Part shown: positions 1 to 8,511 of the stretch, one piece after another
How positions within the stretch are numbered: position 1 is the first letter of the stretch
How the letters are laid out: the number at the start of each line of letters is the position of its first letter
IMG/VR virus record: IMGVR_UViG_3300028957_000063
Coordinates: 1 to 8,511 of that record
Direction: 5' to 3' (one strand)
Origin: a virus
Taxonomy: Duplodnaviria; Heunggongvirae; Uroviricota; Caudoviricetes
Length of the DNA: 8,511 nt
The notes under the pieces: model-generated
Told to the model about the DNA's origin: nothing
Databases searched by the model: none
The model's input: the letters and a program-made list of their open reading frames with translations, nothing else
Program-made: the position numbers and the translations under genes

Positions 1-1
1 A

Positions 2-1282
2 TTAATTTTTCATTGCTTCGTTATGGGGCATGGTTGGGGCAAACTCGCTTAACTGTGTATTTAACAAAGCTACCTGTGCATTATTGTTTTCAGACATCCA
101 TTTTCCGTATACCTGAAATACCATTTGCGCATCTGCATGGCCCATCTGGTTTGCTATAAATGCCGGGTTAGCACCAGCTGTCAGCGACCAGCAGGCATAA
201 GTATGTCTCGACTGATATGATTTTCGATGGCGGAGTCCGGCACGTTTTATCGCTGCGTCCCACATCTGCCTTATTGAGTCAACGGTAAAATGGTCACCAT
301 AATTTTTTACTCTCGCTGACACTTCAGGTTGAAAAACAAAGGTGCATTTATGTTTTTCTGTTCTGCCATACTCTCTGAGGTGAACATCAATGATATGCTC
401 TTTGCTCAGTCTCGTTAATGTCATCTGACTCCGGAGAGCGTCGATTGCTGGCTTAATAAGATGAATGACCCGATTGGTTCCCGCCTGTGTTTTTGGTACC
501 GTGAAACGGTCTTTTGCTAAATTTCTCCTGATCATCATTGTTCCATTTTTCAGATCTATGTCCTCCCATCCAAGTGCACACAGCTCACCAGGGCGAACGC
601 CAGTATAAACAGAAATACACCATAAATTTTTGGCTTGCTGATTTCTGCACGCATCGATAAGACGGATGAATTCCTCCCGCGAAAGAGGATCCGGAATGGT
701 TCTTGATTCCTTTAATGGCGAGATCCCCTTAAACGGGTTATCTGCCAGGTAACCGTTATCAACACCAAACTGGAACACGGCGTTAAGATTTGTCATGTAA
801 TTATTTACAGTTACAGCCGATCTCCCTGGTTGTGTAACAATATAGTTACTTTTGGGGATCTGGTATCCAGTCAGTAGCTCTTTACGAACCTCCAGTAATT
901 TTTCTTTATTAATCGATGAGGCAAGATTTTTTTCACCGATTATGCTCAGGATATTTTTGATGACGGCACGGTATGTGTTGAGTGATGTTTTGGCGACTTC
1001 ATTTTCTTTCAGTGCCAGAAATTTTTCAGCCAGTTCTTTTATGGTTAAATCTTGTCGGGCCTCACCAAATTTTTCCAGATTGCGTGATGAGGGAAACTGT
1101 TTTGCATAGTCGAAAACACCAGTTTTTATTGCGTAACAAACAGAGGAGCGTAGTTCACCTGCAACGCGCCTGTTTTTTGCTGTGTCAGGAACCCCCAGAT
1201 TTTCCCTGACTCTTACGCCTTTATAAACAAACCAGATACGTAATTTCCCTCCATGGTTTTCCACGCCTGTCGGATATTTCAT
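2..1282 (-). CDS. int: Tyrosine-type site-specific integrase (lambdoid, IntR/IntE-like with N-terminal arm-binding domain). The ORF is open to 1297, but the second ATG at 1282 (MKYPTG...) is the likelier start.
   Basis: Long ORF with stop at 2-4. N-terminus MKYPTGVENHGGKLRIWF resembles arm-binding integrases such as Rac IntR (from memory). C-terminal region HRKSYQSRHTYACW...GHAD fits the tyrosine-recombinase R..H-x-x-R..Y pattern. GAGAAG Shine-Dalgarno-like sequence precedes the second ATG, none precedes the first. Sits next to an excisionase-like ORF. Confidence 0.9.
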   Translation of the reverse strand: MKYPTGVENHGGKLRIWFVYKGVRVRENLGVPDTAKNRRVAGELRSSVCYAIKTGVFDYAKQFPSSRNLEKFGEARQDLTIKELAEKFLALKENEVAKTSLNTYRAVIKNILSIIGEKNLASSINKEKLLEVRKELLTGYQIPKSNYIVTQPGRSAVTVNNYMTNLNAVFQFGVDNGYLADNPFKGISPLKESRTIPDPLSREEFIRLIDACRNQQAKNLWCISVYTGVRPGELCALGWEDIDLKNGTMMIRRNLAKDRFTVPKTQAGTNRVIHLIKPAIDALRSQMTLTRLSKEHIIDVHLREYGRTEKHKCTFVFQPEVSARVKNYGDHFTVDSIRQMWDAAIKRAGLRHRKSYQSRHTYACWSLTAGANPAFIANQMGHADAQMVFQVYGKWMSENNNAQVALLNTQLSEFAPTMPHNEAMKN

Positions 1283-1316
1283 TTCAACTTCTCTCATTAG
1301 TTAGTGTGGCTTTTAG

Positions 1317-1568
1317 TCAAGTAAGATGACGTCTTGGTCTCGCTGATGCCTGGCGCTCAATCCAGCGATCAATTTCTTCCAGGTTGTAAAAGCATGGACT
1401 GTTATCCCATGGCATACCGTCATGAGCGACATGCTTATATTCCCTTCCTTCCATAAACGATTTTTCCCGGGCCTTTTTTAACGTACCTTTTTTTATTCCT
1501 TTCAGCGCAATTAACTGCTCTTCGGATACCCATTTGCCGGGAGAGACAATCATGATTACTTCGCTCAT
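1317..1568 (-). CDS. xis: Excisionase-like small DNA-binding protein (83 aa), possibly the DUF1233-type putative excisionase family
   Basis: Small basic ORF immediately upstream of int on the same strand, 19 bp from the int start region. The family call rests on int-xis gene order and size; the sequence was not aligned to any known Xis. Alternative start at 1553 (MIVSPGKW). Confidence 0.6.
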   Translation of the reverse strand: MSEVIMIVSPGKWVSEEQLIALKGIKKGTLKKAREKSFMEGREYKHVAHDGMPWDNSPCFYNLEEIDRWIERQASARPRRHLT

Positions 1569-1597
1569 CGATTTCTTTATCTCTTACATCAGACGAG

Positions 1598-1629
1598 CGC
1601 CGGTTGCAGAATACCAGTCACAACCGGCG
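1598..1629 (-). other. Stem-loop between the exonuclease-like gene and xis
   Basis: 9-bp perfect stem CGCCGGTTG / CAACCGGCG with a 14-nt loop. No U-tract follows on the minus strand, so it is not a classic terminator. Confidence 0.4.
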
Positions 1630-1640
1630 ACAGTTGAACA

Positions 1641-4016
1641 TTAAGAATCAGCCTGACTCGGGATCAGTTTTTGCCAGATAACTGAAACGTATTTTGCCTG
1701 GTAACGGGCGTCATCAAGTGCATTATGGCGCTCACCTTCGAATGGAATAGCCGTTCTGGCATCGAAGTCTATGGCTTTCCCCAGCTCAACGATTGTGCGT
1801 ACATCGCGATCGTTGTAGTAACGCCACGGGCAGGGGATCCCCTGCCGTTCGTATGAACGGCGCAAAATCGTGTTGTCGAAGTTGGCTCCATTTCCCCAGA
1901 CCTGAACAAAAAATTCACCGGAGTTTTCGTCGATAAATTCCCGCAATTGTAACAGTGCATCATCTAACGGGATTTCATCGGTCATAATGGCAGATTGCGC
2001 TTCGCGTGATTGCTTAAGCCACCATTTAATGGTGTCCCGATCAATGACTCCGCCAGCAGTTTCCAGATCGATAGTCTTACTAAATTCCGGTCCCATATCT
2101 CCGGTTTGCGGATCGAAAAATATTGCACCTATTGAGATGATCGGGGCATCAGGATTTTTTCCCATGGTTTCAAGGTCGATCATTAGATGGTCACACGTCC
2201 TGCTGGTGGATGTGATTTCGTGATGACCGTTCACCGCAATTAAGGGATCTGCCGTCTCGCCAGTTTCATTATCGCTATTGTGATGCTGATTGCCGCCAGT
2301 GTTCTCCTTGTGTGGATGTTCAGCGCCTTCCATTTCCTCCGGATCATTTTCCTGAACTTCAACCTGATTCTCTTCATTGAATGTTTCCTGGTATGTTGCG
2401 TCGCCCATCACCGCGCCACAATCAGGGCAGTTGCCGCCACCGCTCTGACCGCAGGCGGTGCAGACTTTTTCCGTTTCTTGTTGGTTCTGGTTCACTGAAT
2501 CGCGGATTTCAATCCCCTTCACCCATTTCGGATCATTCGGGTCGCTAATTCCTGCAACAAATTCACCGCGAGAGGCCGCAAGCAACTTATCGGCGTCAGG
2601 CTGGCTGATATTGGCTGCCTGCATAATTTTGTTTACTTCGTCAGCGGTAACTTTTACCGGCTCTGGTTGTGCGGTCGTGTCAGATGCACCAGTATTTTGT
2701 TGTGAACCTGAGTACGTGCCGTTTTTACGTGCGAAGTATTCCTCTTTTGTGATTTCCGTAGCTCCCAAGGCCAGTGCTTTTTCCAGACCAGAAAGTTTGT
2801 TTGCGCGACCGTATTTTTCGCCGTCCTTATCGGTGAAAAGGAAATAGAACGGCCCCTCTCGTTCTACAGATGATTCGGCTTCCACTTCGCATTCGGTTTT
2901 TTCGTTGTTCGGCATTGCCGTTTCCACTGCATCAGCTTCTGGTACTGGCGACGGGAGAGTATCAGTTGCGCTCTGATTTGTTCCTTCATCTTCAAACACG
3001 CCCTTTGTAGTCAGGTATTCAGTGATGTATTTGTTCAGCGCCACAGGATCTTTGTGAATGTCGATCGGACGTTCACGAACGAGGCCGAAAATAGTCTGGC
3101 AGCTGTAGTGAAGCGCATCAGGCTGTTTGCGCATTGATGCGGAGATGCGCTTCCAGTCTTCGCGATCCTTGTCGATAACTTCATTTTTTGCCCAGCGATG
3201 GATGCTGCCGTCAATGTTTCCTGCATCAATATCACCAGGCCAGAGAGCGCAGGCCAGTTCTTCATCCAGTGTTTTCCATGTCTGCTTGTATTCGCGACGA
3301 ATGGCGGCAGTGGCGGGGTTGATTTTTCCTGCTGAGTTTTCAGTGTGCTGCCGGTTGACTCTGGCGCGGGCAAGATCAACAACAGACGTGTATTTCCCGG
3401 TTTCTTTGCGTTCGGCTTCGCGACGTTTTTTCCAGGTGCGTAATTCTGTCTGGATCTCAGGCCATTTTGCACCCGGCTTACATTTATGTTTAACCCACCC
3501 GATGGCGAGCAGTTTTAGTTCTGAATACATGACGTTAACTTCAGGCATTTTCATCAATGCCTCAACGATATGCCCGTCGAATGTTGCCATGTCCTCCTGC
3601 AACAATTCCTGTGCACTAATCACCATATCAACGGTGATGTTTTCACATGTACCGAACTTAACCAGGACCGCGTTCTGTACTTCAAGGGACAGCTTGTCAA
3701 AATTGACGTTCATCGGATCGGATTCTGGTTCGACCGGAACAAAGGAAGCGCCTTCCTCATCCCAGCGGTTTTCCAGCATATATTCGGTATCCCAGGAGTC
3801 GATGGCAGGGCGGGGCATGCCGGGTTTATCCTCGCAGACAAGAAATTTATAAGCGCAGTCCTGAGCAGCCGGATATTGCTCCAGGAATTGCCAGGTAAAT
3901 TTGGCACGGGCGCGGCGTTCGTCGCCGGCTTCAATGGCAGTGGCTACAGCGACTGCACCTTCTTCCTTTATTGCCTGTTCGTCCGGAATGGCGGCGCAAA
4001 TAAAGACTTTACTCAT
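1641..4016 (-). CDS. Large prophage protein (791 aa) with a C-terminal DnaQ-like DEDDh 3'-5' exonuclease domain, a CxxC-x10-CxxC zinc-ribbon motif and an acidic linker. Proteins of this kind are often annotated exodeoxyribonuclease VIII-like.
   Basis: Uninterrupted 2376-nt ORF. Exonuclease motifs read in the translation: MIDLETMG (D-x-E, encoded from 2183 downward), WGNGANFD and HNALDDA (H-x4-D). Cys cluster VCTACGQSGGGNCPDCG is encoded at about 2400-2462. Occupies the position of the recombination module (exo/bet or recE) in lambdoid prophages. Confidence 0.8.
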   Translation of the reverse strand: MSKVFICAAIPDEQAIKEEGAVAVATAIEAGDERRARAKFTWQFLEQYPAAQDCAYKFLVCEDKPGMPRPAIDSWDTEYMLENRWDEEGASFVPVEPESDPMNVNFDKLSLEVQNAVLVKFGTCENITVDMVISAQELLQEDMATFDGHIVEALMKMPEVNVMYSELKLLAIGWVKHKCKPGAKWPEIQTELRTWKKRREAERKETGKYTSVVDLARARVNRQHTENSAGKINPATAAIRREYKQTWKTLDEELACALWPGDIDAGNIDGSIHRWAKNEVIDKDREDWKRISASMRKQPDALHYSCQTIFGLVRERPIDIHKDPVALNKYITEYLTTKGVFEDEGTNQSATDTLPSPVPEADAVETAMPNNEKTECEVEAESSVEREGPFYFLFTDKDGEKYGRANKLSGLEKALALGATEITKEEYFARKNGTYSGSQQNTGASDTTAQPEPVKVTADEVNKIMQAANISQPDADKLLAASRGEFVAGISDPNDPKWVKGIEIRDSVNQNQQETEKVCTACGQSGGGNCPDCGAVMGDATYQETFNEENQVEVQENDPEEMEGAEHPHKENTGGNQHHNSDNETGETADPLIAVNGHHEITSTSRTCDHLMIDLETMGKNPDAPIISIGAIFFDPQTGDMGPEFSKTIDLETAGGVIDRDTIKWWLKQSREAQSAIMTDEIPLDDALLQLREFIDENSGEFFVQVWGNGANFDNTILRRSYERQGIPCPWRYYNDRDVRTIVELGKAIDFDARTAIPFEGERHNALDDARYQAKYVSVIWQKLIPSQADS

Positions 4017-4096
4017 TTTGTTTTAACCTCATTACAGATTTAAGGGTGAACAAATCCCTGCCATTGCTGGCATATAAAAATGAAACCGGATATTAA

Positions 4097-4300
4097 TTAC
4101 GGTGCTGTTTTAAGTCCTGCCGGGATTTCGTTATTGTCCATGCGAATAACTTTATCAACCGGATAACAGTTGCCGGGAATTTTCTGTTCCGCTGCGGCAG
4201 CCATGCATTCTTTCATTGAGTCATGTATACCAATAACAAGATCGACTGGTTCGCCTGTATTAAGAAAAACTGTCAGAACGAGTGCAAATGCTGTATTCAT
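4097..4300 (-). CDS. Hypothetical small protein (67 aa from MNTAFALVLTVFLNTG...) with a hydrophobic N-terminus, possibly signal-peptide or membrane associated
   Basis: ATG at 4298-4300 is preceded by AAAGGA. The upstream ORF's stop lies 2 nt before this ATG, suggesting translational coupling. Function unknown. Confidence 0.5.
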   Translation of the reverse strand: MNTAFALVLTVFLNTGEPVDLVIGIHDSMKECMAAAAEQKIPGNCYPVDKVIRMDNNEIPAGLKTAP

Positions 4301-4302
4301 TG

Positions 4303-4485
4303 TCAGCGTCCTTTTTGCATCAGGCGTAAACGGGCCAGCATTGAAACAATGCATATTTGATTTAATAGCTCCCGTTCGTGTTTTCTCTTATTAATGGCAT
4401 CTTCAGTAAATACAGGGTTACTGATTCTGACACCAATTTCAAAACAACCTTCAGACGTATTGACGTTTGGTAATAACGTTTCCAT
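4303..4485 (-). CDS. Hypothetical small protein (60 aa)
   Basis: ATG at 4483-4485 with a GAGGA Shine-Dalgarno sequence about 7 nt upstream. Co-oriented with and tightly coupled to the next small ORF. No family recognised. Confidence 0.5.
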   Translation of the reverse strand: METLLPNVNTSEGCFEIGVRISNPVFTEDAINKRKHERELLNQICIVSMLARLRLMQKGR

Positions 4486-4502
4486 TATCGCGTCCTCAAC
4501 AA

Positions 4503-4662
4503 TGAATTTTGTGATGCGGTGCCTGGTGCCTCCAGGTGACGTTAACCAGTTAACAATTAACGCCGGATACAGGGAAACCCATAAACACCCGATACGGGGG
4601 AACTAATCGCTTTTTAACTGTTCCGCGTGCGCTGAGCCGCATTCACCGCATCACAAAATTCA
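4503..4662. repeat. Perfect 19-bp inverted repeat pair flanking a 122-bp core
   Basis: TGAATTTTGTGATGCGGTG at 4503-4521 is the exact reverse complement of 4644-4662. The core contains hairpin CCTGG-TGCCT-CCAGG (4522-4536) and three closely spaced TTAAC/GTTAAC copies (4550-4570). Confidence 0.7.
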
Positions 4663-4665
4663 CTT

Positions 4666-4712
4666 TAAAAAGGGCGGGTATCACAAGGGAAAACAAAAAA
4701 CGGATACCCGCC
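4666..4712 (-). terminator. Candidate intrinsic terminator for leftward transcription (tL-like)
   Basis: 10-bp GC-rich stem (4673-4682 pairs with 4703-4712) with a 20-nt loop, followed on the minus strand by C then TTTTT (complement of 4667-4671). The loop is long and the U-tract short, so this is tentative. Confidence 0.35.
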
Positions 4713-5052
4713 AAAAGGTAATCAACATGGGTTGTTGTAGCGGGGTTGTCACTCAGGCGTATGGTCAACCTGACAACCCGGTGCCACCAATGGGGGTAAG
4801 GAATAACCCCGCCATACTTACCGCCGCGCCATTTCGCGGATTGCCACAACCGGAAGCGCACGGTCGACGAAAATTTAACGACAGGCTATCTATGAACCAG
4901 CTACCTCGCCGTGCGCTTTCGCGTTATGCCCTGACTTTTCAGGGATATATCCTTTCAGTAAACTGTCAGTGCCGGATGTTCACCCGTGTCCGGCGCACGC
5001 ACTCCACTTCACCCGTGGAGAACTCCTTAATTACCAACCCTCAGGAGGGTGA

Positions 5053-5286
5053 ATGTTAAAATCAACTCTTATTGCTAAATGCCTTTATCAAAATCGCATG
5101 GTAAGCAGCATTTCAATAGGCGAGTCTGCAGTTAAAAGTATTTTCGAAGAGTACTTTCCCGGGCATGATTTTAATAAATGGAATACCAAATTACCGCCAG
5201 CAGTTTCAACGCGTATTCTGAAAGCAACTGAAAGAGCAAGTACAATTCGCGTTAACTATTTCATTAAAGATTTGTGGGATCTTTGA
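5053..5286 (+). CDS. Hypothetical small protein (77 aa), encoded opposite to the surrounding leftward operon
   Basis: Strong Shine-Dalgarno AGGAGG 4-5 nt upstream of ATG 5053. AT-rich codon usage unlike the flanking DNA (by eye). Its 3' end overlaps the convergent 135-aa ORF by 23 nt. No family recognised. Confidence 0.45.
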   Translation: MLKSTLIAKCLYQNRMVSSISIGESAVKSIFEEYFPGHDFNKWNTKLPPAVSTRILKATERASTIRVNYFIKDLWDL

Positions 5287-5671
5287 TATCCACAGAGCCT
5301 AAAGTATGTGCATATGGATGTGCTATTGTGCGCCCTCGCAGATTTGCATCATTTTCTAAATTCACTGAACGAAACAGGGCATCAACAAGGCTCTGTACAA
5401 TGCAAAGGCAATCGAAGACTGTCGCCGTTTCTGTTTTGATTGATGAAAGAACATGGCCATTCACGCAAACAGAAATTACCCGTTTATTAACATCGCTTTC
5501 CTGCTTTTGATTATCAGAACCATATAGCCCAGAAAAAGCATTGCGCACATTACAAACCATATTATCGATGGTTTCTTTTTTGGTGTATGCCGGGTCAATT
5601 TTCACCAGACTATCACCGAGAGTCGTTGCAGCAATTGTCTGGATTTCTTTTGGTAAATCTTTAAATTCCAT
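5264..5671 (-). CDS. Hypothetical protein (135 aa), in an AT-rich accessory segment
   Basis: ATG at 5669-5671 with GAGG about 8 nt upstream. Starts 22 nt after the stop of the upstream 72-aa ORF. No family recognised. Confidence 0.55.
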   Translation of the reverse strand: MEFKDLPKEIQTIAATTLGDSLVKIDPAYTKKETIDNMVCNVRNAFSGLYGSDNQKQESDVNKRVISVCVNGHVLSSIKTETATVFDCLCIVQSLVDALFRSVNLENDANLRGRTIAHPYAHTLGSVDIKDPTNL

Positions 5672-5693
5672 TATTAGCCTCGTTGGTTAGCTA

Positions 5694-5912
5694 TTAACGT
5701 GGGTATGTAATCATTCTTGCAATGCTTAATGCCGCTGCTTTTTCCAGCCTGGTGATATCCTGCTCCAGAGCGGACAGATTTTCAGCCTGCTTAGCCCTGG
5801 CTTCATTGGCCCATTTCAGATCCTGCGCTGCATTAATTTTCTGGCGCATCCACTCATAAAGTTCATCATCGGTATAGTCTGGCGCGATGATGACGGGTTC
5901 TCGTTTCTGCAT
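5694..5912 (-). CDS. Hypothetical small protein (72 aa)
   Basis: ATG at 5910-5912 preceded by GAGGAA. An in-frame TAA lies just upstream at the gap edge, so it is an independent ORF and not a continuation of the gene broken by the N-run. Confidence 0.55.
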   Translation of the reverse strand: MQKREPVIIAPDYTDDELYEWMRQKINAAQDLKWANEARAKQAENLSALEQDITRLEKAAALSIARMITYPR

Positions 5913-5952
5913 ACTGATTCCTCGCGGTGCTGCTTCGCTTATCAGGCGTTAG

Positions 5953-5987
5953 NNNNNNNNNNNNNNNNNNNNNNNNNNNNNNNNNNN
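5953..5987. other. Run of 35 ambiguous bases (N): assembly gap or masked segment of unknown true length
   Basis: Directly visible in the sequence. Confidence 0.99.
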
Positions 5988-6054
5988 CTTCGCCTTCGGC
6001 AAGGCCTTCGAAGTATTCTTCGTAAGCCTTTTCCATGATTGTGTCGAAATCCAT
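5988..6054 (-). CDS. 5' fragment of a small prophage gene (MDFDTIMEKAYEEYFEGLAEGE...) truncated by the N-run. Possibly a YdaF/DUF1391-like protein, but this is very uncertain.
   Basis: ATG at 6052-6054 with AGGTGA upstream. The preceding gene's TGA ends 1 nt before this ATG. The reading frame runs into the 5953-5987 N-run, so the 3' end is unknown. Confidence 0.35.
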
Positions 6055-6055
6055 A

Positions 6056-6211
6056 TCACTCACCTGAGTTTCTTTCCAGCCAGCGACGGGCACCATTTTC
6101 GGTTTTAAACGTTTTGCTTTTGGTATACGTCATCGCGGTGAATGTGCCGTCCTGGTTGGGAAACACGCCGTACACCAGAGATTCGTTGTTGCCAAGATCG
6201 ATAGTATCCAT
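6056..6211 (-). CDS. Small prophage protein (51 aa, MDTIDLGNNESLVYGVFPNQDGTF...), possibly YdaG-like
   Basis: ATG at 6209-6211 with GAGGT 5 nt upstream. It is the first gene downstream of the putative leftward promoter region. The longer ORF-track start at 6265 has no Shine-Dalgarno sequence. The family guess is from memory only. Confidence 0.5.
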   Translation of the reverse strand: MDTIDLGNNESLVYGVFPNQDGTFTAMTYTKSKTFKTENGARRWLERNSGE

Positions 6212-6265
6212 GTTGACCTCATTTCCCCTTAACGCCGGGGTAGCGGAACTGTTTGCTGAGAACAC

Positions 6266-6414
6266 CGTGCGGTGTCTTGATGAATAAAATTTAGAATAAC
6301 CTAAGGTGGATGGTCAAGGTTTTTGTGTAGAAAAACCTAAGTTTTTTTGATGTAAAAAACACAAGTGTTTGAAAGTTTGTGCTTTTTATTACAGGGTGTG
6401 GAGAAAAAAGGGGG
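6266..6414 (-). promoter_or_regulatory. AT-rich intergenic region downstream of the repressor gene: putative leftward early promoter (pL analogue) with operator-like sites
   Basis: On the minus strand, TTGACC (complement of 6313-6318) is followed about 18 nt later by TAAATT. Operator-like imperfect palindromes at 6289-6306 (ATTTAGAATAACCTAAGG) and 6325-6342 (GTGTAGAAAAACCTAAGT) share the TAG-N6-CTAAG core with the pR-side sites. Confidence 0.4.
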
Positions 6415-6822
6415 TTATTTGTTTGCGCTTCTTTTGCGAGCTTTGAGTAGTTCTTCAAAAAGTTTGTTGAAATTTTCAACTCGAGCACGCATCTCTGACA
6501 ACAGGGCCTTTTGCTCTGACTCAGGCAGTGCGTCGAACAGTTGAAGTAACTCTTTTTGATCTTCTGTCAGAATGGCTGGTTGATTATCCGGGAGCGGTTC
6601 GCCTGGTTGTTTATCTTCATCCCCAAAAAGAAGCCAAGTCGGTGAGCACTGAAGCGCTTGGCTCAGTGCGAATAATCTTTTCCCCGCCGGCTGTGTTTCA
6701 TCTCTTTCCCATTGAGAAATTGTTACGTGAGCCACTTTGACCAGCTTACCTAATGCGGCCTGAGACAGTTTTAATTTTTTACGCCTATGTAAGAGGCGAG
6801 CACCGAAGGTTTCGTTTTTCAT
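6415..6822 (-). CDS. dicA: Prophage repressor, HTH XRE-family, DicA-like (cI analogue), 135 aa
   Basis: N-terminal HTH (LSQAALGKLVKVAHVTISQWER). Strong resemblance from memory to E. coli DicA (blocks such as LFALS..LQCSPTWxLFGDEDKQP and EMRARVxNFNKLFEELLKAR). Divergently arranged with a Cro/DicC-like gene. Confidence 0.85.
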   Translation of the reverse strand: MKNETFGARLLHRRKKLKLSQAALGKLVKVAHVTISQWERDETQPAGKRLFALSQALQCSPTWLLFGDEDKQPGEPLPDNQPAILTEDQKELLQLFDALPESEQKALLSEMRARVENFNKLFEELLKARKRSANK

Positions 6823-6898
6823 ATTAGGGAATTCTAATTTTTCTTGACTTAGGTTTCTCTACGATCTAGTTTCCTTAGGAAAATCTAAGGAGTTCGAT
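6823..6898. promoter_or_regulatory. Divergent promoter/operator region between the repressor and the cro-like gene (oR/pR/pRM analogue)
   Basis: Rightward -35 TTGACT (6844-6849), 17-bp spacer, -10 TAGTTT (6867-6872), then AAGGAG Shine-Dalgarno sequence 6 nt before ATG 6899. Palindrome CCTTAG-GAAAAT-CTAAGG at 6873-6890 and a weaker copy at 6847-6864 overlap the promoter elements. Confidence 0.55.
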
Positions 6899-7126
6899 AT
6901 GTTGAAAATTGATGCTATAGCGTTTTTTGGCAGCAAAACAAAGCTTGCCAATGCCGCAGGAGTTAGGCTGGCAAGCATTGCTGCATGGGGGGAACTGGTT
7001 CCTGAAGGTCGCGCGATGCGCCTGCAAGAGGCATCCGGCGGGGAACTTCAGTACGACCCTAAAGTTTATGACGAATATCGTAAGGCAAAGCGGGCGGGGC
7101 GGTTGAACAATGAAAATCACCCCTGA
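6899..7126 (+). CDS. dicC: Cro-like regulator, DicC/YdaS-like (75 aa)
   Basis: Small ORF divergent from the DicA-like repressor with a strong AAGGAG Shine-Dalgarno sequence. Translation resembles DicC from memory (FGSKTKLA..AG.RLAS...LVPEGRAMRLQEASGGELQYDP...). Confidence 0.8.
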   Translation: MLKIDAIAFFGSKTKLANAAGVRLASIAAWGELVPEGRAMRLQEASGGELQYDPKVYDEYRKAKRAGRLNNENHP

Positions 7127-7661
7127 ACAGGTTTGTGAGGCTCTGGATGCCTGGGTATGCCGACCAGGAATGACACAGGAGCAGGCGACGATATTAATCA
7201 CGGAAGCATTCTGGGCTCTGAAAGAACGCCCGAACATTGATGTTCAACGCGTCACGTTTGATGATGGCGCGGTTGATCAACGGGCACTGGGCGTTAACCG
7301 GGTGAAGATATTCGAACGCTGGAAAGCTATCGACACCAGGGATAAGCGTGAAAAATTCACGGCGCTGATTCCGGCAATTATGGAGGCTATCCGGATCAGC
7401 GATTTCAGGTTGTATTGTGAAATTACTGACGGAAAAAGCATTACGTACATGATCGCCGGGTTAAACAAAGAATATGGCGATGTGGTGGAGTCCGGGCTGC
7501 TTTTTGCGGATCCAGCTGTTGTGGAGCGTGAGACTGACGAGCTTATAGAAAAAGCTATTGCTTTCAAGCATGCGTATCGTCAGCAATACCAACATTACTT
7601 TGCAGATAAACAAATATCTGTCTGGGGTTCGTATGAGTATCGATGCACTACGATGGGCTAA
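7110..7661 (+). CDS. Prophage early regulatory protein at the cII position (183 aa), possibly CII(CP76)-like or YdaT-like
   Basis: ORF starts inside the last codons of the cro-like gene (17-nt overlap, different frame) and ends at TAA 7659-7661. Family assignment is from position and size only. Confidence 0.6.
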   Translation: MKITPEQVCEALDAWVCRPGMTQEQATILITEAFWALKERPNIDVQRVTFDDGAVDQRALGVNRVKIFERWKAIDTRDKREKFTALIPAIMEAIRISDFRLYCEITDGKSITYMIAGLNKEYGDVVESGLLFADPAVVERETDELIEKAIAFKHAYRQQYQHYFADKQISVWGSYEYRCTTMG

Positions 7662-8511
7662 AAAGGTGAAAACCGGCAGTTCATCCAGCAAGTCAGTATT
7701 GACCTGGCTTGCTGATATGTGCGGTGCCGATTTGTGTGCATACCCGTCTGTATCTGCACTGGCAGAAGTAACGGAACTGAACAAAAAGACTGTGCAGGAC
7801 AGCTTACGACACCTGATGGAGATTGGGTTAATTGTTGATACCGGTGAGAGAAAAGGCAGAACAAAGCAAATTGTGGTGTACCGACTTATCGGTGTAGAAG
7901 AAAGTGTTGCCGAGCCTGAATACACCCAAAAACGGGAGTCTTTAAAGGTGGGTAAAATTGGTGCTGTTAATAAAAACAGTACCGAAAATGGTTATGTTTC
8001 AGCACAAAACAGCCCCAAAAACGGAACTCTTAGCTGCATGGAAAATAACCAAAGACACCCAAATTTTCCATCAAAGACACCCAAAAACGGATCACGGAAC
8101 CCAAAGGAACCCAAAGATCTAACCCCCACACATAACGCACGCGAGAGTGCTCCGACCAGTGAGCAGGAAGTTTTGTCGTTACAGGCAGCACCCCCTGTAT
8201 TCCTGGGTGGCCTGAGCGAACCCATCGGAAAATTTCCGATGACCGATAGCTGGTATCCGTCACGGGATTTTCGACGACGGGCTGCGTTGTGGGGGATGGC
8301 TTTGCCGGAGACAGAATTTACACCTGCTGAACTTGCCGCCTTCCGGGACTACTGGGCAGCGGAGGGGAAAGTATTTACGCAGATTCAGTGGGAGCAGAAA
8401 TTCGCCCGTCACGTAAATCACGTCAGGGCGCAGGTTAAACCAGTCAGCAAGGGGGTGAACCATGCAGCAGCACCAGGTGGCACCGCATCACGGGCAGTTC
8501 AGGAAATTCGG
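7633..8511 (+). CDS. Phage replication initiation protein (O-like: N-terminal winged-helix/HTH, C-terminal DnaT-like region), 3' end beyond the window
   Basis: Open frame from ATG 7633 to the window end with no stop (hand-translated: MSIDALRWAKKVKTGSSSSKSVLTWLADMCGADL...). Not in the ORF track, presumably because it has no stop in the window. Overlaps the upstream gene by 29 nt. The C-terminal part (FRDYWAAEGKVFTQIQWEQKFARH) looks like DnaT-type replication proteins. Iteron-like repeats lie in the linker. Confidence 0.75.
   Translation, partial: MSIDALRWAKKVKTGSSSSKSVLTWLADMCGADLCAYPSVSALAEVTELNKKTVQDSLRHLMEIGLIVDTGERKGRTKQIVVYRLIGVEESVAEPEYTQKRESLKVGKIGAVNKNSTENGYVSAQNSPKNGTLSCMENNQRHPNFPSKTPKNGSRNPKEPKDLTPTHNARESAPTSEQEVLSLQAAPPVFLGGLSEPIGKFPMTDSWYPSRDFRRRAALWGMALPETEFTPAELAAFRDYWAAEGKVFTQIQWEQKFARHVNHVRAQVKPVSKGVNHAAAPGGTASRAVQEIR
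7922..8115. repeat. Iteron-like direct repeats inside the replication gene: putative phage origin of replication
   Basis: Core CCCAAAAACGG occurs three times (7925-7935, 8014-8024, 8080-8090). There is a further ACACCCAAA copy at 8055-8063 and a tandem GGAACCCAAA x2 at 8096-8115. The block lies in the linker of the O-like gene, as the ori does in lambda O. Confidence 0.5.

What the first reader, a model, noticed from the sequence alone, without database searches (positions are those of the whole stretch)
1641..4016. 791-aa protein combining a DEDDh 3'-5' exonuclease, a zinc ribbon, an acidic linker and a large unassigned N-terminal region
The gene sits where lambdoid phages keep exo/bet or recE/recT. 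The canonical partners are a 5'-3' exonuclease and an annealase. This protein instead ends in a DnaQ-like 3'-5' exonuclease fold with clear DxE, NxxD and H-x4-D motifs. It is preceded by a CxxC-x10-CxxC motif and a highly acidic stretch, and about 500 N-terminal residues have no assignment I can make. No separate annealase gene is visible in the window. The N-terminal region may carry annealase or other activity.
Basis: partly seen in the sequence, partly recalled or inferred. Interest (0 to 1): 0.5.

Follow-up and report, generated by a model that had tools for sequence, protein, structure and literature searches.

The report
RecE-like scaffold carrying 3'-5' exonuclease
This is the intact form of the E. 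coli prophage gene ydfE: a RecE-like scaffold protein whose usual 5'-3' nuclease end has been swapped for a DexA/DnaQ-type 3'-5' exonuclease. It is very common, already annotated and biochemically unstudied, and it does not hide an annealase.

Summary
The 791-aa ORF at 1641-4016 (-) is real and intact. Its C-terminus (aa 610-781) is a clear DEDDh exonuclease of Pfam family Rv2179c-like (E=2e-67). The catalytic residues D614, E616, D714, H764 and D769 are all present.

The first ~600 residues can be assigned:
- aa 1-255 are 87% identical to the IS2-truncated K-12 Qin pseudogene ydfE (Pfam YdfE_N/YdfE_C).
- aa 262-593 are homologous to the non-catalytic part of Rac RecE. A ~370-bp stretch covering the zinc ribbon and acidic linker is ~88-90% identical to recE at DNA level, and the similarity ends just before the nuclease.

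Across 56 long representatives of the family, two alternative heads combine with four alternative tails: DEDDh exonuclease, RecE PD-(D/E)XK nuclease, a Rad52-fold annealase (Foldseek E=6e-7) and an unknown tail. The annealase therefore replaces the exonuclease in the same slot in relatives. It is not hidden in the N-terminus, which matches no annealase by profile or fold.

The gene is present at >=80% coverage in 3489 of 5426 complete E. coli genomes, annotated "exonuclease" or "3'-5' exoribonuclease". I found no biochemical study of it. Its most likely role is tethered 3'-end trimming during lytic growth, but that is inferred. Interest is modest.

The parts
1641..4016 (-). Complete ORF of 791 aa plus stop codon: the intact ydfE-family gene (RecE-like scaffold plus DEDDh exonuclease).
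   Evidence: ORF list. Public proteins of 791 aa are 99-100% identical. phrog_2082 'exonuclease' matches at E=0.
3399..4016 (-). YdfE-type head, aa 1-206: an alpha/beta domain (aa 1-~100) followed by a helical domain (aa ~105-206).
   Evidence: 87% identity to the K-12 Qin pseudogene ydfE over aa 1-255. Precomputed Pfam YdfE_N/YdfE_C on near-identical proteins. AF2 pLDDT is 84-94 except one 10-residue block at 69 (aa 91-100). No informative PDB fold match.
2988..3305 (-). Shared helical module, aa 238-343. This is the most widely conserved part of the family and is also present in Rac, Gifsy, HK225 and Klebsiella RecE proteins.
   Evidence: BLASTP to RecE. tblastn of aa 1-380 against phages. 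Module census. AF2 pLDDT 80-92 for aa 241-340.
2865..2987 (-). Disordered acidic linker 1, aa 344-384.
   Evidence: pLDDT below 50. 10 D/E against 1 K/R.
2712..2864 (-). Small beta-hairpin/helix module, aa 385-435 (GPFYF...GRANK...EITKEEYxARKNGT). Optional within the family.
   Evidence: G388 P389 F390 Y391 R404 A405 N406 K407 are invariant across 63 sequences. pLDDT 80-90 for aa 391-430. Present in only some relatives.
2238..2609 (-). Mosaic segment shared with Rac recE, aa 470-593: the LAASRGEFVxGISDPNDPKW motif, the zinc ribbon and acidic linker 2.
   Evidence: About 85% amino-acid identity to RecE 450-591. About 88-90% DNA identity, with abrupt loss of similarity on both sides.
2418..2462 (-). 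Zinc ribbon CTAC-x7-CPDC, aa 519-533.
   Evidence: Sequence. The four Cys are invariant in the alignment with RecE and E. coli variants. Weak Pfam DZR and DUF2321 hits.
2238..2408 (-). Acidic linker 2, aa 537-593 (16 D/E, 1 K/R).
   Evidence: Composition. Shared with RecE up to the junction with the nuclease domain.
1674..2189 (-). DEDDh 3'-5' exonuclease domain, aa 610-781 (Pfam Rv2179c-like; the family that also holds T4 DexA).
   Evidence: Pfam E=2.2e-67. PDB chain 8KEL at E=1.3e-6. PADLOC DEDDh model at E=1.5e-5. Alignment with RB59 (T4-type) DexA.
2169..2177 (-). ExoI motif D614-L-E616.
   Evidence: Aligns to DexA D7/E9.
1875..1877 (-). ExoII catalytic Asp D714, within NGANFD.
   Evidence: Aligns to DexA D119.
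1710..1727 (-). ExoIII motif H764-NALD-D769 (the DEDDh His and final Asp).
   Evidence: Sequence. Conserved in all DEDDh-tail relatives examined.

Best explanation
The gene is the intact version of E. coli ydfE. It is a beads-on-a-string protein of the RecE/YdfE family and a product of lambdoid mosaicism. Its non-catalytic scaffold consists of the YdfE head, a shared helical module, a small beta module, the LAASRGEF...DPNDPKW motif, a zinc ribbon and an acidic linker. Part of this scaffold is shared with Rac RecE. In the tail slot, where RecE has its PD-(D/E)XK 5'-3' nuclease and other relatives have a Rad52-fold annealase, this protein carries a DexA/Rv2179c-type DEDDh exonuclease.

Shown here:
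- the domain architecture;
- an intact catalytic pentad;
- the recombination junction after the acidic linker;
- the combinatorial use of heads and tails across the family;
- the absence of a partner annealase or Gam gene.

Inferred:
- The tail is an active metal-dependent 3'->5' exonuclease.
- Its substrate is more likely DNA 3' ends than RNA.
- The scaffold tethers or targets it, to DNA ends or to a host factor, in the way the RecE N-terminus modulates end-to-end recombination.
- It is made from the pL early-left transcript during induction or lytic growth.
- It trims 3' tails on phage or host DNA ends in phages that have no Rec module of their own and depend on host recombination. It is not one half of an exonuclease/annealase pair.
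For: Architecture:
- Pfam Rv2179c-like on aa 610-781, E=2e-67.
- The NCBIfam RecE model matches only aa 219-594.
- BLASTP to K-12 RecE covers aa 262-593, and similarity ends at the RecE nuclease boundary.
- DNA identity to recE is ~88-90% over ~370 bp with sharp borders.
- 87% identity to K-12 YdfE.
- YdfE_N, YdfE_C and Rv2179c-like are precomputed on homologues.

Catalytic residues: they align with those of T4-type DexA and are conserved in relatives.

Modularity: among 56 family representatives of >=450 aa, both heads occur with all four tails: DEDDh, PD-(D/E)XK, Rad52-like and CANPA. The Rad52 assignment rests on an AF2 model (pLDDT 85) whose top nine Foldseek PDB hits are all human RAD52, E=6e-7 to 1e-5.

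Substrate: PF16473 contains a DNA exonuclease as well as the RNase it is named after. T4-type DexA scores E=2.4e-22, and DexA and EcD act on DNA (PMC12153337).

Context:
- Same slot as recET, next to xis-int.
- No annealase or Gam gene in the window, in the Qin-site prophages, or in the complete phage PhiR42_1.
- The gene is intact in 3489 of 5426 complete E. coli genomes.
- No promoter-like site was found in front of the gene.

Literature:
- The RecE N-terminus is 'of unknown function' but enhances linear-linear recombination (PMC11611040).
- DnaQ-type nucleases near int in lambdoid phages lacking Rec modules have been noted (PMC12315714).
Against: - No activity, polarity or substrate has been measured for this protein or for any full-length relative that I could find.
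- The family name and RefSeq product name say exoribonuclease.
- 3'-5' exonucleases generally antagonise rather than promote recombination, as PMC12315714 itself notes. A pro-recombination role is therefore not obvious.
- The scaffold has no recognisable DNA-binding or partner-binding fold.
- One relative, P0264, has lost two catalytic residues. The tail may therefore sometimes act non-catalytically.
- The promoter scan is a crude consensus test and cannot exclude expression in lysogens.
Confidence: 0.5

Rival explanations
1. Prophage-encoded defence. The DEDDh tail acts like the E. coli DexA homologue EcD ('HREX') and destroys incoming phage DNA that carries modified cytosines, protecting the lysogen against T-even phages.
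For: - A 2025 NAR paper reports that a standalone E. coli DexA homologue (EcD) digests 5hmC-DNA but not unmodified DNA and protects against T4. It also reports that DexA homologues are most common in Escherichia and absent from K-12 (PMC12153337). That fits the fact that K-12 has only the truncated ydfE.
- The window's domain is in the same Pfam family as DexA.
- It lacks DexA's extra loops, as the paper describes for EcD.
Against: - EcD is a different protein. Its cloning primers encode MIDTET... and ...TIPETYD, whereas this domain runs HLMIDLETMG...KLIPSQADS.
- DexA's 5hmC-reading W152 aligns to Tyr734 here. DexA D169 lies in an insertion that this domain lacks.
- The gene lies in the pL early-left operon with no promoter-like site of its own, so it should be silent in a lysogen, as Rac recET is.
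- PADLOC matches only a generic CRISPR-associated DEDDh model.
Confidence: 0.15
2. It is an exoribonuclease, as the Pfam and RefSeq names say. It trims or degrades RNA 3' ends (host or phage transcripts, sRNAs, primers) during the lytic programme.
For: - The best Pfam match is the family named after M. tuberculosis Rv2179c, described as a 3'-5' exoribonuclease.
- RefSeq names many copies '3'-5' exoribonuclease'.
- The weaker RNase_T Pfam hit, E=3.8e-4.
Against: - The same Pfam family holds DexA, a DNA exonuclease, so the name does not fix the substrate.
- The tail is interchangeable with two DNA-recombination modules, the RecE nuclease and a Rad52-fold annealase, on a scaffold shared with a dsDNA exonuclease. 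That points to DNA ends.
Confidence: 0.15
3. One reading: the unassigned N-terminal region is a cryptic annealase, so the protein is a single-chain exonuclease-plus-annealase recombinase.
For: No separate annealase gene is present in the window or in a complete relative phage. The N-terminal domains have no known function.
Against: - No profile match to RecT, Redbeta, ERF, Rad52 or Sak families.
- The same head is fused to a dedicated Rad52-fold annealase in at least 17 cluster representatives, which would make a second annealase redundant.
- A 3'-5' exonuclease would destroy the 3' tails that annealases use.
Confidence: 0.04
4. It is a decaying prophage remnant with no current function.
For: It lies in Qin/Rac-type prophages that are often defective, and the K-12 copy is an IS2-disrupted pseudogene.
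Against: - The reading frame is intact over 791 aa with all catalytic residues.
- Full-length copies are present in 3489 complete genomes and in viable isolated phages such as PhiR42_1, mEp460, Tritos and HannyBb.
Confidence: 0.04

Closest known systems
RecE (exonuclease VIII) of the Rac prophage
   Same: [quoted passage not shown]
- Homologous non-catalytic region: aa 262-593 here against RecE 278-591.
- Near-identical LAASRGEF...DPNDPKW motif, zinc ribbon and acidic linker.
   Different: - The head differs: YdfE type here instead of Pfam Exonuc_VIII.
- The C-terminal PD-(D/E)XK 5'-3' nuclease (DUF3799) is replaced by a DEDDh 3'-5' exonuclease.
- There is no adjacent recT.
- The NCBIfam RecE model scores 238 bits against a cut-off of 1269.
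YdfE of the E. coli K-12 Qin prophage (Pfam YdfE_N / YdfE_C)
   Same: 87% identical over aa 1-255, with the same neighbours (dicB, ydfD upstream; int downstream).
   Different: K-12 ydfE is a pseudogene cut by IS2 after ~255 codons. The window holds the complete 791-aa gene.
T4 DexA (PDB 8KEL) and the E. coli homologue EcD; M. tuberculosis Rv2179c
   Same: Same Pfam family (PF16473) and the same DEDDh catalytic residues.
   Different: - Those are standalone proteins of ~170-230 aa. Here the domain is the tail of a ~600-aa scaffold.
- Only ~28% identical to DexA.
- Lacks DexA's insertions, including the one holding D169, and has Tyr in place of W152.
- EcD's ends differ.
YdfE/RecE-scaffold proteins with a Rad52-fold tail (e.g. 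P0128 from Klebsiella prophages, annotated 'exodeoxyribonuclease VIII')
   Same: Same scaffold: 44% identity over aa 27-438, and the same YdfE_N/YdfE_C Pfam pair. Same position next to xis-int.
   Different: The tail is a Rad52-like annealase domain followed by a long helical region, not a nuclease. The gene follows a Gam-like gene, i.e. it sits in a recognisable Rec module.

Membership tests
DEDDh (DnaQ-like) 3'-5' exonucleases, Pfam PF16473 Rv2179c-like | Profile score above the curated cut-off | tested here: met
   226.6 bits against a cut-off of 27, aa 610-781 covering profile positions 2-177 of 177.
DEDDh (DnaQ-like) 3'-5' exonucleases, Pfam PF16473 Rv2179c-like | ExoI D-x-E, ExoII N-x3-F-D and ExoIII H-x4-D with all five catalytic residues | tested here: met
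   D614, E616, D714, H764 and D769. D614, E616 and D714 align to DexA D7, E9 and D119 in the MAFFT alignment. MAFFT offsets the ExoIII motif by four residues; H764 and D769 correspond to DexA H186 and D191 by motif.
DEDDh (DnaQ-like) 3'-5' exonucleases, Pfam PF16473 Rv2179c-like | Metal-dependent 3'->5' exonuclease activity | not testable with these tools
   Needs a biochemical assay.
RecE / exodeoxyribonuclease VIII (NCBIfam NF007259 equivalog) | Full-length match above the curated cut-off | tested here: not met
   237.8 bits against a cut-off of 1269. Only aa 219-594 match, to profile positions 243-603 of 877.
RecE / exodeoxyribonuclease VIII (NCBIfam NF007259 equivalog) | C-terminal PD-(D/E)XK 5'-3' nuclease domain (Pfam DUF3799) | tested here: not met
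   Absent here. Present in K-12 RecE at aa 615-850.
RecE / exodeoxyribonuclease VIII (NCBIfam NF007259 equivalog) | Adjacent recT annealase gene | tested here: not met
   The gene is followed directly by xis and int. No RecT-like ORF in the window. Compare Rac.
RecE / exodeoxyribonuclease VIII (NCBIfam NF007259 equivalog) | Shared central region with zinc ribbon and acidic linker | tested here: met
   BLASTP E=6e-56. About 85% identity over aa 470-593.
YdfE family (Pfam PF27430 YdfE_N, PF27432 YdfE_C) | Homology to E. coli K-12 YdfE and the two Pfam domains | tested here: met
   87% identity to K-12 YdfE over 255 aa. Both Pfam domains are precomputed on the 100%-identical protein P0001 and its relatives. 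These models are not in the local Pfam copy, so they were not rescored here.
Single-strand annealing proteins (RecT/Redbeta, ERF, Rad52/Sak, Sak4) | Profile or fold match of the N-terminal region to any annealase family | tested here: not met
   - No Pfam, NCBIfam or PHROG annealase hit.
- Foldseek against PDB: best E=0.57.
- Positive control: the relatives' tail domain did recover RAD52.
HREX / EcD-type 5hmC-specific exonuclease defence (PMC12153337) | Conserved Trp and acidic residue equivalent to DexA W152 and D169 | tested here: not met
   W152 aligns to Y734. D169 falls in a DexA insertion that is absent here. The alignment is at ~28% identity, so this is suggestive rather than decisive.
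HREX / EcD-type 5hmC-specific exonuclease defence (PMC12153337) | Selective digestion of 5hmC-DNA and protection against T4 | not testable with these tools
   Needs nuclease and plaque assays.

The most novel reading that the evidence does not exclude
The RecE/YdfE scaffold is a general delivery module for DNA-end effectors, and lambdoid phages swap its tail between a 5'-3' nuclease, a 3'-5' nuclease, a Rad52-type annealase and an unknown domain. On this reading the DEDDh version, the commonest form in E. coli, is an unstudied end-processing strategy of reversed polarity. It would let Rec-module-less phages steer host RecBCD/RecA recombination, for example by blunting 3' tails. The long-unexplained RecE N-terminus would be the part that finds the DNA end or the host partner.
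Probability: 0.3. Interest if true: 0.6.

Novelty: new variant of a known kind. Interest (0 to 1): 0.35.

Why it matters
- The roughly 600 non-catalytic residues of RecE have had no assigned function for decades, even though full-length RecE is the basis of linear-linear recombineering. The same scaffold carries four interchangeable tails, one of them an exonuclease of opposite polarity and one a Rad52-fold annealase. That argues the scaffold is a targeting or tethering device, and it suggests simple swap and pull-down experiments.
- The DEDDh form is present in about two thirds of complete E. coli genomes and is inconsistently labelled: exodeoxyribonuclease VIII, exonuclease, or 3'-5' exoribonuclease. 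Better annotation is therefore a practical gain.
- In itself the gene is common and already catalogued, so the surprise to a specialist is limited.

Tried and rejected

2. True RecE orthologue ('exodeoxyribonuclease VIII' as many records say): rejected. The NCBIfam score is far below cut-off, there is no PD-(D/E)XK domain and there is no recT.

3. Identity with the characterised E. coli exonuclease EcD: rejected. The cloning primers in the paper's supplement encode different termini.

4. Retrieving the EcD locus by primer-sequence scans failed. The 23-mer found nothing in genome contigs or viral contigs. The 17-mer gave only matches in unrelated, non-enterobacterial organisms (~70 random hits were expected).

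5. Sequence-level confirmation of the Rad52-like tail in relatives failed: Pfam, a phmmer search and a profile hmmsearch against PDB all found nothing. Only the structure route worked.

6. One literature search was wasted because 'RecE' matched 'receptor'. A search for ydfE found no functional study.

7. The exact 791-aa protein was not on record in the contig index, so the wider context was taken from the 823-aa form.

8. Rfam at gathering thresholds found nothing in the window.

9. PADLOC gave only a generic DEDDh match.
Full report
**Observation**

The window is the left arm of a lambdoid (Qin/PPompW-like) E. coli prophage. On the minus strand it carries, in order:
- integrase (2-1297);
- excisionase (1317-1568);
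- the 791-aa ORF (1641-4016);
- a YdfD-like DUF1482 protein;
- DicB (4303-4485);
- several small ORFs;
- a YdfA-like DUF1391 protein;
- a DicA/cI-like repressor (6415-6822).

Cro/DicC-like and cII-like genes lie on the plus strand.

The 791-aa ORF starts at an ATG preceded by a GAGG Shine-Dalgarno-like sequence. Public proteins of the same length are 99-100% identical to it.

- The DEDDh domain is unambiguous: Pfam PF16473 on aa 610-781, E=2.2e-67.
- ExoI is D614-x-E616. ExoII is N-x3-F-D714, not NxxD. ExoIII is H764-x4-D769.
- The zinc ribbon is CxxC-x7-CxxC at aa 519-533, not x10.
- aa 537-593 hold 16 acidic residues against 1 basic.

**What the N-terminal 600 residues are**

They can be assigned.
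- aa 1-255 are 87% identical to the E. coli K-12 Qin pseudogene ydfE, which IS2 cuts at that point. Near-identical proteins carry the recent Pfam families YdfE_N and YdfE_C.
- The NCBIfam RecE model matches aa 219-594 only.
- BLASTP against K-12 RecE aligns aa 262-593 with RecE 278-591. Identity rises to about 85% over the LAASRGEFVxGISDPNDPKW motif, the zinc ribbon and the acidic linker.
- At DNA level about 370 bp are ~88-90% identical to Rac recE. Similarity stops abruptly on both sides, and the downstream break falls exactly where the RecE nuclease domain begins.

This is a classic lambdoid mosaic joint. The two genes share a linker and differ in the catalytic cassette attached to it.

An AlphaFold2 model of aa 1-520 was built from 63 aligned sequences. 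Mean pLDDT is 74 and pTM is 0.29. It shows four confident domains joined by disordered linkers:
- an alpha/beta domain at aa 1-100;
- a helical domain at aa 105-206;
- a helical domain at aa 240-340;
- a small beta/helix domain at aa 385-435.

**The family is combinatorial**

A full HMMER scan of 1.84 billion cluster representatives with aa 1-600 found only 250 clusters at E<=1e-3, many of them fragments. I classified the 56 representatives of at least 450 aa with module seeds.
- Two alternative heads occur: the YdfE type, and the Rac RecE type (Pfam Exonuc_VIII).
- Four alternative tails occur: the DEDDh exonuclease; a PD-(D/E)XK RecE nuclease of Rac or Gifsy type (DUF3799); a ~285-aa domain with no Pfam match; and an unknown 'CANPA' tail.
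- Every head occurs with every tail.
- One representative, P0136, has the Rac RecE head at 100% identity joined to the DEDDh tail at 98% identity.

The ~285-aa tail was modelled at pLDDT 85. Its nine best Foldseek hits in PDB are all the human RAD52 N-terminal domain, E=6e-7 to 1e-5 at probability 1.00, and the next hit is at E=0.055. It is therefore a Rad52-fold annealase domain. In a Klebsiella prophage the gene carrying it follows a Gam-like gene and precedes xis-int.

In this family the annealase is an alternative occupant of the tail slot, not a hidden property of the head.

**How common and how well known**
- The gene matches at >=80% coverage in 3489 of 5426 complete E. coli genomes, usually as an 823-aa form. 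The window's form lacks a 32-aa low-complexity insert before the zinc ribbon.
- It also occurs in isolated phages: PPompW, Stx2a phages, PhiR42_1, mEp460, Tritos and HannyBb.
- Records label it 'exonuclease', '3'-5' exoribonuclease' or, wrongly, 'exodeoxyribonuclease VIII'.
- A 2025 survey of lambdoid recombination modules mentions DnaQ-type nucleases encoded near int outside recognisable Rec modules. It also mentions 'RecE-2' proteins that lack a nuclease domain, without further analysis (PMC12315714).
- I found no functional study of ydfE.

**Mechanism**

Shown: the tail has a complete DEDDh active site that aligns with T4-type DexA.

The Pfam family is named for an RNase, but DexA, a DNA exonuclease, belongs to it too at E=2.4e-22. 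The name therefore does not settle the substrate.

I favour DNA 3' ends as substrate, for two reasons:
- The tail is interchangeable with a dsDNA-end nuclease and an annealase on the same scaffold.
- The scaffold is shared with RecE.

The gene has no partner annealase or Gam gene in the window, in the Qin-site prophages or in the complete phage PhiR42_1. It has no promoter-like site of its own. I therefore infer expression from pL during induction, and a role in trimming 3' tails on DNA ends in phages that rely on host recombination. These steps are inference, and I put about 0.5 on the composite statement.

Rivals:
- Defence role like EcD/HREX (PMC12153337). EcD is a different, standalone protein. 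The 5hmC-reading residues are not conserved here. The operon position argues against expression in lysogens.
- RNA exonuclease.
- Cryptic annealase.
- Decaying remnant.

**Verdict**

The protein is best described as a RecE/YdfE-family scaffold with a swapped-in 3'-5' exonuclease. That makes it a variant of a known kind that is abundant and already annotated but biochemically unstudied. Interest is modest (0.35). The most useful by-product is the evidence that the RecE-type scaffold is a carrier for interchangeable DNA-end modules, including a previously mislabelled Rad52-fold annealase.

Noticed in passing
L003 5650-7986 (P0128) and relatives P0131, P0132, P0147, P0159, P0169, P0178, P0197, P0203, P0214, P0219, P0233, P0260, P0265, P0267: These proteins are widely annotated 'exodeoxyribonuclease VIII'. 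They carry the YdfE/RecE scaffold but no nuclease domain. Their C-terminal ~285 aa fold like the RAD52 annealase domain followed by long helices (Foldseek E=6e-7). In L003 the gene follows a Gam-like gene. They are probably the phage's annealase and are mis-annotated.
   Followed up: yes
Relatives P0125, P0224, P0244, P0248, P0251, P0151 (C-termini): A fourth tail module ends in a conserved '...QQLTIAALxGLCANPA...' motif. It has no Pfam or PDB match and hits only phrog_26058 (unknown function).
   Followed up: no
window 5953-5987: A run of 35 N (assembly gap or masked bases) lies inside the early-left operon. It interrupts the 76-aa ORF at 5866-6096.
   Followed up: no
window 4508-4660 (-): A sub-threshold Rfam match to the sRNA family STnc100 (34.3 bits against gathering score 47, E=1.5e-5) lies just upstream of dicB, where the K-12 Qin prophage has dicF. 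No DicF match was found.
   Followed up: partly
window 4727-5286 (+): Two overlapping plus-strand ORFs (110 and 77 aa) sit in a locally GC-richer patch (0.52 against ~0.40 in the flanks). They are antisense to the early-left operon and have no Pfam match. PhiR42_1 also has two plus-strand hypothetical genes at the equivalent place. This may be a moron cassette.
   Followed up: partly
window ~2460-2470 (between aa 515 and 516 of the ORF): The window's 791-aa form lacks a 32-aa Q/E/N-rich low-complexity insert (EQNDQKAEQN...) that the common 823-aa E. coli form has, and that RecE partly has, just before the zinc ribbon.
   Followed up: partly
Relative P0264 (752 aa): Its DEDDh tail has Lys for the ExoI Glu (DLKTMG) and Ala for the ExoII Asp (SFANVIL). 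It is probably a catalytically dead copy.
   Followed up: no
Relative P0231 (703 aa): This is an in-frame fusion of Rac RecE residues 1-~540 to the C-terminal part of RecT. It looks like a deletion joining recE and recT.
   Followed up: no
window 7110-7661 (+): The cII-like activator ORF (phrog_163) also gives a weak Pfam hit to YdaT_toxin (E=1e-5, 26.3 bits against cut-off 21).
   Followed up: no

What the first reader, a model, noticed from the sequence alone, without database searches (positions are those of the whole stretch)
4486..5700. Accessory island with convergent AT-rich small ORFs at the ral/sieB-equivalent position
Between the recombination-module small genes and the leftward early genes there is a stretch that breaks the operon's single-strand organisation. 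A 77-aa ORF on the plus strand with a near-perfect Shine-Dalgarno sequence (AGGAGG) converges on a 135-aa minus-strand ORF, with 23 bp of 3' overlap. Both look AT-rich compared with their surroundings (by eye) and I recognise neither. In lambda and Rac this position holds exclusion, anti-restriction and toxin genes (ral, sieB, ralR/ralA), so it is a reasonable place for an undescribed exclusion, anti-defence or toxin-antitoxin-like module. The convergent overlap would also allow antisense control.
Basis: partly seen in the sequence, partly recalled or inferred. Interest (0 to 1): 0.7.

Follow-up and report, generated by a model that had tools for sequence, protein, structure and literature searches.

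The report
Convergent two-gene prophage cargo cassette
Two real, conserved, uncharacterised genes that face each other sit in a swappable cargo slot of a Qin/dicBF-type E. coli prophage, at the spot where the Rac prophage carries its exclusion gene sieB; their function is untested, but they are a good candidate for a new phage-versus-phage competition module.

Summary
A 77-aa plus-strand ORF ("A", 5053-5286, AGGAGG Shine-Dalgarno) converges on a 135-aa minus-strand ORF ("B", 5264-5671). They share 23 nt at their 3' ends and are AT-rich (39% GC against 46.5% for the window).

The first 555 nt of the interval (4486-5040) are not island. They are the conserved ydfC-dicF-dicB spacer of a Qin/dicBF-type prophage. 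K-12 Qin lacks only 5041-5693.

A and the C-terminal 76 aa of B ("B-core") form a two-gene cassette found from Enterobacterales to GC-rich environmental phages. It is always convergent, with a 20-51 nt overlap. B always runs with early lytic transcription. A always runs against it, and in one distant relative lies just downstream of cI on its strand.

In E. coli the slot is polymorphic. A conserved 55-aa N-domain is fused to different C-domains, and three of the five C-domain types, plus a B-core variant with an added C-terminal extension, each have their own reverse-strand small gene. None matches a known family, fold or defence model.

Best reading, inferred and not shown: A is made in the lysogen and B on induction or infection, and they antagonise each other in an exclusion/escape logic like sieB. 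Expression and function are untested.

The parts
5053..5286 (+). Gene A: 77 aa plus stop, a stand-alone small soluble protein (PHROG 10348, unknown function).
5043..5048 (+). Shine-Dalgarno AGGAGG of A, 4 nt before the ATG. The homology break with K-12 Qin lies right here, at about 5041.
   Evidence: Sequence. Three-way alignment.
5264..5494 (-). B-core: the C-terminal 76 aa of B (PHROG 23433). This is the part that travels with A.
   Evidence: Aligned with stand-alone 77-79 aa proteins of Dickeya and Serratia and with the C-terminus of a 191-aa Yersinia protein. 91 homologs. pLDDT 73-85 and no PDB analogue. 99% identical to the O157 copy, while whole B is only 84% identical.
5495..5671 (-). 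N-domain of B (about 55-59 aa): a separate mosaic unit shared by proteins with at least five different C-terminal domains at the same locus.
   Evidence: PHROGs 1363, 9419, 2151, 6937 and 33007 all match residues 1-55. Sequences. Contingency table. A divergent patch at 5551-5650 against O157.
5264..5286 (.). 23-nt overlap of the 3' ends of A and B; each stop codon lies inside the other's last codons.
   Evidence: The same geometry occurs in 154 of 165 A+B loci (26 nt in 9; the loci are redundant). Overlaps of 20-51 nt occur in Citrobacter-type and distant GC-rich loci.
4936..4964 (+). Best sigma-70-like candidate promoter for the reverse cargo gene: TTTTCA-17-TAAACT. A prediction only.
   Evidence: Joint top PWM score (10.5) on the + strand of 4400-5060. 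Its -10 element and the downstream inverted repeat precede all four different reverse genes at this slot; the -35 element is visible only in the window and L150 rows. The stricter consensus scan did not report it.
4971..4994 (.). Inverted repeat GCCGGA-N12-TCCGGC upstream of A, conserved with compensatory changes in other genera.
   Evidence: Variants GCCGGG/CCCGGC (Serratia) and GCCTG(A)/(T)CAGGC (Yersinia, Proteus, others) lie 44-47 nt before the ATG. Also present in K-12, which lacks A. Its 3' arm is deleted in the L061-type copies.
4486..5040 (-). Conserved ydfC-dicF-dicB spacer of the dicBF operon. Not part of the island.
   Evidence: 87% identity over 554 nt to K-12 Qin. Present at >=80% coverage in 3489 of 5426 E. 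coli genomes.
4668..4738 (-). Element at the DicF position: single-stranded 5' part, then a terminator hairpin (4673-4712) and a U-run. Its sequence differs from DicF.
   Evidence: Alignment. Fold -21.5 kcal/mol, z = -5.1. Rfam DicF gives no hit in the window but 76.7 bits in K-12. Present in about 157 E. coli genomes, unannotated.
4508..4660 (-). dicB leader, a partial STnc100-like match below Rfam's gathering score.
   Evidence: 34.3 bits against a gathering score of 47, E = 1.3e-4.
4303..4485 (-). dicB (flank): cell-division inhibitor, downstream in the early operon.
   Evidence: Pfam DicB 1.5e-37. NCBIfam 2.6e-37.
5694..5912 (-). ydfC (flank), immediately upstream of B in the early operon.
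   Evidence: RefSeq annotation of near-identical loci. PHROG 1744.

Best explanation
This is a conserved two-gene cassette of temperate phages. It sits in a polymorphic cargo slot of a Qin/dicBF-type prophage, between ydfC and the dicF-dicB part of the DicA-repressed early operon.

B (its core domain) is transcribed with the early lytic operon, so it is made only on induction or infection. A lies on the opposite strand behind its own 5' region, so it can be made while the prophage is repressed, as is known for sieB in Rac, lambda and P22.

Proposed mechanism (inferred): A and B-core are a cognate antagonistic protein pair. The lysogen-made partner acts against incoming related phages or against leaky early expression. 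The early-made partner lets the phage itself escape or override this on induction. The direction, meaning which one is effector and which is antidote, is not resolved.

Convergent transcription across the whole A gene adds mutual interference. In this E. coli context it would also damp read-through into the toxic dicF-dicB genes.

Shown: anatomy, conservation, linkage, orientation rules and slot polymorphism. Inferred: expression pattern, protein-protein antagonism and any exclusion phenotype.
For: 1. Linkage. In 165 of the 174 sequences scanned (173 fetched loci plus the window; redundant), A and B-core are adjacent and convergent, overlapping by 23 nt in 154 and 26 nt in 9. The same pairing recurs in Citrobacter-type copies, where A is about 35% identical. 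It recurs again in GC-rich and environmental loci L179, L181, L190-193, L195 and L196.

2. Flanks change while the pair stays. The flanks are ydfC and the dicF spacer in E. coli, cI/OL and yfdP in Serratia, and cro in L195/L196.

3. Orientation rule. In Serratia L005 the operator repeats lie between cI and B, so B is the first gene after OL/PL. In L195 and L196, B follows cro. In L193, A lies just downstream of cI and a second S24 gene on the same strand.

4. Recombination unit. Against the O157 copy, window 4800-5550 (the A 5' region, A, B-core and part of the N-domain) is about 98-100% identical, apart from one 50-nt bin at 92%. Both flanks drop to 44-84%. A is 100% identical, B-core 99% and whole B 84%.

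5. Cognate cassettes. Among 81 N-domain loci, the B-core tail goes with A, B' with A', and the 208-212 aa type with rev69/73. The single 179-aa locus carries rev80/84. No cross-combinations occur. All four reverse genes are preceded by the same -10 candidate and inverted repeat.

6. Positional analogy with sieB in Rac.

7. Both are genuine proteins: A has pLDDT 96.7 and dN/dS is below 1 where dS could be estimated.

8. The neighbourhood attracts defence cargo: a PDC-S42 gene sits between cI and B in L003.
Against: - There are no expression data.
- In E. coli the promoter for A is only a PWM candidate. The stricter scan found none.
- The -10-like TGnTATCTT conserved in other genera is replaced in E. 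coli.
- A occurs without a detectable B in L013, L178, L180, L183, L184 and L189.
- B-core occurs with a different partner (the 201-aa variant with A') and without A in L159 and L166. So the pairing is strong but not obligate.
- Adjacent, physically overlapping genes are expected to be co-inherited to some extent even without functional coupling.
- No PADLOC, Pfam or NCBIfam model points to defence.
Confidence: 0.4

Rival explanations
1. A and B are functionally unrelated. B-core is an ordinary early gene. A is a solitary lysogenic-conversion gene (moron) that landed next to it. They stay together only because their 3' ends overlap physically.
For: The slot after B-core can hold other reverse genes: A' in the 201-aa variant, and a 147-148 aa reverse gene in Citrobacter loci that also carry an A-like ORF. 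A occurs without B in several distant loci. Two of the forward C-domain types have no reverse partner.
Against: The pair persists down to about 30-35% identity in phages with different immunity-region layouts, which is unusual for unrelated accessory genes in mosaic genomes. The forward C-domains that have a reverse gene each have their own one, with no cross-combinations. The recombination block contains both genes.
Confidence: 0.25
2. A is a small regulator of the lysis-lysogeny decision or of the early operon, possibly autoregulated through the inverted repeat in its 5' region. B is its early-expressed anti-regulator, working like an antirepressor rather than an exclusion system.
For: The cassette always lies within a gene or a few genes of the cI/cro switch. 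A conserved inverted repeat with compensatory changes lies 44-59 nt upstream of the ATG. In L193 A lies just downstream of cI and a second S24 gene on the same strand.
Confidence: 0.13
3. The RNA level is the point. Convergent transcription from the reverse promoter interferes with or silences the early operon, here keeping dicF-dicB off. The A reading frame is secondary.
For: No intrinsic terminator separates the two genes, so early transcripts must cross all of A in antisense to reach dicF-dicB. The reverse 5' region is kept even in K-12, where no cargo gene follows it.
Against: A is conserved as a protein: the family is almost all 74-80 aa, W43 is invariant, dN/dS is 0.07-0.38 where estimable, and pLDDT is 96.7. 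Four unrelated reverse proteins occupy the slot, each intact.
Confidence: 0.1
4. A and B are a type II toxin-antitoxin (addiction) pair.
For: They are two small adjacent genes with opposite net charge in this copy: A has pI 9.5 and B has pI 5.5. Prophage early regions do carry such modules, for example a HigB-like pair in L198.
Against: The genes are convergent, not co-transcribed. B sits under the repressed early promoter, so a lysogen would hold A alone. No toxin or antitoxin domain is found in Pfam or NCBIfam. The charge contrast is not conserved in the family. Both A-only and B-only loci exist.
Confidence: 0.07

Closest known systems
sieB of Rac, lambda and P22 (superinfection exclusion B; in P22 with its escape product Esc)
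   Same: Like sieB in Rac, A is a single reverse-oriented gene inside the leftward early operon, lying between the repressor-side small genes and a toxic small-protein gene (kilR in Rac, dicB here). It is convergent with its neighbour and overlaps it at the 3' end: ydaF-sieB by 4 nt in Rac. From established knowledge, sieB is expressed from the prophage and P22 carries its own escape function.
   Different: No sequence similarity: Pfam and NCBIfam give no SieB hit. Rac SieB is 162 aa with clear hydrophobic segments (maximum KD 2.19), whereas A is 77 aa and soluble (maximum KD 0.59). From established knowledge, Esc is an internal product of sieB itself, not a separate convergent gene.
Immunity-region exclusion genes expressed with the repressor (lambda rexAB, HK022 nun, BTP1 bstA)
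   Same: The cassette always lies within a gene or a few genes of the cI/cro switch. In L193 A lies just downstream of cI on the same strand, much as rexAB follows cI. A PADLOC candidate defence gene (PDC-S42) sits between cI and B in L003.
   Different: No homology to any of them. In this window A is not next to the repressor but about 1.1 kb downstream, inside the dicBF operon and antisense to it.
Polymorphic toxin-immunity cassettes (CDI/Rhs type: conserved N-terminal part, variable C-terminal domain, cognate small gene next to it)
   Same: A conserved 55-aa N-domain is fused to at least five unrelated C-terminal domains at one locus. Three of those types, plus the B-core+B' variant, are accompanied by their own small partner gene.
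   Different: The partner is on the opposite strand. No recognised toxin, trafficking or secretion domain is present. The proteins are small (124-212 aa). Outside E. coli, B-core usually occurs without this N-domain, mostly as a stand-alone protein.
Qin dicBF operon (ydfABC-dicF-dicB) of E. coli K-12
   Same: The window is this operon: dicA, dicC, ydfA/B/C, the dicF spacer and dicB are all present and in the same order.
   Different: The window has a 653-bp insertion (A plus B) between ydfC and the spacer. The DicF sRNA sequence itself is replaced by a different hairpin/terminator element.

Membership tests
SieB superinfection-exclusion family | Sequence membership (Pfam/NCBIfam SieB models) | tested here: not met
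   No Pfam or NCBIfam hit for A or B at E<=0.1.
SieB superinfection-exclusion family | Membrane protein with hydrophobic segments | tested here: not met
   A has a maximum Kyte-Doolittle(19) of 0.59 and no window above 1.6. Rac SieB reaches 2.19 with 10 such windows.
SieB superinfection-exclusion family | Reverse orientation inside the early-left operon, between the repressor-proximal small genes and a toxic small-protein gene (kilR in Rac, dicB here) | tested here: met
   Rac layout; window layout. This is a resemblance of position, not of family.
SieB superinfection-exclusion family | Expressed from the repressed prophage and aborts superinfecting phage | not testable with these tools
   Needs lysogen transcriptomics and plating assays.
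Type II toxin-antitoxin module | Two genes co-transcribed as one operon | tested here: not met
   The genes are convergent with overlapping 3' ends, and this holds in all related loci.
Type II toxin-antitoxin module | Recognisable toxin or antitoxin domain | tested here: not met
   None found in Pfam, NCBIfam or PADLOC.
Known anti-phage defence systems (PADLOC-DB v2) | Match to a defence-system protein model | tested here: not met
   0 families for A and for B. The positive control in the same call, the 307-aa L003 protein, hit PDC-S42 at 1.2e-85.
Polymorphic toxin-immunity locus | Conserved N-terminal region with variable C-terminal domains at one locus | tested here: met
   Five C-domain types follow the same N-domain.
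Polymorphic toxin-immunity locus | Each C-terminal domain type has its own adjacent small partner gene | tested here: inconclusive
   This holds for three of the five C-domain types and for the B-core+B' variant, with no cross-combinations; one of these pairings rests on a single locus. But the partner is on the opposite strand, and two types have no partner.
Polymorphic toxin-immunity locus | Recognised toxin domain or secretion/trafficking domain | tested here: not met
   No Pfam hit above noise for any C-domain.
DicF sRNA (Rfam RF00039), for the element at 4668-4738 | Match to the DicF covariance model | tested here: not met
   No DicF hit in the window at E<=1. K-12 scores 76.7 bits against a gathering score of 48.
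DicF sRNA (Rfam RF00039), for the element at 4668-4738 | Position between ydfC and dicB, ending in an intrinsic terminator | tested here: met
   Same register in the alignment. Hairpin plus U-run, z = -5.1.

The most novel reading that the evidence does not exclude
A/B and its sister cassettes (A'/B', rev69 with the 208-aa type, rev80 with the 179-aa type) are a previously unrecognised class of polymorphic, convergently encoded effector-antagonist pairs in temperate-phage early operons. One partner is made by the lysogen and the other by the lytic programme. Cassette swapping sets which related phages can superinfect or escape, so the class would be a phage-phage incompatibility system built on new protein folds.
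Probability: 0.25. Interest if true: 0.75.

Novelty: new member of a known kind. Interest (0 to 1): 0.5.

Why it matters
The cassette is in 646 of 5426 complete E. coli genomes, including O157:H7, O26, O111, O121 and O145 STEC lineages. It sits right next to the prophage genetic switch and upstream of the toxic dicF-dicB genes. Even so, both genes are annotated only as hypothetical.

If A and B are a cognate exclusion/escape pair, they would add a new family to the short list of mechanisms by which lambdoid prophages, including those co-resident with Stx phages, police superinfection. They would also bring a confidently predicted fold with no known analogue.

The polymorphic slot, with its shared reverse 5' region and swappable partner pairs, gives a ready-made set of specificity controls. 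The hypothesis is therefore cheap to test: four cassettes and cross-complementation.

Tried and rejected
- **Basic, nucleic-acid-binding A.** The window's A has pI 9.5, but the family median is 5.5 and only 22% are basic. Dropped.
- **SD-sequestering hairpin in the A leader.** Several variants show anti-SD/SD arms with apparent compensatory changes. RNAalifold on the MAFFT alignment found no consensus structure. Pairing probability of the SD window is 0.48 against 0.41 for shuffled upstream sequence. Inconclusive, not claimed.
- **The conserved TGnTATCTT as the promoter of A.** It is the top PWM hit in five other genera. In E. coli it is replaced by CACCCGTGGAGAACT, and it overlaps the putative anti-SD arm. 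Left open.
- **Locus retrieval.** The genome-contig scan gave only 4 loci.
- **Literature.** No paper mentions WP_000920491. The dicBF papers do not describe these ORFs.
Full report
**What the window is**

The minus strand carries, in order:
- an integrase (2-1297) and an excisionase-like gene
- a RecE-type exonuclease (1641-4016)
- DUF1482 (4097-4354)
- dicB (4303-4485)
- the region in question
- ydfC (5694-5912), then ydfB/ydfA
- dicA (6415-6822)

dicC (6899-7126) and an ORF at the position where related loci annotate a YdaT-family gene (7110-7661) lie on the plus strand. This is the left arm of a Qin/dicBF-type lambdoid prophage. Over 1633-8511 (74% of the window matched) it is 94.6% identical to the PPompW prophages of STEC, but it has a different integrase. 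In this operon dicBp corresponds to PL and is repressed by DicA (PMC10448788).

**Checking the observation**

- The 77-aa plus-strand ORF (5053-5286) and the 135-aa minus-strand ORF (5264-5671) are as described, with 23 nt shared.
- AGGAGG lies at 5043-5048.
- GC content is 35.9% for A and 39.7% for B, against 46.5% for the window.
4486-5040 has 51.5% GC and is 87% identical over 554 nt to the ydfC-dicF-dicB intergenic region of K-12 Qin. A three-way alignment places the homology break at about 5041, inside the ribosome-binding region of A.
- So, relative to K-12, the window has a 653-bp insertion (5041-5693) that holds exactly A and B.
- The spacer occurs at >=80% coverage in 3489 of 5426 complete E. 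coli genomes. The insertion occurs in 646, including O157:H7, O26, O111 and O145.

**Are they genes?**

- A has homologs, mostly 77 aa, at 55-72% identity in at least seven other enterobacterial genera.
- An exhaustive profile search found 163 clusters at 50% identity. Nearly all are stand-alone proteins of 74-80 aa. W43 is invariant, and C10, L11, F31 and I71 are nearly so.
- Where synonymous divergence could be estimated, dN/dS between genera is 0.07-0.38 for A and 0.18-0.44 for the B core; several A pairs are saturated.
- The AlphaFold2 model of A is a five-helix bundle with pLDDT 96.7.
- B is modelled less well overall (pLDDT 68.6), with 73-85 over most of its C-terminal domain.

**Is anything known about them?**

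**B is a fusion**

- Residues 1-55 match five different PHROGs that have different C-termini.
- Residues 60-135 ("B-core") align with stand-alone 77-79 aa proteins of Dickeya and Serratia, and with the C-terminus of a 191-aa Yersinia protein.
- A profile search found 91 B-core relatives, mostly 75-90 aa. Some are fused to a ClpX-type zinc finger.

**The pair is a cassette**

- In every locus fetched through distant A homologs, A converges on a B-core gene with the same 23-nt overlap; in Yersinia it is 26 nt.
- The scan covered 173 fetched loci plus the window. Many are redundant E. coli copies, some fetched twice. Of these, 165 have both genes and all 165 are convergent. The overlap is 23 nt in 154 and 26 nt in 9. 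In the remaining 2, A is frameshifted.
- The exceptions:
  - four E. coli loci with a 201-aa B variant
  - L159 and L166, which have B only
  - L013, a distant Psychrosphaera copy with A only
  - one contig end
- More divergent A relatives show the same arrangement. Citrobacter prophages have an A-like ORF (a PHROG 10348 member) overlapping B by 51 nt. GC-rich and environmental loci L179, L181, L190-193, L195 and L196 have a recognisable B-like ORF overlapping A by 20-38 nt in the intact copies.
- Six distant loci have A with no detectable B.

**Orientation rule**

- In Serratia L005 the operator repeats (GTTTGTATATCAAAAC and variants) lie at OR and in the 233-bp gap between cI and B. So B is the first gene after OL/PL and A is antisense to the PL transcript.
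- Citrobacter has the same layout.
- In L195 and L196 the order is cI, divergent cro, B, then convergent A.
- In L193, A lies just downstream of cI and a second S24 gene on the same strand, and B converges on them.
- In the window, B is in the DicA-repressed dicBF operon and A is antisense to it.
- In every layout, B runs with early lytic transcription and A runs against it.

**The E. coli slot is polymorphic**

Classifying 81 contigs that carry the N-domain gene gave these classes:

| Forward gene (N-domain plus ...) | Reverse partner | Loci |
|---|---|---|
| B-core, 135 aa | A, 77 aa | 42, plus 2 with disrupted A |
| B-core plus an extra C-terminal extension B', 201 aa | A', 63-66 aa (PHROG 2605), 23-nt overlap in L150 | 5, plus 2 disrupted |
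| 208-212 aa type | rev69/73, 69-73 aa (PHROG 4274) | 12, plus 4 with no reverse gene detected (at least one at a contig end) |
| 179-aa type | rev80/84, 80-84 aa zinc-ribbon-like (PHROG 10133) | 1 |
| 129-aa type | none | 12 |
| 124-aa type | none | 1 |

- No cross-combinations were seen.
- All four reverse genes are preceded by the same conserved sequence: the TAAACT -10 candidate and the inverted repeat GCCGGA-N12-TCCGGC. A cassette-specific leader and ribosome-binding site follow. K-12 keeps this sequence with no cargo behind it.
- Against the O157 copy, window 4800-5550 is about 98-100% identical, apart from one 50-nt bin at 92%, while both flanks fall to 44-84%. The A 5' region, A and B-core therefore move as one block.

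**Expression signals (weak point)**

- The strict consensus scan found no promoter for A.
- A PWM scan gives TTTTCA-17-TAAACT (4936-4964) as the joint best plus-strand candidate.
- In other genera the best candidate is a conserved TGnTATCTT element about 32 nt before the ATG. Its -35-like box lies inside the inverted repeat. In E. coli this element is replaced.
- The inverted repeat shows compensatory changes between lineages: GCCGGA/TCCGGC, GCCGGG/CCCGGC and GCCTG/CAGGC. But a common E. coli variant has lost its 3' arm through a 29-nt deletion between TTCACCCGTG repeats.
- A possible SD-sequestering hairpin was not distinguishable from shuffled controls.
- No intrinsic terminator separates A and B. 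Early transcripts must therefore cross all of A in antisense to reach dicF-dicB.

**Comparison with the known**

- In Rac, sieB is the one reverse-oriented gene between ydaF and kilR, and it overlaps ydaF by 4 nt. A occupies the equivalent position.
- A is not a SieB. There is no model hit, and it has no hydrophobic segment: maximum KD 0.59 against 2.19 for Rac SieB.
- A classical toxin-antitoxin pair is unlikely. The genes are convergent, and B is under a repressed promoter, so lysogens would hold A alone.
- The conserved-N/variable-C layout with a partner gene recalls polymorphic toxin-immunity loci, but no toxin or trafficking domain is present.

**Conclusion**

It is a widely conserved, convergently overlapping two-gene cassette of unknown function, in a polymorphic slot that is positionally analogous to sieB. 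The most likely logic is a lysogen-made partner and an early-made partner that antagonise each other (confidence 0.4). The main rival is simple co-inheritance of unrelated neighbours (0.25). Nothing here shows expression or phenotype.

Noticed in passing
window 4668-4738 (-): At the exact DicF position the window carries a different element. The 5' single-stranded part and the hairpin loop share little with DicF, but it has a strong terminator hairpin (z = -5.1). Rfam DicF does not hit it. The variant is in about 157 complete E. coli genomes (O121, O55:H7 and others) and is unannotated. It could be an sRNA with a different target set.
   Followed up: partly
window 4508-4660 (-): The dicB leader gives a partial STnc100 (RF02076) match: 34.3 bits, below the gathering score of 47.
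   Followed up: no
window 5953-5987: A run of 35 N (masked or unknown bases) lies inside the ydfB/ydfA region, so those ORFs read as X in translation.
   Followed up: no
window 4979-5017: Two direct repeats of TTCACCCGTG, 29 nt apart. A common E. coli variant (L061 type, 12 contigs) lacks the 29 nt between them. That deletion removes the 3' arm of the inverted repeat upstream of A.
   Followed up: partly
L003 5713-6636 (-): A 307-aa gene inserted between cI and B in a Serratia prophage matches the PADLOC candidate defence family PDC-S42 (1.2e-85). The neighbourhood therefore also takes up defence cargo.
   Followed up: partly
L198 821-1488 (-): A HigB-toxin/HTH pair sits between the repressor gene and ydfC in another E. 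coli dicBF-type prophage.
   Followed up: no
L005 4850-4931: A 19-nt inverted repeat (95% complementary, 44-nt loop) encloses the start codon and ribosome-binding site of the yfdP-like early gene just beyond A. It may be a translational control element on the early transcript.
   Followed up: no
L174 3501-3920 (+); proteins P0152-P0156: In some Citrobacter prophages B-core is fused to an N-terminal ClpX-type C4 zinc finger (PF06689). This may hint at a link to ClpXP recognition.
   Followed up: no
L007 4497-4624 (-): An Rfam tRNA hit (38.5 bits) spans 128 nt, an unusually long span, between the yfdP-like gene and A in a Yersinia prophage.
   Followed up: no
window 4460-4488 (+): A promoter-like site, TTGACG-17-CATTAT, lies antisense within the 5' end of dicB and points into the dicF spacer. 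It ties for the best plus-strand PWM score.
   Followed up: no

What the first reader, a model, noticed from the sequence alone, without database searches (positions are those of the whole stretch)
4503..4662. Perfect 19-bp inverted repeats flanking a 122-bp core next to the terminator-like hairpin
An exact 19-bp inverted repeat of this length is unlikely by chance. Three readings are possible. (a) A small non-autonomous mobile element or MITE-like insertion. (b) A long-range RNA stem in the leftward transcript, which would make a perfect 19-bp duplex suited to RNase III cleavage; the downstream arm ends about 6 nt before the GAGGA ribosome-binding site of the 60-aa gene, so it could gate that gene's translation. 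(c) Paired protein-binding sites. It does not resemble the ERIC or REP sequences I can recall.
Basis: seen in the sequence. Interest (0 to 1): 0.55.

Follow-up and report, generated by a model that had tools for sequence, protein, structure and literature searches.

The report
Long RNA stem upstream of dicB
The 19-bp inverted repeat is real: it is the long closing stem of a conserved folded RNA lying between a DicF-like small RNA and the cell-division inhibitor gene dicB in a Qin-type prophage. In E. coli K-12 the matching stem is where RNase III is reported to cut the operon transcript, so this is a known kind of phage RNA-processing element, poorly annotated, and not a mobile element.

Summary
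Arms 4503-4521 and 4644-4662 are 19/19 complementary with 122 nt between them; 200 dinucleotide shuffles gave at most 15. The window is the early-left arm of a Qin/dicB-type lambdoid prophage (int, xis, exonuclease, DUF1482 gene, dicB, DicA-like repressor). The repeat lies on the dicB-sense (minus) strand, between the terminator of a DicF-position sRNA and the dicB ribosome-binding site.

In RNA it forms a 21-bp helix (P1) closing a roughly 150-nt multi-helix RNA. All helices are supported by covariation, and G.U pairs are valid only on this strand. A 21-bp P1 recurs in Klebsiella phages with a different sequence.

The RNA is a divergent branch of the STnc100/PasD family, which normally has a 6-9-bp P1. 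It scores below Rfam's threshold.

In K-12 the orthologous stem coincides with the reported RNase III-made 3' end of the 72-nt DicF. That cut would leave exactly the family's 9-bp P1.

Reading (b) is supported. The MITE and protein-site readings are rejected. An effect on dicB translation is plausible but unproven.

The new points are the family link and the recurrence of this RNA upstream of the division inhibitors dicB, kil and tciA.

The parts
4499..4667 (-). Whole structured RNA element (STnc100-like, 'G-type'), from just after the U-tract of the upstream terminator to just before the dicB Shine-Dalgarno sequence
   Evidence: The covariance model R1 scores 169 bits (E=2e-51) on the minus strand against 32 bits on the plus strand. 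Rfam STnc100 gives 34.3 bits at 4508-4660, minus strand. The RNA fold of 4470-4730(-) has z=-5.8.
4644..4664 (-). The inner 9 nt (4652-4644, GAUGCGGUG) are the family-wide core P1. The outer 12 nt are the extension.
   Evidence: Across 22 long-P1 relatives, 11 of 21 P1 pairs show compensatory changes and 97.4% of cells are paired.
4501..4521 (-).
4625..4640 (-). P2 hairpin (GCGGC UCAGC GC A CGC), nearly invariant in sequence
   Evidence: 100% paired, but almost no variation, so no covariation evidence
4565..4624 (-). P3: a 3-bp base helix (4624-4622 with 4567-4565) enclosing a hypervariable arm (4621-4568)
   Evidence: the base pairs covary (A-U to C-G in 6-7 sequences). The interior differs completely between copies.
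4538..4564 (-). P4 hairpin (GGCGUUAAU / loop UGUUAACUG / GUUAACGUC)
   Evidence: 5 of 9 pairs have compensatory changes
4522..4536 (-). P5 hairpin CCUGG-AGGCA-CCAGG, part of the family signature UCACCnGGAGGCACCnGGCACC
   Evidence: U-A to G-C compensatory change in P7 and the Klebsiella copies
4652..4653 (-). Predicted RNase III cut in the 5' strand of P1, after position 10 of the 19-nt arm. Inferred by homology to the 3' end of the 72-nt DicF of K-12.
   Evidence: K-12 dicF starts at 1649382. The 72-nt RNase III species is reported in PMC5069750 and PMC9438474. Inference only, good to about 2 nt either way.
4510..4511 (-). Predicted partner cut in the 3' strand of P1, assuming the 2-nt 3' overhang typical of RNase III. 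It would leave dicB mRNA starting AAAAUUCAUUGUUGAGGA...
   Evidence: Inference from established RNase III geometry; not measured
4667..4712 (-). Intrinsic terminator hairpin plus U-tract of the DicF-position sRNA, immediately 5' of P1
   Evidence: It is homologous in position to the DicF terminator of K-12.
4493..4497 (-). dicB Shine-Dalgarno sequence GAGGA
   Evidence: Read from the sequence; it lies 7 nt before the AUG at 4485-4483
4303..4485 (-). dicB (60 aa), a cell-division inhibitor
   Evidence: Pfam PF05358 E=1.5e-37; annotated dicB in the closest genome

Best explanation
The inverted repeat is the closing helix (P1) of a roughly 150-nt structured RNA. This RNA is transcribed leftward as part of the DicA-repressed dicB operon of a Qin-type prophage. 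It sits between the terminator of a DicF-position sRNA and the dicB start. It is a divergent, operon-internal branch ('G-type') of the prophage STnc100/PasD/EcOnc27 RNA family. In that family P1 is normally 6-9 bp; here it is extended to 21 bp, long enough for RNase III.

Proposed mechanism: transcripts that read through the DicF-type terminator fold P1, and RNase III cuts both strands near the middle of the helix. The cut gives the upstream sRNA its alternative, longer 3' end (the 72-nt DicF of K-12). It releases a core RNA closed by exactly the family's 9-bp P1. It also detaches the dicB-ydfD message with a short leader of about 25 nt.

Shown here: the structure, its conservation and strand, and its family relationship. 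Taken from the literature on the K-12 orthologue: RNase III dependence. Inferred: the exact cut sites in this prophage and the effect on dicB expression. Folding predicts a more accessible Shine-Dalgarno sequence after cleavage.
For: - **Repeat is not chance:** the repeat is exact and exceeds every shuffle.
- **Context:** dicB lies downstream. Gene order is the same as in K-12 Qin and strain 2013C-4465. The dicF-dicB spacer of K-12 aligns throughout.
- **Strand:** K-12 has U.G and G.U where the window has C-G and G-C. Across 28 relatives there are 102 G.U cells against 26 A.C cells. The model scores 169 bits on the sense strand and 32 on the antisense strand.
- **Covariation, MAFFT alignment A3:** 94.7% of cells are paired against 31-43% when partners are slid. 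14 pairs have compensatory changes, and 0 of 500 shuffles reach the observed value.
- **Covariation, model-fitted alignment A4:** 11 of 21 P1 pairs are compensatory and 97.4% of cells are paired.
- **Long P1 kept with other sequences:** Klebsiella phage ST405-OXA48phi1.2 has a perfect 21-bp P1, AACAGACCUUGCAAUGCAGUG. L025 and L066 also keep long helices with other sequences.
- **Family link:** Rfam STnc100 gives E=1.3e-4 here and 1e-6 to 2e-3 in relatives. The G-type model finds STnc100-type copies at E=1e-8 to 1e-18. Those copies have a P1 of 4-13 bp.
- **RNase III:** processing of full-length dicBF mRNA gives a 72-nt DicF (Faubladier 1990, as cited in PMC5069750, and PMC9438474). 1649382+71 = 1649453 is position 10 of the 19-nt 5' arm. 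A genome-wide rnc comparison lists 1649470 'dicF-dicB' as an RNase III-dependent, previously known site.
- **Accessibility:** predicted Shine-Dalgarno unpaired probability is 0.15-0.66 uncleaved and about 0.95 after the predicted cut.
Against: - No cleavage data exist for this prophage.
- The '72 nt' figure comes from secondary citations, because the 1990 paper could not be read. It fixes the site only to within a few nucleotides.
- The RNA-seq site (1649470) rests on 26 reads and has coarse resolution: sites were forced to be at least 400 bp apart.
- That same dataset shows no wild-type coverage there. This argues against a very stable excised core RNA in K-12 under those conditions.
- The P1/P7/D6 copies are also operon-internal yet keep only an 8-9-bp P1, so a long P1 is not needed for the core RNA as such.
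- The dicB AUG is predicted to stay paired in a local hairpin with or without cleavage, so the net effect on translation is uncertain.
- The Rfam score is below the gathering threshold (34.3 against 47).
Confidence: 0.8

Rival explanations
1. P1 acts mainly as a translational or stability gate for the toxic dicB message, independently of or in addition to RNase III. On this view the 21-bp helix, 3 nt from the Shine-Dalgarno sequence, limits ribosome access, and removing or melting it switches dicB on.
For: The helix ends 3-5 nt before GAGGA. Predicted Shine-Dalgarno accessibility rises from about 0.4 to about 0.95 when the 5' part is removed. G-type copies always lie 32-66 nt upstream of the start of a small, mostly toxic gene with a Shine-Dalgarno sequence: dicB, kil, tciA/TerB, and a lambda-Kil operon in Klebsiella.
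Against: The Shine-Dalgarno sequence and AUG are not part of P1. The AUG is predicted to be paired in a local hairpin in both states. dicB and kil also occur without the element, using the same translation initiation region. No experimental data exist. This rival is compatible with the best explanation rather than exclusive of it.
Confidence: 0.3
2. The long stem is only a structural clamp that protects both ends of a stable, trans-acting sRNA (like STnc100/PasD). RNase III cleavage is incidental.
For: Family members are abundant Hfq-associated sRNAs (PasD by RIL-seq; EcOnc27/STnc100 by Hfq CRAC and in outer membrane vesicles). The core is highly conserved and carries a hypervariable arm that could hold a seed.
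Against: A 6-9-bp P1 suffices for the stand-alone family members. The extension to about 21 bp is seen in the early-left operon copies and is maintained by covariation in three sequence versions. K-12 data show RNase III-dependent processing there.
Confidence: 0.12
3. The 160-bp unit is a miniature inverted-repeat transposable element (MITE-like) inserted next to the terminator.
For: It has a perfect 19-bp terminal inverted repeat and a size of about 160 bp. It is present in 4631 of 5426 complete E. coli genomes, at a median of 2 and up to 9 places per genome.
Against: - There is no direct repeat flanking the arms (TTTTTAAAG ... TTGTTGAGG).
- All copies examined are at one syntenic position: after a DicF-type terminator (or after the tRNAs in the P1-like phages), and 15-40 nt before a small gene. 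The copy number simply follows the number of prophages.
- The 4 dicB and 6 kil loci without the unit (a seventh kil locus was scored empty only because of a point change in the search motif) lack the whole non-coding block and carry an ORF instead. In the dicB cases homology resumes inside the 3' arm (CAAAATTCATTGTTGAGG).
- The arms vary while keeping RNA-type pairing that includes G.U.
- The interior is a conserved structured RNA.
Confidence: 0.02
4. The two arms are paired binding sites for a DNA-binding protein, such as the DicA-like repressor or a recombinase, that loops the 122-bp core.
For: Only the symmetry of the two arms.
Against: Arm sequences are replaced wholesale in the Klebsiella, P1/P7 and L066 copies while complementarity is kept. 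G.U pairs make the symmetry imperfect at the DNA level in K-12 and Rac. According to PMC10448788, the known DicA operators lie at dicA-dicC and at dicBp.
Confidence: 0.02

Closest known systems
The dicF-dicB intergenic region of the Qin cryptic prophage, E. coli K-12 (RNase III processing of the dicBF transcript; Faubladier, Cam & Bouche 1990)
   Same: It is the orthologous locus. The flanking genes are the same, the arms are at the same place, and the core is nearly identical. The covariance model gives 176 bits for K-12 and 169 for the window. The RNase III-dependent 3' end of the 72-nt DicF falls in the middle of the 5' arm.
   Different: The K-12 stem has two wobble pairs (U.G and G.U), whereas the window's is perfect. 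The variable P3 arm differs. The upstream sRNA in the window is not DicF by Rfam. The K-12 literature I could read describes RNA sizes and enzymes. It does not describe the stem or the structured RNA it closes.
STnc100 (Rfam RF02076) / PasD1-2 / EcOnc27: prophage-encoded, Hfq-associated sRNAs
   Same: Same architecture: P1 closing helix built on GGUG...CACC, GAAU, a P2 hairpin, a variable arm, a 3' hairpin, then UCACCnGGAGGCACCnGGCACC. The match is significant in both directions.
   Different: - Scores are below the family's gathering threshold (31-44 bits against 47).
- P2 has a different sequence (GCGGCU..GCGCACGCGG instead of CCCCCU..GGGG).
- P1 is 21 bp instead of 6-9 bp.
- It lies inside the early-left operon just before a division-inhibitor gene. 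The classical members lie behind their own promoter, downstream of Q or stx2 and before the esterase or lysis genes.
Lambda N-leader RNase III hairpin and the sib site; T7 intercistronic RNase III signals (from established knowledge, not tested here)
   Same: These are phage polycistronic early transcripts carrying a roughly two-turn duplex just upstream or downstream of a gene. RNase III cleavage there changes translation or stability and separates functional RNAs.
   Different: Those are simple, often bulged hairpins. Here the duplex closes a conserved five-helix RNA that belongs to an sRNA family. There is no sequence similarity, and no Rfam hit other than STnc100.
MITEs / ERIC / REP elements
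   Same: Short size and terminal inverted repeat.
   Different: No target-site duplication, no dispersed insertion sites, no precise empty sites, and RNA-type covariation.

Membership tests
Rfam STnc100 (RF02076) | Score at or above the curated gathering threshold (47 bits) | tested here: not met
   34.3 bits, E=1.3e-4, at 4508-4660 minus strand. Relatives score 31.2-43.8 bits.
Rfam STnc100 (RF02076) | Consensus architecture: closing helix, 5' hairpin after GGUGAAU, 3' hairpin in UCACCnGGAGGCACCnGGCACC | tested here: met
   The cmscan alignment shows the shared helices and motifs. The helices are supported by covariation. The pattern scan retrieves both types.
Rfam STnc100 (RF02076) | Reciprocal detectability: a model of this branch finds bona fide STnc100-type copies | tested here: met
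   Model R1, built only from G-type sequences, hits C-type copies at 35-67 bits, E=1e-8 to 1e-18.
Rfam STnc100 (RF02076) | Stand-alone, Hfq-associated sRNA in the prophage late region | tested here: not met
   Here it lies inside the leftward early operon, with only 2-4 nt between the upstream terminator's U-tract and P1 and no room for a promoter. Hfq binding is not testable with these tools.
RNase III processing site | Uninterrupted dsRNA of about two helical turns (about 20 bp or more) | tested here: met
   21 consecutive pairs: 19 Watson-Crick plus G.U and A-U.
RNase III processing site | Orthology to an experimentally mapped RNase III-dependent end | tested here: met
   The 72-nt DicF 3' end maps to K-12 1649453, which is arm position 10. 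The rnc-dependent site 1649470 is marked 'Known: Yes'.
RNase III processing site | rnc-dependent cleavage of this RNA in its own host | not testable with these tools
   Needs end-mapping in wild type and rnc mutant.
MITE / non-autonomous transposable element | Target-site duplication flanking the terminal inverted repeats | tested here: not met
   The flanks are TTTTTAAAG and TTGTTGAGG; they are not a direct repeat.
MITE / non-autonomous transposable element | Copies at unrelated loci, and precise empty sites | tested here: not met
   Of the IMG/VR loci with enough upstream sequence, 74 of 78 dicB loci and 73 of 79 kil loci carry the element at the same position (counting 2 dicB and 1 kil copies that miss the exact search motif by a point change). 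The 4 dicB and 6 kil loci without it have a different ORF in place of the whole non-coding block. In the dicB cases the breakpoint lies inside the 3' arm.
DicF (Rfam RF00039) | Match to the DicF model | tested here: not met
   No DicF hit in the window at E<=1. K-12 dicF scores 76.7 bits. The finding lies downstream of the DicF position, not in it.
HK022 put-type antiterminator RNA | Similarity to the element in the HK022 genome | tested here: not met
   R1 finds nothing in HK022 (best E=0.72). This tests sequence and structure similarity only, not function.

The most novel reading that the evidence does not exclude
The dicF-dicB, kil and tciA leaders together with STnc100/PasD/EcOnc27 form one large, modular superfamily of enterobacterial phage RNAs. 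On this reading they share a conserved protein- or factor-binding scaffold (GGUGAAU ... UCACCnGGAGGCACCnGGCACC) that presents a hypervariable arm. The RNA is deployed in two ways: as promoter-driven single copies or tandem arrays between Q and the lysis genes, and as an RNase III-excised cassette placed directly in front of host cell-division inhibitors. The extended P1 would then be a dedicated maturation handle. It would couple production of a trans-acting scaffolded sRNA to expression of the toxic gene, giving three products (DicF-type sRNA, core RNA, toxin mRNA) from one read-through transcript.
Probability: 0.25. Interest if true: 0.6.

Novelty: new variant of a known kind. Interest (0 to 1): 0.38.

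Why it matters
dicB, kil and dicF are prophage genes that arrest host cell division, alter phage susceptibility and affect EHEC virulence. How their expression is kept in check after transcription is poorly understood.

Three points follow from this analysis:
- The spacer before dicB is a conserved, covarying RNA, not a loose linker.
- Its long stem is the RNase III entry point.
- After the cut, what remains has the shape of the abundant STnc100/PasD sRNAs.

Together these give a concrete, testable model for how one read-through transcript is divided into regulatory and coding products.

The analysis also shows that current annotation misses this RNA. Rfam's gathering threshold does not capture it, and RefSeq listed no feature under the match in 27 of the 30 sampled E. 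coli hits. Yet the sequence is present in about 85% of complete E. coli genomes, usually in several copies.

Tried and rejected
- **MITE reading.** I looked for target-site duplications, dispersed copies and empty sites. None fit. The loci without the element are module swaps.
- **Third copy of an arm.** The 13-nt match at 8479-8491 (I19) lies inside a coding region and has no neighbouring element motifs. I treat it as chance.
- **tRNA or tmRNA.** None found.
- **Other Rfam families.** Only STnc100 matched at E<=1.
- **HK022 put-like antiterminator.** The model does not match the HK022 genome.
- **Own promoter for the element.** None was detected in the promoter scan of 4000-5400, and only 2-4 nt separate the U-tract from P1.
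- **Long-range anti-Shine-Dalgarno pairing.** The pairing between the region 5' of the DicF-type hairpin and the dicB initiation region (MFE) involves sequence that is not conserved in K-12. I dropped it.
- **Primary literature.** Faubladier 1990 and Faubladier & Bouche 1994 are not held. The supplement of Altuvia 2018 is not held.
- **Genome-contig scan with DicB.** It gave only 7 loci, all Escherichia/Shigella-type (one labelled as a Veillonella MAG, probably mis-binned), so it added little diversity.

Full report
**1. The observation.** The repeat is exactly as described. Arms 4503-4521 and 4644-4662 are 19 nt each, 100% complementary, with 122 nt between them (I2; sequence). It is the longest perfect inverted repeat in the window. 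In 200 dinucleotide-preserving shuffles, the longest perfect repeat with a loop of 300 nt or less was 9-15 nt, mode 10. The repeat is therefore not a chance feature.

**2. Where it lies.** On the minus strand the window encodes, in order:
- an integrase (2-1297);
- an excisionase-like protein (1317-1568);
- a 791-aa exonuclease (1641-4016);
- a DUF1482 protein (4097-4354);
- a 60-aa DicB (4303-4485; Pfam DicB E=1.5e-37);
- further upstream, small ORFs and a 135-aa DicA-like repressor (6415-6822).

A divergent cro-like gene and a CII-like gene lie on the plus strand. This is the gene order of the Qin cryptic prophage of K-12 (dicA, ydfABC, dicF, dicB, ydfD, ydfE) and of an intact prophage in strain 2013C-4465.

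The repeat lies in the spacer between the position that dicF occupies in K-12 and dicB. On the minus strand, an intrinsic terminator (stem 4712-4703/4682-4672, U-tract 4671-4667) is followed after 2-4 nt by the first arm. The second arm ends 5 nt before the dicB GAGGA (4497-4493).

**3. It is an RNA helix on the dicB-sense strand.**
- The minus-strand RNA 4470-4730 folds at -98 kcal/mol, z=-5.8 against shuffles. The arms form a 21-bp helix (19 Watson-Crick pairs plus G.U and A-U) that closes a multi-branched domain.
- The K-12 orthologue aligns over the whole spacer. At two arm positions it has U.G and G.U where the window has C-G and G-C. These pairs exist only in RNA of this strand.
- I collected relatives from E. 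coli genomes, phage records and IMG/VR contigs and aligned 28 distinct copies (A3).
- For a five-helix structure (P1 to P5), 94.7% of cells form pairs, against 31-43% when partners are slid by 1-3 columns. 14 pairs show changes on both sides, and none of 500 column shuffles reaches the observed values.
- G.U cells outnumber A.C cells 102 to 26.
- A covariance model built from this alignment scores 169 bits on the minus strand and 32 on the plus strand.

**4. The long P1 is selected as a duplex, not as a sequence.** Copies in early-left operons keep a helix of about 21 bp while changing its letters.
- Klebsiella phage ST405-OXA48phi1.2 has a perfect 21-bp P1: AACAGACCUUGCAAUGCAGUG with its exact complement.
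- L025 has GGGCUUUGCAAUGCGGUG / CGCCGCAUCGCAAAGCCUG.
- L066 and L060 carry compensatory changes. The kil-type copies have one bulged A and a U.G pair.
- On 22 such sequences aligned to the model, 11 of 21 P1 pairs show compensatory changes and 97.4% of cells pair. This alignment is fitted to the structure, so it leans towards it. The MAFFT-based count does not have that bias.

**5. What the 122-nt 'core' is.**
- Rfam gives one hit in the window: STnc100 (RF02076) on the minus strand at 4508-4660, 34.3 bits, E=1.3e-4, below the gathering score of 47. Relatives score 31-44 bits.
- The shared features are the closing helix built on GGUG...CACC, the GAAU that follows it, a 5' hairpin, and the 3' signature UCACCnGGAGGCACCnGGCACC.
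- A scan of IMG/VR with that signature returned at least 120 loci. These fall into two types.
- 'C-type' copies (GGUGAAUCCCCC...) are classical STnc100/PasD. Their P1 is only 4-13 bp, mostly 6-9. Many lie directly behind a TTGACA-17-TAAATT promoter. They lie downstream of a Q-like gene and upstream of esterase or lysis-region ORFs, sometimes as tandem arrays. This agrees with the published context of PasD, STnc100 and EcOnc27.
- 'G-type' copies (GGUGAAUGCGGCU..GCGCACGCGG) are the kind found in this window.
- The G-type model detects C-type copies at E=1e-8 to 1e-18, so the two types form one superfamily. By Rfam's own threshold the window's RNA is not a called member. I treat it as a divergent branch.

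**6. Recurrent context of the G-type.**
- In every G-type copy, a small gene with a Shine-Dalgarno sequence starts 32-66 nt after the 3' signature. In the cases I could identify, that gene is a cell-division inhibitor or a relative of one.
- The genes are: DicB; Rac-type Kil (PHROG 'Kil protein for bacterial septation inhibition'); TciA/TerB of P1-like phages P7 and D6; and, in a Klebsiella phage, small ORFs followed by a lambda-Kil-like gene. A few are unknowns.
- In lambdoid early-left operons the element is preceded by a DicF-type sRNA with its terminator. In K-12 Rac that sRNA is annotated KilS.

**7. RNase III.** I could not read the primary paper.
[quoted passage not shown] Termination gives the 53-nt species (PMC5069750; PMC9438474).
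- dicF starts at 1649382, so a 72-nt RNA ends at 1649453. This is position 10 of the 19-nt 5' arm (K-12 arm 1649444-1649462).
- An rnc-mutant RNA-seq study lists 1649470 'dicF-dicB' as an RNase III-dependent site and marks it as already known. That evidence has low read numbers and coarse resolution.
- A cut after arm position 10, with the usual 2-nt 3' overhang on the other strand, would leave a core RNA whose ends pair through exactly GAUGCGGUG/CACCGCAUC. That 9 bp is the P1 length seen in the stand-alone family members and in P7 and D6.
- I therefore read the outer 10-12 pairs as a processing handle added to an STnc100-type RNA embedded in an operon. Transferred to the window, the cuts fall near 4653|4652 and 4511|4510 on the minus strand. 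These positions are inferred, not measured.

**8. Consequences for dicB (inference).** Most transcripts should stop at the DicF-type terminator. In K-12, both ydfABC-dicF and full-length species are seen. Read-through transcripts would be cut in P1, which would:
- separate the sRNA, the core RNA and the dicB-ydfD message;
- raise the predicted unpaired probability of the Shine-Dalgarno sequence from 0.15-0.66 to about 0.95;
- leave the AUG in a local hairpin (AUAAUG-GAAA-CGUUAU) in both states.

Whether cleavage raises or lowers DicB output cannot be decided here.

**9. Rejected readings.**

MITE:
- The arms have no flanking direct repeat.
- The high copy number (4631 of 5426 genomes, median 2 places) follows the number of prophages.
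- Of 78 dicB and 79 kil loci in IMG/VR with enough upstream sequence, 74 and 73 carry the element at the same place. This counts 2 dicB and 1 kil copies that miss the exact search motif by a point change.
- The remaining 4 dicB and 6 kil loci lack the whole non-coding block, DicF-type sRNA included, and carry an ORF instead. In the dicB cases homology resumes inside the 3' arm. One kil locus holds a 5'-truncated element. This is lambdoid mosaicism, not transposition.

Protein sites: arm sequences are replaced while pairing is kept, and the DNA symmetry is imperfect where the RNA has G.U.

A put-like antiterminator was considered, but the model finds nothing in HK022.

**10. Verdict.** Reading (b) is essentially right, and for the K-12 orthologue the RNase III processing is long known. 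What is added here:
- The stem closes a conserved, covarying RNA of the STnc100/PasD superfamily.
- The stem is an extended version of the family's P1, with a length kept by covariation across genera.
- This RNA recurs as a leader cassette in front of unrelated division-inhibitor genes.

This is a variant of known things, of moderate interest.

Noticed in passing
window 4672-4730 (minus strand): The sRNA at the dicF position is not DicF by Rfam: there is no hit at E<=1, whereas K-12 dicF scores 76.7 bits. It keeps the GGCGG...CCGCCC terminator frame but has a different loop and 5' part (GGCGGGUAUCCGUUUUUUGUUUUCCCUUGUGAUACCCGCCC). At least five or six such loop variants precede the element in other prophages. 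The Rac one is the annotated sRNA KilS. This looks like an allelic series of DicF-type sRNAs, possibly with different targets.
   Followed up: partly
window 4851-4921 (minus strand): A long irregular hairpin (CGAAAGCGCACGG ... CCGUGCGCUUCCG) lies in the conserved non-coding block upstream of the DicF-type sRNA. It is homologous to the K-12 ydfC-dicF spacer, where RNase III makes the 5' end of the 190-nt DicF precursor. If so, the sRNA is bracketed by two RNase III duplexes.
   Followed up: partly
window 5954-5988: A run of 35 N (masked or unresolved bases) lies inside a leftward ORF between the repressor and dicB.
   Followed up: no
window 7918-8115: A cluster of iteron-like direct repeats (AAACAGCCCCAAAAACGGA and CAAAGACACCCAAA families) lies in the rightward replication-gene region. 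It is probably the prophage origin.
   Followed up: no
L081 4370-5473 (also L043 1716-2340, L031 363-1004, L023 2309-3366): STnc100-type elements occur as tandem arrays of 3-5 copies spaced about 250-480 nt apart. In L081 the array lies between a Q-like antiterminator gene and downstream lysis-region ORFs.
   Followed up: partly
L011 (phage P7) 1304-1388 and L010 (phage D6) 1304-1388: A tRNA-Sec-like structure (Rfam RF01852; 46.6 and 43.1 bits, gathering score 47) lies just upstream of the P1-family copy of the element, in the tRNA-tciA-ban operon. The D6 record annotates it as a tRNA-Ser with a UGA anticodon.
   Followed up: no
L297 598-762 (Klebsiella phage ST405-OXA48phi1.2): This copy has a perfect 21-bp closing helix of entirely different sequence. 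It lies upstream of two tiny ORFs and a lambda-Kil-like division inhibitor, a third, unrelated inhibitor family behind the same RNA.
   Followed up: partly
window 4470-4490 (minus strand): The dicB start codon lies in a small local hairpin (AUAAUG-GAAA-CGUUAU) that is also present in K-12. This may keep dicB translation intrinsically low.
   Followed up: no
L007 (genome-contig hit): A contig labelled as a Veillonella parvula MAG carries an E. coli-type dicB locus. It is probably a binning artefact.
   Followed up: no

What the first reader, a model, noticed from the sequence alone, without database searches (positions are those of the whole stretch)
4712..5052. GC-rich, hairpin-dense ~340-bp segment with no convincing ORF, directly upstream of the 77-aa gene
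The segment contains many perfect short inverted repeats: GGGTTGTCA/TGACAACCC (4743-4751 with 4771-4779), CCGCG/CGCGG (4824-4839), GCCGGA/TCCGGC (4971-4994) and the palindrome GGATATATCC (4943-4952). The only long ORF (4727-5059, 110 aa) has an implausible Pro/Arg/Gly-rich composition and a weak ribosome-binding site. This could be a structured non-coding RNA or long regulatory leader for the 77-aa ORF, a degraded gene remnant, or a protein-binding or recombination site.
Basis: seen in the sequence. Interest (0 to 1): 0.6.

Follow-up and report, generated by a model that had tools for sequence, protein, structure and literature searches.

The report
Structured RNA leader before a DicF-type sRNA
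The hairpin-rich segment is not a gene: it is the untranslated, folded RNA leader, read on the opposite strand, that precedes a DicF-like small RNA in a prophage cell-division operon, and it contains a very widespread conserved RNA fold that no database lists.

Summary
The inverted repeats are real and lie at the stated coordinates. The interpretation needs turning round. The window is the early-left (dicBF-type) operon of a Qin-like lambdoid prophage and is transcribed on the minus strand. Positions 4734-5040 are about 94% identical to the E. coli K-12 ydfC-dicF spacer.

The 110-aa ORF is intact only in this window. All 41 other distinct homologues carry stops or frameshifts, and substitutions show no codon periodicity. 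K-12 and most relatives keep the segment but lack the 77-aa gene, so it is not that gene's leader.

Positions 4734-4850 (minus strand) form a 117-nt four-helix domain with a probable pseudoknot. In 35 distinct sequences 96% of cells are paired and 13 pairs change on both sides. G:U pairs favour the minus strand. Rfam has no match.

The domain is in about 4,400 of 5,426 complete E. coli genomes. It is also in the P1/P7 ban leader, in Stx phages, and in Citrobacter, Erwinia, Serratia and Trabulsiella. An intrinsic terminator hairpin of interchangeable sequence always follows; DicF is one version and this window carries a rarer, unannotated one.

The flanking stems match the RNase III and RNase E cuts known for DicF. 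My best reading is a cis-acting pre-sRNA maturation domain. Control of terminator read-through is a live rival.

The parts
4734..4850 (-). Conserved 117-nt RNA domain. It is a four-way junction with a probable pseudoknot. H0 is 4843-4850 with 4734-4741. H1 is 4835-4839 with 4824-4828. H2a is 4820-4822 with 4780-4782. H3 is a variable hairpin, 4807-4810 with 4792-4795, with a pyrimidine-rich loop. H4 is 4771-4779 with 4743-4751.
   Evidence: The structure was derived by hand from the alignment. On a MAFFT alignment of 67 distinct sequences, 97.1% of cells pair, against 34-58% when partners are slid. On a model-fitted alignment of 35 distinct sequences, 96.2% pair and 13 pairs change on both sides, against 3.7+-1.3 in shuffles. 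Covariance model R1 scores this window at 147.7 bits. Single-sequence folds of 9 of 13 lineage representatives recover H0, H1 and H4 independently. There is no Rfam match at E<=1 or at gathering score in 10 related loci.
4812..4817 (-). Pseudoknot 5' strand GUAUGG. It pairs with CCAUAC at 4759-4764 in the loop of H4.
   Evidence: All 35 distinct sequences pair at all six positions. The one variable position shows U:A in 32, U:G in 2 and C:G in 1. The search patterns fixed five of the six positions, so the invariance is partly due to how sequences were collected. Targeted scans for variants found only three family members, one G:U and two single mismatches, with no compensation. I rate the pseudoknot as probable, not proven.
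4759..4764 (-). Pseudoknot 3' strand CCAUAC, inside the 19-nt loop of H4.
   Evidence: As for the 5' strand.
4851..4921 (-). Basal stem-loop directly 5' of the domain. The arms are 4909-4921 (CGAAAGCGCACGG) and 4851-4863 (CCGUGCGCUUCCG). It is the presumed RNase III site that makes the 5' end of the ~190-nt pre-sRNA.
   Evidence: The 13-nt inverted repeat is 92% complementary and is part of the minimum-energy fold. In K-12 the 190-nt DicF species is RNase III-dependent (PMC10448788). Counting 190 nt back from the DicF 3' end maps to window position ~4856, inside the 3' arm (coordinates). An equivalent stem with a different sequence is predicted in other lineages: GAUGAGAGCAUUG/CAGUGCUCUCUUC in Erwinia and GGUAAGAGCAUUCC/GGAAUGCUCUUUCC in Trabulsiella.
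4922..5040 (-). Upstream part of the spacer, found in Qin-type prophages only. It holds hairpins GCCGGA/UCCGGC (4971-4994), CUCCAC/GUGGAG (about 5003-5021) and CCCUG/CAGGG (4925-4940).
   Evidence: Mean column identity is 91% over 35 distinct sequences. Most variation lies in loops. One clear compensatory change is CCCUG..CAGGG to CUCUG..CAGAG. Evidence for structure here is weaker than for the domain. The left boundary near 5040 joins at least three different neighbouring sequences.
4667..4733 (-). sRNA module at the DicF position, a diverged DicF allele. It has an AU-rich linker and an intrinsic terminator: stem 4703-4712 with 4673-4682, a 20-nt U-rich loop, and a U-run at 4667-4671. I predict an RNase E cut GA|UU at 4722/4721, which would give a ~55-nt sRNA.
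   Evidence: The perfect 10-bp inverted repeat followed by CUUUUU is seen. The alignment to K-12 shows DicF replaced here while both flanks stay ~94% identical. The Rfam DicF model does not match the window at E<=1 but matches K-12 at 76.7 bits. This allele is in 205 of 5,426 complete E. coli genomes and is never annotated. The cut site is inferred from the RN|WUU preference of RNase E, which rests on my own knowledge.
4506..4659 (-). Leader between the sRNA and dicB. It is closed by a 16-bp helix, 4644-4659 with 4506-4521, and resembles STnc100. It is the probable second RNase III site.
   Evidence: Rfam STnc100 scores 34.3 bits, below the gathering score of 47, with E=1.3e-4 at 4508-4660. 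The helix was read from the sequence. The 72-nt DicF 3' end made by RNase III in K-12 (PMC5069750) maps to ~4648, inside the 5' arm.
4303..4485 (-). dicB, the cell-division inhibitor and next gene of the operon. Included as context.
   Evidence: Pfam DicB matches at E=1.5e-37. It is annotated as dicB in the closest E. coli and phage records.
4727..5059 (+). The 110-aa ORF, which is spurious.
   Evidence: It is intact only in this window. All 41 other distinct homologues have 3-6 in-frame stops, lengths of 329-333 nt, and mostly no start codon. Variable sites by codon position are 31/34/30. There is no Pfam match, and only a weak 18-residue PHROG match.

Best explanation
The segment is non-coding RNA read on the minus strand. 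It is the long untranslated spacer of the repressor-controlled early-left (dicBF-type) operon of a Qin-like lambdoid prophage. It lies between a 135-aa gene (itself downstream of ydfC) and the small RNA that sits where DicF sits in E. coli K-12. That identity is shown by homology.

Its core, 4734-4850, is a compact 117-nt four-helix domain with a probable pseudoknot. The fold is conserved by compensatory changes. An interchangeable sRNA-plus-terminator module always follows it.

The mechanism I think most likely is inferred, by transfer from K-12 DicF. The polycistronic transcript from the DicA-type repressed promoter is cut by RNase III in the basal stem (4851-4863 with 4909-4921). This leaves a ~190-nt precursor that starts about 6 nt before the domain. 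The folded domain then serves as a cis-acting maturation and stability module. It shields the new 5' end and presents the single-stranded AU-rich linker just after helix H0 to RNase E. RNase E releases a ~55-nt Hfq-type sRNA (about 4721-4667) that ends at the intrinsic terminator. Read-through transcripts continue into dicB and the recombination genes.

In this window the sRNA is a diverged DicF allele. It lacks the DicF 5' seed and has a changed loop, so it probably regulates other targets than ftsZ.
For: Operon identity:
- dicB (Pfam), DUF1482, exonuclease, integrase, ydfC and ydfA/B are in the same order as in annotated E. coli and Stx-phage records.
- Window 4734-5040 (minus strand) aligns to the K-12 ydfC-dicF spacer at ~94% identity, while the DicF position is replaced.

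Not coding:
- The ORF is broken in 41 of 41 other distinct homologues, and substitutions show no codon periodicity.

Structure and strand:
- 96-97% of cells pair, 13 pairs change on both sides, and slid controls give 33-58%.
- G:U cells outnumber A:C cells 61 to 17.
- The H3 stem has about ten different sequences that all keep a hairpin.
- Independent minimum-energy folds recover the junction.

Processing:
- In K-12 the 190-nt species needs RNase III and the 53-nt DicF needs RNase E (PMC10448788).
- The 190-nt 5' end maps into the 3' arm of the basal stem, 6 nt before H0. The DicF 5' end lies 16 nt after H0. The domain is therefore exactly the piece between the two cuts.
- A stem at the same place is predicted in distant lineages, with a different sequence.

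Modularity:
- In 133 loci there are 13 different 3' modules. For 12 of the 13 representatives the script found a GC hairpin plus U-run 33-125 nt after the domain; I read the 13th, Serratia, by eye as ending in one too.

Precedent (cited in PMC9438474; not read here): stem-loops that direct precise RNase E processing of the 3'-UTR sRNA MicL.
Against: No transcript ends were measured for this allele. The cut sites are extrapolated from gel sizes in K-12.

The domain has an elaborate fold. Its junction and loop nucleotides are nearly invariant from E. coli to Erwinia and P1. That is more than RNase E guidance or 5' protection would seem to need.

In P1 the domain starts about 30 nt after promoter P1ban, and I saw no comparable stem upstream of it. 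RNase III trimming therefore cannot be essential to its role.

In P1 and in the Erwinia prophage the domain lies in the leader of an early operon, directly ahead of an intrinsic terminator that downstream genes must pass. That placement fits transcriptional control at least as well as it fits maturation.

The independent lineages that contribute covariation are few, about 6-8. The sequences were collected with patterns that fix part of the core.
Confidence: 0.5

Rival explanations
1. The domain is a cis-acting transcription-control element. It would be riboswitch-like, or would bind RNA polymerase or a factor as HK022 put RNA does. It would set how much RNA polymerase reads through the intrinsic terminator right behind it. 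That would split output between the terminated sRNA and the downstream early genes: dicB, exonuclease, xis and int here, and tRNAs, tciABC and ban in P1.
For: In 133 loci the domain is followed within 33-125 nt by a GC hairpin plus U-run, whatever the sequence of that module (detected by script for 12 of the 13 module types). In P1 the domain begins about 30 nt after the C1-controlled P1ban promoter and is followed by a strong hairpin, GCCCAUCUUCGGGUGGGC plus a U-run, ahead of the tRNAs and ban. In an Erwinia prophage it lies in a ~700-nt non-coding leader between a PL-like promoter after cI and the first early genes; from my own knowledge, that is where lambda has nutL and HK022 has putL. I saw nothing annotated as an N-type antiterminator in the operon (not searched specifically). 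The conservation pattern is that of aptamers: invariant junctions and pseudoknot, covarying stems, and a variable distal hairpin. The variable 3' part is what expression platforms look like.
Against: No conserved alternative pairing that would disrupt the terminator was found. The terminator hairpin stays in the minimum-energy fold with or without the 5' half of the domain in the 11 of 13 lineage representatives whose folds place it cleanly. The distance to the terminator varies. There is no ligand or factor candidate. In Qin-type prophages the domain lies well downstream of the promoter, after ydfABC. The architecture differs from put RNA, which is ~70 nt with two stem-loops (PMC9378689). K-12 data are explained by processing alone.
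Confidence: 0.27
2. After RNase E separates it from the sRNA, the domain is a stable RNA with its own trans function. It might be a protein or RNA decoy, or an antisense regulator that uses the pyrimidine-rich, anti-Shine-Dalgarno-like loop of H3.
For: Sequence conservation is strongest in loops and junctions. The H3 loop is pyrimidine-rich in every stem variant, for example UUAUUCCUU, UUUCCUCCAUUG and UCUUCCUU. The domain is conserved independently of which sRNA follows it. BLAST matches in distant phages stop at or within a few bases of the domain borders (query 71-191 = window 4730-4850).
Against: No report of a stable ~135-nt species turned up in the literature I could search. The constant pairing with a terminator module argues for a role in cis.
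Confidence: 0.1
3. The conservation reflects DNA. The block would be a homologous 'linker' at which lambdoid phage modules recombine, or a protein-binding or recombination site. The hairpins would be incidental.
For: The block is flanked on both sides by alternative sequences. There are at least three left junctions and 13 right-hand modules, as expected at mosaic boundaries. The plus strand folds at least as well in silico.
Against: Compensatory double changes keep the helices in sequences that have diverged. G:U-compatible changes are 3.6 times as common as A:C ones. A DNA site would show no such strand-specific bias. Mosaicism can be a consequence of conservation rather than its cause.
Confidence: 0.06
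4. The segment acts on the plus strand as the 5' leader or promoter region of the 77-aa gene (5053-5286), or it encodes the 110-aa protein.
For: It lies directly upstream of the 77-aa ORF, which belongs to a real phage protein family (phrog_10348, full length, E=1e-47). The plus strand has the lower folding z-score. An intact 110-aa ORF exists in this window.
Against: K-12 and most relatives keep the segment without the 77-aa gene. There is no promoter-like site on the plus strand. The wobble-pair bias favours the minus strand. The 110-aa ORF is broken in all 41 other distinct homologues, shows no codon periodicity and has no Pfam match.
Confidence: 0.03

Closest known systems
The ydfC-dicF untranslated region and 190-nt DicF precursor of the E. 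coli K-12 Qin prophage dicBF operon (Faubladier et al. 1990, as cited; Ragunathan et al. 2023, PMC10448788)
   Same: It is a direct homologue. Identity is ~94% over window 4734-5040, the operon order is the same, and a dicF-dicB leader and dicB follow. Stems lie where the RNase III-dependent ends of the 190-nt and 72-nt species map. An AU-rich linker lies where RNase E makes the DicF 5' end.
   Different: The 53-nt DicF itself is replaced by a diverged allele. The 5' seed is missing, the loop is changed, and the Rfam DicF model does not match. A 135-aa gene and a 77-aa gene are inserted between ydfC and the spacer. The literature treats this region only as 'a long untranslated region' (PMC5069750). 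The conserved fold described here is not mentioned in any paper I could search.
The 'dicF-like region' in the leader of the phage P1/P7 ban operon (annotation of NC_005856)
   Same: It contains the same domain: R1 scores 89.8 bits, BLAST identity is 76%, and there are compensatory changes in H0, H3, H4 and the pseudoknot. It is transcribed in the same sense, from a repressor-controlled promoter, and a terminator hairpin follows.
   Different: It lies about 30 nt from the promoter and I saw no comparable stem upstream of it. The following hairpin is unrelated to DicF. tRNA genes, tciABC and ban lie downstream.
3'-UTR- or operon-derived sRNAs whose upstream stem-loops direct precise RNase E cleavage, such as MicL (Updegrove et al., cited in PMC9438474; not read here)
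   Same: In both cases an sRNA is cut out of a longer mRNA by RNase E next to structured RNA, and ends at an intrinsic terminator that also serves Hfq binding.
   Different: Here the upstream structure is a 117-nt junction with a probable pseudoknot and near-invariant loops. It is conserved across genera and across unrelated sRNA modules. An RNase III step precedes RNase E.
HK022 put RNAs (putL, putR), the RNA-only processive antiterminators of a lambdoid phage (PMC9378689)
   Same: Both are cis-acting structured RNAs in early operons of lambdoid phages that appear to lack N, and both lie upstream of terminators. In the Erwinia-type prophage and in P1 the position, just after the early promoter, is also the same.
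   Different: put is ~70 nt with two stem-loops in a V shape. This domain is 117 nt with four helices and a probable pseudoknot. No sequence relation is known. Antitermination activity has not been tested.
Prophage anti-sRNAs AgvB and AsxR, and the Pas/STnc100 sRNA families of pathogenic E. coli (PMC4104026; bioRxiv 10.64898/2026.05.13.724894)
   Same: These are also multi-copy prophage RNAs built from a conserved part and a variable part, spread by phage mosaicism.
   Different: They lie in the late region, near Q and the lysis genes. They are 51-90 nt, and their variable part is the 5' end. Here the conserved part is 5', the variable part is the 3' sRNA, and the locus is in the early-left operon. 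Only the neighbouring dicB leader (4508-4660) resembles STnc100, and it scores below the gathering threshold.

Membership tests
dicBF-type early-left operon of Qin-like lambdoid prophages | The gene order is repressor, ydfA/B/C, untranslated spacer with an sRNA, dicB, then DUF1482/ydfD-type genes, exonuclease, xis and int, all on one strand. | tested here: met
   Pfam DicB matches at 1.5e-37 and DUF1482 at 1.2e-22. Annotated neighbours in NZ_AP045053 and LC567818 show the same order, as does K-12.
Pre-DicF leader (ydfC-dicF spacer) | Nucleotide homology to the K-12 spacer on the operon strand. | tested here: met
   Identity to K-12 strains is 93.8% over query 75-380, which is window 4734-5039.
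Pre-DicF leader (ydfC-dicF spacer) | RNase III-dependent 5' end of a ~190-nt species, and an RNase E-dependent 5' end of the mature sRNA. | not testable with these tools
   Only the positions could be checked. The K-12 ends, taken from gel sizes in PMC10448788, map into a predicted stem (4851-4863) and into the AU-rich linker after H0.
DicF RNA (Rfam RF00039) | A match to the DicF covariance model at or above the gathering score of 48 bits. | tested here: not met
   There is no match in the window even at E<=1. K-12 scores 76.7 bits. Residual similarity is confined to the terminator 5' arm and the start of the loop.
DicF RNA (function) | Complementarity of the loop to the ftsZ ribosome-binding site. 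| tested here: not met
   Loop-to-ftsZ duplex energy against shuffles gives z=-1.8 for DicF, z=-1.8 for the L033 allele (whose AGUUUCUCUCC is a perfect complement of GGAGAGAAACU), and z=+0.7 for the window allele. This is a crude test.
Structured RNA family (any in Rfam 15) | A covariance-model match over 4712-5052. | tested here: not met
   cmscan of the window at E<=1 returns only STnc100 at 4508-4660. A gathering-score scan of 10 related loci returns nothing over the domain.
HK022 put RNA | About 70 nt, two stem-loops, located downstream of PL or PR, and causing factor-independent antitermination. | tested here: not met
   The architecture is 117 nt with four helices and a probable pseudoknot, against the description in PMC9378689. 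Activity is not testable here. R1 found nothing in HK022 24000-30000, but that stretch may not contain the put sites.
Transcriptional riboswitch | A conserved aptamer whose 3' strand overlaps an alternative antiterminator/terminator pairing, and a ligand. | tested here: inconclusive
   The conservation pattern and the adjacent terminator are aptamer-like. No conserved alternative pairing was found. Ligand binding is not testable.
tRNA or tRNA-like element | A cloverleaf recognised by ARAGORN or by the Rfam tRNA model. | tested here: not met
   ARAGORN finds none in the window or in 9 related loci. There is no Rfam tRNA hit over the domain. Only the four-way-junction topology is reminiscent of tRNA.
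Protein-coding gene (110-aa ORF) | The ORF is kept in homologues, substitutions are biased to the third codon position, and there is a family match. | tested here: not met
   None of the 41 other distinct homologues keeps the ORF. Variable sites are 31/34/30 by codon position. There is no Pfam match.

The most novel reading that the evidence does not exclude
The 117-nt domain is an undescribed class of cis-regulatory phage RNA. It would either sense a signal or bind RNA polymerase or a factor. It would gate read-through of the terminator behind it in the repressor-controlled early operons of apparently N-less lambdoid phages and of P1. On induction it would decide between making a host-directed sRNA (DicF and its many alleles) and expressing the downstream early genes. 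DicF would then be the trans-acting 'expression platform' of this element.
Probability: 0.25. Interest if true: 0.85.

Novelty: new variant of a known kind. Interest (0 to 1): 0.6.

Why it matters
DicF is one of the oldest known bacterial sRNAs, yet the ~340 nt in front of it have been treated as an anonymous untranslated stretch.

This analysis indicates that a third of that stretch is a discrete RNA fold. It is present, usually in two or more copies, in about four of five complete E. coli genomes. It is also in P1-type phage-plasmids, Stx phages and other enterobacterial genera. It serves as a constant 5' 'socket' for at least 13 interchangeable sRNA-terminator modules.

This gives three things:
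1. A way to find unannotated DicF-position sRNAs, such as the one in this window.
2. A testable explanation for the two-step RNase III and RNase E maturation of DicF.
3. A candidate for how early operons that appear to lack an N-type antiterminator pass an internal terminator.

If the domain turns out to be only a processing scaffold, the result is a useful family definition. If it controls termination, it is a new regulatory RNA class in very well-studied phages.

Tried and rejected
- **Rfam at permissive threshold and on related loci.** Nothing matched over the segment.
- **tRNA or tmRNA search.** None found, despite the four-way junction and T-arm-like GGTTCAATTCC motifs upstream in Erwinia-type loci.
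- **RNAalifold on the MAFFT alignment.** It gave a poorer structure, with 26 pairs and only one covarying, because it cannot place the pseudoknot and the variable hairpin was misaligned. I used a hand-derived structure and checked it with pair counts instead.
- **Natural pseudoknot variants.** Two viral scans were mostly chance hits. Only three were true family members and none showed compensation, so the pseudoknot stays 'probable'.
- **Whole-length sRNA-ftsZ duplex energies.** These were uninformative because long artificial duplexes formed. I repeated the test with loops only.
- **A conserved antiterminator alternative to the terminator hairpin.** Not found.
- **boxA/boxB (nut-like) reading.** The sequence just 5' of H0 (UGCUCUUU-like in some lineages) and CCCUGAAAAGUCAGGG prompted this idea. 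I rejected it as a claim because the boxA-like stretch is base-paired in a conserved stem and the hairpin loop differs from lambda boxB. The comparison rests on my memory only.
- **A long-range pairing of the 3' arm of the basal stem with a downstream AGCGCACG copy.** Complementarity of 6-9 nt exists in two lineages, but I judged it too weak to claim.
- **The P1 genome paper (PMC523184).** Not held in the library.
- **Search of the literature for the core sequence.** No paper prints it.
- **Protein homology searches of the 110-aa ORF in the large databases.** Not run, because ORF conservation already failed.
Full report
**1.

The repeat finder adds a 13-nt pair at 4851-4863/4909-4921. It also finds a perfect 10-nt pair at 4673-4682/4703-4712, just to the left of the stated range. 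G+C is about 0.50, against 0.39-0.44 in the windows just beside it. Both strands fold better than dinucleotide shuffles: z = -2.15 for the minus strand and -3.61 for the plus strand. The 110-aa ORF at 4727-5059 exists.

**2. Where the segment sits**

The window is the left arm of a lambdoid prophage, and its genes run on the minus strand.
- Integrase, 2-1297.
- A small excisionase-position gene, 1317-1568.
- A 791-aa exonuclease, 1641-4016.
- DUF1482, 4097-4354.
- dicB, 4303-4485 (Pfam E = 1.5e-37).
- About 780 nt with no minus-strand gene.
- A 135-aa gene, 5264-5671.
- ydfC, 5694-5912, followed by the ydfA/ydfB region and the repressor region.

This is the dicBF operon of the Qin type (K-12 annotation). 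The 77-aa ORF at 5053-5286 lies on the other strand, inside that gap.

**3.

Read on the minus strand, window ~4734-5040 aligns with the K-12 ydfC-dicF spacer at about 94% identity. The 150 nt between the DicF position and dicB are equally conserved. The 53 nt of DicF itself are replaced by a different sequence that has its own terminator: GGCGGGUAUC, then 20 nt, then GAUACCCGCC, then CUUUUU (4712-4667).

K-12 has neither the 77-aa gene nor the 135-aa gene, so these are an insertion between ydfC and the spacer. Among 35 aligned distinct spacer sequences the left end joins three different neighbouring sequences. The segment is therefore not specifically the leader of the 77-aa gene. No sigma-70-like site lies on the plus strand within it.

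**4. The 110-aa ORF is not a gene**

I collected 41 other distinct homologues of 4727-5059. Every one has 3-6 stops in the corresponding frame. Their lengths are 329-333 nt, so they differ by frameshifts. Most lack the start codon, which lies in the variable sRNA module. Variable alignment columns fall 31/34/30 on codon positions 1/2/3. There is no Pfam match. The PHROG matches are short (18-21 residues) and are best explained as ORFs over-called on this conserved DNA in phage records. The 72-aa minus-strand ORF (4643-4861) crosses a hairpin whose length varies within a region of 127-133 nt and runs into the swapped sRNA modules. It is not conserved either.

**5. A conserved folded domain at 4734-4850, minus strand**

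BLAST matches in more distant phages stop at or within a few bases of these borders. Stx2c phages, phage cdtI and a Salmonella phage match query positions 71-191, which is window 4730-4850. P1, P7 and about 500 P1-like plasmids match positions 82-180 at 75-80% identity.

Aligning the window, K-12, P1 and an Stx2c phage showed blocks of identity separated by stems that change in a compensating way. From this I derived the structure by hand:
- H0 closes the domain: 4843-4850 with 4734-4741.
- H1 is 4835-4839 with 4824-4828.
- H2a is 4820-4822 with 4780-4782.
- H3 is a variable hairpin: 4807-4810 with 4792-4795.
- H4 is 4771-4779 with 4743-4751.
- A pseudoknot pairs GUAUGG (4812-4817) with CCAUAC (4759-4764) in the loop of H4.

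**6. Test of the structure**

I collected relatives by pattern scans. The scan of one genome per species gave 17 contigs. These include E. albertii, E. ruysiae, Shigella, Citrobacter, Trabulsiella, Erwinia tracheiphila, Izhakiella and Serratia symbiotica. One Bacteroidetes hit was chance and failed the model.

- On a plain MAFFT alignment of 67 distinct sequences, 97.1% of cells form standard pairs. When partners are slid by 1-3 columns the figure is 34-58%. Seven pairs change on both sides; in no shuffle did the percentage paired, the count of such pairs or cells, or the covariation score reach the observed value.
- I built covariance model R1 from 31 representatives. It found one copy in each true locus at 90-154 bits, and 147.7 bits in the window.
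- On the resulting alignment of 35 distinct sequences, 96.2% of cells pair. Thirteen pairs change on both sides, against 3.7+-1.3 in shuffles and 1-5 in slid controls.
- Examples: GGGUUGUCA/UGACAACCC becomes GGGUAACCA/UGGUUACCC in Izhakiella and GAGUUGCCA/UGGCAACUC in P1. The H3 stem occurs as CGGGG, CUGGG, CAGGG, CAGGUG, CCCGGG, CCGG and others, always followed by its complement.
- Minimum-energy folds of single sequences recover H0, H1 and H4 in 9 of 13 lineage representatives.
- G:U cells (61) outnumber A:C cells (17), so the RNA is read on the minus strand.

There are caveats. The search patterns fixed part of the core. The model-fitted alignment leans towards the structure. The independent lineages are few, roughly 6-8. 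For the pseudoknot, only one position varies (U:A 32, U:G 2, C:G 1). Two dedicated scans for variants produced just three family members, one G:U and two single mismatches. The four helices are well supported and the pseudoknot is probable.

**7. No database or paper lists the fold**

Rfam 15 has no match over the segment at E<=1. Nothing reaches gathering score in ten related loci, where only DicF (K-12), tRNAs (P1), IsrK, C4 and STnc150 are found elsewhere. ARAGORN finds nothing. [quoted passage not shown] The P1 record labels part of it 'dicF-like region'. No paper in the searchable library prints the core sequence.

**8. What surrounds the domain**

*The 5' side.* Directly 5' of H0 is a stem-loop with arms 4909-4921 and 4851-4863. 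In K-12 a 190-nt DicF species requires RNase III and the 53-nt DicF requires RNase E (PMC10448788). Counting 190 nt back from the annotated DicF 3' end, and transferring through the alignment, gives window position ~4856. That lies inside the 3' arm and 6 nt before H0. In distant lineages a stem is predicted at the same place with a different sequence and a different insert, for example GAUGAGAGCAUUG...CAGUGCUCUCUUC in Erwinia and GGUAAGAGCAUUCC...GGAAUGCUCUUUCC in Trabulsiella.

*The 3' side.* In K-12 DicF begins 16 nt after H0, in an AU-rich stretch (CAAU|UUUC). In the window, GA|UU at 4722/4721 is the comparable site. It would give a 55-nt RNA ending at 4667. This cut site is my inference.

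*The leader to dicB.* The next 150 nt (4506-4659) are closed by a 16-bp helix. The RNase III-dependent 3' end of the 72-nt DicF form (PMC5069750) maps into its 5' arm, at ~4648. Rfam's STnc100 model matches this stretch weakly, at 34.3 bits against a gathering score of 47.

They hold three hairpins. Variation lies mostly in loops and there is one clear compensatory change. Evidence for structure is modest there.

**9. The 3' module is interchangeable**

In 133 loci the ~170 nt after the domain fall into 13 sequence types. For 12 of the 13 representatives the script found a GC-rich hairpin plus a U-run 33-125 nt after the domain. It reported none for the thirteenth, Serratia, whose sequence I read by eye as also ending in one.
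- DicF is the commonest type, in 88 of 133 loci.
- The window's type is in 7 of 133 loci. It is in 205 of 5,426 complete E. coli genomes and never carries an annotation.
- The domain region itself matches in 4,428 of 5,426 genomes, with a median of two places per genome.

The window allele keeps the DicF terminator 5' arm and the start of the loop (GGCGG(G)UAUC.GUUUU). It lacks the DicF 5' seed and has a different loop. In a loop-only duplex test against the ftsZ ribosome-binding site, DicF and the L033-type allele stand out from shuffles, each at z = -1.8. The L033-type loop, AGUUUCUCUCC, is a perfect complement of GGAGAGAAACU. The window allele does not stand out, at z = +0.7. It probably has other targets, but this test is crude.

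**10. Position in other elements**

In P1 the domain begins about 30 nt downstream of the C1-controlled promoter P1ban. It is followed by GCCCAUCUUCGGGUGGGC plus a U-run, then by two tRNA genes, tciABC, a third tRNA and ban.

In an Erwinia tracheiphila prophage the order is CII and Cro in one direction, then a CI-type S24 repressor in the other. After the repressor come a terminator-like hairpin, a TTGACA-18-TACATT site, and about 700 nt without a gene. That stretch contains the basal stem, the domain (4532-4659) and a terminator. The early genes follow. From my own knowledge of lambda and HK022, that is the place occupied by nutL and by putL.

**11. How it most likely works**

*Shown.* The RNA is non-coding. 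It belongs to the minus strand. It is homologous to the pre-DicF leader. It has a conserved fold. It is always coupled to a terminator module.

*Inferred by transfer from K-12.* RNase III cuts in the basal stem, and RNase E cuts in the linker after H0. The domain is therefore exactly the part of the ~190-nt precursor that is removed to make the mature sRNA.

*My preferred reading (about 0.5).* The domain is a cis-acting maturation and stability module. It protects the processed 5' end and fixes where RNase E cuts. The stem-loops that direct MicL processing are a precedent (cited in PMC9438474).

*The main rival (about 0.27).* The domain controls read-through of the terminator behind it, in the manner of a riboswitch or of put RNA. 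Three things favour this: its position in P1 and in Erwinia-type phages, the apparent lack of an N-type antiterminator (I saw none annotated, but did not search specifically), and a degree of conservation that seems excessive for a processing guide. Three things count against it. No conserved alternative pairing was found. The spacing to the terminator varies. The architecture is unlike put, which is ~70 nt with two stem-loops (PMC9378689).

*Less likely readings.* These are a separate trans-acting role for the excised domain, a DNA-level mosaic linker, and any plus-strand role.

**12. Novelty and verdict**

The locus is a homologue of a known operon, and the two-nuclease maturation of DicF is known. 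Three things are new as far as the tools and the searchable literature show:
1. A discrete, very widespread 117-nt fold in front of DicF.
2. Its presence in P1 and in several other enterobacterial genera.
3. Its use as a constant 5' unit for many different sRNA-terminator modules, one of which is the unannotated allele in this window.

I rate this a new variant of a known kind, with interest 0.6.

Noticed in passing
window 4667-4733 (minus strand): The sRNA at the DicF position is a diverged, unannotated allele. It lacks the DicF 5' seed, has a different 20-nt U-rich loop, and gets no Rfam DicF match. It is in 205 of 5,426 complete E. coli genomes. Its loop lacks the ftsZ complementarity that DicF has.
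   Followed up: partly
window 4506-4659 (minus strand): The leader between the sRNA and dicB matches Rfam STnc100 below threshold (34.3 bits against 47). It is closed by a perfect 16-bp helix, 4644-4659 with 4506-4521, ending about 20 nt before the dicB start codon. The known RNase III-made 3' end of the 72-nt DicF form maps into this helix.
   Followed up: partly
window 5053-5286 (+) and 5264-5671 (-): A 77-aa gene (phrog_10348, full length) and a 135-aa gene (phrog_1363) converge, and their 3' ends overlap by 23 nt. Relative to K-12 they form an insertion between ydfC and the spacer. Both have unknown function. The 77-aa gene runs against the operon, and no promoter-like site was found for it.
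   Followed up: partly
window ~5930-5990: ORF translations across this stretch contain runs of X. The window therefore holds a run of N (masked or unknown bases) in the ydfA/ydfB region.
   Followed up: no
window 4979-4988 and ~5008-5017 (minus strand): The same 10-nt motif, CACGGGUGAA, occurs in the apical parts of two neighbouring hairpins of the upstream spacer, 29 nt apart. Most substitutions in relatives fall just after the motif. It might be a repeated binding site, but it is unexplained.
   Followed up: no
L033 (IMG/VR contig) sRNA module; also L135/L136 (Citrobacter): Another allele of the 3' module has a terminator loop, AGUUUCUCUCC, that is a perfect 11-nt complement of the E. coli ftsZ ribosome-binding site. 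That is a better match than DicF itself. Different alleles may therefore keep or lose the cell-division target.
   Followed up: partly
L141 (Erwinia) 4680-4750, L142 (Izhakiella), L138 (Trabulsiella), L048, L130 (Serratia): In these lineages the terminator hairpin after the domain encloses a Shine-Dalgarno-like GGAG(G)AG followed by an AUG (…GAAGAUAAUGUUCUACCG…). A reading frame therefore starts inside the terminator stem-loop and runs downstream. The H3 loop of the domain and an inner strand of this hairpin are both UCUUC-like and complementary to GAAGA.
   Followed up: no
L141 4400-4530, L142, L048 (upstream of the domain): The insert inside the basal stem of Erwinia-type loci contains two T-arm-like hairpins (for example GGCAGGTTCAATTCCTGCC and GGTCCGTTCAATTCGGACC), but ARAGORN calls no tRNA. 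They may be tRNA remnants or tRNA-like elements. In P1, real tRNA genes follow the domain.
   Followed up: partly
L004 (phage P1 NC_005856) 2442-2543 against 2484-2609: The feature annotated 'dicF-like region' in P1 covers the 3' half of the conserved domain plus the following hairpin. It does not cover a DicF homologue, and the P1 hairpin has no similarity to DicF.
   Followed up: yes
L005 (Stx2c phage) 4893-5081; L136 (Citrobacter) 1630-1815: IsrK and C4 antisense RNA genes, both above the Rfam gathering scores, lie side by side about 2.3 kb from the domain in these prophages, on the opposite strand.
   Followed up: no
window 4792-4810 and homologues: The loop of the variable hairpin H3 is pyrimidine-rich in every stem variant (UUAUUCCUU, UUUCCUCCAUUG, UCUUCCUU and others). 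It resembles the anti-Shine-Dalgarno end of 16S rRNA. In many relatives, though not in the window, a GAGGA/AGGA follows the hairpin.
   Followed up: no

What the first reader, a model, noticed from the sequence alone, without database searches (positions are those of the whole stretch)
4666..4712. Terminator-like hairpin in the middle of the leftward operon with no recognisable N-type antiterminator
A GC-rich stem followed by a short T-run on the minus strand lies between the early accessory genes and the recombination/integration genes, resembling lambda tL. No small arginine-rich N-like ORF follows the putative pL, so it is unclear how downstream genes (exonuclease-like gene, xis, int) are expressed. 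They may use separate promoters, or an RNA-based or other antitermination mechanism.
Basis: inference. Interest (0 to 1): 0.4.

Follow-up and report, generated by a model that had tools for sequence, protein, structure and literature searches.

The report
DicF-slot small-RNA terminator, divergent allele
The hairpin is real and sits exactly where prophages of the Qin/dicBF type encode the small RNA DicF: it is the leaky built-in terminator that makes that small RNA, here in a divergent, unnamed allele, so no lambda-style N antiterminator needs to be invoked for dicB and ydfD.

Summary
On the minus strand, GGCGGGTATC (4712-4703) pairs perfectly with GATACCCGCC (4682-4673) around a 20-nt U-rich loop, followed by C+TTTTT (4672-4667). 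The fold is -18.5 kcal/mol, z -5.4.

It lies in a dicBF operon of a Qin-like lambdoid prophage: dicA, pL, ydfA-B-C, orf135, [hairpin], structured spacer, dicB, ydfD, exonuclease, xis, int. The flanks are about 95-100% identical to E. coli K-12, and the hairpin occupies the dicF position.

In K-12 this terminator is known to be partial. Termination plus RNase E cutting gives 53-nt DicF. Read-through RNA is cut by RNase III (72-nt DicF) and carries dicB-ydfD.

The roughly 55-nt core here is not canonical DicF. It has no Rfam RF00039 hit, against 76.7 bits for K-12, and both known DicF pairing regions are replaced. Across 87 related loci the slot holds at least five hairpin types. All keep a GGCGG/CCGCC stem base and a U-run, between conserved flanks.

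How exo-xis-int are reached stays open.

Verdict: a known kind of element, and a new, divergent member of it. Modest interest.

The parts
4673..4712 (-). Terminator hairpin: 10-bp perfect stem (4703-4712 / 4673-4682) and a 20-nt U-rich loop (4683-4702)
   Evidence: (I8), 25, 63: -17.7 to -18.5 kcal/mol, z about -5.4
4667..4672 (-). C plus a run of five U directly after the stem, then AAAG
   Evidence: Identical to the K-12 dicF terminator tail in alignment A1
4667..4722 (-). Predicted sRNA at the dicF position (type-B allele, about 52-56 nt). The 5' end is inferred from the aligned RNase E site of K-12 DicF
   Evidence: Alignment A1 and allele census. The 5' end is inference, not mapped
4723..4737 (-). 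Small upstream hairpin CAACA/UGUUG just 5' of the sRNA core
   Evidence: Present in type-B and type-C alleles
4845..4926 (-). Upstream stem-loop (13-bp inverted repeat 4851-4863 / 4909-4921) at about the position where RNase III makes the 5' end of the 190-nt DicF precursor in K-12
   Evidence: I5; -29.6 kcal/mol, z -2.3. Processing role inferred from PMC10448788
4503..4662 (-). Structured dicF-dicB spacer closed by a 19-21-bp long-range stem (4644-4662 / 4503-4521). Likely RNase III site that gives the 72-nt 3' end on read-through RNA. Resembles Rfam STnc100, below threshold
   Evidence: I1; 34.3 bits against a gathering score of 47; K-12 spacer 34.4 bits; -98 kcal/mol, z -6.0
4303..4485 (-). 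dicB (cell division inhibitor), first gene downstream of the hairpin
   Evidence: Pfam DicB E 1.5e-37
4097..4354 (-). ydfD-like gene (DUF1482). The real start is probably the internal Met, about 4300
5694..5912 (-). ydfC, last conserved pL gene upstream of the sRNA leader
   Evidence: phrog_1744 E 1.9e-39. K-12 ydfC is at the same place
6056..6265 (-). ydfA (DUF1391), first gene after pL. Not N-like
6288..6317 (-). pL / dicBp-like promoter (TTGACC, 18 nt, TAAATT). The transcribed leader after it is nearly identical to K-12
6415..6822 (-). dicA-like repressor (HTH_3)

Best explanation
The hairpin is the Rho-independent terminator, and at the same time the 3' hairpin, of the small RNA encoded at the dicF position of a dicBF operon in a Qin-like lambdoid prophage.

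Proposed mechanism. Transcription from the DicA-repressed pL promoter (dicBp) runs through ydfA-ydfB-ydfC-orf135 and a conserved untranslated leader of about 300 nt. At the hairpin a fraction of polymerases stop. RNase E then trims the 5' side and releases an sRNA of about 55 nt ending in the hairpin and U-tail. Polymerases that read through produce an RNA in which the hairpin is followed by a 19-21-bp long-range stem. RNase III cuts that stem, releasing a 3'-extended form of the sRNA and separating it from the dicB-ydfD message. Downstream genes are thus expressed by leakiness of the terminator, not by an N-type antiterminator.

Shown here: the hairpin, its exact positional homology to dicF, the conserved flanking stems, the structural conservation of the hairpin across divergent alleles, and the absence of N, nut or put.

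Taken from K-12 experiments: partial termination and RNase E / RNase III processing.

Inferred: that this divergent allele behaves the same way, that it is an Hfq-type regulator, and what it targets. The core is a distinct allele (type B). It is not the canonical anti-ftsZ DicF.
For: 1. Context. dicB, ydfD, ydfA, ydfC, a dicA-like repressor and a P22-Cro-like gene lie in the K-12 Qin order.

2. Position. Alignment A1 shows the sequences on both sides of the hairpin nearly identical to K-12 and to phage Tritos, where the corresponding 53 nt are annotated DicF. The leader is conserved for at least 300 nt upstream.

3. Tail. The stem base GGCGG/CCGCC, the CUUUUUAAAG tail and the following long-stem arm are the same as in K-12.

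4. Conservation of structure. In 87 dicB loci all intact alleles fold into a terminator hairpin plus U-run, although there are at least five different upper stems and loops. Type B has GGCGGGUAUC/GAUACCCGCC; type C has GGCGGCAUCAG/CUGAUGUCCGCC. Within-type changes are mixed: three keep a wobble pair (L071, L022, L048) and two break a pair (L041, L056).

5. Mosaic links to DicF. Type B shares its 5' part with type C (identical in most type-B loci; the window has one A-for-G difference just upstream). Type C and the E. albertii allele are weakly recognised by Rfam DicF at 34-45 bits, E 6e-4 to 5e-7.

6. Read-through fold. The read-through RNA 4480-4730 folds at -98 kcal/mol, z -6.0. The hairpin is followed by a 21-bp stem that closes the spacer up to the dicB ribosome-binding site.

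7. Literature on the K-12 homologue. Termination gives 53-nt DicF, RNase III gives the 72-nt form, and RNase E makes the 5' end. Terminated (1,146-nt) and read-through (1,608-nt) transcripts both exist, and no internal promoter was found.

8. A complete phage, Tritos, has the same N-less pL operon. It has an annotated Q but no annotated N.
Against: - The core does not match the Rfam DicF model at all (no hit at E <= 10).
- It lacks both DicF regions shown to pair with targets: the 5' UUUCUGGUGACG region and the loop UUUUACUCCGUGA.
- No expression, termination or processing data exist for this allele.
- A 15-20-nt loop is long for an efficient intrinsic terminator, and the U-run has only five U, so the termination efficiency cannot be predicted.
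- The long-range stem shows only one-sided (wobble) changes, with no double compensatory changes, because it is nearly invariant.
- Hairpin differences between allele types look like block replacements rather than stepwise covariation. An alignment-based covariation test gave only invariant pairs.
Confidence: 0.8

Rival explanations
1. It is a lambda tL1-like terminator that must be overridden by a dedicated antitermination system (protein or RNA) for the downstream genes to be expressed.
For: The layout resembles lambda: a repressor, pL, small accessory genes, a terminator, then recombination and integration genes. In K-12 no transcript beyond ydfD was detected, so something may be needed to reach exo-xis-int in viable phages of this group, such as Tritos.
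Against: There is no N-like ORF after pL. There is no boxA beyond chance: 6 matches against 6.2 expected, none in the leader on the minus strand. The leader is unstructured (z 0.07). No RNA family hit occurs in the leader. In K-12, which has the same leader and terminator tail, read-through to dicB-ydfD occurs without any known antiterminator. ydfB is partly masked by N, so that ORF could not be read fully.
Confidence: 0.07
2. It is only a transcription terminator or attenuator for the upstream genes. The released RNA fragment has no regulatory function of its own; it is a decayed DicF allele.
For: Both known DicF pairing regions are gone. Rfam DicF gives no hit. One locus (L021) carries a deleted, non-folding version, so loss is tolerated. 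The window-type hairpin is rare: 92 of 5,426 complete E. coli genomes.
Against: The hairpin is perfect and more stable than the canonical one (-17.7 against -15.1 kcal/mol). The U-rich stretch before the stem and the U-tail, typical of Hfq-binding sRNAs, are kept. Three type-B sub-alleles keep the stem while varying the loop. The processing scaffold on both sides is intact.
Confidence: 0.12
3. It is a chance inverted repeat, or part of a protein-coding gene (ORF 4643-4861, 72 aa, minus strand).
For: An ORF spans it, and its first 21 residues match phrog_8854 (E 7e-11).
Against: The fold z-score is -5.4. The hairpin is conserved at the same slot in dozens of loci. The ORF starts with GTG. It is interrupted relative to K-12 and Tritos by a 2-nt indel (A1 columns 93-94). 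Its PHROG match covers only the conserved leader.
Confidence: 0.01

Closest known systems
DicF sRNA of the dicBF operon (Qin prophage, E. coli K-12; Rfam RF00039)
   Same: Same operon and the same slot between the ydfC leader and dicB. The flanking sequences are nearly identical. The stem base (GGCGG/CCGCC) and the CUUUUUAAAG tail are the same. The upstream stem-loop and the downstream long-range stem (RNase III scaffold) are the same, and an RNase E-type site lies at the aligned 5' end.
   Different: The core of about 55 nt is replaced. The 5' seed UUUCUGGUGACG is absent. The upper stem and the loop differ (U-rich CGUUUUUUGUUUUCCCUUGU instead of UUUUACUCCGUGA). There is no hit to RF00039, whereas K-12 scores 76.7 bits. 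Regulation of ftsZ, xylR, pykA or manX cannot be assumed.
Lambda tL1 with N/nutL antitermination
   Same: A terminator inside the leftward early operon of a lambdoid prophage, upstream of recombination, xis and int genes.
   Different: No N gene, no nut site, and no evidence that the terminator is regulated. In the K-12 homologue read-through is constitutive and partial, and the terminated product is itself a regulator.
Intra-operonic, terminator-derived sRNAs such as SroC (gltIJKL)
   Same: Early Rho-independent termination inside an operon plus RNase E trimming yields an sRNA, while read-through expresses the distal genes (PMC9438474).
   Different: Here there is an additional RNase III scaffold on both sides, and the element is prophage-borne and polymorphic.
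Rfam STnc100 (RF02076)
   Same: The spacer 4508-4660 aligns to model positions 21-154, including the closing stem and the CACCUGGAGGCACCAGG hairpin.
   Different: 34.3 bits is below the gathering score of 47. The K-12 dicF-dicB spacer scores the same (34.4), so this is a relative of that family, not a curated member.

Membership tests
DicF RNA (Rfam RF00039) | Covariance-model score at or above the gathering score (48 bits) | tested here: not met
   No DicF hit in window 4640-4760 even at E <= 10, nor in the whole window at E <= 1. Control: K-12 dicF scores 76.7 bits. Type-B loci L006, L014 and L040 also give no hit.
DicF RNA (Rfam RF00039) | Location in the dicBF operon between the ydfC leader and dicB | tested here: met
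   Alignment A1 with K-12 and phage Tritos and gene identities.
DicF RNA (Rfam RF00039) | 3' Rho-independent terminator hairpin with a U-tail | tested here: met
DicF RNA (Rfam RF00039) | Target-pairing sequences: 5' region (xylR, pykA) and 3'/loop region (ftsZ ribosome-binding site) | tested here: not met
   Both regions are replaced in A1. The roles of the regions are from PMC5069750. Duplex predictions with the ftsZ leader were uninformative even for canonical DicF.
DicF RNA (Rfam RF00039) | Flanking RNase III stems and an RNase E-generated 5' end | tested here: inconclusive
   The stems are present and conserved. Cleavage itself cannot be tested in silico.
Intrinsic (Rho-independent) terminator | G+C-rich stem directly followed by a U-run | tested here: met
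   10-bp stem with 7 G-C pairs, then CUUUUU.
Intrinsic (Rho-independent) terminator | Short loop (typically 3-8 nt) and a long U-tract, as in efficient terminators | tested here: not met
   The loop is 15-20 nt and the run has only five U, followed by AAAG. This is consistent with a partial terminator.
Intrinsic (Rho-independent) terminator | Transcripts end there in vivo or in vitro | not testable with these tools
   Known only for the K-12 homologue.
Lambda N/nut-controlled terminator (tL1 type) | N-like arginine-rich protein encoded just after pL | tested here: not met
   The ORFs after pL are YdfA (DUF1391), YdfB and YdfC. ydfB is partly masked by N at 5953-5987. Phage Tritos, with the same operon, has an annotated Q but no annotated N.
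Lambda N/nut-controlled terminator (tL1 type) | nut site (boxA and boxB) in the pL leader | tested here: not met
   YGCTCTTWA with up to 1 mismatch gives 6 matches against 6.2 expected, none in the leader on the minus strand.
HK022 put-type RNA antitermination | Stable two-hairpin RNA in the leader just after pL | tested here: not met
   The leader 6205-6282 folds at -17.1 kcal/mol, z 0.07. No RNA family hit there.
Rfam STnc100 (RF02076) | Score at or above the gathering score (47 bits) | tested here: not met
   34.3 bits, E 1.3e-4. The K-12 spacer scores 34.4 bits.

The most novel reading that the evidence does not exclude
The dicF position is a swappable sRNA slot. A conserved processing scaffold (upstream RNase III stem-loop, RNase E site, terminator base and U-tail, downstream RNase III stem) carries at least five different seed and hairpin modules in different prophages. 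The window's type-B module would then be a functional Hfq-type sRNA with a regulon different from DicF, possibly not ftsZ. It is found in about 1.7% of complete E. coli genomes, including O55:H7 and O121:H19 lineages. Prophages would use the slot to diversify host-directed regulation, and genomes with several dicBF copies would carry non-redundant sRNAs.
Probability: 0.4. Interest if true: 0.5.

Novelty: new member of a known kind. Interest (0 to 1): 0.28.

Why it matters
The element as flagged is textbook for this prophage family, so the puzzle of a missing antiterminator largely dissolves for dicB and ydfD.

The useful by-products are these:
- DicF annotation by the Rfam model misses whole allele classes at the same slot.
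- The slot is a hypervariable island between conserved processing signals, which suggests selection for new target specificities.
- Pathogenic lineages carrying several dicBF operons may express different sRNAs rather than extra copies of DicF.
- How xis and int are reached from pL in viable N-less phages of this group remains an open, testable question.

Tried and rejected
1. AgvB (anti-GcvB sponge). I considered it because of the CUACAACAACCC motif just upstream. Rejected: AgvB lies between the late promoter and the lysis genes, not in the pL operon.

2. sRNA-17 of mEp460-like prophages. No matching sequence in the paper's supplementary alignments. The RS218 record is not in the collection.

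3. Prediction of pairing with the ftsZ leader (RNAduplex, whole RNAs and 20-nt windows). Even the validated DicF-ftsZ pair was not better than shuffles (16 of 40), so nothing can be concluded for the window allele.

4. RNAalifold on a MAFFT alignment of allele cores. Only the five invariant base pairs were recovered, and indels between hairpin types defeat column-wise covariation. Per-allele folds were used instead.

5. Searches for boxA/nut and for a put-like leader: negative.

6. ORF 4643-4861 as a gene: rejected because of the 2-nt indel against K-12 and the partial PHROG match.

7. Lack of annotation as a sign of novelty: rejected. RefSeq also leaves canonical dicF unannotated.

8. Faubladier & Bouche 1994, Melson & Kendall 2019 and Murashko & Lin-Chao 2017 could not be read. 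Earlier descriptions of dicF-like variants may therefore exist that I could not check.

Full report
**1. The observation.**
On the minus strand the window reads ...UUGAUUACCUUUU-GGCGGGUAUC-CGUUUUUUGUUUUCCCUUGU-GAUACCCGCC-CUUUUUAAAG. The two arms, 4703-4712 and 4673-4682, are a perfect 10-bp inverted repeat with 20 nt between them (I8).

As RNA, 4664-4725 folds at -18.5 kcal/mol. Dinucleotide shuffles give -7.5 +/- 2.1, so z is -5.4 and none of 200 shuffles folds as well.

The generic terminator scan is not significant for the window as a whole: 13 sites against 10.0 +/- 3.1 expected. Because of its loop limit it lists only a 5-pair sub-hairpin at 4712-4699. On the plus strand the hairpin is followed by AAAAGG, so it can terminate leftward transcription only.

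**2. The surroundings.**
The minus strand encodes, from right to left:
- a DicA-like HTH repressor (6415-6822);
- a promoter-like site, TTGACC-18-TAAATT (6317-6288);
- YdfA (DUF1391, 6056-6265);
- YdfB, partly masked by a run of N at 5953-5987;
- YdfC (5694-5912);
- a 135-aa ORF of phrog_1363 (5264-5671);
- the hairpin;
- DicB (4303-4485, Pfam DicB E 1.5e-37);
- a YdfD-like DUF1482 protein;
- a 791-aa exonuclease;
- an excisionase (DUF1233);
- an integrase.

A P22-Cro-like gene and a YdaT-like gene run rightward from 6899. This is the dicA/dicC immunity region and dicBF operon of Qin-like lambdoid prophages, in the same order as in E. coli K-12 and in complete phages such as Tritos. The best full-length matches are 93-97% identical E. 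coli prophages.

**3. Identity of the hairpin.**
I aligned the window with K-12 and with phage Tritos (A1). The sequences are almost identical for more than 100 nt upstream (...GGTTGACCATACGC.TGAGTGACAACCCCGCT) and from the U-run downstream (CTTTTTAAAGTGAATTTTGTGATG... to the dicB start). The conserved leader extends at least 300 nt upstream.

Between these flanks K-12 and Tritos carry the 53-nt dicF gene, which is annotated in Tritos and scores 76.7 bits on Rfam RF00039 in K-12. The window carries the hairpin of the finding, so the hairpin occupies the dicF slot. The stem base (GGCGG/CCGCC) and the tail (CUUUUUAAAG) are shared. The 5' single-stranded part, the upper stem and the loop are different. 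The window core gives no DicF hit even at E <= 10.

**4. What is known about this slot.**
For K-12 the literature is consistent.
- The 53-nt DicF arises by early Rho-independent termination downstream of ydfC, plus RNase E cleavage at the 5' side.
- RNase III processing of the full-length RNA gives an alternative 72-nt form (PMC5069750; PMC9438474).
- A 190-nt RNase III-dependent precursor exists.
- A 1,146-nt ydfABC-dicF RNA and a 1,608-nt ydfABC-dicF-dicB-ydfD RNA are both seen.
- No promoter inside the operon was found, and no species extending beyond ydfD was detected (PMC10448788).

The terminator is therefore partial, and the terminated product is itself a regulator.

**5. The processing scaffold is intact in the window.**
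Directly after the U-run begins a long-range stem. Its arms, 4644-4662 and 4503-4521, are 19 nt long, 100% complementary and 122 nt apart (I1).

The read-through RNA 4480-4730 folds at -98 kcal/mol (z -6.0). In that fold the terminator hairpin is followed by a 21-bp stem that closes a multibranched spacer ending 17 nt before the dicB ribosome-binding site. A cut 19 nt after the 53-nt end, which would give the 72-nt form, falls inside the 5' arm of this stem; that is inference.

The spacer resembles Rfam STnc100 at 34.3 bits, below the gathering score of 47. The K-12 spacer scores the same. Across 87 loci the stem arms are almost invariant. Eight of about eleven observed substitutions keep a wobble pair, and there are no double compensatory changes.

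Upstream, 4845-4926 forms a stem-loop (-29.6 kcal/mol, z -2.3). It lies at about the distance from the 3' end where the 190-nt precursor begins in K-12; that too is inference.

**6. Diversity of the slot.**
Using DicB as a probe I fetched 80 IMG/VR loci and 7 genome loci. I then extracted the sequence between the conserved anchors. The slot holds at least five hairpin types:
- **A**, canonical DicF.
- **B**, the window type, with sub-alleles that differ in the loop.
- **C**, GGCGGCAUCAG...CUGAUGUCCGCC, with three different 5' parts.
- **D**, a short GGCGGA/UCCGCC hairpin behind a DicF-like 5' part.
- **E**, from E. albertii, with the DicF 5' seed and a C-like hairpin.

Every intact allele folds into a hairpin followed by a U-run. 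One locus (L021) has a deletion that destroys the hairpin.

The alleles are mosaics. B and C share their 5' part (identical in most type-B loci; the window has one A-for-G difference just upstream), and A and E share the DicF seed.

Rfam DicF scores fall in steps: A 76.7 bits, C and E 34-45 bits (significant E-values but below the gathering score), B and D no hit.

Mean pairwise column identity is 0.82-0.94 in the flanks (4737-4776 and 4637-4675) and 0.16-0.57 in the core (4676-4736).

Counts in 5,426 complete E. coli genomes:

| Query | Places | Genomes |
|---|---|---|
| 321-nt region around the slot | 11,234 | 4,718 |
| Canonical 53-nt core | 6,298 | 3,947 |
| Window's hairpin | 93 | 92 |
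| Type-C hairpin, full length | not counted | 108 |

These are megablast counts with short queries and should be read as approximate. The IMG/VR sample is biased towards DicB proteins like the window's.

**7. The antitermination question.**
- None of YdfA, YdfB (partly masked) or YdfC is N-like.
- boxA-like words occur at chance frequency, and none lies in the leader on the right strand.
- The transcribed leader is nearly identical to that of K-12 and is not unusually structured (z 0.07).
- No RNA family matches there.
- The complete phage Tritos has the same operon, an annotated Q and no annotated N.

For dicB and ydfD the K-12 data make a dedicated antiterminator unnecessary. A long loop (15-20 nt) and a run of only five U also fit a leaky terminator.

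For the exonuclease, xis and int the question remains open. K-12 shows no transcript beyond ydfD. A weak hairpin with a T-rich tail lies between ydfD and the exonuclease gene (4059-4072).

**8. What the type-B RNA does.**
This is not established. Both regions of DicF shown to pair with targets (the 5' region for xylR and pykA, the 3'/loop region for ftsZ; PMC5069750) are replaced.

The allele keeps features typical of Hfq-binding sRNAs: a U-rich stretch before a stable terminator hairpin, and a U-tail. It also has a pyrimidine-rich loop (UUUUCCCUU) that could pair with purine-rich ribosome-binding sites. This is inference from general knowledge of such sRNAs. In-silico pairing with ftsZ was uninformative.

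I found no paper in the held library that describes natural dicF-slot alleles with replaced seeds. Three key papers could not be read, so priority cannot be judged. Absence of annotation carries no weight, because RefSeq leaves canonical dicF unannotated too.

**9. Verdict.**
The hairpin is real and functional-looking. It is best explained as the partial intrinsic terminator and 3' hairpin of the dicF-slot sRNA of a dicBF operon, which is a known kind of element.

The specific allele fails the DicF family model and lacks the DicF seeds. I therefore file it as a new, divergent member of the kind, not as DicF.

The terminator and the absence of N are right. The need for an antiterminator is not supported for dicB and ydfD, and is unresolved for exo-xis-int.

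Noticed in passing
window 5953-5987: A run of 35 N (masked sequence) lies inside the ydfB region just after ydfA. ORFs across it (5866-6096 and others) cannot be read, so an unusual small gene there cannot be excluded.
   Followed up: partly
window 5005-5690: Relative to K-12, about 650-700 nt are inserted between ydfC and the conserved dicF leader. The insertion carries a 135-aa minus-strand ORF (5264-5671, phrog_1363, E 7e-46) and a convergent plus-strand 77-aa ORF (5053-5286, phrog_10348, E 1e-47, full length). Neither has a Pfam or NCBIfam match. A gene pointing against the pL operon would collide with leftward transcription upstream of the sRNA.
   Followed up: partly
window 4503-4662: The dicF-dicB spacer is a strongly structured domain closed by a 19-21-bp stem and contains its own variable island (4576-4620, column identity 0.39-0.55). 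It is related to Rfam STnc100 but below threshold, as is the K-12 spacer, so the STnc100 family seems to describe this prophage spacer in other enterobacteria.
   Followed up: partly
window 4059-4072 (minus strand): A weak hairpin, TGCCAGCAATGGCA, followed by GGGATTTGTT lies between ydfD and the exonuclease gene. This is about where the K-12 read-through transcript is reported to end.
   Followed up: no
window 6288-6400: The promoter and operator region differs from K-12 (repeated TTAGGTT motifs, a different immunity), while the transcribed leader from about 6281 onward is nearly identical to K-12. The recombination boundary lies at about the transcription start.
   Followed up: no
window 1641-4016: The 791-aa 'exonuclease VIII' of this prophage group has a C-terminal Rv2179c-like 3'-5' exoribonuclease/RNase T-type domain (E 2e-67), not a RecE-type fold. 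The usual annotation may be misleading.
   Followed up: no
L087 (JAGZPX010000007.1): A contig labelled as a Veillonella parvula MAG carries a canonical E. coli-type dicF-dicB locus. This is probably a binning contaminant.
   Followed up: no
L021, dicF slot (about 1250-1318): One IMG/VR locus has a deletion that removes the 5' arm of a type-C hairpin, leaving no terminator before dicB. It is a natural 'terminator-less' variant.
   Followed up: no

What the first reader, a model, noticed from the sequence alone, without database searches (positions are those of the whole stretch)
6266..6898. Shared operator-like palindrome (CCTTAG-N6-CTAAGG) in both regions flanking the repressor gene
The best copy is CCTTAGGAAAATCTAAGG (6873-6890) just downstream of the putative pR -10. 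Weaker copies are at 6847-6864 (overlapping -35 TTGACT), 6289-6306 and 6325-6342. Copies on both sides of the repressor gene, overlapping candidate promoters in each direction, match an oR/oL-type arrangement for the DicA-like repressor. This gives a testable operator consensus.
Basis: seen in the sequence. Interest (0 to 1): 0.5.

Follow-up and report, generated by a model that had tools for sequence, protein, structure and literature searches.

The report
Prophage repressor operators, P22/DicA type
The palindromes on both sides of the repressor gene are very probably the real binding sites (operators) of this E. coli prophage's DicA-like repressor, an ordinary switch of the well-known phage P22 / Qin DicA design that differs from the characterised E. 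coli K-12 version by two bases per half-site.

Summary
A fifth copy at 6822-6839, next to the repressor start codon, was missed.

The core TAG-N6-CTA is: 6 hits against 0.71 expected, five of them in the two intergenic regions. A matrix trained only on other loci ranks these five sites as the window's top five.

The repressor is 62% identical to K-12 DicA. Its N-terminal domain is homologous to the P22 C2 DNA-binding domain, and the divergent gene is a P22_Cro/DicC homologue. The five sites align with P22 OR1-3 and OL1-2, and with the K-12 DicA operator Oc (TGTTAG-N6-CTAACA).

In 82 loci carrying this repressor type, the half-sites stay fixed while spacers and flanks vary. Across immunity types, the outer half-site bases change together with the repressor's helix-turn-helix sequence.

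Verdict: real operators and a correct interpretation. This is a heteroimmune member of a known kind, and interest is low to moderate. Binding has not been tested. The most original lead is that specificity (CC versus TG) tracks a helix-2 residue (Ala versus Arg), not the recognition helix.

The parts
6873..6890 (.). OR1, equivalent to K-12 Oc. Perfect operator CCTTAG-GAAAAT-CTAAGG, immediately downstream of the pR -10 and covering the predicted start of the cro-like transcript.
   Evidence: Sequence. Top matrix score, 18.1. Same position as P22 OR1 and K-12 Oc. CCTTAG and CTA are invariant in 22 distinct upstream haplotypes while the spacer varies.
6847..6864 (.). OR2, equivalent to K-12 Om. 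ACTTAG-GTTTCT-CTACGA, overlapping the pR -35 and spacer.
   Evidence: score 15.0. Same position as P22 OR2, which also overlaps TTGACT. The distal GTAG half is kept in W-type loci (the window's repressor type) but is absent from E-type loci.
6822..6839 (.). OR3, equivalent to K-12 Oa. TATTAG-GGAATT-CTAATT, abutting the repressor ATG and containing the candidate -10 of the repressor maintenance promoter.
   Evidence: score 13.8. Same position as P22 OR3, which abuts the c2 ATG and contains the pRM -10. It is conserved across immunity types, so it may be mainly a promoter or Cro site.
6289..6306 (.). OL1. ATTTAG-AATAAC-CTAAGG, lying between the -35 and -10 of the leftward promoter.
   Evidence: score 16.9. 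Same position as P22 OL1 and K-12 OL1. It differs from E-type OL1 only at the two outer bases, CC versus TG.
6325..6342 (.). OL2. GTGTAG-AAAAAC-CTAAGT, just upstream of the pL -35.
   Evidence: score 10.0. Same position as P22 OL2. The ACTTAG half is conserved in W-type loci.
6415..6822 (-). Repressor gene, 135 aa, DicA-like. It has an HTH_3 N-terminal domain and a short helical C-terminal domain, with no S24 autocleavage domain.
6899..7126 (+). Cro-like gene, a DicC homologue of the P22_Cro family. Its Shine-Dalgarno sequence AAGGAG (6887-6892) overlaps the right half of OR1.
6844..6872 (+). Candidate pR (dicCp analogue): -35 TTGACT at 6844-6849, a 17-nt spacer, and -10 TAGTTT at 6867-6872.
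   Evidence: Read. Positionally equivalent to the annotated P22 pR and to K-12 dicCp. The consensus scan did not call it because the -10 matches only 3 of 6.
6288..6317 (-). Candidate pL (dicBp analogue): -35 TTGACC at 6317-6312 and -10 TAAATT at 6293-6288. It drives the ydfA/ydfB/ydfC-like genes.
   Evidence: Alignable with P22 pL, TTGACC...TAAATT.
6831..6836 (-). Candidate -10 (TAGAAT) of a pRM-like repressor promoter, 8 nt before the ATG. This implies a nearly leaderless repressor mRNA.
   Evidence: Same register as the P22 pRM -10, TAAGAT. The annotated 5' end of the P22 RM transcript is 4 nt before the c2 ATG. Inference only.
6353..6388 (-). Hairpin followed by a U-run between the repressor stop codon and OL2. 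Probably the intrinsic terminator of the repressor gene.
   Evidence: -9.6 kcal/mol, z = -3.6. Hairpins of different sequence sit at the same position in diverged loci.

Best explanation
The five 18-bp elements are the operators of a P22-immC / Qin-DicA-type immunity switch. Three lie in oR and two in oL. Their consensus is nCTTAG-N6-CTAAGn.

Proposed mechanism:
- A dimer of the 135-aa repressor places its C2-like helix-turn-helix domains in successive major grooves, in the same TTA-N8-TAA register as P22 C2.
- At OR1, and probably OR2, it blocks the rightward promoter of the cro-like/ydaT-like operon.
- At OL1, and probably OL2, it blocks the leftward promoter of the ydfA-ydfC operon.
- OR3 overlaps the repressor's own weak, nearly leaderless promoter. 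It is the likely site for Cro-like (DicC-type) shut-off or for autoregulation.
- The repressor has no RecA-cleavable domain, so derepression would come through an antirepressor, as for K-12 DicA.

This locus is heteroimmune to K-12 Qin. Its half-site is CCTTAG where K-12 has TGTTAG.

Shown here: the sequence anatomy, homology, positional equivalence, conservation and covariation. Inferred: binding, repression, and which of the weak sites are occupied.
For: Statistics:
- The core is enriched and clustered.
- An independent matrix ranks the five sites as the top five.

Homology:
- 62% identity to DicA.
- N-domain match to P22 C2, PDB 1ADR and 2R1J.
- The Cro-like protein is P22_Cro and 84% identical to DicC.

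Positional equivalence:
- To the annotated P22 OR1-3, OL1-2, pR, pRM and pL.
- To K-12 Oc. Single-base mutations in Oc abolish DicA-dependent repression (PMC3441716).

Conservation:
- In W-type loci (78-100% repressor identity, IMG/VR) and Enterobacter hormaechei L172 (74%), the TTAG and CTAA core columns vary in 3 of 32 columns, against 132 of 198 for the rest. Fisher p = 6e-10.

Covariation:
- Repressors with helix-2 motif TQR (9 helix-turn-helix variants) have TGTT... operators.
- SQA repressors (this type) have CCTTAG. SQN repressors have TATTGAG. P22, with RQA, has ATTTAAG/ATTAAAG.
- W and E types share OL1 except for the two outer bases.

Cro side:
- K-12 DicC ChIP-seq shows binding on both sides of dicA, with the palindrome TT(A/C/T)G...C(G/A/T)AA (PMC11430063).
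Against: - No binding or expression data exist for this repressor type.
- In K-12, Om and Oa did not bind DicA in an in-vivo assay when tested alone (PMC3441716). OR2, OR3 and OL2 here may therefore be weak, dependent on cooperativity, or not repressor sites.
- OR3 is conserved across immunity types regardless of repressor specificity, and it overlaps a candidate -10. Its conservation may reflect promoter or Cro function.
- The ACTTAG half of OR2 is also present in E-type loci, whose operators are TGTTAG. That half may be partly a by-product of the -35 context TTGACTTAG.
- No third OL site was found.
- The loci compared are related to each other, so the Fisher p-value overstates their independence.
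Confidence: 0.85

Rival explanations
1. Only OR1, and perhaps OL1, are true repressor operators. The weaker copies (OR2, OR3, OL2) are promoter elements, Cro-only sites or evolutionary relics that merely resemble the motif.
For: - K-12 DicA bound Oc but not Om or Oa in vivo (PMC3441716).
- OR3 is nearly the same in W, E, K and BUCT708 types despite their different specificities, and it contains TAGAAT at -10 distance from the ATG.
- The OR2 proximal half overlaps the -35 and is shared with E-type loci.
- OL2 has the lowest score, 10.0.
Against: - All five sites keep TAG-N6-CTA in exact register, and nothing else in the window scores close to them.
- The OR2 distal half (GTAG) and the OL2 ACTTAG half are conserved within W-type loci, and the OR2 distal half is absent from E-type.
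- P22 uses all equivalent sites.
- The window's OR2 is closer to its own consensus (9 of 10 core bases) than K-12 Om is to its consensus.
Confidence: 0.3
2. The palindromes are mainly targets of the Cro-like (DicC-type) protein. The repressor uses a different or only partly overlapping determinant.
For: - DicC ChIP-seq in K-12 gives its strongest peaks on both sides of dicA, with a TTNG...CNAA palindrome (PMC11430063).
- The Cro-like proteins of W and E types have nearly identical helix-turn-helix sequences (92% identity overall), and all types share the TTAG...CTAA core.
Against: - The outer half-site bases covary with the repressor's helix-turn-helix, not with Cro's.
- A single Oc mutation abolished DicA-dependent repression in K-12 (PMC3441716).
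- In all characterised lambdoid switches, both proteins share the operators.
Confidence: 0.1
3. The pattern is a chance resemblance or compositional artefact of AT-rich intergenic DNA.
For: CTAAGG alone is at the chance level.
Against: Core enrichment with 0 of 200 shuffles reaching the count. An independent matrix ranks the sites top five. The sites are conserved across 80 or more loci and across genera, and they are positionally equivalent to P22 and K-12 operators.
Confidence: 0.02

Closest known systems
Qin prophage DicA/DicC immunity region of E. coli K-12 (operators Oa, Om, Oc; dicBp operators)
   Same: - A 135-aa repressor, 62% identical, with the same C-terminal domain.
- A DicC-like Cro, 84% identical.
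- The same flanking ydfA/B/C-like and ydaT/ydfX-like genes.
- The same operator geometry (TTAG-N6-CTAA in an 18-20 bp palindrome) at the same positions relative to pR and pL.
   Different: - The half-site is CCTTAG instead of TGTTAG. Repressor helix 2 reads SQAALGKLVK instead of TQRSLAKALK, and helix 3 reads AHVTISQ instead of SHVSVSQ. The two are predicted to be heteroimmune.
- OR1 overlaps the cro-like Shine-Dalgarno sequence here.
- The window has no dicF or dicB.
Phage P22 immC (C2 repressor, Cro, OR1-3, OL1-3)
   Same: - The repressor N-domain is homologous (E = 1e-21 to PDB 1ADR and 2R1J), with Val33 and Gln37 equivalents conserved.
- Cro belongs to the P22_Cro family.
- Operators are 18 bp in the same TTA-N8-TAA register.
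- OR3 abuts the repressor ATG, OR2 overlaps the pR -35 TTGACT, and OL1 lies between TTGACC and TAAATT of pL.
   Different: - No C-terminal S24 (RecA-dependent autocleavage) domain. Instead there is a DicA-type domain of about 50 aa.
- The half-site is CCTTAG rather than ATTTAAG, with G instead of A at position 6.
- No OL3 was found, and no N-like gene follows pL.
E-type DicA-like prophage repressor of E. coli E94 / NRG857C, E. ruysiae and E. albertii (uncharacterised)
   Same: - Identical recognition helix, VAHVTISQWERDETQP.
- Cro-like protein 92% identical.
- OL1 identical except for two bases, and the OR2-proximal and OR3 DNA is shared.
   Different: - Operators are TGTTAG-N6-CTAACA.
- Helix 2 is TQREAARLAG.
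- No recognisable OR2 distal half.

Membership tests
Lambdoid immunity switch of the P22 immC / DicA type | Divergently transcribed repressor and cro genes separated by a short intergenic region | tested here: met
   Repressor at 6415-6822 (-) and cro-like at 6899-7126 (+), with a 76-bp gap.
Lambdoid immunity switch of the P22 immC / DicA type | Repressor with a C2/434-type HTH_3 DNA-binding domain | tested here: met
   Pfam HTH_3 at 7.8e-14. P22 C2 N-terminal domain structures 1ADR and 2R1J at E = 1e-21.
Lambdoid immunity switch of the P22 immC / DicA type | Cro of the P22_Cro family | tested here: met
   PF14549 at 3.1e-13, 49.7 bits against a cutoff of 30.2.
Lambdoid immunity switch of the P22 immC / DicA type | Multiple related, partly palindromic operators overlapping pR/pRM and pL on both sides of the repressor gene | tested here: met
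   Three sites in oR and two in oL, in register with the annotated P22 operators and promoters. A third OL site was not found.
Lambdoid immunity switch of the P22 immC / DicA type | Operator sequence conserved with the repressor type and covarying between immunity types | tested here: met
Lambdoid immunity switch of the P22 immC / DicA type | Direct, sequence-specific binding of repressor (and Cro) to the sites, with repression of pR and pL | not testable with these tools
   Only inferred by homology to K-12 DicA-Oc (PMC3441716), DicC ChIP-seq (PMC11430063) and P22.
LexA-like (S24) autocleavable phage repressors (lambda CI, P22 C2) | C-terminal Peptidase_S24 domain with an Ala-Gly cleavage site | tested here: not met
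   The protein is 135 aa and has no S24 hit. Similarity to C2 ends at residue 69. K-12 DicA likewise lacks it and is controlled by an antirepressor (PMC10448788).
K-12 DicA immunity specificity (operator TTGTTAG-N6-CTAACAA) | Half-site TGTTAG | tested here: not met
   The window's half-sites are CCTTAG, ACTTAG and similar. TGTTAG-N6-CTAACA is absent. The geometry is the same and the specificity differs.

The most novel reading that the evidence does not exclude
Immunity specificity in this repressor family may be set largely outside the recognition helix.
- The window's repressor (W type) and the E-type repressor have identical helix 3 but read CCTTAG and TGTTAG respectively.
- The difference tracks the residue after the conserved Gln at the start of helix 2. 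It is Ala in SQA and Arg in TQR. All 9 TQR variants examined pair with TGTT... operators.
- The Cro-like proteins are nearly identical between types. They probably read only the shared TTAG...CTAA core.

If so, co-resident prophages that are heteroimmune at the repressor level could still cross-talk through Cro. W and E would also form a natural two-base / few-residue specificity-swap pair.
Probability: 0.4. Interest if true: 0.4.

Novelty: new member of a known kind. Interest (0 to 1): 0.25.

Why it matters
- It gives a concrete, testable operator consensus (nCTTAG-N6-CTAAGn) and a site map for an immunity type common in E. coli, including EHEC PPompW-type prophages, to which the window is 94.6% identical over 74% of its length. 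The K-12 DicA operator does not describe this type.
- It allows prediction of which co-resident Qin-like prophages share or differ in immunity.
- The W/E pair is a clean natural experiment on how C2/DicA-type helix-turn-helix domains discriminate the outer operator bases.
- It does not reveal a new kind of regulation.

Tried and rejected
CCTTAG-N6-CTAAGG at up to 3 mismatches, and CTAAGG alone, were not enriched. I replaced them with the invariant core and an independently trained matrix.
- Sixth core hit. The hit at 7546-7557 is TATAG...CTAT inside the ydaT-like ORF and scores 2.8. I rejected it as chance.
- Rfam. There were no hits at gathering threshold and no DicF.
- Consensus promoter scan. 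It found pL but not pR, whose -10 is weak. I placed pR by homology with P22 and K-12.
- Literature. The Béjar 1986 and Cam 1988 papers, which first defined Oa, Om and Oc and the dicB promoter operators, are not held. I relied on later papers that cite them. Searches for any description of this operator variant or of DicA-like repressors found nothing specific. The O157 DicC paper has no binding data.
- Third OL site. I looked for an OL3 equivalent upstream of OL2 and found none. A terminator hairpin occupies that position.
- RNA-level role for OR1. I considered and rejected this, because only one half-site would be transcribed.

Full report
**Context.** The window is the early region of a lambdoid, Qin-like E. 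coli prophage.
- It is 94.6% identical over 74% of its length to PPompW prophages of EHEC. The immunity region is 98% identical to one in E. coli CEA224S.
- Gene order: integrase, an xis-like gene, a 791-aa exonuclease, ydfC-, ydfB- and ydfA-like genes (all on the - strand), a 135-aa repressor (6415-6822, -), a 75-aa Cro-like gene (6899-7126, +) and a YdaT-like gene (7110-7661, +).
- The repressor is 62% identical to K-12 DicA and carries an HTH_3 domain. Its residues 2-69 match the P22 C2 DNA-binding domain, PDB 1ADR and 2R1J, at E = 1e-21.
- The Cro-like protein is in Pfam P22_Cro and is 84% identical to DicC.

**Checking the observation.**
- The perfect palindrome CCTTAG-GAAAAT-CTAAGG is at 6873-6890, and the three weaker copies are at the stated coordinates.
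- All copies share TAG-N6-CTA. That core occurs 6 times against 0.71 expected, and 0 of 200 shuffles reach 6. Five of the six lie in the two intergenic regions next to the repressor gene.
- The fifth site, 6822-6839 (ATTAG-GGAATT-CTAAT), abuts the repressor ATG.
- A half-site matrix trained only on sites from diverged loci, not the window, ranks these five as the window's top five. The scores run from 18.1 to 10.0 and the next is 6.2.
- The sixth core hit, at 7546, is TATAG...CTAT inside an ORF. I treat it as chance.

**Comparison with characterised switches.**
- In K-12, the DicA operator Oc is TTGTTAGTCATAACTAACAA. A single A-to-C change abolishes DicA-dependent repression (PMC3441716).
- Oc sits between the dicC -10 and the dicC start, exactly where 6873-6890 sits here. 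The geometry, TTAG-N6-CTAA, is the same. The outer bases differ: TG/CA in K-12 and CC/GG here.
- The P22 RefSeq record annotates OR1-3, OL1-3, pR, pRM and pL. Placed side by side, the window matches P22 element for element.
  - OR3 abuts the repressor ATG and contains the pRM -10. This is TAAGAT in P22 and TAGAAT here, 8-9 nt before the ATG. The annotated 5' end of the P22 RM transcript is 4 nt before the ATG.
  - OR2 overlaps the pR -35, TTGACT.
  - OR1 follows the pR -10.
  - OL1 lies between TTGACC and TAAATT of pL.
  - OL2 lies just upstream of that -35.
- The operators are 18 bp in the same TTA-N8-TAA register as the P22 consensus ATTTAAGATATCTTAAAT. In P22, Val33 packs against the TTAA methyl groups (PMC5175364). 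Val33 and Gln37 are conserved in the window's repressor.
- I found no OL3 equivalent. A hairpin followed by a U-run, probably the repressor terminator, occupies that position.

I call the window's repressor type "W".
- I collected 80 IMG/VR loci with W-type repressors (78-100% identity) and 80 loci with K-12-type DicA. I added 28 loci from different species, several E. coli variants and several phages.
- Within the W type, the half-sites are kept at equivalent positions while spacers and flanks change. This includes loci with unrelated cro genes and flanks (L075-L082) and Enterobacter hormaechei (74% identity).
  - The OR1 spacer varies: ATTTTC, GTTTTC, GTTTTT, TTTTTC, CTTTTC.
  - The 5 nt between the pL -35 and OL1 show 19 variants.
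- The TTAG and CTAA core columns are variable in 3 of 32 cases, against 132 of 198 for the remaining intergenic columns. Fisher p = 6e-10. The K-12 type shows 0 of 24 against 64 of 206. The loci are related to each other, so these p-values are generous.
- At OL1, position 1 varies (C, T or A) while position 2 (C) is fixed. The conserved half-site is therefore CTTAG.

**Covariation between immunity types.**

| Repressor helix-2 motif | Operator half-site |
|---|---|
| TQR (9 distinct helix-turn-helix variants, including K-12 DicA and the E type) | TGTT... (TGTTAG, TGTTAAG, TGTTGAG) |
| SQA (this type, W) | CCTTAG |
| SQN | TATTGAG |
| RQA (P22) | ATTTAAG / ATTAAAG |

- The E type has the same recognition helix as the window, VAHVTISQWERDETQP. 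Its helix 2 is TQREAARLAG rather than SQAALGKLVK.
- E-type OL1 is TGTTAGGTTATTCTAAAT, against CCTTAGGTTATTCTAAAT here. Only two bases differ.
- This is good evidence that the palindromes are what the repressor reads. It also suggests that the outer-base specificity depends on helix 2, not helix 3. That last point is an inference.
- The Cro-like proteins of W and E types are 92% identical and have essentially the same helix-turn-helix.
- K-12 DicC ChIP-seq gave peaks on both sides of dicA, with the palindrome TT(A/C/T)G...C(G/A/T)AA (PMC11430063). Cro may therefore read only the shared core.

**Mechanism.** Binding and repression are inferred, not shown.
- Repressor dimers at OR1, and probably OR2, occlude pR. 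Its elements are -35 TTGACT (6844-6849) and -10 TAGTTT (6867-6872). The predicted transcript start lies inside OR1, and the cro-like Shine-Dalgarno sequence AAGGAG overlaps OR1's right half.
- Repressor dimers at OL1, and probably OL2, occlude pL, with -35 at 6317-6312 and -10 at 6293-6288.
- OR3 overlaps the repressor's own promoter and is the likely Cro shut-off site.
- The protein lacks an S24 domain. Like K-12 DicA, it would be inactivated by an antirepressor rather than by RecA-stimulated cleavage (PMC10448788).

**Caveats.**
- In K-12, Om and Oa did not bind DicA when tested alone (PMC3441716).
- OR3 is conserved across specificities, so it may be mainly a promoter or Cro element.
- OR2's proximal half is shared with E-type loci.

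For these reasons I rate OR1 and OL1 as high confidence, OR2 and OL2 as moderate, and OR3 as uncertain as a repressor site.

**Verdict.** This is a heteroimmune member of the well-known P22 C2 / DicA operator-repressor family, not a new kind of element. I found no paper describing this operator variant, so the consensus itself appears to be new detail. Interest is low to moderate.

Noticed in passing
window 6822-6839: A fifth operator-like site, ATTAG-GGAATT-CTAAT, abuts the repressor ATG (P22 OR3 / K-12 Oa equivalent). It contains TAGAAT 8 nt before the ATG and there is no Shine-Dalgarno sequence. This suggests a nearly leaderless, pRM-like repressor transcript, as in P22.
   Followed up: partly
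L083-L162 (K-12-type DicA loci), oR and oL regions: The 6-bp spacers of OR1, OL1 and OL2 are hyper-polymorphic but vary only by transitions. They are always YYATRR, with 8-10 variants per site, while TGTTAG and CTAACA are invariant. This fits a purine/pyrimidine shape constraint (indirect readout) on bases that are not contacted.
   Followed up: partly
window 6307-6311 and equivalent positions in L003-L082: The 5 nt between the pL -35 (TTGACC) and OL1 show 19 variants among loci whose repressors are 95-100% identical. OL1 position 1 varies (C, T or A) while position 2 is fixed.
   Followed up: partly
window 6260-6276 (- strand RNA, about +5 to +21 of the predicted pL transcript): The inverted repeat GACACC-GCAC-GGUGUU lies in the leader of the ydfA operon. 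Other genera have a different but still self-complementary sequence at the same position, for example AATCACCGCACAGTGATT in L172 and AATCACTCAGCAGTGATT in L186. The function is unknown. It could be a nut/put-like or RNA-processing element.
   Followed up: no
L163-L165, L173-L174 (E-type loci) versus window 6822-6864: E-type loci share the OR2-proximal half, the pR -35 and OR3 almost base for base with the window. They then diverge toward OR1 and within the repressor's N-terminus. This places a recombination breakpoint inside oR.
   Followed up: partly
window 6899-7126 versus L163:1119-1346: The Cro-like proteins of W and E immunity types are 92% identical and have the same helix-turn-helix, although the repressor operators differ (CC versus TG). 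Cro may cross-react between immunity types.
   Followed up: partly
window 6887-6892: The Shine-Dalgarno sequence AAGGAG of the cro-like gene is formed partly by the right half-site of OR1 (CTAAGGAG).
   Followed up: no
window 4508-4660 (-): A sub-threshold Rfam match to the sRNA STnc100: 34.3 bits against a gathering score of 47, E = 3.6e-05. No DicF and no dicB were found in the window, although the 98%-identical immunity region in L002 is followed by dicB.
   Followed up: no
window 5264-5671 (-): A 135-aa ORF with no Pfam match lies where Qin carries dicF and dicB.
   Followed up: no
window 5954-5987: A run of N masks part of the ydfB-like gene.
   Followed up: no
window 6353-6388 (-): An A/U-rich hairpin followed by U6 lies between the repressor stop codon and OL2 (z = -3.6). 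It is probably the repressor terminator. Diverged loci have hairpins of different sequence at the same position.
   Followed up: partly

What the first reader, a model, noticed from the sequence alone, without database searches (positions are those of the whole stretch)
6899..7661. DicA/DicC-type immunity switch in a lambda-like layout, with overlapping cro-like and cII-position genes
The DicA-like repressor and DicC-like Cro drive a lambda-like layout (repressor with the leftward operon; cro, a cII-position gene and the replication gene rightward). The 183-aa gene begins 17 nt inside the cro-like gene, and the replication gene begins 29 nt inside the 183-aa gene, which suggests tight translational coupling. 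The 183-aa protein is of uncertain family (CII/CP76-like or YdaT-like); members of the YdaS/YdaT pair have been described as toxin-antitoxin-like, so its role in lysis-lysogeny versus toxicity is open.
Basis: partly seen in the sequence, partly recalled or inferred. Interest (0 to 1): 0.4.

Follow-up and report, generated by a model that had tools for sequence, protein, structure and literature searches.

The report
Prophage lysogeny switch with YdaT regulator
This is the ordinary immunity region of a very common E. coli lambda-like prophage, and its 183-aa gene encodes a YdaT-family regulator that plays the role of lambda CII, with likely binding sites at its own start codon and in front of the excision/integration genes.

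Summary
A DicA repressor (6415-6822, minus strand) faces a DicC/Cro gene (6899-7126). A 183-aa gene (7110-7661) starts 17 nt inside cro, and a replication gene (7633 onward) starts 29 nt inside the 183-aa gene. RefSeq annotates the same coordinates in a 98.5% identical prophage.

The 183-aa protein belongs to the YdaT family. It passes the Pfam cut-off, matches the PHROG "CII-like activator" family, and its model's best structural matches are the two YdaT crystal structures. It does not match lambda CII or CP76. Published work on Rac and CP-933P already treats YdaS/YdaT as Cro/CII analogues, not a toxin-antitoxin pair. The finding is therefore a new member of a known kind.

First, an 18-bp YdaT-box (7103-7120) straddles the start codon in the same register as the footprinted Rac box. 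Second, a near-identical box (1634-1651) lies just upstream of xis-int. The same pairing occurs in five lineages, including Rac. A -10-like hexamer follows 20-21 nt leftward in 15 of 18 boxes, which puts the box centre near -41.5. This suggests PRE-like and PI-like promoters activated by the protein.

Translational coupling is plausible but not conserved. The 3' overlap is a by-product of a mosaic joint.

The parts
6415..6822 (-). DicA-type repressor gene (CI analogue), 135 aa
   Evidence: NCBIfam DicA 236 bits. Pfam HTH_3. 62% identical to K-12 Qin DicA.
6824..6888 (.). OR-like region with three operators of the form TTAG-N6-CTAA, at 6824-6837, 6849-6862 and 6875-6888
   Evidence: Pattern search gives 8 strand matches against 0.21 expected, and all fall in the two regulatory regions. 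K-12 Qin has the same operator frame.
6844..6872 (+). PR-like promoter candidate, TTGACT-17 nt-TAGTTT, overlapping operators 2 and 3
   Evidence: Read directly from the sequence. It falls below the scan threshold, so this is an inference.
6288..6340 (-). PL/dicBp-like promoter (TTGACC-18-TAAATT) with two operators at 6291-6304 and 6327-6340
   Evidence: Promoter scan. Operator pattern.
6899..7126 (+). DicC / P22-Cro-type cro gene, 75 aa
   Evidence: NCBIfam DicC 168 bits. Pfam P22_Cro 49.7 bits. PDB 1rzs P22 Cro at 2.5e-7. 84% identical to K-12 DicC.
7103..7120 (.). YdaT-box 1, TTGAAC AATGAA AATCAC, with the 183-aa gene's ATG (7110) in the spacer. It lies inside the last codons of cro.
   Evidence: Same register as the footprinted Rac box ATGATT CATGAA AATCAA (PMC11879457). 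A TGA-N10-TCA box sits in register in 13 of 16 family loci whose upstream genes differ in family and frame.
7077..7082 (-). -10-like hexamer TACGAT, 20 nt leftward of box 1. Predicted PRE-like promoter with a start near 7070, reading antisense through cro towards dicA.
   Evidence: A -10-like hexamer lies at offset 20-21 in 15 of 18 boxes, against a background of 0.011 per position. The start site is inferred, not mapped.
7110..7661 (+). 183-aa YdaT-family gene (CII-position regulator)
   Evidence: Pfam YdaT_toxin 26.3 bits, cut-off 21. PHROG_163 at 1.4e-41. The top six Foldseek matches are 8bt1 and 3c4r. K-12 YdfX matches residues 1-93 at 91% identity.
7633..8511 (+). Replication initiator gene, cut by the window end. 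N-terminal HTH plus a DnaT-like C-terminal domain, with iterons at 7919-8115.
   Evidence: PHROG_1032 at 3.6e-90 from residue 1. Pfam DnaT domain. Direct repeats AAnACACCCAAAAACGG.
1634..1651 (.). YdaT-box 2, TTGAAC ATTAAG AATCAG, straddling the stop codon of the 791-aa exonuclease gene, 65-82 nt upstream of the xis ATG
   Evidence: It is the only site in the window within 1 mismatch (of 12 specified positions) of box 1. It occupies the same position in Raoultella, Salmonella, Rac and phage Evi. Present in 39 of 40 related viral contigs.
1598..1629 (-). GC-rich hairpin (stems 1629-1621 and 1606-1598). Its loop holds an extended -10, TGgTATTCT (1616-1608). Predicted PI-like start near 1601.
   Evidence: Fold -17.5 kcal/mol, z = -2.9. 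At least six unrelated flank types each carry a hairpin at the same place. The -10 lies at offset 20.
2..1568 (-). xis (1317-1568) and int (2-1297), the proposed targets of the PI-like promoter
   Evidence: PHROG_539 excisionase at 1.4e-35, aligned from residue 1. Integrase ORF, annotated as integrase in related phages.

Best explanation
The region is the immunity and early-right control region of a common E. coli lambdoid prophage of the ompW-integrating PPompW type.

DicA (the CI analogue) and DicC (the Cro analogue) compete for TTAG-N6-CTAA operators at a PR-like and a PL-like promoter. The 183-aa gene encodes a YdaT-family DNA-binding protein, which is the functional analogue of lambda CII but is not its homologue.

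The protein is made from the PR-like transcript after cro. I propose that it binds an 18-bp pseudo-palindrome (TGAWY-N6-RWTCA) at two places. One site lies over its own start codon (7103-7120). The other lies just upstream of xis-int (1634-1651). From a position centred near -41.5, it would activate two leftward promoters that lack a -35 element.

The first would be a PRE-like promoter. Its RNA runs antisense through cro and into dicA. The second would be a PI-like promoter for xis and int. Together they would push an infecting phage towards lysogeny.

What is shown here: gene identities, overlaps, family membership, the operators, both boxes, and their conserved spacing to -10-like hexamers. 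What is inferred: binding, activation, the start sites and the effect on lysogeny.
For: Family membership:
- Pfam YdaT_toxin scores above its gathering cut-off.
- PHROG_163 'CII-like transcriptional activator' matches at 1.4e-41 over residues 1-159.
- A profile of the subfamily hits only YdaT structures in the PDB, 8bt1 at 1.5e-3 and 3c4r at 2.7e-3.
- The AlphaFold model has pLDDT 75-90 in the N-terminal domain. Its six best Foldseek hits are all 8bt1 or 3c4r, with probability 0.99-1.00, TM-score normalised to the target 0.53-0.58, and the next hit at E = 0.88.
- In the recognition helix, R70 is invariant and W71 nearly so. They align with the conserved RW pair of the two YdaT crystal-structure proteins, and the Rac paper reports R57/W58 as needed for DNA binding (PMC11879457).

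Genomic context: the order repressor, cro, ydaT, replication gene holds in every locus that could be read.

Function of relatives:
- CP-933P YdaT activates a PRE-like promoter (PMC8630535) and binds TTGATT-N6-AATCAA at the ydaS/ydaT junction (PMC9986795).
- Rac YdaT binds ATGATT CATGAA AATCAA over its own ATG and activates racR expression 29-fold (PMC11879457).

Cis elements found here:
- Box 1 is in the same register in 13 of 16 loci.
- Box 2 is the best or joint-best non-self match in the window, Raoultella, Salmonella and Rac, always just upstream of xis-int, and the half-sites vary together between lineages. Phage Evi shows the same.
- -10-like hexamers peak sharply at 20-21 nt leftward of the boxes.
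- In Rac, xisR and intR mRNA rise about 100-fold when RacR is depleted (PMC11014345). That is consistent with this model but has other explanations.
Against: No binding, transcript or phenotype data exist for this 183-aa subfamily.

Sequence similarity to the characterised YdaT proteins is weak, about 26% identity and E near 1e-3. The C-terminal half of the model is low confidence, so tetramerisation is unverified.

Box 1 in this window is the least symmetric of the family (3 of 6).

Part of the right half-site is constrained by codons 2-4 (M-K-I-T).

The predicted -10 elements are weak (4 of 6).

The published Rac model places the activated promoter about 190 bp from the box, and the CP-933P papers place the start inside the box. 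Neither start was mapped.

A promoter upstream of xis would express Xis as well as Int, unlike lambda PI.

Box 2 travels with the 3' end of the exonuclease gene, so its conservation among E. coli relatives is not independent evidence.

Three phi80-type phages with longer CII-like proteins have no second box near int.

Confidence: 0.72

Rival explanations
1. The cro-like and 183-aa genes form a YdaS/YdaT-type toxin-antitoxin pair, and the 183-aa protein is a toxin.
For: The Pfam family is named 'YdaT_toxin' and PGAP names the gene 'toxin YdaT family protein'. Ectopic Rac YdaT causes filamentation and death (PMC5700377, PMC11879457).
Against: The protein has a DNA-binding helix-turn-helix fold and sits at the CII position in intact phages. 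Direct tests found no toxin-antitoxin behaviour (cited in PMC5917428 and PMC8630535). CP-933P YdaT is not toxic (PMC8630535). Rac toxicity is attributed to off-target activation of host rcsA, which the CP-933P homologue does not share (PMC11879457). The partner here is a P22-Cro/DicC protein, not an antitoxin.
Confidence: 0.04
2. The 183-aa protein binds box 1 mainly as a repressor or roadblock. It would shut off its own gene and the downstream replication gene, and would not activate leftward promoters.
For: Box 1 covers the ribosome-binding spacer and start codon. The structural paper calls YdaT a 'CII repressor' (PMC9986795). In Rac, YdaT also binds over the ydaS promoter (PMC11879457).
Against: In Rac, ydaT expression changed little whether or not the box was intact, whereas leftward expression rose 29-fold (PMC11879457). 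Box 2 has no gene start to block. The fixed 20-21 nt spacing to a leftward -10-like hexamer is what an activator site would show, not a roadblock.
Confidence: 0.14
3. The two 'boxes' are not protein-binding sites. Box 1 reflects coding and translation-initiation constraints. Box 2 is a short homology patch at a recombination joint.
For: Box 1 overlaps the ribosome-binding spacer and codons 1-4. Box 2 sits exactly at a mosaic boundary between the exonuclease gene and variable xis modules.
Against: The left half of box 1 is conserved although upstream genes differ in family and reading frame. Box 2 has no start codon, yet it matches box 1 at 10-12 of 12 positions in four lineages with unrelated int/xis modules. 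The Rac and CP-933P boxes are footprinted (PMC11879457, PMC9986795).
Confidence: 0.08

Closest known systems
YdaT of prophages Rac (E. coli K-12) and CP-933P (O157:H7); PDB 8bt1 and 3c4r; Pfam PF06254
   Same: Same Pfam family and fold. Same conserved R-W in the recognition helix. Same gene position between a cro-like gene and a replication gene. Same 18-bp inverted-repeat box with the gene's ATG in the spacer.
   Different: Only about 26% identical. 183 aa against 140-141 aa. Half-sites are TTGAAC/AATCAC rather than (A/T)TGATT/AATCAA. It is paired with a DicA/DicC switch instead of RacR/YdaS or PaaR2/YdaS. It has not been tested experimentally.
Bacteriophage lambda CII with its promoters PRE and PI
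   Same: Same position in the genome and the same proposed logic. The protein is made from PR after cro. It would activate a leftward promoter antisense to cro that feeds the repressor gene, and a second promoter for integration functions. Both promoters lack a usable -35.
   Different: No sequence relationship: no CII family among the Pfam hits at E <= 0.01. The site is an inverted repeat centred near -41.5, not direct TTGC repeats flanking -35. The PI-like site lies upstream of xis, not inside it. No CIII analogue was identified.
DicA/DicC switch of cryptic prophage Qin (E. coli K-12)
   Same: DicC is 84% identical and DicA 62% identical. Same TTAG-N6-CTAA operator frame. Same leftward ydfA-ydfC-dicB operon. 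Same 17-nt overlap and the same box at the dicC/ydfX junction.
   Different: In Qin the YdaT-like gene is a 96-aa remnant, ydfX with ydfW, and the replication module is gone. Here both are intact. No DicF sRNA was detected here.

Membership tests
YdaT family (Pfam PF06254; CII functional analogues) | Sequence match to the family model above its curated cut-off | tested here: met
   PF06254 scores 26.3 bits against a cut-off of 21, over residues 59-131. PHROG_163 matches at 1.4e-41. The precomputed PF06254 label appears on nearly all homologues.
YdaT family (Pfam PF06254; CII functional analogues) | POU-like helix-turn-helix N-terminal domain followed by a long C-terminal helix | tested here: met
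   The N-terminal domain of the model has pLDDT 75-90. The top six Foldseek PDB hits are 8bt1 or 3c4r, with probability 0.99-1.00 and TM-score normalised to the target 0.53-0.58. A C-terminal helix at 135-181 is predicted, but at low confidence.
YdaT family (Pfam PF06254; CII functional analogues) | Conserved Arg-Trp in the recognition helix (R57/W58 in Rac) | tested here: met
   R70 is invariant and W71 is nearly invariant in a 21-sequence family alignment. They align with the RW pair of the 8bt1 and 3c4r proteins.
YdaT family (Pfam PF06254; CII functional analogues) | Gene lies directly after a cro-like gene, divergent from the repressor, ahead of the replication genes | tested here: met
   Seen in the window and in 10 related loci.
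YdaT family (Pfam PF06254; CII functional analogues) | Inverted-repeat YdaT-box (xTGAxx-N6-xxTCAx) at the cro/ydaT junction | tested here: met
   TTGAAC AATGAA AATCAC at 7103-7120, in register with the Rac box. Actual binding could not be tested.
YdaT family (Pfam PF06254; CII functional analogues) | Tetramer that binds DNA and activates a leftward promoter | not testable with these tools
   Needs protein biochemistry and reporter assays.
Lambda CII (Pfam Phage_CII) or phage 186 CII (Pfam Phage_CP76) | Sequence match to the family model | tested here: not met
   A Pfam scan at E <= 0.01 returned only YdaT_toxin.
Type II toxin-antitoxin pair | A toxin neutralised by an adjacent antitoxin, with an operon autoregulated by the complex | not testable with these tools
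   The upstream partner is a DicC/P22-Cro protein. The literature rejects toxin-antitoxin behaviour for YdaS/YdaT (PMC8630535, PMC5917428).
DicA/DicC lambdoid immunity switch | DicA and DicC proteins encoded divergently | tested here: met
   NCBIfam DicA scores 236 bits (cut-off 101) and DicC 168 bits (cut-off 130).
DicA/DicC lambdoid immunity switch | Repeated operators at both the dicC promoter and the leftward (dicB) promoter | tested here: met
   Three plus two TTAG-N6-CTAA sites, significant against shuffles. Qin uses the same frame. Three operators per region are described for Qin (PMC10448788), whereas only two were found at the left promoter here.
DicA/DicC lambdoid immunity switch | Leftward operon carrying ydfA, ydfC and dicB | tested here: met
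   DUF1391/YdfA. DicB is 92% identical to the K-12 protein. The YdfC-like ORF matches PHROG_1744.

The most novel reading that the evidence does not exclude
YdaT-family proteins may be class-II-type activators, with their site centred near -41.5. They would control a conserved regulon of two leftward promoters: a PRE analogue whose box straddles the ydaT start codon, and a PI analogue immediately upstream of xis-int.

I did not find the PI analogue described in the Rac or CP-933P papers I read. Its -10 element lies in the loop of a GC-rich hairpin. Read-through transcripts from upstream would carry the whole hairpin. Transcripts started by YdaT would carry only its 3' arm. The hairpin could therefore distinguish the two kinds of transcript.

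For Rac, this would move the YdaT-activated promoter from the published site about 190 bp away to a TATGAT hexamer 20 nt from the box.
Probability: 0.45. Interest if true: 0.55.

Novelty: new member of a known kind. Interest (0 to 1): 0.35.

Why it matters
The region as flagged is routine. Matches to it occur in about half of complete E. coli genomes (2719 of 5426), and 747 genomes hold at least 80% of it. Its parts are annotated, although under the misleading name 'toxin YdaT family protein'.

The useful outcome is a concrete, testable model for how this widespread CII substitute works. It names two predicted binding sites and two predicted start sites in this window. The box-to--10 spacing rule holds across the family, and a second box upstream of xis-int was found in five lineages. 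If confirmed, the model would extend the YdaT regulon to integration and excision genes. It would also refine the published Rac model and support renaming the family. These prophages include relatives in Shiga-toxin-producing strains, where lysogeny control matters for toxin-phage biology.

Tried and rejected
- CP76 or lambda CII membership: neither family was among the Pfam hits at E <= 0.01.
- Toxin-antitoxin reading: rejected on fold, genomic context and the literature.
- An OOP-like antisense RNA at the 3' end of the gene: no minus-strand terminator was found in 6200-7750.
- An RNA structure enforcing translational coupling: a local stem pairs GGGG (7096-7099) with CCCC (7120-7123), but the region folds no better than shuffles (z = 0.08). 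The junction with the replication gene gave z = -1.2.
- DicF sRNA: absent at the Rfam gathering score. Only a sub-threshold STnc100 match was found.
- Covariation test of the xis hairpin on a MAFFT alignment: the stems were not aligned, so the result was uninformative. I folded each flank type separately instead.
The genome scan with the narrower alignment returned only 9 loci.
- The second-box rule in phi80-type phages (mEp237, HK639, Klebsiella phage 5): no box near int. Their box lies at codons 17-22 of a longer annotated gene.
- Klebsiella phage Kp4882-1: its second-best box lies to the right of ydaT, and the record has no annotation, so it could not be interpreted.

Full report
**1. What is in the window.**
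The ORF list and family scans show the left arm and immunity region of a lambdoid prophage. The minus strand carries:
- int (2-1297) and xis (1317-1568; PHROG excisionase);
- a 791-aa exonuclease gene (1641-4016);
- a DUF1482 gene;
- DicB (4303-4485, 92% identical to K-12 DicB);
- a YdfC-like gene and a DUF1391/YdfA-like gene;
- a DicA-type repressor (6415-6822; NCBIfam DicA 236 bits against a cut-off of 101).

The plus strand carries:
- a DicC/P22-Cro-type gene (6899-7126; NCBIfam DicC 168 bits; PDB P22 Cro at 2.5e-7);
- the 183-aa gene (7110-7661);
- a replication initiator that starts at 7633 (PHROG_1032 at 3.6e-90, with a DnaT-like C-terminal domain).

The DNA is 98.5% identical to a prophage of E. 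coli O145:H28, and 97% identical to the ompW-integrating 'PPompW' phages of Shiga-toxin strains. Matches occur in 2719 of 5426 complete E. coli genomes.

**2.
The overlaps are 17 nt (7110-7126) and 29 nt (7633-7661). PGAP annotates the same coordinates in the near-identical prophage.

ATG 7110 is the only plausible start. An in-frame stop lies two codons upstream. Predicted pairing of the upstream region with the 16S rRNA anti-Shine-Dalgarno sequence is -7.2 kcal/mol, within the top ~6% of positions. The next in-frame ATG (codon 21) scores -3.7 and would remove a conserved helix. Homologues down to about 25% identity begin at the same Met.

ATG 7633 has the best ribosome-binding score among in-frame candidates for the replication gene, and the PHROG profile aligns from residue 1. 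Antisense ORFs across the region match nothing.

**3. The switch.**
Five sites of the form (T/G)TAG-N6-CTAA occur in the window, and all lie in the two regulatory regions. Three are between dicA and dicC (6824-6837, 6849-6862, 6875-6888). Two overlap a leftward promoter-like site downstream of dicA (6291-6304, 6327-6340; promoter TTGACC-18-TAAATT). That is 8 strand matches against 0.21 expected.

K-12 Qin uses the same operator frame. Published work describes DicA/DicC as a functional CI/Cro-like bistable switch with operators at both promoters (PMC10448788).

**4. Identity of the 183-aa protein.**
The evidence points to the YdaT family:
- Pfam YdaT_toxin scores 26.3 bits against a cut-off of 21.
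- PHROG_163 'CII-like transcriptional activator' matches at 1.4e-41 over residues 1-159.
- No lambda CII or CP76 family is among the Pfam hits at E <= 0.01.
- A profile of the subfamily finds only the two YdaT crystal structures in the PDB (8bt1 at 1.5e-3, 3c4r at 2.7e-3).
- An AlphaFold model (N-terminal domain pLDDT 75-90, C-terminal half low) has 8bt1 and 3c4r chains as its six best Foldseek hits (probability 0.99-1.00). The next hit is at E = 0.88.
- In the recognition helix, R70 is invariant and W71 nearly so. They align with the RW pair of the 8bt1 and 3c4r proteins.

The family is small: 83 clusters at 50% identity among 1.84 billion representatives. K-12's YdfX (96 aa) is a truncated copy, 91% identical over residues 1-93, with the same 17-nt overlap with dicC.

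**5. What the literature says.**
- Jobling (PMC5917428) argued from context that YdaS and YdaT are Cro and CII equivalents.
- Jurenas et al. (PMC8630535) showed that CP-933P YdaT is non-toxic and activates a PRE-like promoter.
- Prolic-Kalinsek et al. (PMC9986795) solved the structure, a tetramer with a POU-like domain. They footprinted TTGATT-N6-AATCAA at the ydaS/ydaT junction.
- The 2025 NAR paper (PMC11879457) footprinted ATGATT CATGAA AATCAA over the Rac ydaT start codon. It showed box-dependent 29-fold activation of leftward expression towards racR. It attributed Rac YdaT toxicity to activation of host rcsA, which the CP-933P homologue does not cause.

**6. A YdaT-box at the start codon.**
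The window has TTGAAC AATGAA AATCAC at 7103-7120. ATG 7110 sits in the spacer, in exactly the register of the footprinted Rac box.

I aligned 16 family loci on their start codons. Thirteen have xTGAxx-xATGxx-xxTCAx in that register. The upstream cro-like genes belong to different families (DicC/P22-Cro or YdaS) and cross the left half-site in different reading frames. The conservation is therefore in the DNA, not in the upstream protein. The 17 nt that the two genes share are essentially this box.

**7. A second box upstream of xis-int.**
The only other site in the window within one mismatch (of 12 specified positions) of box 1 is TTGAAC ATTAAG AATCAG at 1634-1651. It straddles the exonuclease stop codon, 65-82 nt upstream of the xis ATG.

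Other lineages show the same arrangement, with half-sites that change together:
- Raoultella: TTGAAC-N6-GATCAG at the ydaT start, and a perfect copy between the preceding gene and Exc.
- Salmonella: CTGAAC-N6-GATCAG, and TTGAAC-N6-GATCAA upstream of its xis-like gene.
- Rac K-12: ATGATT-N6-AATCAA, and CTGATT ATTAAT AATCAA between rcbA and xisR.
- Phage Evi, which has a CP-933P-type YdaT.

In each locus this is the best or joint-best non-self match.

Among 40 related viral contigs with at least 6 kb of upstream sequence, 39 carry a second box. Box 2 stays with the 3' end of the exonuclease gene, while the xis side changes among at least six unrelated sequence types.

The Rac and CP-933P papers I read do not mention a YdaT site at xisR. 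One of them reports that xisR and intR mRNA rise about 100-fold when RacR is depleted (PMC11014345). Three phi80-type phages with longer CII-like proteins lack a second box near int, so the rule is not universal.

**8. Promoter geometry.**
On the leftward strand, a -10-like hexamer (TAnnnT, at least 4 of 6) lies 20-21 nt after the box in 15 of 18 boxes. That is 8 of 11 start-codon boxes and 7 of 7 xis boxes. The background rate is 0.011 per position, and the rightward strand shows no peak. Evi and Kp4882-1 add TACAAT and TATCAT at offset 21.

This spacing puts the box centre near -41.5, the usual position of class II activators (a point of general knowledge). No -35 element is present.

In the window the elements are TACGAT (7082-7077), with a predicted start near 7070, and TGgTATTCT (1616-1608), with a predicted start near 1601. 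In Rac, TATGAT lies 20 nt from the footprinted box. The published model instead credits a promoter about 190 bp away. The published reporter construct keeps the box at its natural distance, about 190 bp upstream of that promoter, so the intervening DNA with this TATGAT should be present and the two readings are not distinguished.

**9. The hairpin at the xis side.**
In every flank type, a GC-rich stem of 9-14 bp follows box 2, and the -10-like hexamer lies in or beside its loop. The stems differ in sequence but remain complementary (z from -1.8 to -5.2). In the window the stems are 1629-1621 and 1606-1598.

A transcript that starts near 1601 would lack the 5' arm. Read-through transcripts from upstream would contain the whole hairpin. 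Whether this affects processing or xis translation is speculation.

**10. The overlaps.**
Across the family, the cro/ydaT junction varies from overlaps of 20, 17, 7 or 4 nt to gaps of 10-55 nt. The ydaT/replication junction varies from overlaps of 47, 29, 20, 14 or 1 nt to gaps of 12-440 nt.

Compared with phage PhiR42_1, high identity runs from about 7000 to 7599 and then drops to background. The last 20 or so codons of the 183-aa ORF therefore belong to replication-module DNA. They differ from the 173-aa and 165-aa variants. The 29-nt overlap is a by-product of a mosaic joint.

Coupling at the 5' junction remains possible. A small stem pairs the ribosome-binding site with bases just after the AUG, but the fold is no better than chance.

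**11. Verdict.**
The finding is real and its reading is mostly right, but it describes a known kind of system. The 183-aa protein is an uncharacterised subfamily member of the YdaT CII analogues.

The added value is the two-box, fixed-spacing architecture. It gives a specific and testable mechanism, and it may extend the known YdaT regulon to xis-int.

Noticed in passing
window 1598-1651 (also L028 2380-2439, L030 2690-2753, L031 2460-2521, L117 5700-5777): A second YdaT-box lies directly upstream of xis-int. It is followed by a GC-rich hairpin whose loop holds a -10-like hexamer. The arrangement is conserved in five lineages with unrelated xis/int modules. I did not find it in the Rac or CP-933P papers I read.
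   Followed up: partly
L031 (E. coli K-12 Rac) 9640-9695: A 5/6 -10-like hexamer, TATGAT, lies 20 nt leftward of the footprinted Rac YdaT-box. The published model assigns YdaT activation to PracR4, about 190 bp away. The published reporter keeps the box at its natural distance from PracR4, so it should also include this TATGAT.
   Followed up: partly
window 6291-6340 and 6824-6888: Five TTAG-N6-CTAA operators, two at the leftward promoter and three between dicA and dicC. K-12 Qin has the same frame with different central bases (L115 2369, 2419 and 2915), which suggests a different immunity specificity.
   Followed up: partly
L115 (K-12 Qin) 1675-2137: K-12 ydfX (96 aa), probably together with ydfW, is a truncated remnant of this 183-aa gene. 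It is 91% identical over residues 1-93. It keeps the 17-nt overlap with dicC and the box TTGAACAATGAAAATCAC.
   Followed up: yes
window 7919-8115: Direct repeats, AAnACACCCAAAAACGG three times and CAAAGACACCCAAA three times, lie inside the replication gene between its HTH and DnaT-like domains. They are probably origin iterons, as in lambda O.
   Followed up: no
window ~7000 and ~7599: Mosaic joints relative to phage PhiR42_1. The 3' part of cro (from about codon 34) plus ydaT up to about codon 163 travel together as one module. The 5' part of cro, dicA and the replication gene are unrelated or much more diverged.
   Followed up: partly
window 5953-5987: A run of 35 N (masked sequence) lies inside the ydfB/ydfC-like region and produces X residues in ORF 5866-6096.
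   Followed up: no
window 4508-4660 (-): A sub-threshold Rfam match to sRNA STnc100 (34.3 bits against a gathering score of 47, E = 1.6e-5) lies just upstream of dicB, where Qin carries DicF. No DicF match was found.
   Followed up: partly
window 1641-4016 (-): The 791-aa 'exonuclease', named exodeoxyribonuclease VIII in some phage records, has a C-terminal Rv2179c-like 3'-5' exoribonuclease domain (PF16473, 227 bits). It does not have the RecE domain (PF06630) found at the same position in the Rac-like loci.
   Followed up: no
L032 10920-10985, L033 10905-10970, L034 9524-9589: In phi80-type phages (mEp237, HK639, Klebsiella phage 5) the YdaT-box lies at codons 17-22 of a longer annotated CII-like gene. 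In mEp237 and HK639 an ATG forms the start of the left half-site. The annotated starts may be too far upstream, or these proteins have a real N-terminal extension.
   Followed up: no

What the first reader, a model, noticed from the sequence alone, without database searches (positions are those of the whole stretch)
7922..8115. Iteron cluster inside the replication gene: probable origin of replication
Several copies of an 11-nt core plus related tandem decamers sit in the predicted inter-domain linker of the O-like replication protein. This mirrors lambda, where the ori iterons lie within the O gene. The repeats also force a Pro/Lys/Asn-rich low-complexity linker in the protein. An AT-richer stretch (about 7950-8010) lies between the first and later repeats.
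Basis: partly seen in the sequence, partly recalled or inferred. Interest (0 to 1): 0.45.

Follow-up and report, generated by a model that had tools for sequence, protein, structure and literature searches.

The report
Phage replication origin inside initiator gene
The repeats are real DNA-level binding sites (iterons) embedded in the flexible-linker coding part of a prophage replication-initiator gene, almost certainly the phage's replication origin, and the same 17-base site is kept unchanged in related phages of very different bacteria even though it is read in three different reading frames.

Summary
Observation confirmed and sharpened. The window (an E. coli lambdoid prophage, 98% identical to 'PPompW' prophages) carries four same-strand 17-nt iterons, AAnnnnnCC(A/G)AAAA(C/T)GG, at 7919-7935, 7975-7991, 8008-8024 and 8074-8090. 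It also carries a T-tract variant unit (8052-8073) and two tandem GGAACCCAAA decamers (8096-8116).

All of these lie in the predicted disordered linker (aa 91-199) of the initiator. This linker separates an N-terminal winged-helix domain from a C-terminal DnaT-like domain.

In 16 divergent homologues (Enterobacterales, Vibrio phage, Burkholderiales) the 17-mer occurs 69 times in the linker DNA. It occurs 0 times in 86.5 kb of surrounding sequence. It is always on the coding strand and appears in all three reading frames (PKNG/TENG, QKR, PKT).

Synonymous positions inside the motif are frozen: Lys AAA 47/47, Arg CGG 15/15, Pro CCC 35/40. So the DNA, not the peptide, is under selection.

A relative with the same C-terminal domain but a different N-terminal domain (Rac-SA53 YdaU) has no such sites.

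The gene occupies the lambda O position, and lambda-P-like loader or DnaB-like helicase genes follow it.

The interpretation as an origin is supported by comparison only, without experiment. The protein is an O analogue, not a member of the O family. The AT-rich claim is weak.

The parts
7633..8511 (+). 5' 879 nt (293 codons) of the replication-initiator gene. It runs off the window end; the full length is 346 aa in the near-identical LC567822.
   Evidence: Translation. PHROG 1032 'replication initiation protein', E = 9e-91. It sits at the lambda-O position, after the repressor, cro-like and cII-like genes.
7633..7902 (+). N-terminal winged-helix DNA-binding domain (aa 1-90), the presumed iteron reader.
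   Evidence: AlphaFold pLDDT above 93, with four helices plus a beta-hairpin wing. Foldseek matches generic wHTH regulators. HTH_36 scores 21.2 bits, below the 25-bit cut-off here but recorded for homologues.
7903..8229 (+). Coding region for the predicted disordered inter-domain linker (aa 91-199). It holds all the repeat elements.
   Evidence: pLDDT 42-53 over aa 91-199.
7919..7935 (+). Iteron 1, AATACACCCAAAAACGG. Read as Y-T-Q-K-R (core in frame 2).
   Evidence: PWM 29.8 bits; frame.
7937..7976 (+). Most AT-rich 40 nt of the array (GC 0.30), the spacer between iterons 1 and 2. A weak candidate unwinding region.
   Evidence: Its position is not conserved among homologues.
7975..7991 (+). 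Iteron 2, AACAGTACCGAAAATGG. Read as S-T-E-N-G (frame 1).
   Evidence: PWM 23.1 bits.
8008..8024 (+). Iteron 3, AACAGCCCCAAAAACGG. Read as S-P-K-N-G (frame 1).
   Evidence: PWM 31.3 bits.
8038..8071 (.). Inverted repeat ATGGAAAAT / ATTTTCCAT (9-nt arms, 16-nt loop) in the gap before the last iteron.
   Evidence: I6. As single-stranded DNA it folds at -6.1 kcal/mol, z = -2.4. Homologues have A-tract/T-tract inverted pairs at the same place.
8052..8073 (+). Variant 'T-tract' unit AAGACACCCAAATTTTCCATCA. It has the same 12-nt left arm as iteron 4, followed by a T-tract instead of AAACGG.
   Evidence: (D2). Equivalent units (AAnnnnCCC + GTTTTTCC or AATTTTGG) occur directly before the last iteron in 11 of the 16 genes, the window included.
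8074..8090 (+). Iteron 4, AAGACACCCAAAAACGG. Read as T-P-K-N-G (frame 1).
   Evidence: PWM 24.8 bits.
8096..8116 (+). Tandem decamers GGAACCCAAA x2.1. This is the local form of a conserved second repeat class (GAAYC, period 10-13) that starts 6 nt after the last iteron. GATC sites flank it at 8090 and 8116.
   Evidence: Across 16 genes there are 34 GAAYC copies against 1.5 expected, and the first copy is at +6 in 14 of 16.
8140..8511 (+). Start of the separately exchanged C-terminal module, 89.5% identical to Rac-SA53 ydaU. It contains the DnaT-like ssDNA-binding domain (aa 201-267 = 8233-8433).
   Evidence: H13, query 741-1112. Pfam DnaT 61.6 bits. PDB DnaT E = 1.7e-19. Foldseek 4ou6 rmsd 0.9 A.

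Best explanation
Window 7919-8116 is the replication origin of this lambdoid prophage. It is built on the same plan as lambda ori but belongs to an unrelated initiator family.

Proposed mechanism:
- The initiator's own N-terminal winged-helix domain binds the four directly repeated 17-bp iterons (AAnnnnnCC(A/G)AAAA(C/T)GG, each with an A-tract) and forms an O-some-like nucleoprotein complex.
- The adjacent elements (the T-tract variant unit and inverted repeat, then the GGAAC(C) tandem repeats at about one-turn spacing, flanked by GATC sites) form the region where the complex extends or distorts the duplex.
- The C-terminal DnaT-like domain, tethered by the disordered linker, then brings in the lambda-P-like loader with host DnaB, or contacts unwound ssDNA.

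Because the sites sit inside the gene, they dictate the Pro/Lys/Asn/Gly/Gln/Arg-rich linker peptide.

Shown here: the sites exist, are under DNA-level selection, are confined to this spot, and co-occur with the N-terminal domain.

Inferred: who binds them, and that replication starts here.
For: (1) Specificity. The 17-mer pattern occurs 69 times in 4,320 bp of linker DNA of 16 divergent homologues and 0 times in 86,555 bp of the rest of those loci, on both strands. In the window, a PWM trained on other genera finds only the four sites.

(2) DNA-level rather than peptide-level selection.
- The copies lie in all three frames (50/15/4), and 19 of 53 spacings are not multiples of 3.
- Within the peptide motifs, Lys is AAA 47/47 (background 81/184), Glu is GAA 25/25 (64/154), Gln is CAA 15/15 (27/107), Arg is CGG 15/15 (37/183) and Pro is CCC 35/40 (21/102).
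- The Gly third position just outside the core is free.
- This holds in loci with GC from 0.43 to 0.64.

(3) Linkage to the N-terminal domain. The sites are present with every C-terminal domain type and every downstream partner. They are absent from Rac-SA53 YdaU, which has the same C-terminus and a different N-terminus. The Acinetobacter clade has a clade-specific centre base.

(4) Replication context.
- The protein matches PHROG 'replication initiation protein'.
- The gene sits at the O position, followed by Phage_lambda_P genes (L001, L111, L112, L113, L115, phiV10) or DnaB_C helicase genes (L114, L116).
- The iterons begin right after the DNA-binding domain, as lambda's do at O aa 117-144.
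- In lambdoid phages the origin lies in the middle of O and consists of O-binding iterons plus an AT-rich tract (PMC7466680).

(5) A conserved higher-order layout in most of the 16 genes: direct iterons; in 11 of them a 55-83 bp gap holding one or two T-tract units; the last iteron; then GAAYC repeats beginning exactly 6 nt later.

(6) The linker is predicted disordered, so it can tolerate DNA-imposed sequence.
Against: - There is no experimental evidence for any member of this family. No paper describing these sites was found.
- There is no clear, positionally conserved AT-rich unwinding element. The minimum GC here is 0.30, which is not exceptional in the window.
- There is no DnaA box in the window.
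- The iteron has at most a 3-bp dyad (CCG/CGG), unlike lambda's dyad-symmetric 19-mers.
- One of the four cores is mutated (CGG to CAG) in the common E. coli haplotype represented by LC567822.
- In this prophage lineage the P-like gene is short (140 aa, lacking about the first 88 profile positions), so the element may not be replication-proficient.
- The homologues are related by descent, so the codon counts are not fully independent.
Confidence: 0.78

Rival explanations
1. The repeats are a by-product of a functional repetitive peptide. On this view the (S/T)P(K/E)NG low-complexity linker is selected at protein level, and the DNA repeat is only its shadow or the trace of recent slippage.
For: The linker is low-complexity, and PKNG-like peptides recur in all homologues. 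Vibrio phage H20 has four perfect 24-bp tandem units that look like recent duplication.
Against: The same DNA motif is translated as PKNG/TENG, QKR and PKT in three frames, and spacings are often not multiples of 3. Synonymous sites inside the motif are invariant, while the adjacent Gly wobble position is free. Rare codons (CCC, CGG, CAA) are used throughout, even in GC-rich hosts. The segment is predicted disordered.
Confidence: 0.03
2. The sites are genuine binding sites of the initiator (or another phage or host protein) but serve control rather than initiation: initiator titration or handcuffing, autoregulation, or a transcription roadblock. The actual start site would lie elsewhere, for example in one of the strongly AT-rich intergenic regions.
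For: No convincing unwinding element lies next to the iterons, and several segments elsewhere in the window are much more AT-rich, e.g. 6316-6393. Iterons in plasmids are known to have control roles as well (established knowledge of iteron plasmids).
Against: The sites are absent from promoter regions and from every other part of 16 loci. The conserved ordered layout with a second repeat class at fixed distance looks like an assembly platform rather than an operator. No sigma-70-like promoter is found in 7500-8511. The placement matches the lambda origin.
Confidence: 0.12
3. The invariant motif is recognised by a conserved host factor rather than by the phage initiator. This would explain why it is nearly identical from Vibrio to Burkholderiales.
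For: The core is unusually constant across hosts, whereas the iterons of lambda, 21, phi80 and P22 differ from one another (established knowledge).
Against: The motif's presence tracks the phage N-terminal domain, not the host. E. coli Rac-SA53, with a different N-terminal domain, lacks it. The Acinetobacter clade of the domain has its own centre base. The most conserved protein segment is the wHTH helix and wing (DTGERKG..VYRL). There is no match to the DnaA box, and from my own recollection of the IHF consensus, not tested here, the motif does not resemble an IHF site either.
Confidence: 0.05

Closest known systems
Bacteriophage lambda ori (four iterons plus an AT-rich tract inside gene O) and the Stx-phage variants with six iterons
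   Same: Directly repeated initiator-binding sites lie inside the initiator gene, immediately after the N-terminal DNA-binding domain (lambda O aa 117-144, this protein aa 96-153). The gene follows cII and precedes a P-type loader gene. The number of iterons changes the length of the protein linker. The N-terminal domain plus ori behave as one exchange module, separate from the C-terminal domain.
   Different: The initiator is not detectably homologous to O: no PF04492 hit, and hhalign gives 3.8%. The iteron is a 17-mer with an A-tract and almost no dyad symmetry, whereas lambda's are 18-19-bp dyad-symmetric sites. Spacing is irregular (56, 33, 66 bp). There is no clear AT-rich tract. Extra conserved elements are present (T-tract unit, GAAYC repeats). 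The C-terminal domain is DnaT-like. The iteron is nearly invariant across bacterial orders.
Rac prophage YdaU/YdaV-type replication module (Rac-SA53)
   Same: The C-terminal DnaT-like half of the initiator is the same (89.5% nucleotide identity from window 8140 on), and a short lambda-P-like protein lies downstream.
   Different: The Rac-SA53 protein has a DUF1376 N-terminal domain and no copy of the iteron (best PWM score 2.7). It must therefore use a different origin sequence.
Initiators of phiV10/epsilon15-like, Bcep176, Acinetobacter AP22/AB1-like, Vibrio H20-like and Edwardsiella EPP-1 phages (PHROG 1032 and relatives)
   Same: Same N-terminal domain family (33-60% identity). Where examined (phiV10, Bcep176, Vibrio H20, and the Acinetobacter genomic loci), the same iteron array lies at the same place.
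   Different: Copy number (3-7), spacing, C-terminal domain and helicase or loader partner all differ. Database annotations call them 'primosomal protein', 'DnaT' or 'hypothetical', and none of the feature tables read for phiV10, Bcep176 and Vibrio H20 lists an origin.
Iteron-containing plasmid origins (RepA/pi/TrfA type)
   Same: Arrays of same-orientation 17-22-bp sites bound by a winged-helix initiator.
   Different: Plasmid iterons are intergenic and are accompanied by DnaA boxes and an AT-rich DUE. Here the array is intragenic and there is no DnaA box in the window.

Membership tests
Lambda-type phage origin (iteron array inside the initiator gene) | Several directly repeated sites within the initiator ORF, between the DNA-binding and C-terminal domains | tested here: met
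   Four 17-mers at 7919-8090 within the linker aa 91-199. The arrangement is conserved in 16 homologues.
Lambda-type phage origin (iteron array inside the initiator gene) | The initiator gene lies in the early-right operon after cII and is followed by a helicase loader or helicase gene | tested here: met
   A cII-like/YdaT gene lies at 7110-7661. Phage_lambda_P or DnaB_C genes lie downstream in L001, L111-L116 and phiV10. The downstream gene is outside the window itself.
Lambda-type phage origin (iteron array inside the initiator gene) | An AT-rich unwinding tract adjacent to the iterons | tested here: inconclusive
   The minimum 40-nt GC is 0.30 at 7937-7976, between iterons 1 and 2. It is not exceptional in the window and its position is not conserved.
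Lambda-type phage origin (iteron array inside the initiator gene) | The iterons are bound by the initiator's N-terminal domain | not testable with these tools
   There is only co-occurrence evidence: sites are present with the domain, absent when it is replaced, and the Acinetobacter clade has its own variant.
Lambda-type phage origin (iteron array inside the initiator gene) | The fragment supports initiator-dependent replication | not testable with these tools
   This needs a plasmid replication assay or marker-frequency analysis.
Phage_rep_O protein family (Pfam PF04492, lambda O) | Sequence match to the O N-terminal domain profile | tested here: not met
   No PF04492 hit at E <= 0.01, whereas lambda O scores 123 bits. 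hhalign of the family alignment against lambda O gives probability 3.8%. Only weak PHROG 'O-like' hits were found, E 4e-12 to 1e-7.
HTH_36-type phage initiators (Pfam PF13730 / PHROG 1032) | N-terminal winged-helix domain matching the family profile | tested here: met
   PHROG 1032 E = 9e-91 over aa 1-298. PF13730 is recorded for most homologues but scores 21.2 bits here, below the 25-bit cut-off. The wHTH fold is predicted with pLDDT above 93.
DnaT ssDNA-binding domain (Pfam PF17948) | C-terminal three-helix DnaT domain | tested here: met
   61.6 bits against a 25-bit cut-off. PDB DnaT chains match at E = 1.7e-19. Foldseek 4ou6 gives rmsd 0.9 A and 54% identity.
Iteron plasmid origins | DnaA boxes next to the iterons | tested here: not met
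   No TTWTNCACA anywhere in the window.

The most novel reading that the evidence does not exclude
This is the so-far undescribed, universal origin module of a large family of temperate-phage initiators (PHROG 1032 / HTH_36 type). A single, almost invariant 17-bp iteron and a fixed grammar have been kept from Vibrio and Acinetobacter to Burkholderiales and Enterobacterales: direct iterons, a T-tract inverted half-site, the last iteron, then GAAYC repeats at one-turn spacing beginning exactly 6 nt later. The GAAYC repeats could be a new kind of origin element, for instance a helically phased track along which the initiator or its DnaT-like ssDNA-binding domain spreads to open DNA in the absence of a classical AT-rich DUE. 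The invariance would make the module portable between hosts and predictable from sequence alone.
Probability: 0.2. Interest if true: 0.6.

Novelty: new member of a known kind. Interest (0 to 1): 0.42.

Why it matters
It assigns a probable origin of replication, with base-pair coordinates and a searchable consensus, to a widespread phage initiator family. Databases currently label these proteins 'primosomal protein', 'DnaT' or 'hypothetical'. The family includes prophages of Shiga-toxin-producing E. coli, where prophage replication affects toxin gene dosage.

It is also a clean natural example of overlapping codes. A protein-binding DNA motif is kept intact in three reading frames and forces the sequence of a disordered protein linker.

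Practically, the 17-mer AAN5CCRAAAAYGG can be used to annotate origins in such phages and to design replication or incompatibility experiments.

Tried and rejected
- The viral-contig scan returned only 98-100% identical E. coli prophage copies. Their polymorphisms were too few to show whether iteron cores are protected within the species; one core even carries a G-to-A change in a common haplotype.
- Literature searches for the motif, for iterons plus DnaT or HTH_36, and for phiV10/epsilon15 origins found no description of these sites. The exact-sequence search only turned up the unrelated papillomavirus E2 site ACCGAAAACGGT, a coincidence.
- The Eru papers on Stx-phage replication regions mention HTH_36 proteins but no iterons.
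- The promoter and terminator scan of 7500-8511 found nothing meaningful.
- The DnaA-box search was negative.
- Fold search of the N-terminal domain gave only generic winged-helix regulators and no specific initiator.
- Helical phasing of iterons: spacings (17, 18, 24, 33, 55-66 bp) do not fit a single helical repeat, so I make no claim about phased bending.
- A conserved AT-rich DUE was looked for on either side of the arrays and not found.

Full report
**What the window is.** The 1.1 kb around the finding is 98.2% identical to eleven E. coli 'PPompW' prophage records. The gene that contains the finding starts at 7633 on the + strand and runs off the window end. In LC567822 the full product is 346 aa and is annotated 'phage replication protein'. 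Upstream lie a DicA/CI-type repressor gene, a cro-like gene and a cII-like/YdaT gene. Downstream, outside the window, lies a 140-aa lambda-P-like gene (PF06992, 58 bits; PHROG 'P-like helicase loader'). So the gene sits exactly where lambda has O.

**The protein.**
- Pfam finds a C-terminal DnaT ssDNA-binding domain (aa 201-267, 61.6 bits) and a sub-threshold HTH_36 match at aa 36-67.
- PHROGs place the protein in 'replication initiation protein' families (phrog_1032, E = 9e-91), with only weak hits to 'O-like' families.
- An AlphaFold2 model built on 42 homologues gives a confident winged-helix domain (aa 1-90, pLDDT above 93). It gives a low-confidence, structure-less segment (aa 91-199, pLDDT 42-53) and a confident DnaT-like domain (about 95).
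- The DnaT-like domain superposes on E. coli and Salmonella DnaT at 0.9 A. The N-terminal domain matches only generic wHTH regulators.
- Lambda O belongs to PF04492. This protein does not, and a profile comparison gives no support for homology (3.8%). 'O-like' is therefore right as an analogy, not as family membership.

**The observation.** The repeats are there.
- CCCAAAAACGG occurs three times, at 7925, 8014 and 8080, and nowhere else in the window.
- The 14-mer ACACCCAAAAACGG occurs at 7922 and 8077 exactly and at 8011 with two mismatches.
- GGAACCCAAA is tandemly repeated at 8096-8116.
- Comparison with homologues shows the real unit is a 17-mer, AAnnnnnCC(A/G)AAAA(C/T)GG. The two A's at -7 and -6 are 96-98% conserved.
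- A weight matrix trained on other genera only finds four sites in the whole window: 7919, 7975, 8008 and 8074, all on the + strand, at 23-31 bits. The null maximum was 16.

**DNA or peptide?** This was the key question, because the repeats could simply mirror a repetitive linker peptide. I collected 16 divergent homologues of the N-terminal domain with their DNA:
- Edwardsiella, Plesiomonas, a Klebsiella-like contig, Yersinia, Salmonella, Ralstonia, Noviherbaspirillum and a Burkholderiaceae MAG;
- four metagenomic contigs;
- Vibrio phage H20, Escherichia phage phiV10 and Burkholderia phage Bcep176.

All of them carry 3-7 copies of the same core in the same part of the gene.
- The 17-mer pattern occurs 69 times in the 4,320 bp of linker DNA and not once in the remaining 86,555 bp of these loci on either strand.
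- All copies are on the coding strand, but they lie in all three reading frames (50, 15 and 4). They appear in the proteins as (P/T/S)(K/E)NG, as QKR and as PKT.
- 19 of 53 spacings are not multiples of three. In the window itself, iteron 1 is read as TQKR and iterons 2-4 as TENG, PKNG and PKNG.
- I located the peptide motifs independently of the DNA and tallied their codons. Every Lys was AAA (47/47; 44% elsewhere in the same genes), every Glu GAA (25/25; 42%), every Gln CAA (15/15; 25%) and every Arg CGG (15/15; 20%). Pro was CCC in 35/40 (21%).
- The third position of the Gly codon, one base beyond the core, varies freely (GGT 23, GGG 18, GGA 9, GGC 1).
- This holds in loci with GC from 0.43 to 0.64.

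The sequences are related by descent, so these are not independent trials. However, the proteins are only 30-60% identical, and neighbouring synonymous sites have randomised.

**Who goes with the sites?** The array accompanies the N-terminal domain.
- It does so whatever follows it: DnaT, Phg_2220_C or no recognisable C-terminal domain.
- It does so whatever the downstream partner is: lambda-P-like, DnaB-like helicase or other.
- Conversely, Rac-SA53 YdaU shares the C-terminal half with the window (89.5% nucleotide identity from 8140 on) but has a DUF1376 N-terminal domain. It has no site; its best score is 2.7 bits.
- The mosaic junction lies about 25 nt after the last repeat, so N-terminal domain plus array form one exchange unit.
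- In the Acinetobacter clade of the domain (about 40% identity, with an insertion near helix 1) the unit keeps its frame, AACAGTnCC…GGAAC. Its centre base changes from A to C or T (27 C, 8 T and 3 A in 39 sites).

**A conserved grammar.** Most arrays share an order.
- First come several direct iterons, often packed head to tail at 17-18 or 24 bp.
- In 11 of the 16 genes there is then a 55-83 bp gap. It holds one or two 'variant units' that keep the left arm (AAnnnnCCC) but continue with a T-tract. In the window this is 8052-8073, AAGACACCCAAATTTTCCATCA; elsewhere it is …CCCGTTTTTCC or …CCCAATTTTGG. This creates an inverted repeat with an upstream A-tract (window 8038-8046 / 8063-8071).
- Then comes a last iteron.
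- Beginning exactly 6 nt after it in 14 of 16 genes are two to four GAAYC repeats at 10-13 bp spacing: 34 copies against 1.5 expected.

The window's 'related tandem decamers' are this second repeat class. In several enterobacterial members, GATC sites flank these repeats (window 8090 and 8116).

**What is weak.** The 'AT-richer stretch' exists: GC 0.34 over 7950-8010, and 0.30 over 7937-7976. But it is unremarkable, since seven places in the window are more AT-rich. It owes much to the A-tracts, and its position is not conserved. There is no DnaA box and no promoter-like site. Where the duplex opens is therefore open.

**Mechanism.** The best-supported reading is an origin of the lambda type.
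- The winged-helix domain binds the iterons and builds a nucleoprotein complex.
- The adjacent inverted half-site and GAAYC repeat region is where the complex extends or distorts DNA.
- The DnaT-like domain on its flexible tether engages the P-like loader with DnaB, or the exposed single strand.

Lambda provides the precedent: its origin lies in the middle of O and consists of O-binding iterons and an AT-rich tract. Extra iterons lengthen the O protein, and synonymous iteron mutations abolish replication (PMC7466680; lambda annotation). Binding and initiation are inferred here, not shown.

**Rivals.**
- A peptide-level explanation is contradicted.
- A control-only role, or an origin located elsewhere, cannot be excluded without experiment, but it fits the fixed grammar poorly.
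- A host-factor site is unlikely, because the motif tracks the phage domain rather than the host.

**Novelty.** An origin inside an initiator gene is textbook. I found no description of this iteron, or of an origin for this initiator family, in the searchable literature, nor in the three phage feature tables I read, for phiV10, Bcep176 and Vibrio H20. What is mildly unusual is how constant the site is across bacterial orders, the clean three-frame evidence, and the second, fixed-distance repeat class. I rate it a new member of a known kind, of moderate interest.

Noticed in passing
window 5953-5987: A run of 35 N (masked or unresolved bases) interrupts the window, inside the early-left region.
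   Followed up: no
window 6315-6370 (AT-rich region 6316-6393): A 24-nt tandem repeat x2.4 (CAAGTGTTTTTGTGTAGAAAAACA, itself containing a GTTTTT/AAAAAC inverted pair) lies in the most AT-rich part of the window. This is the intergenic region just downstream of the DicA/CI-like repressor gene (6415-6822, minus strand). It could be a terminator, an operator or another site.
   Followed up: no
L001:5306-5728 (just beyond the window end): The lambda-P-like gene after the initiator is only 140 aa and matches only positions 89-235 of the 236-position PHROG 'P-like helicase loader' profile. Rac-SA53 ydaV is similarly short (153 aa), whereas relatives have 224-252 aa. One PHROG (15931, 482 positions) spans the initiator C-terminus and this protein as if they were fused. 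This is either a natural short form tied to the Rac-type C-terminal module or a decayed gene.
   Followed up: partly
window 8090 and 8116; L003, L112, L118, L120 just after their last iteron: GATC (Dam) sites bracket the GAAYC repeats in several enterobacterial members (…CGGGATCCGGAA… and …AAAGATCT…). In Edwardsiella the complement reads GATCTTTTATCTT, one mismatch from the oriC 13-mer consensus GATCTnTTnTTTT as I recall it. This may be a methylation- or SeqA-sensitive element.
   Followed up: partly
L119:2852-2968 (Vibrio phage H20): Four perfect 24-bp tandem iteron units (AATAGGCCCGAAAACGGTACTTTG) give the peptide NRPENGTL x4. This is an example of recent iteron amplification within the family.
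   Followed up: partly
window 7633-7661: The initiator start overlaps the end of the upstream cII-like/YdaT-domain gene (7110-7661) by 29 nt, which suggests translational coupling.
   Followed up: no
iteron variant ACCGAAAACGGT (e.g. L026, L116): Some copies are literally the papillomavirus E2 binding-site consensus ACCG-N4-CGGT with an A-tract spacer. The literature search for the motif returned HPV papers only. This is a coincidence of sequence, not homology.
   Followed up: no
L001:4616-4625 versus window 8015-8024: In the common E. coli haplotype (LC567822) iteron 3 carries CGG to CAG in its core (AGACCCAAAAACAGA), changing PKNG to PKNR. So not all four sites are intact in every copy of this prophage.
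   Followed up: partly
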